Of a DNA stretch of 32,000 bases, positions 1-32,000 are shown piece by piece; positions within the stretch are counted from its first letter, which is position 1, and the number at the start of each line of letters is the position of its first letter. The translations under genes and the position numbers were made by a program. The notes beneath the pieces were generated by a model. That model saw only the letters and a list, made by a program, of their open reading frames with translations. It did no database searches and was not told the DNA's origin. Source of the stretch: Edaphobacter aggregans (lineage in GTDB: Bacteria; Acidobacteriota; Terriglobia; Terriglobales; Acidobacteriaceae); contig NZ_RSDW01000001.1 of assembly GCF_003945235.1 (NCBI RefSeq), positions 60,001 through 92,000 of the forward strand, in the 5' to 3' direction.

Positions 1-160
1 ACGCCCGCTTATCCTGCGACTCCGGGCCGCCTGAGCCGAGCACCTGCACCGAAACACCTACAGCGCCGCATGATTGCGCCGTTACAGGCGAAGCCTTACA
101 CACACAGAGCAGGGACACAAAAATAAGGAGACCTTTCACCGATAGTCCCAGCGAGTCCAT
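1..160 (-). CDS. N-terminus of a secreted protein, possibly MBL-fold metallo-hydrolase (partial, continues left of window)
   Basis: My own minus-strand translation from the ATG at complement 160-158 gives MDSLGLSVKGLLIFVSLLCVCKASPVTAQSCGAVGVSVQVLGSGGPESQDKRA... It has a signal-peptide-like hydrophobic N-terminus followed by VLGSGGP, which resembles the first conserved strand/loop of MBL-fold hydrolases. It is absent from the ORF track because there is no stop in the window. The SD is weak. Confidence 0.35.
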   Translation of the reverse strand, partial: MDSLGLSVKGLLIFVSLLCVCKASPVTAQSCGAVGVSVQVLGSGGPESQDKRA

Positions 161-264
161 ATCAGAATCTCAAGCACCATTCGTCTGTCCGAACTTTACC
201 CGCAGCCTTCTCGTGAGCCGGTCTAGATTTCTCGGATGGGTTCCGATCCCAGTAAGCCATTACA

Positions 265-942
265 TCAGCTCGGTCCTTCGTCATACGCATACCAGCGCCC
301 ATCAAGCTTCTGGAATGAATAACCTTCCTCTCTCGTATCTGGGTCGTACCGTCGCTCGTCCTTTTCCTTATTCAACATGCAAGGGTAATAGCGATTGGCA
401 TTAGGAGGGGCCGTTGAAGCGCAGTATACATAGCCGCTTGCGTGGCCTCGATTGAGCAGGCCGACTGAGTCCACCATGATGAACGCATCGCGCGAAGCAT
501 TACGCTGAATGCCAAGCTTTATTCCGTTCCGACTATAGATCCTGCGATATGCGCCCCAGCGTGACTCTGGCAGTCCCGCTTTTGGATCGTTCTTCATATA
601 GCGTTCAAAATCGTTTGGGCCATCCGGAGTGCGGTCTAAAAAGTCAGGGGCAATGCGGGAGAACTTCGCATCCTCGTCGGACATGCGCAGAATTGTTTCG
701 AGATCACCACGCTTCGATGCGAACTCTCGTTGCAGTTCTCCTAACGTAGGTGGCTCTTTTCCGAAGGTGAACCACATAAAAACGCCGAATGCCAAGATCA
801 GCCAGATAGGGATACTCACAACCCCGGTGCCGATACGAATGTTGCGACGACGAGGCTGCTGTCGCGTCGTAAAGCTCAAAACGAGTCCAGTCACAAGAAT
901 CAAGAGATAGGCAAGAATTAGAACAGCTGGCCAAGTAATCAC
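265..942 (-). CDS. hypothetical membrane protein (two N-terminal TM helices plus a soluble C-terminal domain)
   Basis: 225-aa ORF with two hydrophobic segments (WPAVLILAYLLILVTGLVLSF, VVSIPIWLILAFGVFMWFTF). I recognise no family motif. It is the longest ORF at this locus; the overlapping ORFs are shorter and low-complexity. Confidence 0.6.
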   Translation of the reverse strand: MITWPAVLILAYLLILVTGLVLSFTTRQQPRRRNIRIGTGVVSIPIWLILAFGVFMWFTFGKEPPTLGELQREFASKRGDLETILRMSDEDAKFSRIAPDFLDRTPDGPNDFERYMKNDPKAGLPESRWGAYRRIYSRNGIKLGIQRNASRDAFIMVDSVGLLNRGHASGYVYCASTAPPNANRYYPCMLNKEKDERRYDPDTREEGYSFQKLDGRWYAYDEGPS

Positions 943-1039
943 TGTGAGAATATTACTGCGGCAATCAGACAGTTAGGGCGTGACGGATTTAGATTGACTC
1001 GAAAGTTTCTGCAACGAGTCATCTCCGCGCCCATCCGCG

Positions 1040-1813
1040 TTAATCGGTGGTCGCTACAACCCGCCCTATCTCTTTAAGAATCGCCCGCGCCGCAGCCCCC
1101 GGATCTGCCGCCTTCGTAATCGGCCGTCCCACCACCAGCATCGAAGCCCCCCGTGCAATCGCCACCTCGGGCGTAGCCACCCGCCGCTGATCCCCTATGT
1201 CGCTCCCCACAGGACGAATCCCAGGAACCACCAGCATCGTCTCCGGCCCCATCACCTTCCGCAGAGCCTCCACCTCGCCAGCTGAGCACACCATCCCATC
1301 AATCCCAGCCGCCTTAGCCAGCCGAGCCAACAGAAGCACCTGATTGCCAGGAGAAGCCGCAACCCCCACCCCCGCCAACTCCTCAGCATCCATGCTCGTC
1401 AGCACCGTAACCGCCAGCAGCCTCGGGCCACCCGGCACATTCGCCGCCTCAGCCGCAGCCCGCATCATGGCCGCCCCACCCCCGGCATGAACCGTAAGCA
1501 ATCCAGCCCCCGCCCGCGTCACCGAACGCACCGCCCCGGCAACCGTATTCGGAATATCGTGCAGCTTTAAATCCAGAAAGACGCTGTACCCCCGCCCCCG
1601 CAAAGCCTCCACCAGCCCATTGCCAGCCGCGTAGTACAGCTCCATCCCAACCTTCAGCCACTGGCAGGCCCCCTCGAGCCGATCCACCAACTTAAGCGCC
1701 TCAGCCGCAGAAGGGAAGTCCAAAGCCACAGTAAGCCGGTCCTTCGCCTCCTGAGCCCCAGGCGGACTCACCAGATCGCTGCTCAAGCCATCATGCAGAA
1801 CACTTTTTGTCAT
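1040..1813 (-). CDS. pyrF: orotidine 5'-phosphate decarboxylase
   Basis: Carries LTVALDF...WLKVGMELY...VFLDLKLHDIPNTV...LTVHAGGG...VVGRPI, the canonical PyrF motifs (DxKxxDIPNT, C-terminal GRPI phosphate-binding loop). 257 aa is a typical length. Confidence 0.93.
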   Translation of the reverse strand: MTKSVLHDGLSSDLVSPPGAQEAKDRLTVALDFPSAAEALKLVDRLEGACQWLKVGMELYYAAGNGLVEALRGRGYSVFLDLKLHDIPNTVAGAVRSVTRAGAGLLTVHAGGGAAMMRAAAEAANVPGGPRLLAVTVLTSMDAEELAGVGVAASPGNQVLLLARLAKAAGIDGMVCSAGEVEALRKVMGPETMLVVPGIRPVGSDIGDQRRVATPEVAIARGASMLVVGRPITKAADPGAAARAILKEIGRVVATTD

Positions 1814-1999
1814 CGTCTCACCCCAATCAGTCTAGAGCAGGTCACTGATGCCAGAGTCTGGAAAAGTAAAGTCTTTCTGAGGCCACCCCAGCTTCAGAAA
1901 AAACCTGTCAAGCCCTCACCGGGCTATCTGGCTGATTCAAAATAACATCGCAGTGCCCGAATAATTCCACCCGATTCGTTAGAATAGAAATAGCAACGA

Positions 2000-2041
2000 A
2001 AAGAGCCTCGGAAGGTTCACTCCCGAGGCTCTTTACTTTTT
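2000..2041 (-). terminator. rho-independent terminator downstream of rlpA (hairpin could act in either direction)
   Basis: Perfect 12-bp stem AAAGAGCCTCGG (2000-2011) / CCGAGGCTCTTT (2023-2034). T-runs flank it on both strands (plus: ACTTTTT; minus: CTTTTCGTT). It lies about 110 nt beyond the rlpA stop. Confidence 0.7.
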
Positions 2042-2150
2042 AACCAAACAGAACACGTCGAACCTAAGGTCCGGACTTATACCTTTTCTTTCTAAGACTT
2101 TAGGACTTCAAGTACCCTAGGGGGGAGTAGTCAAATGCAGACACAACCAC

Positions 2151-2678
2151 TTACTCGCCGTAAACAGGAATCAAAGGCATCTTGAGCTGAGCCAACAAAG
2201 CCTCGGTCATCTCCATATCGCCGCTCCGCATAGTTTCCAGCTTGACCTTGCCAATCCCTGCCAGACCGACCGCCTTCGCTGCAGCGTACGACAGGTCGAC
2301 AATTCGGTTCTGCGGCACCGGTCCACGGTCGTTGACTCGCACAAAGATCGATTTGCGGTTCTTGAGGTTGGTTACCCGGATCCAGCTATTCAACGGAAGG
2401 CTCCGGTGCGCGCAAGTCAGTCCATTCATATCGAACTGCTCGCCATTCGCGGTGGTGTGTCCCTGGAAGTGACGCCCGTACCAGGACGCCTGCCCAATCT
2501 GGAACCACCGGCGTGGCTTGGTAGTCTCAGGTTTAACTTTTGCATCAGGAGTCGTGTCGGTAGCCGACGCCGCGCTCCCCAGCGTGAAGATGAGCGTCAC
2601 CGCAGCAACTCCCGCCTTCACCATCGAGATACTCTTCTCTCGCATATCAGCTGGAATCATTTTCATAGTTAGCTCCAT
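2151..2678 (-). CDS. rlpA: septal ring lytic transglycosylase RlpA family (double-psi beta-barrel) protein
   Basis: Signal/lipoprotein-like N-terminus, then QASWYGRHFQGHTTANGEQFDMNGLTCAHRSLPLNSWIRVTNLKNRKSIFVRVNDRGP, the hallmark RlpA DPBB core. Confidence 0.88.
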   Translation of the reverse strand: MELTMKMIPADMREKSISMVKAGVAAVTLIFTLGSAASATDTTPDAKVKPETTKPRRWFQIGQASWYGRHFQGHTTANGEQFDMNGLTCAHRSLPLNSWIRVTNLKNRKSIFVRVNDRGPVPQNRIVDLSYAAAKAVGLAGIGKVKLETMRSGDMEMTEALLAQLKMPLIPVYGE

Positions 2679-2964
2679 CTCTATTGTCCCGACTTGAAAC
2701 AGCTAAGTCAATCAATGGATGCCACTTAAGACTCATCTCGGCTTGATCGAATCAGGCTCGTGTGGTAAAGAAAAACCAAGGATGGCCGTCCGTTATTCGC
2801 CCGGATTGAGTCCAATTTACCCTCAAAATCACCCTGCAGAAGACATTTCGTCCCAGTCCTGCTATTTTTTCGAAAGTTGCAGAAAAAGGCTGATTCCTGC
2901 CCCTCGCAACCCCAAAACCAGGTTTGGAGCCTCCTAACAGCCAAACCTCCTTCTTCATCCTTAG

Positions 2965-3768
2965 ATGCAAACTGTTCTCACTATCGCCGGCTTCGATCCC
3001 TCCTCCGGTGCCGGAGTCACGGCCGACCTTATGGTCTTCGCCGCCAACGGCTTCTTCGGAACCTCTTGCATTACCAGCATTACGGTTCAATCTACCCTGG
3101 GTGTAGAGGCCTCTCACCCGGTCTCAGCCGAAACCGTCCGCGACACCCTAGACTGCCTCCACGACGACCTGCCTGCCGACGGTATCAAGATCGGAATGCT
3201 CGCAACCGCTCCCATCGTAGCCGCGGTAGTCGACTTCCTCACCCGCATCCGCAGCCTTACCCCACGCATCCCCATCGTCTTGGACCCCGTTCTCCGCTCC
3301 ACTTCAGGCAGGGAACTACTCTCCCAGGAAGGCCTAGCCCTCCTCCGAACACGCCTCGTGCCCTTGGTCGACTGGATCACCCCGAACCTGTCCGAACTGC
3401 ATCTCCTGACCGGCCTGCCCGTCACTGGCCGCGATGACCTCACACCAGCTGCCCAGGCTCTCCAGCAGACGTTCCGTGGCCTTAACGTCCTTGCCACCGC
3501 CGGTCATCTGGATCCACCCAACGACCTCCTCCTCACCGATACCGGTGAAGCCCACTCGCTCCCCGGCGAACACATCCCGACCACCTCCACCCACGGCACA
3601 GGCTGCACCCTCTCCAGCGCCCTCCTCAGCCGCCTCGTCCTGGGCGACGATCCCTACGATGCCGCCCGATCCGCCAAGCAGTACACCACCCAAGCCATCC
3701 GCACCGCCCCCAGACTAGGCCACGGGCATGGTCCACTGAACCACCTCTGGCCCTTACGCCACCCCTAA
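2965..3768 (+). CDS. thiD: hydroxymethylpyrimidine / phosphomethylpyrimidine kinase
   Basis: VLTIAGFDPSSGAGVTADL...GIKIGML...LDPVL...THGTGCTLSSAL is the ribokinase-like ThiD signature (N-terminal GxDPSGGAG-type motif and C-terminal GTGC anion hole). Confidence 0.9.
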   Translation: MQTVLTIAGFDPSSGAGVTADLMVFAANGFFGTSCITSITVQSTLGVEASHPVSAETVRDTLDCLHDDLPADGIKIGMLATAPIVAAVVDFLTRIRSLTPRIPIVLDPVLRSTSGRELLSQEGLALLRTRLVPLVDWITPNLSELHLLTGLPVTGRDDLTPAAQALQQTFRGLNVLATAGHLDPPNDLLLTDTGEAHSLPGEHIPTTSTHGTGCTLSSALLSRLVLGDDPYDAARSAKQYTTQAIRTAPRLGHGHGPLNHLWPLRHP

Positions 3769-3773
3769 GCCGA

Positions 3774-5882
3774 TCACCGCCGCTGAAATTCAGGTGATCC
3801 AAACAGTAAGCCCGCCGCTAGGGCAGACTGACTGTCGATCCCGCTCATGTCCTCAGGGCGCCATGCCTTTCCGCTCACCACAGCCAGCGGATCTCTCTTT
3901 CGGTCTTTTACGGTGACCTGCTTCAGGCTAGCCTCCTGCTGATCGGCGTCCGTACTGATCTGCATCAGGATGGTCTGCCGCGTACGCTCTCCCACGGAGA
4001 TGTGAAGCAACTTGTCCTCAAGCTTCGCCTCTTTGGTCTCTGGGGTAAGCGTCCCGCCCTGGTTACCCAGCACTGCAGCCCAATCAGTCGTCACGCCCGC
4101 CACCCGGTTCGACGACAACGCCAGCGCAAAGTTCATCCGCTCGACCAACGATACTGTGTTATTCCAAGGGTCCGCCTTCATTGAGTACCCGTTCGGCGTT
4201 TGCATCCCATACAGCGGCATTCCCAGGTCAGCAATCACATTTACTAGCGCGCCGGGACTCTCCACTTCCGCACCCGAGGCTCGAACCGCCGAGACCACAA
4301 AGTCCTGCGGTGTCTTTACCTTCGCCCGGTAAGTCTCGCGCGACCAGAACTCCGGCGAGTTGATCATCGCCATCAGCACCCGCCGGATATCGCCATTCGA
4401 ACTCGTAAACGTCTTGGCCATCCGGTCTATCATCGCCTGCGGAGGATTGTCGCTCACAAACCGCACCGCCAGTTTGGTCGAGATGAACTGAGCCGTCTTC
4501 GGGCTCGTTGCCAGCATATGAAGTACTTGGAGGCCCTCCTTCTCTCCGCCCTCCTTGATCGTGAACCCCATCACCACCTTCGACCCCGGCTCATGTTTGG
4601 TCCAATCGAACTCAGGTACCACCTGCTCGGCCCCGTTCTCCTGCATCACCATCCGGGGCCAGCGCGGGTACGCTTCAATACGCATATTCCGCTTGCCTCC
4701 AACAGTCCAACCTGTAAAAACCTTCGCCACCTCCGTGACGTCCTTCTGGGCGTATCCGCCGTTCACTCCCACGGTGTGCAACTCCATCAGCTCTCGGGCA
4801 TAGTTCTCATTCAACCCATCCGGACGTTTGGCGTTTTTGTCATTTCGCGCTGGCCGATTTGCAAACTGAGACCGGGGGCCCACACTCAGCGAGTTGTCCA
4901 GGTAGTTCATCATGGCCGGGCTCGACGCCACCGCCACAAGCAGATCCTCGAACCGTCCCAGGGCTCGCGGACGAATTACGTCCCGTTCATAACTTGCAAT
5001 GTAATAAGGAGCTTGTTGCGATTTCCTGATGTAAACATTGAAGTGATTGAGCCAGAAGTCTGTCATCACCTCGTTCAACTGACGTTCGGTATAGATATCT
5101 CTTAGCAGTTTGGTCTGCACGACCTCAGCAGCTACGACGCCTTGGGGACTATTGAACGCCGCCAGCATCTCAATCTGCTGAGCAGTAAAGCCCTCCGTCA
5201 GATGCTCCCTCTGGTCCCGGTTCAGCGACTGCCTGAGCTGTCTCAACTCCTGCGGCCTCATCCGGCATAAGGCAGAAAATCGCTTGTCGGGCGGCAGGGC
5301 CAGAATGGCCTCGGTCTGCTCCTGCGGCAGACGAGGGACATCTTCGGCCATGTCATCGGGGTTCTTCCCCTTCTTTTTGTCCTGCTGCCGCGCCATCTGG
5401 TCTGCGTAGATCGCCTTCTCCGCCTCGCCACTCGGAACGCCCGGTCCGCGGCCGTTCATCGTGGCGCGAACCATCCCTTGGGTCGGATACATCTCCATCA
5501 ACTGCGGTAGCGAGAGCCGCATCGCAGGATAGACCGCAAGCCGTTCCTCCAACGCTCTGTCGTCAATGCTGGACGGATTCAACTGCTGGCTGAACCATGC
5601 ATTCAGACCCATCGCCCGGACGCGTTCCAGATCGCCGGCACGCGGCCCATAGGTGAAGCGGTCCAAGGCGTGTAGGATCTTCTCATCCCCTTCGATCTTG
5701 CCCTGCGAACTCTTCGCCGAACCCTGAGCCATCGAGGCTTCCTTGCTCTGAGCAAAGATCTCGCTCGGCGCGGCCATCATCACGGCCAAAAGGCCAGCTG
5801 TCCCGCAACGCAGACTCCGCAAAGCGATCGAAGAAAGGGAACTAGCCACAGGAGACTCCTTAGGCATCGGTTCTATAGCCAA
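3774..5882 (-). CDS. DUF1800 domain-containing protein (secreted)
   Basis: 702 aa with a signal-like N-terminus. The central DFWLNHFNVY...ELMELHTVGV...YAQKDV motif block is characteristic of DUF1800. No DUF1501 partner gene is adjacent. Confidence 0.85.
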   Translation of the reverse strand: MAIEPMPKESPVASSLSSIALRSLRCGTAGLLAVMMAAPSEIFAQSKEASMAQGSAKSSQGKIEGDEKILHALDRFTYGPRAGDLERVRAMGLNAWFSQQLNPSSIDDRALEERLAVYPAMRLSLPQLMEMYPTQGMVRATMNGRGPGVPSGEAEKAIYADQMARQQDKKKGKNPDDMAEDVPRLPQEQTEAILALPPDKRFSALCRMRPQELRQLRQSLNRDQREHLTEGFTAQQIEMLAAFNSPQGVVAAEVVQTKLLRDIYTERQLNEVMTDFWLNHFNVYIRKSQQAPYYIASYERDVIRPRALGRFEDLLVAVASSPAMMNYLDNSLSVGPRSQFANRPARNDKNAKRPDGLNENYARELMELHTVGVNGGYAQKDVTEVAKVFTGWTVGGKRNMRIEAYPRWPRMVMQENGAEQVVPEFDWTKHEPGSKVVMGFTIKEGGEKEGLQVLHMLATSPKTAQFISTKLAVRFVSDNPPQAMIDRMAKTFTSSNGDIRRVLMAMINSPEFWSRETYRAKVKTPQDFVVSAVRASGAEVESPGALVNVIADLGMPLYGMQTPNGYSMKADPWNNTVSLVERMNFALALSSNRVAGVTTDWAAVLGNQGGTLTPETKEAKLEDKLLHISVGERTRQTILMQISTDADQQEASLKQVTVKDRKRDPLAVVSGKAWRPEDMSGIDSQSALAAGLLFGSPEFQRR

Positions 5883-5996
5883 CGCTGCTCCAGTAGAACC
5901 CCAAGGCCGCCCGCTTGTCTCGCCCTTTCACGCACATTTCCTAACGCGCCCGCCCACATAAGCCGATAGGGAGATCGACGGAGGAGCCCAACTGTC

Positions 5997-6323
5997 ATGT
6001 CCACTTCACCCATTCCCAGTGTTTATCCCTCAAGCCGCGGCGCTACTGTCTCGAATCCCTTACCTGCGCCATCACCCGTCATTCGTCGTCGCAGCAGCCC
6101 CCAACAAGGCTTTGCCATTCAGATTCTAGGCAACGCTGTCGACCACCTGCTCCGGTCTCGCATGTTCCTCATCGACGAGCCACCCAGCAAAGCCGATGCC
6201 GATGCCATCCACCTCCTCATGCGTCTTAAGCGTGCCGTCTTCTCGGAGTGTGAGCAGGTTACCGAAGCCAACCGCAGCCTTCGCCAGTGGATGGCTCGCA
6301 CCCTGACCCGATCCGCAAACTAG
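5997..6323 (+). CDS. hypothetical protein
   Basis: 108-aa ORF in the gap upstream of thiS with reasonable codon usage. I recognise no motif. Confidence 0.4.
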   Translation: MSTSPIPSVYPSSRGATVSNPLPAPSPVIRRRSSPQQGFAIQILGNAVDHLLRSRMFLIDEPPSKADADAIHLLMRLKRAVFSECEQVTEANRSLRQWMARTLTRSAN

Positions 6324-6350
6324 CCTCGTGCCTGCTACGCTTAAAGCGTC

Positions 6351-6569
6351 ATGTCTCTCACGCTAGTTCTCAACGGCCAGACCCGCACCTTTGCCACGCT
6401 TTCGCAACCCTCAAGCCTGGATCTTCTCATCGCCGAACTCGCCCTCAAAGGCGACCGCGTAGCCGTCGAGCATAATGGCGAGATCGTCCCTCGCGCCGCG
6501 TGGCCCCAGACGCCCCTCACTGAAGGCGACCGCCTTGAGGTCGTGCACTTTGTTGGCGGCGGGACCTAG
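6351..6569 (+). CDS. thiS: sulfur-carrier protein ThiS (ubiquitin-like, thiamine biosynthesis)
   Basis: 72 aa. The pattern LNGQ...(L)..L......[13 protein letters not shown]....[15 protein letters not shown] is the classic ThiS pattern. The C-terminus reads GGGT, one residue past the Gly-Gly. Confidence 0.8.
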
Positions 6570-6737
6570 GACTTCAGCGGGACAGCAGGACTTCCCCGAG
6601 GATACATTTTCGTGCAAAGTCTTCCATCAACAAGGGTTATGGGTGGACTTGTATGTCTTGGGAGAAGGGAAGTCTCTTGATTCAAGGGGTTGACGGTTAT
6701 CGCCCTGAATAAATTGGCGGATTAAATTAAATAGAAG

Positions 6738-6772
6738 AGCCCCGGCCGAGGAGCTGGGGCTTTCCTCTTTTC
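6738..6772 (+). terminator. candidate rho-independent terminator in the thiS / glycosyltransferase convergent gap
   Basis: 8-bp stem AGCCCCGG (6738-6745) / CTGGGGCT (6754-6761, one G-U pair), an 8-nt loop, then TTCCTCTTTTC. It lies about 170 nt after the thiS stop. Confidence 0.5.
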
Positions 6773-6979
6773 AAAGCTATATCCAGTATAACAAGACGGA
6801 GGAAATTATCTGTCACATGGATGTTATTGATTTTGTTGCGGATAGTGGATTTGGGGGCTTGACATCTTTTCGTGTCTTCTTCCAGAAGCGGTTGTTGTTC
6901 GGATGGAAGAACGAGCAACGGCAATGACAGAAACAGATCCCCTTCGGGGATGACAAACAAAAAGGGCAAATTCTAGAGC

Positions 6980-8140
6980 CTAAGCTCGTCCAGTCATCTC
7001 TCGAAGCAGCTGTTCCCAGGCATCTCCGTACTGCTGCCATCCACCCAGACCCCGGACCCGTGCCAACGCAGCCTCGCTCATACGCTGCTGCAGGGAATTG
7101 TCGTCGGCTACCTGCTGCATCCGGTCGCTCAGAGCGTCCGGATCGCGAATCGGCACAATGAACCCCTCAACCCCATCCGTAAACAAGTCTTCCGCGCCTG
7201 TGTTCGTGGTGGCGATCACCGGGCATCCGCAAGCCATCGCCTGCCCCTGGACCAGAGCCATGCCTTCATCCAGACTTGGCATTACCATCACGTGGCTGCG
7301 GCTCATCCGATCCTTTAGCTCCAACTGAGGAATTGGTCCGGTAAACGTCACCGACTCGGTGGGCAGCTTTGCTAAAACGCCCTTCATCTCCGACTGCATC
7401 GCCCCAATCACTGTGAGGTGCTTGTTCGGCACCTTCAGCCGTGCAAATGCCTCCAGCAGATAGGGAAATCCCTTAGGCAGCGACACGCGCCCCACATACA
7501 GCACCTCAAACCGGTCCGCAGGAGGATCCCCCACCTTCCTGAACCGATCCAGAAGCACCCCATAGGGGAGCACATGGAGCTTCTCCGCCGACATTCCGCG
7601 CTCTACATACGTCCGAGCCGAGTAGCTCGACGGCACGGTCAGCGCATCGGCCCTCTCGTATATCTCCTCCTCGCGGGCCAGGTCGCGCGGGTCGTTCTGT
7701 GAACCCTCCGGAACCCCCCATCGCAGGTGTTCTTCCTCTACCAGCTCCGCGCGGTACCGGATATGCGTCGAGCCACGATCGCAGATAAATCGCCCACCCA
7801 TCCGCTGCACTTGAATCCCGGTCTTCAATCCGGCTCCCGAGATGGCAATAAACGCGTCGCACTCCGGAATCCGGCGCAACGTCCACTCATCGAAGGCCAG
7901 CGCGTTGGCGTAGCCCAGCTGGTCGTACATCCACTCGCCCCGAACCCCACGCTGCCGGAGCAGTATCTCCGGAACATGCAGCCACGGAAAGGTCTGTACC
8001 TTCTCACGCGGCAGCCCTTCACGTTTCACCCGCAGCCAGGGAAACGTCGAGTAGATTGTCGAAAGGTGACCCCGCCGCTCCAATTCACGTGCAAGCTCAA
8101 AATGATGGAATACGCCAAAGACAGCTTGTACGATTTGCAT
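6980..8140 (-). CDS. glycosyltransferase family 4 (GT-B fold, GT1/GT4-type)
   Basis: 386 aa. The C-terminal half carries LYVGRVSLPKGFPYLLEAF...VMPSLDEGMALVQGQAMACGCPVIATTNTGAEDLFTDGVEGFIVP, the E-x7-E-type retaining-GT motif block. Confidence 0.88.
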   Translation of the reverse strand: MQIVQAVFGVFHHFELARELERRGHLSTIYSTFPWLRVKREGLPREKVQTFPWLHVPEILLRQRGVRGEWMYDQLGYANALAFDEWTLRRIPECDAFIAISGAGLKTGIQVQRMGGRFICDRGSTHIRYRAELVEEEHLRWGVPEGSQNDPRDLAREEEIYERADALTVPSSYSARTYVERGMSAEKLHVLPYGVLLDRFRKVGDPPADRFEVLYVGRVSLPKGFPYLLEAFARLKVPNKHLTVIGAMQSEMKGVLAKLPTESVTFTGPIPQLELKDRMSRSHVMVMPSLDEGMALVQGQAMACGCPVIATTNTGAEDLFTDGVEGFIVPIRDPDALSDRMQQVADDNSLQQRMSEAALARVRGLGGWQQYGDAWEQLLREMTGRA

Positions 8141-8318
8141 GAAGTTGCGTCGATACTATCAAACAGTTCGGAGGTCTCCAAGACGTCGGAATACGTGAGG
8201 GAAACGGGTACAACTTCAACCGCTGGCGTCAACTGTACATAATATGTGTTATCAGACATACCGCGGAGCGTTGAGTCTAGCAACCTTCATTCAATAAGGA
8301 CTCCACAGCTCTCCAACC

Positions 8319-10016
8319 ATGGCCTCTCGCAGTCTCATCCCTGCAACTGCAACAGTTATGAGGTATCGTTTCGTGTCACCAGCAGGCCGTTATATCTTCC
8401 GATGTCGTGTTCTCCTCTGCTTCGTCTGTCTGATAGCAGAAAACGCACTGTCGCTTCCGGCACAGATATCCGGCAGTACCCCTCCCACTGCAGCAGCCTC
8501 ATCGAGCTCTACCACCCCTATTACCGTCGTCGGTCAGGTCGTCAACGCCATCACTGGTGAACCGATCCCGCGCGTTCTCATCCGCATCAACGATCGCGCC
8601 GCCCTCACCACGCACGAAGGCAAGTTTGAGTTCGACCAGTTCACCGGAACCAGCAGCAATCTTCAGGTCACAAAGCCTGGCTACTACTTCTCAACCGATC
8701 CTTCTGAACCGTCGGCTCTTAACCTAACGGCTGACCAACTCGTCGATCCCATCGAGATCCGCCTATACCCAGAAGCCTTATTCACAGGAACCGTCACTGC
8801 ACCTGACGGTGAACCGATTCCCCATCTCCCCGTATATGCCCGCCGCAGCCTCTTCGATGGCTTCTCCCGCCGCTGGATTCCGAGCGCCCAGAGCCAGACC
8901 GACTCCCATGGCAACTTCCGTTTGCCCGTCTCCCCCGGCGATTACCGGCTCGAAACCAGGTACACTCCGCGCAACGGTCAATCGTCTGAAGCTATACTGC
9001 CTATATCGCTTCCGGATAATACTTCAACAAATACATCCAATATCATCCATATCTCTAGTGGCGAACAGCAACATTTTGATCTCCACCCGCAGACCAGCCG
9101 CACCTACGATATCGTCACCAGCATTGACGGGATGCCAGAACGTGCTTATCCCGCGATCATTGCGCGGTCCAGCAACGGCTCGACTATTCCTGTCGCACTC
9201 AACCATAATGCTCCATCCGATGAATTCCGAATGCAGCTCCCTTCGGGAAGCTATTCGATCACCGCGACAGTCAACGGTCCAGACTCCTCAGCCTTCGCCC
9301 AGGCTCTTGTTACTGTCCCCGATCACGACATCTCCGGTCTGATTCTGCACCTGACTCCCAACCCCAGTATTCCGGTTGAGCTTCAGCTCGATCAATCCTC
9401 ATCCGCCACCACATCCACAACGTCTGATAACGTGACACCTCCTAATCTCCAACAGCTTAGCCTCGCTCTGATAGGTATGGAATCCGACCCCGACCGTGGC
9501 AACGCAATCGTCGGTCTTACCCCTACTCGCAACCAGACTTTCAACTTTGTCGCATTTCCCGGTACCTATCGCTTGCAAGCCCGCAGCCGAGGCCAGTGGT
9601 ATGTCAAAGCGGCCAACTATGGGACCTCCGACCTCCTCCAGCAGGATCTTGTCGTTGGCGCCGGATCCAGCGGCACGCCTATCCGCATCACTGTCAGCAA
9701 CGAGACATCTGCCCTGCAAGGCACCCTACGGCTCAACGGCAAGCCCGCCTCCTGCTGGCTCTACCTCATTCCCACAAGCCCTAGTGCTGATCCGCTCATC
9801 TTCCTTCGTAGCAGCGCCTCCGGCAGTTACAACTCCGTTTACCTGCCACCTGGCGGATATCAGGCCGTCGCCTTTGAACACCGCTACTCTGCCGATCTAC
9901 GCGATCCCGAGACGCTGGCACGATTCTCCACCTACGTTCACTCCATCACGGCTAATGCCGGAGATAAGCCTACGCTCGACCTCGACGCCGTTCCTGCCGC
10001 GGAGATGCTTCCATGA
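8319..10016 (+). CDS. secreted protein with multiple carboxypeptidase-regulatory-like (CarboxypepD_reg) beta-sandwich repeats
   Basis: Has a signal-like segment (RVLLCFVCLIAENALSLPAQ) and repeats of the type VVGQVVNAITGEPIPRVLIRIN...THEGKFEF and FTGTVTAPDGEPIPHLPVYAR...TDSHGNFRLPVSPGDYRLE. The true start may be the internal ATG near 8358. Confidence 0.8.
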   Translation: MASRSLIPATATVMRYRFVSPAGRYIFRCRVLLCFVCLIAENALSLPAQISGSTPPTAAASSSSTTPITVVGQVVNAITGEPIPRVLIRINDRAALTTHEGKFEFDQFTGTSSNLQVTKPGYYFSTDPSEPSALNLTADQLVDPIEIRLYPEALFTGTVTAPDGEPIPHLPVYARRSLFDGFSRRWIPSAQSQTDSHGNFRLPVSPGDYRLETRYTPRNGQSSEAILPISLPDNTSTNTSNIIHISSGEQQHFDLHPQTSRTYDIVTSIDGMPERAYPAIIARSSNGSTIPVALNHNAPSDEFRMQLPSGSYSITATVNGPDSSAFAQALVTVPDHDISGLILHLTPNPSIPVELQLDQSSSATTSTTSDNVTPPNLQQLSLALIGMESDPDRGNAIVGLTPTRNQTFNFVAFPGTYRLQARSRGQWYVKAANYGTSDLLQQDLVVGAGSSGTPIRITVSNETSALQGTLRLNGKPASCWLYLIPTSPSADPLIFLRSSASGSYNSVYLPPGGYQAVAFEHRYSADLRDPETLARFSTYVHSITANAGDKPTLDLDAVPAAEMLP

Positions 10017-11863
10017 GCCAGCTGGCCGCCAATCTCCGCATCGCTCTACTGACTATTCTTGCCCTCTGCTGCGTCGTAGTTCCTGACGGCACGGCCTCGG
10101 CACAGACCACGACCAAGCCATCTCCATACAGGATTACCGGCACTGTTGTTAGTAGTACAGACGGCTCCCCCGTTCGCCACTGTCACCTTACTCCCAGCCT
10201 CGCAAACGCGACTGCTCCTGGTCCTGGAGTTATGGGCGCGAGGGCCACCGGTCGAGGAGGCGGCCCTCCTAACCGATTCTCCCCTGTGGTTGCGAACAAC
10301 TCGGTGGACGCGGATGACAACGGTCATTTCTCCATCACACTTCCCTCCCCTGGCGCCTGGACCCTCACTGCCAATGCCCGTGGATACGCGAGTGGAGCCT
10401 ATGAGCAGCATCAGGAATACTCTTCTTCGATCGTTCTCACGCCTGAAGCTCCCACATACGACCTCGTCTTCCATCTATCTCCCGAGGCCAGCATCACCGG
10501 CATCGTGCTCGATGAGGCAGGCGAGCCAGTCCGCAACGCCCAGGTTGCGCTTCACATCGTCCCCGCACCGTTGCCCGACGGCTCGCAACCACAGGTAGGG
10601 GGCGTCCGCGGATTTACCCAGACCGACGACCGCGGCATTTATGAATTCGCCAATCTTCTTCCAGAAGACAACTTTCGCATCACAGTACAGGCCCGCCCCT
10701 GGTATGCCGCCACAGCCCAACAGGGCCGAGGCAACAACGTAACAGACACTTCATCGACACTCGACCCATCGCTCGATGTCACTTACCCCCTCCTCTGGTT
10801 TCCCGGTGTCGATGACCCCACTCAGGCAGAGACCATCACAGTCCATGCTGGAGAGACCTACCAGGCCGACTTTCACCTGACCCCCATTCCTTCCATTCAT
10901 CTACGCATCCTTACGCCAGCCAGCGTTGACGCAAATGGTCGTGCCATTCCGGCCTTTCCCGTATTTGAGCGAATCATTCCCGGAGGCGGAGGCAATTTCG
11001 GCGGCGGCGGCCTCATGCCGATCGTCAACATGAACCAGCCAGGAGGCCAGATGGAGGTCTCGGGCCTCTCCCCCGGAACCTATCAGGTCCGCGTCCAGAG
11101 CCAGAATGGAGGCCCGCCCCGCTCCGCAGTCGTTGAAATCACCTCTGGCTCCGTCCGCACTCTGGATATGAGCGCCATCTCCTCCAGCACAGCCAACGTA
11201 ACCATCCTTCTGGACGGTCTTCCCGATTCAGGCCCTGGAGAAAACTCCATCCAGGTCAGCCTCACTGATACCGAGACCGGTCAGCAATTCTTTCCTACCA
11301 ACGGCCCTATGAACAATTTTGCCGGCCCTGCCAACCAGCGCCGTCGGCCAGGGAGTCCGCCTCCAGATCGCCCAGCTCCCCGTAGAGGTCGTGTCATCGA
11401 AGTCCCTCCCGGCCAGTATGAGGTCAGTCTCTTCGCCGGTCGCGCCAACGCCTATCTCACCGCAATCACAGCCCAGTCTGCCGACGTTCATGGCCGTCAC
11501 GTCACCGTCCGCGCGGGTGACTCTACCCTGACGCTGCATGTGGCCGCCGGTCTCGCCACCCTCACCGGCAATGTTTCCCTGCACGACAAGCCCACCGTCG
11601 GAGCCACCGTTCTCCTCGTTCCCGCCTCGCTCGGTGACCCAGGTTCCTTTGCCTCCATTGGCCAGGACCAGTCGAACACCGACGGCAGCTTCGACATCGC
11701 CGGCATCACGCCCGGACAGTACATTCTCATCGCCATCGACCATGGCTGGCAGATTAACTGGAGCGACCCGTCTACCCTGCGCCGTTACCTCACGCAAGGT
11801 ACTCCCGTCGATCTCACTTCGTCCGAAAAGCTCAAACAAAAGATCGAGGCCCAAACCCCCTAA
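10013..11863 (+). CDS. secreted CarboxypepD_reg repeat protein (tandem paralog of 8319-10016)
   Basis: Its start overlaps the upstream stop (ATGA at 10013-10016). It has a signal peptide (LLTILALCCVVVPDGTASAQ) and repeats ITGTVVSSTDGSPV..., ITGIVLDEAGEPVRNAQVALH...TDDRGIYEF, LTGNVSLHDKPTVGATVLLVP...TDGSFDIAGITPGQYILIAI. The C-terminal segment aligns with the C-terminus of the upstream protein (G.Y...A..H......DP.TL.R). Confidence 0.8.
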   Translation: MSQLAANLRIALLTILALCCVVVPDGTASAQTTTKPSPYRITGTVVSSTDGSPVRHCHLTPSLANATAPGPGVMGARATGRGGGPPNRFSPVVANNSVDADDNGHFSITLPSPGAWTLTANARGYASGAYEQHQEYSSSIVLTPEAPTYDLVFHLSPEASITGIVLDEAGEPVRNAQVALHIVPAPLPDGSQPQVGGVRGFTQTDDRGIYEFANLLPEDNFRITVQARPWYAATAQQGRGNNVTDTSSTLDPSLDVTYPLLWFPGVDDPTQAETITVHAGETYQADFHLTPIPSIHLRILTPASVDANGRAIPAFPVFERIIPGGGGNFGGGGLMPIVNMNQPGGQMEVSGLSPGTYQVRVQSQNGGPPRSAVVEITSGSVRTLDMSAISSSTANVTILLDGLPDSGPGENSIQVSLTDTETGQQFFPTNGPMNNFAGPANQRRRPGSPPPDRPAPRRGRVIEVPPGQYEVSLFAGRANAYLTAITAQSADVHGRHVTVRAGDSTLTLHVAAGLATLTGNVSLHDKPTVGATVLLVPASLGDPGSFASIGQDQSNTDGSFDIAGITPGQYILIAIDHGWQINWSDPSTLRRYLTQGTPVDLTSSEKLKQKIEAQTP

Positions 11864-11924
11864 CCTTGCAACATTCAGCTACAAGGTTCAACGGCATTGA
11901 GGCCTTTCGTCTCGTCTACAAGCG

Positions 11925-14510
11925 TTACTTTCTCTCGCCTGTGACCCAAGCATAGTAGGGATTGTTCCCATCTATGGCGAGAACTTCCTGAATCGTCTGC
12001 CTCCACTTTTCTCGATCCCCGTTATATGCAGCGAGACCGGCTGCATAGAAATTCAACAACACCTGACGTTGGCGGTCGATCTCCGGGCGTAAATTATCAT
12101 CGGCATTAACCAGCGGAGGATCTGTGCGAAGAGCAAGCAACTCTGGCAGAACGCGAGAGATCTCTCGCGGGCGCACCCATGCAGCATATTCAATGCGTGG
12201 GTGATCGTCAGTCACCGGGTTGGCGCGTGCTGCATAGCGTTCCAAGCCGTCTCTGCCAGTGACCCACGTCGCCAACAAAGCCGCTGGGGAAGAAATCCCA
12301 ACTGCCTTCAGCGGAGTACTCACACTGCTCTGCATAAAACGGCTGGTTATTTGATGGACGTCGAGGTCGATGGGCGAATAAGAACCAACCAGAAGCATCT
12401 CGTGCATTTCTGTGGTCCACAGGGTCGCATAGGGGAAAACATCGAGAAAGCTGCGCACAAGAGAACGTGTGTCCTCATCGTTCTGAGTGGCTAGTGGCAG
12501 CCATTGCGCAAAGAGACCATTTCGCTCAAGACGCCTACTAGCGAGCTTATAGAAGTCCGTTGAGTAAAGGTTGACAACTCCCTCTGCAGAAGGCGGCGGT
12601 GGCTCCAGCGTGATCAGATCATATCGTTCTGAACTATGCAGCAACTCTTGCCGCCCGTCACGGAGACGAATCTGCATTCCGGGATCGGAGCCTGCCTTAT
12701 AGTTCTCTGGAAAGAGTTCTCCTGCGCGTACTACGGCCGGAAGCAACTCAACGCAGACCCTTCGATACAACTGTGGATAGTGCAGGACAGCTCCAGCAGT
12801 TATGCCGGTACCAAAGCCAATCACTAATGCAGAGCGTGGCTCGCCCCGATGAATAATCAGGGGCAGCATGGCCTGTAGACGCATATAACGGAGAGATGGC
12901 ATGGCATCGCCGGAATTGGAAACGCCCTGGATGTAGAGTCGCCGAAACACGTTGTCACCCGAACGTTGTTCGGCGACCGCAACTGTTGCGCCTCGGCTCT
13001 CCTGGTAGAAGATCAGATTACCTCCTCCGCGTGTTGTAAGGAGTAATCTTGCCAGACGATCCTGAGGCGCGAGGATGCCTCCTATGATGGCAATCACTCC
13101 CAGGACGCAAACTGCGAGTTGCATTTTTCTGCTGACTGCCGAACCCAGCAGCACGGCCAGGACGCCAACTGTGGTTGCCAAAATCGCCAGTATGCTTAGC
13201 GTTCGCACGAGTCCGAGAATAGGTACCAACAGAAAGCCTGTCAGTAGAGTTCCAGCGATTCCGCCTGCAGTGTTCAACGCAAGGACAATACCAACATCCA
13301 TTCCGGCGCGCGTCTCTCTGGCTGCCAGTCGCAGCACGGCCGGAAACGCAGCACCGAGCATGACTGTCGGAACGAAGACAATTCCCGTTGCCGCAACCGC
13401 GAAGTGCGTGCCCATGCGCGCAAATTCGCTGCCGGTGGCTGCGAAGGCGACGTTACCCGCCTCAATCTGAAATCGTAACTGCCAGAGGTCTAAACCAGCA
13501 ATCTCGAACAAGGCAACTACTGCAGCTGCCGCGATGAGAAGACCGAACACTCCCCAGGGATCGCGTACCTTGTGGCTAAAGCGGGCATAGAGCGCGCTTC
13601 CAACGACAAGCCCGGCGAGATATGTCGCCAGCACCACGGAAAACGCAAAGACACGAGTGCTAAGGAACTGCGCCATAGCCTGCGACCAAACCACTTCATA
13701 GCCAAGCGCGATACCACCTGAAATAGCGTACAAAACCAGGGCGATGCCCGAGTTGTCGGAAGGGGAGTCCACGGCTTCAGCCTCTTTTACCTCGGTTTCT
13801 GTAAGGTCTGAAACAGCGCGCCGGACAAGAGCCATCGCCATACCTGCTGCTCCGAGATTGAGGAGAGCTGCAGCCAATGCCGTGTTGCGTACACCCAACC
13901 ATGGTAAAAGAGCGAAAGAACTCAGCAGTACACCAGCGATACCACCAGCCGTATTGGCGGCGTAGATCCAACCTCCAGTCCTCGCAATCTGCACGAACCC
14001 ATACACCTGCGATCGAACGGCGACAGGCAATGTTCCGCCCATCAGAAATGCTGGTGCTCCAACCAAAATGAATGGAAGCACCCACGCAAGAAGACCTGCT
14101 CGCGCCTCGATCGTCACAAAAAGTCCGGCTGAGTGCGCGAGAGAAATGGTGCTGAAAATACCGAGCGCCGCGATTCCGCCTTCTAAAATTGCGTAGAGAA
14201 CAAGAGGCTTCGAGAACCTGTCCGTGAACCGGCCGAAAACAGCGCCACCAAGAGCTAGTCCGGCAAAGAAGGCGCTCACCGCAACCGTGATGGAATAGAC
14301 TTCTACCCCAACAATTAGCGAGAGCTGTTTGATCCAGAGAATCTGGTAAATCAGCGCGGCTGTACCGGATAAGAAGAGCAGAAGGCCAAACAATATGGGT
14401 TGTGCATTGAACCCAATACCATCTGCTTGCTCAATCGCCGGGGCAGGCTTGCTGACGTTGCGATCTTTTGATTTCTTCCTGGAAGCAGCGTCAGATTTCA
14501 CAGCCGACAT
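11925..14510 (-). CDS. fused MFS-like polytopic membrane domain / spermidine-synthase-like (aminopropyltransferase fold) protein with a C-terminal helical-repeat tail
   Basis: 861 aa. The first ~490 aa are many hydrophobic helices. They are followed by RLYIQGVSNSGD...ALVIGFGTGITAG...ERYDLITLEPPPP...YSTDFY, the SAM-MTase/spermidine-synthase-type GxGxG and acidic-loop motifs. Confidence 0.85.
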   Translation of the reverse strand: MSAVKSDAASRKKSKDRNVSKPAPAIEQADGIGFNAQPILFGLLLFLSGTAALIYQILWIKQLSLIVGVEVYSITVAVSAFFAGLALGGAVFGRFTDRFSKPLVLYAILEGGIAALGIFSTISLAHSAGLFVTIEARAGLLAWVLPFILVGAPAFLMGGTLPVAVRSQVYGFVQIARTGGWIYAANTAGGIAGVLLSSFALLPWLGVRNTALAAALLNLGAAGMAMALVRRAVSDLTETEVKEAEAVDSPSDNSGIALVLYAISGGIALGYEVVWSQAMAQFLSTRVFAFSVVLATYLAGLVVGSALYARFSHKVRDPWGVFGLLIAAAAVVALFEIAGLDLWQLRFQIEAGNVAFAATGSEFARMGTHFAVAATGIVFVPTVMLGAAFPAVLRLAARETRAGMDVGIVLALNTAGGIAGTLLTGFLLVPILGLVRTLSILAILATTVGVLAVLLGSAVSRKMQLAVCVLGVIAIIGGILAPQDRLARLLLTTRGGGNLIFYQESRGATVAVAEQRSGDNVFRRLYIQGVSNSGDAMPSLRYMRLQAMLPLIIHRGEPRSALVIGFGTGITAGAVLHYPQLYRRVCVELLPAVVRAGELFPENYKAGSDPGMQIRLRDGRQELLHSSERYDLITLEPPPPSAEGVVNLYSTDFYKLASRRLERNGLFAQWLPLATQNDEDTRSLVRSFLDVFPYATLWTTEMHEMLLVGSYSPIDLDVHQITSRFMQSSVSTPLKAVGISSPAALLATWVTGRDGLERYAARANPVTDDHPRIEYAAWVRPREISRVLPELLALRTDPPLVNADDNLRPEIDRQRQVLLNFYAAGLAAYNGDREKWRQTIQEVLAIDGNNPYYAWVTGERK

Positions 14511-14525
14511 GCGGGGATCCCTTTG

Positions 14526-14566
14526 AAAAATCGACCGGGTTCATTCACCATGATGAACCCGGTTGA
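14526..14566 (-). terminator. rho-independent terminator after the arylsulfatase gene, abutting the RBS of the MFS/SpdS gene
   Basis: Perfect 11-bp stem ACCGGGTTCAT (14534-14544) / ATGAACCCGGT (14553-14563) with an 8-nt loop. On the minus strand it is followed directly by CGATTTTTC. Confidence 0.72.
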
Positions 14567-14627
14567 CCTATTCTGCTCGTTGTTCGTTCTTTCTTCCATC
14601 AAACTTAGCGCACACTTCGCCCCGACC

Positions 14628-16226
14628 TCACTGTTTGGGCTTCGGAGCCAGGTCTACAAACGCACCCGGATCGATCGTAAAGCTTGCAGGCGCCTGGCTT
14701 GGTGGAAATTCCTTGAACGTTTGTAACAGTTCACCCGCAATAATCTGTGACTGTGCAATCATGTAGGCGTTATGCACCTGCCAGTCGTCATACTGGTCTG
14801 AGACGAGCGGCGCTTTTTCATACGGATCCATACGCAAATTGATAAACAACGGAACTCGGGTACAGGTAAAGGGATTCGACCACACCTTGTAGCCCCCGAT
14901 CTCTCGCTGTTCGCAGAAGACGAACTTCCAGTTCTCATGCCTTACGGCGACTAACAGTCCGTCGTCATTGAAATAGAAGAAATTCTTGCGCGGGGAGTGC
15001 TCTTCCTTCCCTTCCAGGTACGGCAGAATGTTGTAACCATCCAGATGGACTTTTTGCGCCATGCCACCAGGTCCGGCACCCTTCAAAAGCTGCGCCGTTA
15101 TATTTGGATTGCCCGCTGCTGCCACTAACGTCGGGAACCAGTCCAGTCCGGAGACGATCTCGTTCGACCAGACATTCTCTTTGATATGTCCGGGCCAGCG
15201 GATCATAGCAGGGACTCGGAACGCGCCCTCCCAGTTCGAATTCTTCTCGTTTCGGAACGGGGTCATCGCTGCGTCAGGCCACGAAAACATATTTGGGCCG
15301 TTGTCCGTTGTGTAGAGGACGATCGTATCATTCGCAATTCCAAGATCATCCACCTTCTTCAGCAACTTCCCGACATCCTGGTCGTGCTCCCACATACCAT
15401 CCATGTACTCGTTGCCCGGCATCCCGCTCTTACCTCGGAACTCCGGCCGCACATGGGTAAAGACGTGCATCCTCGTAAAGTTCATCCACACGAAGAACGG
15501 TTTGCTGGCCTTAGCCTGCCTATCCATAAAGTCCATAGCGGCGTTCGACGTCTCGTCATCGATCGTCTCCATACGCTTCATGTTCAGCGGCCCCGTATCT
15601 TCAATCTTTCCGTCGGCGAACGAGTGAAGGACACCGCGCGGGGCATACACCTTTAGGAAGACCGGATCGTCCTTGGGCCAGTACGGCATCTCTGGCTCCT
15701 GCTCCGCATTTAAGTGGTACAGGTTGCCGAAGAACTCATCGAAGCCATGCGCCGTCGGCAGAAACTCATCACGATCCCCCAGATGGTTCTTGCCAAACTG
15801 TGCGGTCGCATAGCCCAGCGGCTTTAACGCCGCCGCAATCGTTATGTCCCGTTTCTGAAGTCCCACAGGAGCACCCGGAATCCCCACCTTGGTCAGTCCG
15901 GTTCTAACGGCAAGTTGTCCGGTAATAAAGGTAGCTCGTCCTGCGGTGCAGCTATTCTCTGCGTAGTAGTCGGTGAACGTCATGCCATGTTCGCCGATGC
16001 TATCGATGTTCGGAGTCCTCATCCCCATCAGGCCTTGCGTGTAGCGACTGATGTTGCTCTGGCCAATGTCATCGCCGAAGATGACCAGAATGTTCGGTTT
16101 CTTGCCTTGTGCATTCGCTAGCTGCGCTAGAAACCCAACCATGAGCGCCAAGCACAGGCAAACGGTTGCACGCCGCACAGGAAGAGTTCGCCTTTGCAGT
16201 GCGAACCCCCAGGATTTTGAAAGCAT
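14628..16226 (-). CDS. arylsulfatase (type I, formylglycine-dependent), secreted
   Basis: Signal peptide, then KPNILVIFGDDIG...SCTAGRATFITGQ (C-x-A-x-R FGly motif variant) ...GKNHLGD...LYTTDNGP. The sulfatase core motifs are in the correct order. Confidence 0.9.
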   Translation of the reverse strand: MLSKSWGFALQRRTLPVRRATVCLCLALMVGFLAQLANAQGKKPNILVIFGDDIGQSNISRYTQGLMGMRTPNIDSIGEHGMTFTDYYAENSCTAGRATFITGQLAVRTGLTKVGIPGAPVGLQKRDITIAAALKPLGYATAQFGKNHLGDRDEFLPTAHGFDEFFGNLYHLNAEQEPEMPYWPKDDPVFLKVYAPRGVLHSFADGKIEDTGPLNMKRMETIDDETSNAAMDFMDRQAKASKPFFVWMNFTRMHVFTHVRPEFRGKSGMPGNEYMDGMWEHDQDVGKLLKKVDDLGIANDTIVLYTTDNGPNMFSWPDAAMTPFRNEKNSNWEGAFRVPAMIRWPGHIKENVWSNEIVSGLDWFPTLVAAAGNPNITAQLLKGAGPGGMAQKVHLDGYNILPYLEGKEEHSPRKNFFYFNDDGLLVAVRHENWKFVFCEQREIGGYKVWSNPFTCTRVPLFINLRMDPYEKAPLVSDQYDDWQVHNAYMIAQSQIIAGELLQTFKEFPPSQAPASFTIDPGAFVDLAPKPKQ

Positions 16227-16310
16227 GACGACTCCCTTCTCATTTCAACGTCCACAAAGGATCGTGCGAGAAACGGCAAGGCGGCCCGTCGTTCGAGACT
16301 GGATTATTAA

Positions 16311-16380
16311 CTGATGACCTGATCAATCCTGATCAGCACCCGTGATAGCTGATCCCGAGCAGCCTTGAATTGCAATTCAA
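16311..16380. promoter_or_regulatory. operator-like motif cluster: CCTGATCA direct repeats and a perfect 16-bp palindrome
   Basis: CCTGATCA occurs at 16318-16325 and 16328-16335 (10-bp phase), with further (C/G)TGAT copies at 16311, 16342 and 16349. The perfect palindrome TTGAATTGCAATTCAA is at 16365-16380. The cluster sits 85-155 bp upstream of the arylsulfatase start in the divergent spacer. Confidence 0.4.
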
Positions 16381-16926
16381 ATCAATTCGATAAGGGCCCT
16401 GGGAAAAACTTCTTCAAACGTCAGAAAACGAAGTAGGGAGCTAAGCACCCAGAGCGAGAATTCTGCCGCAGCGGACACATCAAGTCAAGCGGGCCACCCT
16501 TTATTGCCACAAACTTCTGCCTTAAAGCTCATCTCTTTCAGTCGCTTACAACTTCTTTTCTCAGAAACTCCTAAATAGGTTGTTAAACCCAACAATGAGC
16601 TAAGCCATTAACATAAAAGCCACTTCGGTCTGTCATATCAATTCCGTTCAATTCTCCAAAATAGTAATAGGGAAAGAACACACGACGACAACCGCAATTC
16701 TCTGTTTAAAATCAACACTTTGTGGATAAGTCAATAAAACGGAATACTTAGCTGCAACCCACCAAGTGTAAGAAATAGCAAGACCTAGATCTTGGAACTA
16801 GGGGAAAGAGTATCTCCATAGATAAATCTAAGAGCGTCCGTAGTTTGAATCATTGAGGTCTTTTGGATATTGTTCCGTTCTAGGAGTCGCAGCTCGTCGA
16901 GGCTCAGGTTAGGACATCTCTAAACC

Positions 16927-17919
16927 TTGGGGGTTGCGGTGGCGGCTCGCGATTCGCTCTTGGCATTACAGAAGCAAATAGGCCAAACCGTACTCGGTCA
17001 GGAAGCCATGATCGAGCGTCTCTTGATTGGCTTGCTCGCCAACGGAAATCTCTTAGTCGAAGGCCTGCCGGGACTAGCCAAAACGAGGGCGATCAAAAAG
17101 TTGGGCAAGTTCCTCGATGCAGGTCTCTCGCGAATTCAATTTACTCCAGACCTTCTGCCCTCGGACATTACTGGATCTGAGATTTATTACAGTTCGGAGG
17201 GCAAGAGCGAATTCCGCTTTCAACCCGGACCAGTCTTCAACAACCTTGTCCTCGCCGATGAGATCAACCGCGCCCCTGCAAAGGTTCAGGCGGCGCTTCT
17301 GGAGGCAATGGAAGAACGGCAAGTTACGGTGGCAGGTAAGCCTCATGTTCTGCCGAAGCTGTTTCTTGTGATGGCAACACAGAATCCCATCGAACAGGAA
17401 GGAACGTATCCGCTACCAGAGGCGCAATTGGATCGTTTCTTGATGCATGTCTATGTCGACTACCCAGAAGAAAAGTCTGAGCGCGACATCATGTTGCTGG
17501 TGCGTGGGGAGGAAGCGGATACCGATACCGCGCCAACAGACGCAGCGATCGGCGAACGCACCTCGCAGGACGTGATCTTCGCAGCGCGGGCAGAGATTCA
17601 CGCTATACACATGGCTTCGGCAGTCGAGCAATATATCGTCGCCCTGATTGAAGCCACGCGCTACCCCGAGCGATACGATAAAGACCTTCGCAGGTGGATT
17701 CAGATCGGAGCCAGCCCGCGCGGGACGATCGGCCTGGATAAATGTTCTCGCACCTATGCCTGGCTGAAGGGCCGTGACTATGTGAGCCCCGATGATGTGC
17801 AGGCGGTCGCGCACGACGTTCTCCGGCACCGCATCATGCTTAGTTATGACGCACAAGCAGAAGGTATTAAAGCGGATCAGGTCATTAATAAAGTTGTCGA
17901 GATGGTCGCCGTCGCATAA
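16927..17919 (+). CDS. MoxR-family AAA+ ATPase
   Basis: GQEAMIERLLIGLLANGNLLVEGLPGLAKTRAIK (Walker A variant typical of MoxR), LADEINRAPAKVQAALLEAMEERQVTV (Walker B / sensor region) and QNPIEQEGTYPLPEAQLDRF. The start is uncertain: TTG 16927 or GTG 16939. Confidence 0.92.
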   Translation: MGVAVAARDSLLALQKQIGQTVLGQEAMIERLLIGLLANGNLLVEGLPGLAKTRAIKKLGKFLDAGLSRIQFTPDLLPSDITGSEIYYSSEGKSEFRFQPGPVFNNLVLADEINRAPAKVQAALLEAMEERQVTVAGKPHVLPKLFLVMATQNPIEQEGTYPLPEAQLDRFLMHVYVDYPEEKSERDIMLLVRGEEADTDTAPTDAAIGERTSQDVIFAARAEIHAIHMASAVEQYIVALIEATRYPERYDKDLRRWIQIGASPRGTIGLDKCSRTYAWLKGRDYVSPDDVQAVAHDVLRHRIMLSYDAQAEGIKADQVINKVVEMVAVA

Positions 17920-17934
17920 ACAGGATCTCTTGCC

Positions 17935-18864
17935 ATGGGAGCCTATGCCGAACTCGATTCGCTGGTTGCCCTGCAGTTCAAGGCGGGTGGCTTCACTTTG
18001 ACGCACAACCAGCCCGTACATAGCTTGCTCTTTGGCAGGCGCACTTCACACGTGCGCGGTCGCGGTCTCGACTTCGAGGAGCTTCGCGGCTACGTCGCTG
18101 GCGACGACGTACGCAGCATCGACTGGCGAGTAACTGCGCGAATGCAGAAGCCCTATGTGCGCGTTTATTCCGAAGAGCGCGACCGGCCCACCATGTTGGT
18201 CGTCGACCAACGCATCAATATGTTCTTCGGGAGCAAGATTTCCATGAAATCTGTAGTCGCGGCAGAGGTCTCTGCTCTCGCTGCGTGGAGAGTCTTCCAT
18301 CAGGGCGACCGTGTCGGCGCATTCGTTTTCAATGATGAAGTCACCGAAGAAGTGCGAATGCGCCGCAGTCGCGCCACTGTGCTTAGGATTCTTGACCGCA
18401 TCTCCAATCAGAACCATCTGCTACGCAGCGACTCTAGTTCGCAACCCCTCCCCCAACGCCTGAATGAAGTGCTTGAATCTGTCGCTCGGGTCTGCCACCA
18501 CGACGCACTCATTCTTATCGCTAGCGATTTCGACGGCGCCGATGAGGAAACACGCGATCTCTTATTGCACCTGTCGGGCTCGAACGACATCATCTGCTGC
18601 CTGACTTACGATCCTCTTGCCGTCCGCCTGCCCCCCGCCGACCAACTCGTCGTCAGCAACGGCGAGTTGCAGGTCGAGCTTCAACTGGGACAGGAGAAAG
18701 TGCGCAAAAGCATTCTTGAAGCTTCCGATAAGCGAATGACCACGATCCTCTCATGGCAGCATGAGTTGGGAGTTCCAGTTCTTCCTCTCAGCACTGCAGA
18801 AGACGTTCCGCAGCAGGTGCGGCACCTGCTGGGAAAGATTGCGAATCGAGGCAGGCGAATATGA
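17935..18864 (+). CDS. DUF58 domain-containing protein (MoxR-associated, VWA-like)
   Basis: GRGLDFEELRGYVAGDDVRSIDWRVTARMQKPYVRVYSEERDRP is the DUF58 signature. It holds the canonical position downstream of MoxR. Confidence 0.88.
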   Translation: MGAYAELDSLVALQFKAGGFTLTHNQPVHSLLFGRRTSHVRGRGLDFEELRGYVAGDDVRSIDWRVTARMQKPYVRVYSEERDRPTMLVVDQRINMFFGSKISMKSVVAAEVSALAAWRVFHQGDRVGAFVFNDEVTEEVRMRRSRATVLRILDRISNQNHLLRSDSSSQPLPQRLNEVLESVARVCHHDALILIASDFDGADEETRDLLLHLSGSNDIICCLTYDPLAVRLPPADQLVVSNGELQVELQLGQEKVRKSILEASDKRMTTILSWQHELGVPVLPLSTAEDVPQQVRHLLGKIANRGRRI

Positions 18865-19307
18865 CAGCTCCGCTCGACAAACTGCACGACTTCTATCAAC
18901 CGCCTCCGCCCGCGTGGACCCCACAGACCATCGGCTGGTACGTTCTCTTTGCAATTGCCGGATTACTCGTTTTATGGATCATCATTCACAGCATTCGCCG
19001 ATGGTTAACCAACCGTTACCGGCGAGAGGCTCTCCGCGAACTGGAGCTACTTCCAGCGGATCAGTTCTCAGGCCTTCTCAAACGCACTGCGCTCGCCGCA
19101 TGGCCGCGCGAGAAAGTTGCCTCGCTCAGCGGCGACGAGTGGCTAAATTTTCTAAACGAAACCAGCGGTGATCCCATGTTTCGTCAGGCTCCTGCTAACG
19201 GCATCGAAGAGGTGTCACTGCGACCAGCATCACTATCCGGCGCGGACGAGCAGCAGATGAGAAAGATCGCCGCAGAATGGATTCGGAGACACCATGTACA
19301 GACTTGA
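18861..19307 (+). CDS. DUF4381-like single-pass membrane protein
   Basis: ATGA overlap with the DUF58 stop. LHDFYQPPPPAWTPQTIGWYVLFAIAGLLVLWIII...RYRREALRELELL matches the DUF4381 pattern (P-rich/W motif, one TM helix, then YRR.AL.EL). Confidence 0.72.
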   Translation: MTAPLDKLHDFYQPPPPAWTPQTIGWYVLFAIAGLLVLWIIIHSIRRWLTNRYRREALRELELLPADQFSGLLKRTALAAWPREKVASLSGDEWLNFLNETSGDPMFRQAPANGIEEVSLRPASLSGADEQQMRKIAAEWIRRHHVQT

Positions 19308-20334
19308 ATATCCGTGGCTGCTTGCCTTGCTGCCACTGCCTCTTCTCGTCTACTGGCTCTTACCTCCCTATAAGGAGGAGCAAGATTCCCTGCGTCTGAC
19401 GTTCTTTCATTACATCAGTTCAAGCCTCGGCCTCACACCCGAACCTGGAGCGGTCGTCCCCAAAACAAACTGGCTACAGAAGATCGTCGCTCCAATTTGC
19501 TGGTGCCTGATTCTTCTGGCGCTGGCTCGGCCCCAGTTGATTGAGCCTCCCATCCAGAAAATCGAGCCAGGGCGGGACCTCATGCTGGCCCTCGACATCT
19601 CTCAATCGATGGAAACACCGGATTTTCGCACACCCGAAGGTAAACGTCTGCGCCGCGTCGATGCAGTAAAACAAGTCGTTAGCGAATTCATTCGAAAGCG
19701 AAAAACTGATCGTATCGGTCTCATCGTCTTTGGTCAGGCTGCCTATCCGGTTACGCCTTTCACGCTTGACCATGACGCATGTCTGAAGATACTCGGCCAG
19801 ACCGACGCCGGCATGGCCGGTCCTCAGACGATGATCGGCGATGCTATTGGTCTCGCAATCAAGCAGTTCGATCATAGCGAAGCCAAACAACGCGTTCTGG
19901 TTCTCCTGACGGACGGCAACGATACCGGCAGCCGAATGCCACCACGTAAGGCCGCTGAAATAGCCCGTCAGAACGGCATCACCATACACGTCGTAGGCTT
20001 AGGCGATCCTCACGCCACTGGCGAGTACAAAGTTGACTATGCTGCGTTGAACGATATCGCCAAGGCAACCGGCGGACAGGTCTTCCATGGCGAGAATCGT
20101 GTCGAACTCGAAAAAGCTTACGCGACCCTCGATAAAATCACCCCACAGAATTTCAAGACCCTCAGCTATCAGCCCCGCCGCGAGCTCTTCATGATTCCAC
20201 TTGCGGCCGCCGTTGTCCTACTCGTTGGCTATCACCTCCTCATGCTTATCGTCAGTCTGTTGGCGCGACTCTTCTCACGCCGCCGTGAATCGGATGAGAC
20301 CGAAACCTCCGCCGTCTTAAAGGTGAATGTATGA
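19294..20334 (+). CDS. VWA domain-containing membrane protein (BatA-like)
   Basis: N-terminal TM helices, then DLMLALDISQSM (MIDAS DxSxS) ...IGLIVFGQAAY...VLVLLTDGNDT...IHVVGLG and a C-terminal TM helix. It overlaps the upstream gene by 14 nt. Confidence 0.88.
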   Translation: MYRLEYPWLLALLPLPLLVYWLLPPYKEEQDSLRLTFFHYISSSLGLTPEPGAVVPKTNWLQKIVAPICWCLILLALARPQLIEPPIQKIEPGRDLMLALDISQSMETPDFRTPEGKRLRRVDAVKQVVSEFIRKRKTDRIGLIVFGQAAYPVTPFTLDHDACLKILGQTDAGMAGPQTMIGDAIGLAIKQFDHSEAKQRVLVLLTDGNDTGSRMPPRKAAEIARQNGITIHVVGLGDPHATGEYKVDYAALNDIAKATGGQVFHGENRVELEKAYATLDKITPQNFKTLSYQPRRELFMIPLAAAVVLLVGYHLLMLIVSLLARLFSRRRESDETETSAVLKVNV

Positions 20335-21935
20335 GCGAGTGGTGGGCATCGGTGCATTTTCTGCGCCCACATTGGTTGTGGCTTCTGATGGCCGTGCCGG
20401 TTATCTATTTAGCGTTCCATATTCGCGACGACGTACGCGCCCGTTGGAAGCGTTATATCGACTCCGAACTTCTGGATCATCTGATCGTAGCGCGTAAGCA
20501 GCGCTGGCACTTCCGTCCTATTCACATGATCTGTCTCCTCATCATTCTGGGTACCGTTGCGATCGCCGGCCCGACTTGGAAGCGTGAACAACCTCCATTC
20601 ACAGAGGACAAGGCGCCCCTGGTCATAGCGCTCGACCTCTCGCGGACAATGGACGCGATCGACCTCGATCCGACACGGCTGGAGCGCGCAAAGCTGAAAC
20701 TACGCGATCTAATCAAAGCCAGAAATGGTGGACGCACTGCGCTCTTCGTCTATGCAGACACCACACACATGGTTCTGCCTTTTACGACAGACGATTCCCT
20801 GTTCGATCTCTATCTGAGTTCTCTCTCTACATCTTTAATCCCGGGTGGGGGAAAAGATACGGCAAAGGCGCTTCGCACGATCGAAGATTTTCTGAAAGAC
20901 GAGCCCGTCCCCGGCACCATTCTTTTTGTCAACGATGGAATCGAGCCTCAAGCGTTACCAACATTCCAACAATTTACCGGGCAGGACGAAAACCAGAACG
21001 ACATCCTCGTGATGGGTGTAGGCACTTCCAGTGGAGGCCCTGTTCGTACGGCGAACAATGGCTTTCTTACCGACCGCTTCGGACGCCGCGTCTATACAAA
21101 GCTCGACGTGAACACTCTTCGTTCGTTAAGCCGCATCGACATCTCCGCCACCACGCTCACACTCAACGATGATGACATCCACTGGATACAGCGCCGCGTA
21201 CAGCATCATCTTCAGGCCGTACAGCAGCGCAACAGCAAGACGCGCTGGATCGATGAAGGTTACTGGCTCACTATTCCCATCACGGCTATTACTGTTTTCT
21301 GGTTCCGCAAAGGGTGGACTGTGCGCTGGACCTCAGCCGCGTTCGCAGTCCTCTTTATTCTTCCGTCTGCAGGCGCTCAAACACGCTTCTCGTGGATAGA
21401 CCTCTGGATGACACACGATCAACAGGGCTGCTACTACTTCGAGAGGGGTGATTACCAAAAGGCCGCCGAGAAGTTCGAGGATCCACTCTGGAGGGGATTG
21501 GCTCTCGCGCGCGCAGGAGACTACGAGAGCGCGCTGAACGCCTTCGCCCTCAGTGATTCCCCAGAAGCCTGGTACAACCAGGGCAATGCACTCGCACACA
21601 CGGGCAAATATCCTGAAGCGATACAGGCTTACCAGCAGGCGCTCGCACGACGTCATCCATGGCCCGAAGCGCAGGAAAACCTTACTCTCGTCCAATCGCT
21701 TATTCCAAAAGCAAAGAACAAAGATAAAGACAAAGATCAGCAGGAGACGGCACCCGATCTTCCGCCAGACCAGATGAAATTCGACGAAAAGGGTCAGAAA
21801 GGGAAAAAGACCCAACAGGTCAAACTCGATCCGAAGAAAATGGCTGACATCTGGATGCGCAATATCCAAACCAGCCCCGCTGAATTTCTCCGGCGCAGAT
21901 TCGCGATTCAGGCTGCACAGGAGCGTCACCCATGA
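20331..21935 (+). CDS. VWA domain plus TPR repeat protein (BatB/BatC-like fusion)
   Basis: ATGA overlap with the upstream stop. LVIALDLSRTM (MIDAS) ...ILFVNDG, then TM helices, then TPR-like YYFERGDYQKAAEKFED...AGDYESALNAF...YNQGNALAHTGKYPEAIQAYQQAL and a Lys/Asp-rich tail. Confidence 0.85.
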   Translation: MSEWWASVHFLRPHWLWLLMAVPVIYLAFHIRDDVRARWKRYIDSELLDHLIVARKQRWHFRPIHMICLLIILGTVAIAGPTWKREQPPFTEDKAPLVIALDLSRTMDAIDLDPTRLERAKLKLRDLIKARNGGRTALFVYADTTHMVLPFTTDDSLFDLYLSSLSTSLIPGGGKDTAKALRTIEDFLKDEPVPGTILFVNDGIEPQALPTFQQFTGQDENQNDILVMGVGTSSGGPVRTANNGFLTDRFGRRVYTKLDVNTLRSLSRIDISATTLTLNDDDIHWIQRRVQHHLQAVQQRNSKTRWIDEGYWLTIPITAITVFWFRKGWTVRWTSAAFAVLFILPSAGAQTRFSWIDLWMTHDQQGCYYFERGDYQKAAEKFEDPLWRGLALARAGDYESALNAFALSDSPEAWYNQGNALAHTGKYPEAIQAYQQALARRHPWPEAQENLTLVQSLIPKAKNKDKDKDQQETAPDLPPDQMKFDEKGQKGKKTQQVKLDPKKMADIWMRNIQTSPAEFLRRRFAIQAAQERHP

Positions 21936-23260
21936 GACGCACTTTCATCGTTATGCTTGCGGCGATCTCATCGCTCACTGTTCCTGGGCAAATACCCATC
22001 GTCCGTGCGAAATTCGAACCCAGCAGAGGCATTCTAGTCGGCCAGCCGGTACGCCTTGTTGTTTCAATCTTCGTTCCCAACTACTTCGCCGGGGCCCCCG
22101 ATTTTCCCGAATTCGAAATCGAAAACGCCATCGTGGTGCTGCCTCAGGACCGTCCGCAGAACTCCAACGAGCAGATCGGCGGAGTGACGTATGCGGGCAT
22201 AACTGAGACCTATGTCGTCTATCCGCAGCAACCCGGCGATTTCAAGCTGCCAGCAGCGCAGATCACCGTTCCTTACGCTATTGCGCCGCCAAAGACCGCT
22301 ACGGCTCACGTACCTCTTCCTGCTCTTACCTTCCATGCCGACGTCCCTCTCGCAGCGAAGAGCCTGGACTACTTTCTTCCCACCACAAGTCTGACGATTC
22401 AGCAAAAATGGTCAGCTCCTCTAAAGAGTCTCCGAGCCGGAGACTCCGTCGAGCGAACCATCACCGTGACGGCGACAAAGATGCAAGCCATGTTGATCCC
22501 GCCCCTCCCCCTCGAAACACCAGAAGGTATTCGCATCTACGAGGAAGAGCCAATCGTCCAGGATCAGAAGACGGATCGCGGCGAATTTGTTTATGGCCGC
22601 CGCACACAATCCGCAAAGTACTTTATTCGGAAGGCGGGCGATTACACGCTTCCGGCAGTCGAACTGAAGTGGTGGAATCTCTCCACAAATCGTTTGGTGA
22701 CGGCCACGCTCCCCGCCATTCGCTTCACGGCTGCCGCAAATCCAGATTACGTCGCCGAACTGCCGCCAGAGCAAGAACCCGTGCCGGTGAAGCAGCTCAA
22801 ACACGGCAGCCTATGGAGCAAATATAAATTCTGGATTCGAGTTGCTGCCCCATGTTTCGTGGCATTTATTTTTATACTCTGGATAGCTTGGCATTCTCTC
22901 CCACGCATCTATCGCCGGCTACAAGCATGGCATTACAAGCGGGAACATTCTGAGCCTGCGTATTTTCGCGATCTTCAGTTTTCATGCAGGCGAAGCCACG
23001 CAATGCAAGCGTACGATCGATTTTTGAGATGGCTTACACTCGCGCACCCAGGTATGCCTGTTCATGAGTTTTTGCGTCAGGCAGACGATCCCGTACTGTC
23101 CTCAGAAATAAACGATCTAAGCGCTTCACTCTATGCGAAAAACAATCAAGGTCCCCATCAATGGAACGGCGAGCGAATGGCTCATCACTTACGGCAGCAT
23201 CGCAAGGTTCAAAATATCCGTACGATGAAACGACAATTTCTGCCGAAGCTAAATCCTTGA
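21932..23260 (+). CDS. BatD-like (oxygen-tolerance family) membrane-anchored protein
   Basis: ATGA overlap with the upstream stop. Signal peptide, beta-rich extracytoplasmic region (VGQPVRLVVSIFVPNYF...), a late TM helix (FWIRVAAPCFVAFIFILWIAW) and a cytoplasmic tail. The architecture and operon position are typical of BatD. Confidence 0.72.
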   Translation: MRRTFIVMLAAISSLTVPGQIPIVRAKFEPSRGILVGQPVRLVVSIFVPNYFAGAPDFPEFEIENAIVVLPQDRPQNSNEQIGGVTYAGITETYVVYPQQPGDFKLPAAQITVPYAIAPPKTATAHVPLPALTFHADVPLAAKSLDYFLPTTSLTIQQKWSAPLKSLRAGDSVERTITVTATKMQAMLIPPLPLETPEGIRIYEEEPIVQDQKTDRGEFVYGRRTQSAKYFIRKAGDYTLPAVELKWWNLSTNRLVTATLPAIRFTAAANPDYVAELPPEQEPVPVKQLKHGSLWSKYKFWIRVAAPCFVAFIFILWIAWHSLPRIYRRLQAWHYKREHSEPAYFRDLQFSCRRSHAMQAYDRFLRWLTLAHPGMPVHEFLRQADDPVLSSEINDLSASLYAKNNQGPHQWNGERMAHHLRQHRKVQNIRTMKRQFLPKLNP

Positions 23261-23308
23261 TACCTACGTGTGCTATTTGGGTGATTTAGAAGGATTTAGG
23301 CAAAATTA

Positions 23309-23396
23309 TGGCGGAGAGACAGGGATTCGAACCCTGGATACCTTGCGGTATACACGCTTTCCAAGCGTGCGCCTTCAGCCACTCGGCCATCTCTCC
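23309..23396 (-). tRNA. tRNA-Ser (anticodon GGA), class II with long variable arm, CCA encoded
   Basis: The reverse complement folds by hand as follows. Acceptor GGAGAGA/TCTCTCC; anticodon stem CACGC/GCGTG with loop TTGGAAA (GGA); variable arm ATACC-GCAA-GGTAT; T-arm CAGGG-TTCGAAT-CCCTG; then G-CCA. Total 88 nt. Confidence 0.93.
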
Positions 23397-23566
23397 GCTG
23401 CGTTTTAGCGCTTTTTTGAATCTACCACAGTTACCACGTTGCCGTGACTGGGGGGAACAAAGCCACGGCTGCGGTTTCAAGCCAAAGAGCAGGACAGTCG
23501 CATAGGAGAAAGATAAATCCAACACGTCTCTTGACGGATGGGTGGCTGGCTATTAATAATCCCCAA

Positions 23567-23797
23567 ACGACAGGTGTAATAACCTCAATCGCTACCTTCG
23601 TGGGATACAGCGCCAAAGGCATCGGCAAGCGCGTCAAATACATCTTTGACTTCAATAACTTCGAGCGATACTTCGGCGGCCTTGCCTCCGACAGCGAGCT
23701 CAGTTACGCTGTCCAACAGTTCTTCTCCAACGGTGGAACCGAAGCGCACGTTGTCCGTACACCAGGGCTTGCAAAAACTAGAGCGGCAAACAACTTG
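23567..23797 (+). pseudogene. relic N-terminal fragment of a contractile-tail sheath gene
   Basis: The translation TGVITSIATFVGYSAKGIGKRVKYIFDFNNFERYFGGLASDSELSYAVQQFFSNGGTEAHVVRTPGLAKT aligns colinearly with residues ~22-93 of the intact sheath at 25789 (TGVATSIAAFVGWAPQG...WADFQRQFGGLDSRSLLGYSVNQFFLNGGQQAYIVRLVDGTAKT). It lacks the PTYPGVYIEE start and everything after about 75 aa, and it ends in a stop. Confidence 0.62.
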
Positions 23798-23988
23798 TAA
23801 CTTTCGGCTCGGGATGAGCCTGAACCATCCCTCCCCACCCGAAAACGGGCCCAATTAGATTAGAAAAAGCGCCTCACCAAAACGTCTAGCCAAGGGAAGG
23901 CCGTCGTTTTGCCGATGCCAACCTACCGGAAGCCCGGGGACGCGGGCTCGGTCATACAATTCTCTTTCTTCGCCCCAAAAGAGCCTTC

Positions 23989-25026
23989 ATGGAACGCGAA
24001 CTTTCTGACGCTGCACTTCAGAGCCTCTTCGGCGACCTTGGATTCGTCAGCAACTGCGACGAACTGCTACCGCTGCTGCAGCGTGCCCGCAAGGCTGCGG
24101 AAATCAGCGATGTTACTGTTTTGATCGAAGGCGAAACCGGGACCGGCAAGCAGGTTCTCGCGCAGGCTATCCATCGGCTCGACCGCAAACGCAACCGTTT
24201 TGCTTTCATAACCGTGCACTGCAGCACCATCACCGAAGCCCTCGCCGAAAGTGAGCTCTTCGGCCATCAGCGTGGAGCCTTCTCCGGCGCCGTCGGTAGC
24301 CGCAAAGGCCTGTTCTGTTCAGCCCAGCATGGCACCCTGTTCCTCGATGACGTCAACGATCTGCCCGTTGCCCTGCAACCCAAATTACTAGACGTACTCC
24401 AGCGTGGCATTCTCCGTCCTGTTGGGTCGGACACAGAGATGCCCGTCGATGTCCGCATCATTGCCGCCGCTAACCGCCCGCTCGAGTCGCTGGTCCGCGA
24501 AGGCCGCTTCCGCCTCGACCTCTATCACCGGCTCAACGTAGTTCGCCTTGCACTTCCTCCCCTGCGCGCCCGCCGTGCGGATCTGACCGCACTCATCCTC
24601 GCCTTCGCCGATCGCCACGCTGCACTCTACGCTCCGGTCGTCAACGTAGAGTCCGAGCTGCTTCGCTTCCTTGAATCGCAGCCGTTACTGGGCAACGTGC
24701 GCGAACTCGAAAACGCCGTGCAGCGGATGCTCTTCCTCAAGACGGAAGGCTCCTCGCTCTGCATCGACGACTGGATGCGCCAACTCCGTTCCGACGTCAC
24801 CCAGCAGGAAGTGGATCTGCTAGCCGATTCCGCCAGCGGCGTCTGGCAAAGCATCGCCAATGGCAGTCTCGGCTACGACCAAGCGCTCCAGGAGATTGAA
24901 AAGCGTGTGCTGCAGGCGGCCATCGCCGTTCCCGGATGGACCCGGCGCAAAGTCGCCCAGCGCCTCCATATGAGTGAGCGCGCCCTCTACTACAAAATGC
25001 GCGCCTGCGGCCTCACCGCCCGCTAG
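23989..25026 (+). CDS. sigma-54-dependent transcriptional activator (bacterial enhancer-binding protein) without a sensory/receiver domain
   Basis: Walker A GETGTGKQ lies about 50 aa from the N-terminus. Also present: ESELFGHQRGAFSGA (GAFTGA-loop variant), GTLFLDDV (Walker B), RFRLDLYHRLNV, PLRARRADL, GNVRELEN and a C-terminal Fis-type HTH (RKVAQRLHMSERALYYKMRACGL). Confidence 0.9.
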   Translation: MERELSDAALQSLFGDLGFVSNCDELLPLLQRARKAAEISDVTVLIEGETGTGKQVLAQAIHRLDRKRNRFAFITVHCSTITEALAESELFGHQRGAFSGAVGSRKGLFCSAQHGTLFLDDVNDLPVALQPKLLDVLQRGILRPVGSDTEMPVDVRIIAAANRPLESLVREGRFRLDLYHRLNVVRLALPPLRARRADLTALILAFADRHAALYAPVVNVESELLRFLESQPLLGNVRELENAVQRMLFLKTEGSSLCIDDWMRQLRSDVTQQEVDLLADSASGVWQSIANGSLGYDQALQEIEKRVLQAAIAVPGWTRRKVAQRLHMSERALYYKMRACGLTAR

Positions 25027-25102
25027 CACCTTCGACCGAAAGACTTCTTAGGCAGCTTCTCGACTTCCCTGGGCCAACCCTGTGTTGAGCCACTGCCACT
25101 TA

Positions 25103-25130
25103 TTGCAGAGTCCTGCACAGACTTGCAGAA
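25103..25130. promoter_or_regulatory. three helically phased YTGCASAR repeats (candidate enhancer / UAS)
   Basis: TTGCAGAG (25103), CTGCACAG (25113) and TTGCAGAA (25123) have TGCA cores exactly 10 bp apart, about 260-290 bp upstream of the candidate -24/-12 elements. GCCACTGCCA at 25089-25098 is repeated at 25226-25235. Confidence 0.35.
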
Positions 25131-25156
25131 GGTTCCGAGGACACCACTAGCTAACT

Positions 25157-25179
25157 CAGGGTACTCGACTTGTACCCTG
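25157..25179. promoter_or_regulatory. perfect 8-7-8 inverted repeat (operator, or weak terminator of the EBP gene)
   Basis: CAGGGTAC (25157-25164) tcgactt GTACCCTG (25172-25179). The nearest T-run (GTGTTTTCC) starts about 10 nt after the stem, so it is not a textbook intrinsic terminator. Confidence 0.35.
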
Positions 25180-25346
25180 CTTCACCTTGTGTTTTCCTCT
25201 GCTTGCCCTCGATGCGCCTCCATTAGCCACTGCCAAATCCTGCGTATCCTGATTCGCTGCCCCGTCCTCAAAACGGCTCGTCATCTTGGCTTAAGAAATT
25301 TTTCTTCAAGCAAATTCGCCCACTTTTTACCGCTTTCTTACATTAT

Positions 25347-25403
25347 TGGGCAAAATTTGGCGCTCCTTCTTCAAAGAAACAGCCGATTGGGCTCTCCCGT
25401 GCA
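25347..25403 (+). promoter_or_regulatory. two tandem candidate sigma-54 (-24/-12) promoters upstream of the eCIS operon
   Basis: Both have the correct GG-N10-GC spacing against the consensus TGGCAC-N5-TTGCA: TGGGCA-AAATT-TGGC (25347-25361) and TGGGCT-CTCCC-GTGCA (25388-25403). Both are preceded by AT, and an AT-rich tract (25290-25345) lies upstream. The match quality is only moderate. Confidence 0.35.
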
Positions 25404-25430
25404 TTCGCTCTGTCGGCTGGCGCTGGATAC

Positions 25431-25700
25431 TTGCGCTCCGCCAGTGAGGTGGACCCACTGATACACGAAGGAGATACCGTTCGTTTCCAAGTTGAAGATA
25501 TCTTCCTGCCCGCAGCTGACGACCTGCCGAAATCACTCACCCCGGCAGATCAGCTGGAAGGCACAGTCGTGAACTTCTCCGACTCTGGATTGCTTCCTCG
25601 CGTCTTCGCCGTAGTCGATGTCATCGCGCGCCTAAGCGTCGTCGTACCGGTCGAAAAGCTTCAGCTTCAAAACCTCGGGAGGACCCCCAACATACTCTAA
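25431..25700 (+). CDS. small hypothetical protein (leader ORF of the eCIS operon; start uncertain, TTG 25431 or GTG 25449)
   Basis: 89-codon ORF on the same strand as the sheath gene, ending 88 nt before it, with coding-like GC3-biased codons. It has no ATG start and no convincing SD at the candidate starts. I recognise no family. Confidence 0.3.
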   Translation: MRSASEVDPLIHEGDTVRFQVEDIFLPAADDLPKSLTPADQLEGTVVNFSDSGLLPRVFAVVDVIARLSVVVPVEKLQLQNLGRTPNIL

Positions 25701-25788
25701 CCCGCGCCCGGACGGAATCCGTGCACGGACGTGCCGTGCAACAGCTACCAATCGGAGCGTATTCGCTCCCTGGAAATGGAGAGAACCG

Positions 25789-32000: not shown

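What the first reader, a model, noticed from the sequence alone, without database searches (positions are those of the whole stretch)
23989..25788. Sensor-less sigma-54 enhancer-binding protein placed directly upstream of the eCIS operon
The 345-aa activator has only about 45 residues before Walker A, so it has no receiver, GAF, PAS or V4R input domain. That is a PspF-like architecture. Established examples of this type are regulated by a protein antagonist or purely by their own expression. It is co-oriented with the sheath gene and separated from it by a 760-bp spacer. That spacer contains phased repeats and two GG-N10-GC elements. The AAA+ core also shows two deviations from canonical EBP motifs: GAFSGA instead of GAFTGA (the sigma-54 contact loop) and Walker B LDDV instead of LDE(I/L/V) (catalytic Glu replaced by Asp). 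Together these suggest the eCIS is an RpoN-dependent, tightly off/on regulated operon. I do not know this control mode to be characterised for eCIS.
Basis: partly seen in the sequence, partly recalled or inferred. Interest (0 to 1): 0.7.

Follow-up and report, generated by a model that had tools for sequence, protein, structure and literature searches.

The report
Sigma-54 activator cassette controlling an eCIS
A stripped-down sigma-54 activator gene, its DNA-binding sites, a sigma-54 promoter and a tiny unknown gene form a conserved switch in front of a phage-tail-like injection machine in soil Acidobacteria; no paper found here describes this way of controlling such machines.

Summary
ORF 23989-25026 (Edaphobacter aggregans) is a 345-aa sigma-54 enhancer-binding protein (EBP) with no sensor domain, GAFSGA and Walker B LDDV.

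The "760-bp spacer" is not empty. It holds three CTGCAA-N4-TTGCAG dyads (25093, 25113, 25230), an AT-rich tract, a -24/-12 element (25388-25403, TGGGCTCTCCCGTGCA) and a conserved 80-aa gene (25458-25700) with an SH3-like predicted fold. The eCIS genes follow.

This arrangement recurs in 11/11 related genomes. The EBP precedes the small gene in 72/76 loci found through the small gene. Dyads and promoter sit at fixed positions.

The motif deviations are clade-wide (120/120 nearest homologues), and His replaces the "glutamate-switch" Asn. Orthologues with canonical GAFTGA/DE carry the same cassette, so the variant is most likely a working sigma-54 activator.

The cassette also heads eCIS clusters with another gene order and, in two distinct loci, an encapsulin operon.

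Sigma-54 dependence is well supported by comparison but not shown: no transcription start is mapped and rpoN could not be checked.

EBP control is known for T6SS. For eCIS I found only a supplementary-table listing.

Verdict: new variant of a known kind, moderately interesting.

The parts
23989..25026 (+). Sensor-less sigma-54 enhancer-binding protein (345 aa): AAA+ core, lid and Fis-type HTH
   Evidence: Pfam Sigma54_activat E 1.2e-57, AAA_lid_14, HTH_8. 100% identical to an Edaphobacter aggregans protein. Below the NCBIfam cut-off for every named EBP equivalog.
24130..24150 (+). Walker A GETGTGK (aa 48-54)
   Evidence: Translation.
24217..24219 (+). His77 codon, at the position of the glutamate-switch Asn (PspF N64; 'LNC' has become 'VHC')
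   Evidence: HMMER alignment to NifA and ZraR. His in 117/120 nearest homologues. His also occurs in cassette EBPs with canonical DE.
24274..24291 (+). L1-loop motif GAFSGA (aa 96-101)
   Evidence: 120/120 nearest homologues. Thr-to-Ser occurs in the validated activator BkdR (PMC3162934).
24337..24354 (+). Walker B LFLDDV (aa 117-122); Asp121 replaces the catalytic, switch-forming Glu
   Evidence: LDD[VI] in 120/120 nearest homologues. Among 150 diverse EBP representatives DD was seen only in a few, mostly short proteins, chiefly the closest relatives; the motif parse missed many sequences.
24946..24999 (+). C-terminal helix-turn-helix (within HTH_8, aa 300-338)
   Evidence: Pfam HTH_8 E 4.2e-09.
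25093..25108 (.). Distal UAS dyad 1, CTGCCACTTATTGCAG (1 mismatch to CTGCAA-N4-TTGCAG)
   Evidence: Conserved at about -295 from the promoter TGG.
25113..25128 (.). Distal UAS dyad 2, CTGCACAGACTTGCAG (1 mismatch), 20 bp from dyad 1
   Evidence: Dyads 1 and 2 are the only matches with 2 or fewer mismatches in the whole 32-kb window.
25230..25245 (.). Proximal UAS dyad 3, CTGCCAAATCCTGCGT (4 mismatches here, strong in relatives)
   Evidence: Invariant CTGC/T/C columns in alignment A1. Proximal sites cluster at -170 to -150 from the promoter across loci.
25290..25357 (.). AT-rich tract (67% AT) between the proximal dyad and the promoter; possible bend or IHF-type site (inferred). Contains the non-conserved GG-N10-GC at 25348
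   Evidence: No strict IHF consensus was found.
25388..25403 (+). Putative sigma-54 promoter TGGGCTCTCCCGTGCA (GG 25389-90, GC 25401-02); predicted start near 25414
   Evidence: TGG and GTGCA are invariant columns in 12 aligned loci. Homologous element in 86/92 loci; consensus TGGCC-N5-CGTGCA from 63 distinct sequences.
25458..25700 (+). Conserved small gene (80 aa from CTG 25458; GTG 25449 possible). Predicted SH3/Tudor/KOW-like beta-barrel, function unknown
   Evidence: AlphaFold2 pLDDT 81. No significant fold or family match.
25789..27297 (+). eCIS sheath
   Evidence: Pfam Phage_sheath_1 and Phage_sheath_1C.
27309..27836 (+). eCIS tube (gp19-like)
   Evidence: Pfam Phage_T4_gp19 E 1.7e-44.
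27848..28594 (+). T4_baseplate-like protein
   Evidence: Pfam T4_baseplate E 1.1e-05. A PHROG baseplate-hub match is weak.
28579..29304 (+). Conserved eCIS ORF of unknown function (241 aa)
   Evidence: Syntenic in related loci. No family match.
29301..30500 (+). Afp16/Pvc16-like protein
   Evidence: Pfam Pvc16_N E 2.8e-43.
30512..32000 (+). Start of an Afp15-like AAA+ ATPase; runs off the window, Walker A GPSGTGKT is at the end
   Evidence: Translation. Orthologues carry WHD + AAA and are followed by eCIS_core genes.

Best explanation
Proposed mechanism:
1. The 345-aa protein is a bacterial enhancer-binding protein with no input domain.
2. Through its Fis-type HTH it binds three CTGCAA-N4-TTGCAG dyads. 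Two are adjacent, about 275-295 bp upstream of the promoter. One lies about 158 bp upstream.
3. It assembles into an AAA+ ring, loops over an AT-rich tract, and uses ATP to open a sigma-54 closed complex at TGGGCTCTCCCGTGCA (25388-25403).
4. Transcription starts near 25414 and runs through an 80-aa SH3-like gene into the eCIS structural genes: sheath, tube, baseplate-like, Pvc16-like, ATPase and onward.
5. The EBP has no sensor, so the decision to fire lies elsewhere. It could lie in the amount of EBP made from its own, separate promoter, or in a trans-acting partner. The co-inherited small protein is the obvious candidate.
6. The clade-fixed changes (His77, Ser99, Asp121) probably give a slower, weaker-contact activator matched to a non-consensus GTGC -12 element.

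Shown here: the domain content, the motifs, and the conservation of order, dyads, promoter and small ORF.

Inferred: DNA binding to the dyads, sigma-54 dependence, the transcription start, co-transcription of the eCIS genes, and any role of the small protein.
For: Domains and motifs.

Linkage:
- 11/11 genome loci at 70-87% EBP identity have EBP, then about 400 bp, then small ORF, sheath and tube, while the upstream flank is not conserved.
- The same holds at 65% and 57% identity.
- The EBP precedes the small ORF in 72/76 loci with at least 700 bp of upstream sequence held (77 loci were found through the small ORF).

Promoter:
- TGG and GTGCA are invariant in an intergenic alignment that is otherwise 58% identical.
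- A -24/-12 element lies about 40 nt upstream of the small-ORF region in 86/92 loci.
- The median score equals the 95th percentile of background windows.

UAS:
- 70/72 intergenic regions have at least 2 dyads.
- Density is 6.5 per kb against 0.72 per kb in background.
- Dyads sit at fixed distances from the promoter.
- They are absent upstream of the EBP gene itself (2/64).
- They are retained where the EBP sits 22 kb away on the same contig.

Functionality of the variant:
- Cassette EBPs with canonical GAFTGA/DE share the same dyads, promoter and small ORF.
- GAFSGA is functional in BkdR.
- PspF T86S and E108D stay active, though weaker.

Other:
- No sigma-70-like promoter or terminator was predicted in 25027-25788.
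- RpoN was present in all 3 Acidobacteria genomes of a 2011 survey.
Against: - rpoN was not verified in this genome.
- No transcription start or expression data exist.
- This genome's promoter is a weak match on its own: PWM score 6.6, below the background 90th percentile of 8.2. It has G for C at position 4 and G for T before TGC.
- The proximal dyad has 4 mismatches here.
- In PspF, Glu-to-Asp lowers ATPase activity and impairs opening of duplex DNA.
- No terminator separates the EBP gene from the small ORF, so read-through could contribute.
- A few relatives have the EBP without an adjacent target (L014, and the relative P0165, whose DNA could not be fetched), or the small ORF without an EBP nearby.
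Confidence: 0.8

Rival explanations
1. The protein is a degenerate EBP homologue that no longer works with sigma-54, like TyrR, DhaR or HupR. It would regulate the operon as a classical activator or repressor at a sigma-70-type promoter, using the dyads only as operator sites.
For: Three residues central to ATP hydrolysis and sigma-54 contact deviate from consensus. PspF E108D is impaired on duplex DNA. The window's -24/-12 match is weak on its own. rpoN is unverified.
Against: - The GAFxGA loop is intact. Thr-to-Ser works in BkdR, and PspF T86S is active. Sigma-70-dependent homologues have deletions or Pro/Glu at this position.
- Orthologues with fully canonical GAFTGA/DE share the same cassette.
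- GG-N10-GC spacing is conserved in 86/92 loci.
- No sigma-70-like site was predicted in the gap.
Confidence: 0.07
2. The EBP and sigma-54 promoter control only the small gene, or a short leader transcript. The eCIS genes would have their own promoter or signal in the 88-bp gap before the sheath gene, or depend on a further factor such as antitermination.
For: Other genes can lie between the small ORF and the sheath gene: ATPase and Pvc16 in L024, a NusG-family gene in L066, an encapsulin in L079 and L083. RfaH/NusG-type control of eCIS is known. A hairpin-like GGAGCG-TATT-CGCTCC lies at 25754-25769.
Against: The genes are tightly packed and co-oriented. No terminator was predicted. The gap before the sheath gene is conserved only around the ribosome-binding site. 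The cassette always sits at the 5' end of the cargo cluster.
Confidence: 0.1
3. The small SH3-like protein is a structural or assembly component of the particle, and the EBP is regulated only by its own expression level. There would be no protein partner.
For: It is the first gene of the structural operon. No regulatory domain was detected. The fold is generic.
Against: It travels with the EBP rather than with a particular cargo. It precedes two eCIS gene orders and an encapsulin operon. It stays with the promoter when the EBP is displaced.
Confidence: 0.35

Closest known systems
PspF-PspA (E. coli phage-shock system)
   Same: An EBP made only of an AAA+ core and an HTH, with no N-terminal sensor. 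It acts from upstream sites on a sigma-54 promoter. In Psp the antagonist PspA is the first gene of the activated operon (my own knowledge), a layout the small ORF here mimics.
   Different: It is not a PspF orthologue: 201 bits against a cut-off of 443.55. There is no PspA. The PspA-contact Trp56 has no counterpart (Arg/Asn here). The genes are co-oriented, not divergent. His, Ser and Asp replace Asn64, Thr86 and Glu108.
T6SS-encoded EBPs: VasH (V. cholerae), Sfa2 and Sfa3 (P. aeruginosa)
   Same: Sigma-54 activators encoded inside a contractile-injection-system cluster that drive its genes. Sfa3 also lacks the GAF sensor (PMC13584744).
   Different: They belong to T6SS, not to Afp/PVC-type eCIS. 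VasH and Sfa2 carry N-terminal regulatory domains, and VasH senses Hcp. The role of Sfa3 is unknown. No conserved small leader gene is reported for them.
HrpR/HrpS-HrpV (Pseudomonas syringae)
   Same: Sensor-less EBPs that switch on an injection apparatus (PMC3105312 abstract). That HrpV antagonises them in trans is from my own knowledge.
   Different: They form a hetero-hexameric pair acting on hrpL, a sigma-factor cascade, for a T3SS. No sequence-level orthology was tested here.
Regulators so far linked to eCIS: TetR-like Afp6, GerE/LuxR, BTAD, RfaH/NusG-like
   Same: Regulator genes encoded next to eCIS operons. A NusG-family gene also occurs in one cassette locus, L066.
   Different: None is a sigma-54 activator. 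Sigma54_activat appears only in a supplementary table: a 'shell' domain with 49 occurrences in 4 phyla. The Leptothrix cholodnii operon shows a 360-aa EBP, then a 71-aa ORF, then afp16.
BkdR (Bacillus subtilis) and the PspF T86S and E108D mutants
   Same: BkdR is a validated activator with a natural GAFSGA. T86S lowers affinity for the closed complex but remains active. E108D lowers ATPase activity but still engages the closed complex.
   Different: Here both changes, plus His at the switch Asn, are combined and fixed in a whole clade.

Membership tests
Bacterial enhancer-binding protein (sigma-54 activator) | Sigma-54 interaction AAA+ domain with Walker A | tested here: met
   PF00158 E 1.2e-57; GETGTGK at aa 48-54.
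Bacterial enhancer-binding protein (sigma-54 activator) | GAFTGA L1 loop that contacts sigma-54 | tested here: met
   GAFSGA is the Thr-to-Ser variant found in the validated activator BkdR. It is conserved in 120/120 homologues.
Bacterial enhancer-binding protein (sigma-54 activator) | Walker B hhhhDE and the Glu-Asn glutamate switch | tested here: inconclusive
   DD replaces DE and His replaces Asn. The acidic character is kept. PspF E108D is weakened but not dead. Activity was not measured here.
Bacterial enhancer-binding protein (sigma-54 activator) | Arginine fingers, sensor I and C-terminal HTH | tested here: met
   RFRLDLYHR at aa 173-181, AAAN at aa 159-162, HTH_8 at aa 300-338.
Bacterial enhancer-binding protein (sigma-54 activator) | Target promoter of -24 GG / -12 GC type with upstream activator sites | tested here: met
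   Conserved TGG-N9-TGC at 25388-25403 and three dyads 158-295 bp upstream. The evidence is comparative only.
Bacterial enhancer-binding protein (sigma-54 activator) | rpoN present in the genome; transcription depends on it | not testable with these tools
No rpoN is in the 833 kb held. All 3 Acidobacteria in a 2011 survey have RpoN.
PspF family (equivalog) | Sequence membership above the curated cut-off | tested here: not met
   TIGR02974 scores 201 bits against a cut-off of 443.55. NF008622 scores 161.8 against 529.
PspF family (equivalog) | PspA partner and Trp56 contact | tested here: not met
   No PspA-like gene is in the window. The position aligned with Trp56 is Arg/Asn (by eye, from the alignment).
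Afp/PVC-type extracellular contractile injection system | Sheath, tube, Afp16/Pvc16-like protein and Afp15-like AAA+ ATPase in one cluster | tested here: met
Afp/PVC-type extracellular contractile injection system | Baseplate, spike and eCIS_core (DUF4157) genes | tested here: inconclusive
   The window ends inside the ATPase gene. Orthologous loci L013, L015 and L093 carry eCIS_core downstream.
Afp/PVC-type extracellular contractile injection system | Particles are released and act extracellularly | not testable with these tools
   Sequence cannot tell extracellular from cytoplasmic or membrane-anchored CIS.

The most novel reading that the evidence does not exclude
The EBP, its dyads, the sigma-54 promoter and the SH3-like small protein would form a self-contained, portable control cassette. 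In this reading the small protein is the missing input: a PspA/HrpV-like feedback partner of a sensor-less EBP. The EBP's ATPase switch (His77/Asp121) and sigma-54 contact (Ser99) would have co-evolved with a non-consensus GTGC -12 element. The cassette would have been recruited repeatedly to gate costly protein nanomachines: eCIS of at least two gene orders and an encapsulin operon.
Probability: 0.2. Interest if true: 0.75.

Novelty: new variant of a known kind. Interest (0 to 1): 0.55.

Why it matters
- How eCIS are switched on is largely unknown, and these systems are being engineered as protein-delivery tools. This result gives a concrete, testable control circuit: defined operator dyads, a promoter and an activator. 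It applies to a large group of soil eCIS, and probably to proteobacterial ones with the same layout.
- It supplies a natural series of EBPs (N/H, T/S, E/D) on one shared promoter architecture. That is a ready-made experiment on the AAA+ glutamate switch and the L1 loop.
- It flags a small conserved protein as a candidate trans-regulator of a sensor-less EBP.
- It shows the cassette in front of an encapsulin operon, which hints at a general gate for large self-assembling structures.

Tried and rejected
- Rfam scan of 23000-26200: only the tRNA was found.
- Sigma-70 and terminator scan: nothing in the gap. One promoter-like site lies at 23531-23560, inside the sheath relic.
- 5'-UTR structure from the promoter to the small-ORF start: -2 kcal/mol and no covariation. 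Dropped.
- Autoregulation: no dyads or -24/-12 elements upstream of the EBP gene (2/64 loci).
- Function of the small protein:
  - no Pfam, NCBIfam or PHROG match;
  - Foldseek against PDB and viral models gave only generic SH3/Tudor/KOW-like barrels, none at E <= 0.001;
  - no plasmid homologue.
- rpoN: not in the window or in the 833 kb of fetched loci.
- tRNA-Ser as a general integration site: only strains at 99% identity or more share it.
- Statistical claim for DE/TTGC versus DD/GTGC co-variation: rejected, because the DE loci form one clade in a neighbour-joining tree and so may reflect a single event.
- IHF consensus in the AT-rich tract: none found.
- Naming the EBP as PspF, NtrC, NifA or another equivalog: all fall far below their cut-offs.
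Full report
**What is there.** The window comes from Edaphobacter aggregans or a near-identical strain. The 345-aa product of 23989-25026 is 100% identical to a protein of that species on a 6.15-Mb contig. Pfam finds a sigma-54 interaction AAA+ domain (aa 25-187, E 1.2e-57), an AAA lid and a Fis-type HTH, and nothing else. Walker A is at aa 48-54, so there is no room for a receiver, GAF, PAS or V4R domain.

Downstream lie a sheath gene, a gp19-like tube gene, a T4_baseplate-like gene, an unknown ORF and a Pvc16_N gene. From 30512 an AAA+ ATPase gene runs off the window. Orthologous loci continue with eCIS_core genes. The cluster is therefore an Afp/PVC-type contractile injection system.

**The spacer is not a spacer.** The 762 bp between the EBP stop and the sheath ATG contain a conserved small ORF, 25458-25700, with an alternative GTG start at 25449.
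- A single-sequence search finds 43 homologues. A profile search finds 716 at E <= 0.01. None has a name or a Pfam domain.
- Across 60 distinct homologous cores, differences fall 1003/840/2410 on codon positions 1/2/3, which is the signature of a coding frame.
- Gene callers disagree on its start. The codon at 25458 is CTG, TTG or CAG across the aligned genome loci, and some gene callers start the protein there.
- AlphaFold2 on a 37-sequence alignment gives pLDDT 81 and a small beta-barrel.
- Foldseek finds only generic SH3/Tudor/KOW-like barrels, none at E <= 0.001, in either the PDB or the viral models.

**Conservation of the arrangement.**
- A genome scan with the EBP returned 12 Acidobacteriaceae loci at 70-87% identity. 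All 11 with enough flank have EBP, then about 400 bp, then small ORF, sheath, tube and the rest. The window's upstream Bat genes are not found there.
- The same order holds at 65% identity (L013, L015) and at 57% (L094).
- Anchoring on the small ORF in metagenomes gave 77 further loci. The EBP precedes the small ORF in 72 of 76 loci with at least 700 bp of upstream sequence.
- The exceptions are informative. In L072 a 3.4-kb insertion separates the two genes. On one contig the EBP (L014) and the small ORF with its eCIS (L093) lie 22 kb apart, and the dyads remain beside the small ORF.

**Promoter and activator sites.** In a MAFFT alignment of 12 intergenic regions (58% mean identity), TGG and GTGCA at window 25388-25403 are invariant. 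A simple sigma-54 matrix finds a -24/-12 element about 40 nt upstream of the small-ORF region in 86 of 92 loci. The family consensus, from 63 distinct sequences, is TGGCC-N5-CGTGCA. The median score equals the 95th percentile of random windows from the same loci.

The window has exactly two GG-N10-GC elements in the gap, no more than chance (2.7 expected). Only the one at 25388 is conserved.

Upstream lie copies of a 16-bp dyad, CTGCAA-N4-TTGCAG.
- Two are adjacent (25093-25108 and 25113-25128, 20 bp apart). A weaker one is at 25230-25245.
- Across loci the dyads cluster at -300 to -260 and at -170 to -150 from the promoter.
- 70 of 72 intergenic regions carry at least two, at 6.5 per kb against 0.72 per kb elsewhere.
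- The two distal dyads are the only matches with 2 or fewer mismatches in the whole window.
- The region upstream of the EBP gene has neither dyads nor a -24/-12 element (2/64 loci). This is a useful internal control and argues against autoregulation.
- A 67% AT tract (25290-25357) lies between the proximal dyad and the promoter. A bending role for it is my inference.

**The motif deviations.**
- All 120 nearest homologues (65-100% identity) have GAFSGA and LDD[VI].
- Alignment to NifA and ZraR shows a third change. The Asn of the AAA+ glutamate switch (PspF N64, 'LNC') is His77 here ('VHC'), as in 117/120 homologues.
- Among 150 diverse 50%-identity representatives the canonical N/GAFTGA/DE dominates (63 domains). 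GAFSGA with N/DE occurs 11 times. DD was seen only in a few, mostly short proteins, chiefly the closest relatives. The motif parse missed many sequences, so these counts are lower bounds.
- Published work: Thr-to-Ser occurs in the validated activator BkdR (PMC3162934). [quoted passage not shown] PspF E108D has reduced ATPase activity, still engages the closed complex and favours pre-opened templates (PMC4132715).
- Cassette-linked EBPs found through the small ORF include H/GAFTGA/DE (5 distinct), H/GAFTGA/DD (2), N/GAFTGA/DD (1) and H/GSFSGA/DD (3), besides H/GAFSGA/DD (37). All have the same dyads, promoter and small ORF.

The variant form is therefore a derived state inside a family whose canonical members look like ordinary sigma-54 activators. 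This is the best argument that it still works with sigma-54.

**An unexplained co-variation.** Ser in the L1 loop is seen only with DD. The five DE loci all have a canonical TTGC -12 element, while 36 of 37 DD loci have GTGC, ATGC or CTGC. The DE loci form one clade in a neighbour-joining tree. This may therefore be a single event, and I make no statistical claim. A weaker motor co-adapted with a promoter that is easier to open is an attractive but untested idea.

**A portable cassette.** The same EBP, dyads, promoter and small ORF head eCIS clusters with a different gene order: ATPase and Pvc16 before the sheath gene in L024, L041, L089 and L046. In L066 a NusG-family gene follows the small ORF. 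In L079/L081 and L083 the cassette is followed by a type-1 encapsulin homologue (E 1.9e-13 to solved encapsulins) and a 1240-1290-aa unknown protein. No sheath or tube gene appears within 6 kb. The small ORF thus goes with the regulatory module rather than with a particular machine. This favours a regulatory role without proving one.

**Mechanism.** I commit to classical EBP/sigma-54 activation of an operon that starts near 25414 (confidence 0.8). The signal input lies outside the EBP: in its expression level or in a trans-acting partner. The comparison is strong, but several things remain untested:
- rpoN in this genome. All 3 Acidobacteria in a 2011 survey have it.
- The transcription start.
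- DNA binding by the EBP.
- Co-transcription of the eCIS genes.

No terminator was predicted after the EBP gene, so read-through cannot be excluded.

**Comparison with what is known.** The architecture is PspF-like, but the protein is not a PspF orthologue (201 bits against a cut-off of 443.55), nor a member of any named NCBIfam equivalog. The nearest functional analogues are the EBPs encoded in T6SS clusters: VasH, Sfa2 and the GAF-less Sfa3.

For eCIS, the two large surveys name TetR-like Afp6, GerE, BTAD and RfaH as regulators and do not mention sigma-54 in their text. Four literature searches found no eCIS/sigma-54 study. However, the supplementary tables of Geller et al. 2021 list Sigma54_activat as a 'shell' domain: 49 occurrences, 4 phyla, 1.59-fold, q = 0.04. 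They also show Leptothrix cholodnii Lcho_3032 (360 aa, Sigma54_activat + HTH_8), then Lcho_3033 (71 aa, no domain), then afp16, and a receiver-containing EBP with a small ORF in Pelobacter propionicus. The co-occurrence is therefore on record but unanalysed, and the layout probably extends beyond Acidobacteria. I could not test homology of those genes.

**Verdict.** The finding is real and the reading is largely right. It needs two corrections: a small gene was missed, and the motif deviations were over-interpreted. It is a new variant of a known kind of control. It is of moderate interest to specialists in sigma-54 and contractile injection systems, with testable extras: the His/Ser/Asp signature, the small protein and the portability of the cassette.

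Noticed in passing
window 23570-23797 (+), next to tRNA-Ser(GGA) at 23309-23396 (-): A relic of a second sheath gene, covering only residues 23-93. It is 51% identical to the resident sheath but 64% identical to the sheath type of L011. It sits between the tRNA and the EBP gene. This suggests that an earlier, different eCIS was replaced or deleted here. The tRNA adjacency is shared only by strains at 99% identity or more.
   Followed up: partly
L079 6269-11171 and L083 3638-8717 (L081 matches L079): The EBP/small-ORF cassette is followed by a type-1 encapsulin shell homologue and a 1240-1290-aa protein with no Pfam or PDB match. No sheath or tube gene lies within 6 kb. Whether an eCIS follows further downstream is unknown.
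   Followed up: partly
L024 6268-11907; also L041, L089 and L046: The same cassette heads eCIS clusters with a different gene order, with the Pvc16-like gene (and in L024 the ATPase) placed before sheath and tube.
   Followed up: partly
L066 767-1417: A NusG-family gene lies between the small ORF and the sheath gene. It recalls the RfaH-type control reported for other eCIS.
   Followed up: no
L014 and L093 (same 218-kb contig); L072 1624-4313: The EBP and its small-ORF/eCIS target are 22 kb apart on one contig, with the dyads kept beside the target. In L072 a 3.4-kb insertion (a DUF305 gene and a 675-aa ORF on the opposite strand) separates them.
   Followed up: partly
window 25449-25461 and the homologous positions in A1 and A2: The small gene has no conserved canonical start codon. 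The codon at 25458 varies between CTG, TTG and CAG. It follows a GAGG/GGNGG ribosome-binding site. Database gene calls for homologues start at many different places.
   Followed up: partly
Cassette loci, promoter position 12 against EBP Walker B (L032, L037, L046/47, L060, L077 against the rest): EBPs with canonical DE pair with TTGC -12 elements (5/5). EBPs with DD pair with GTGC, ATGC or CTGC (36/37). Ser in the L1 loop is seen only with DD. The DE loci form one clade, so this may be one event.
   Followed up: partly
window 25754-25769: A hairpin-like GGAGCG-TATT-CGCTCC lies just upstream of the sheath ribosome-binding site. It is kept in the closest relatives only.
   Followed up: no
Representative proteins P0166-P0173: Proteins of 670-1030 aa match the EBP in two or three separate stretches, which suggests tandem sigma-54 AAA+ domains in one chain.
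   Followed up: no
window 16927-23260: A MoxR-type AAA ATPase and a BatD-domain protein, with neighbouring ORFs that look like a MoxR/Bat operon by eye, lie upstream. This flank is not conserved next to the cassette in other genomes.
   Followed up: partly
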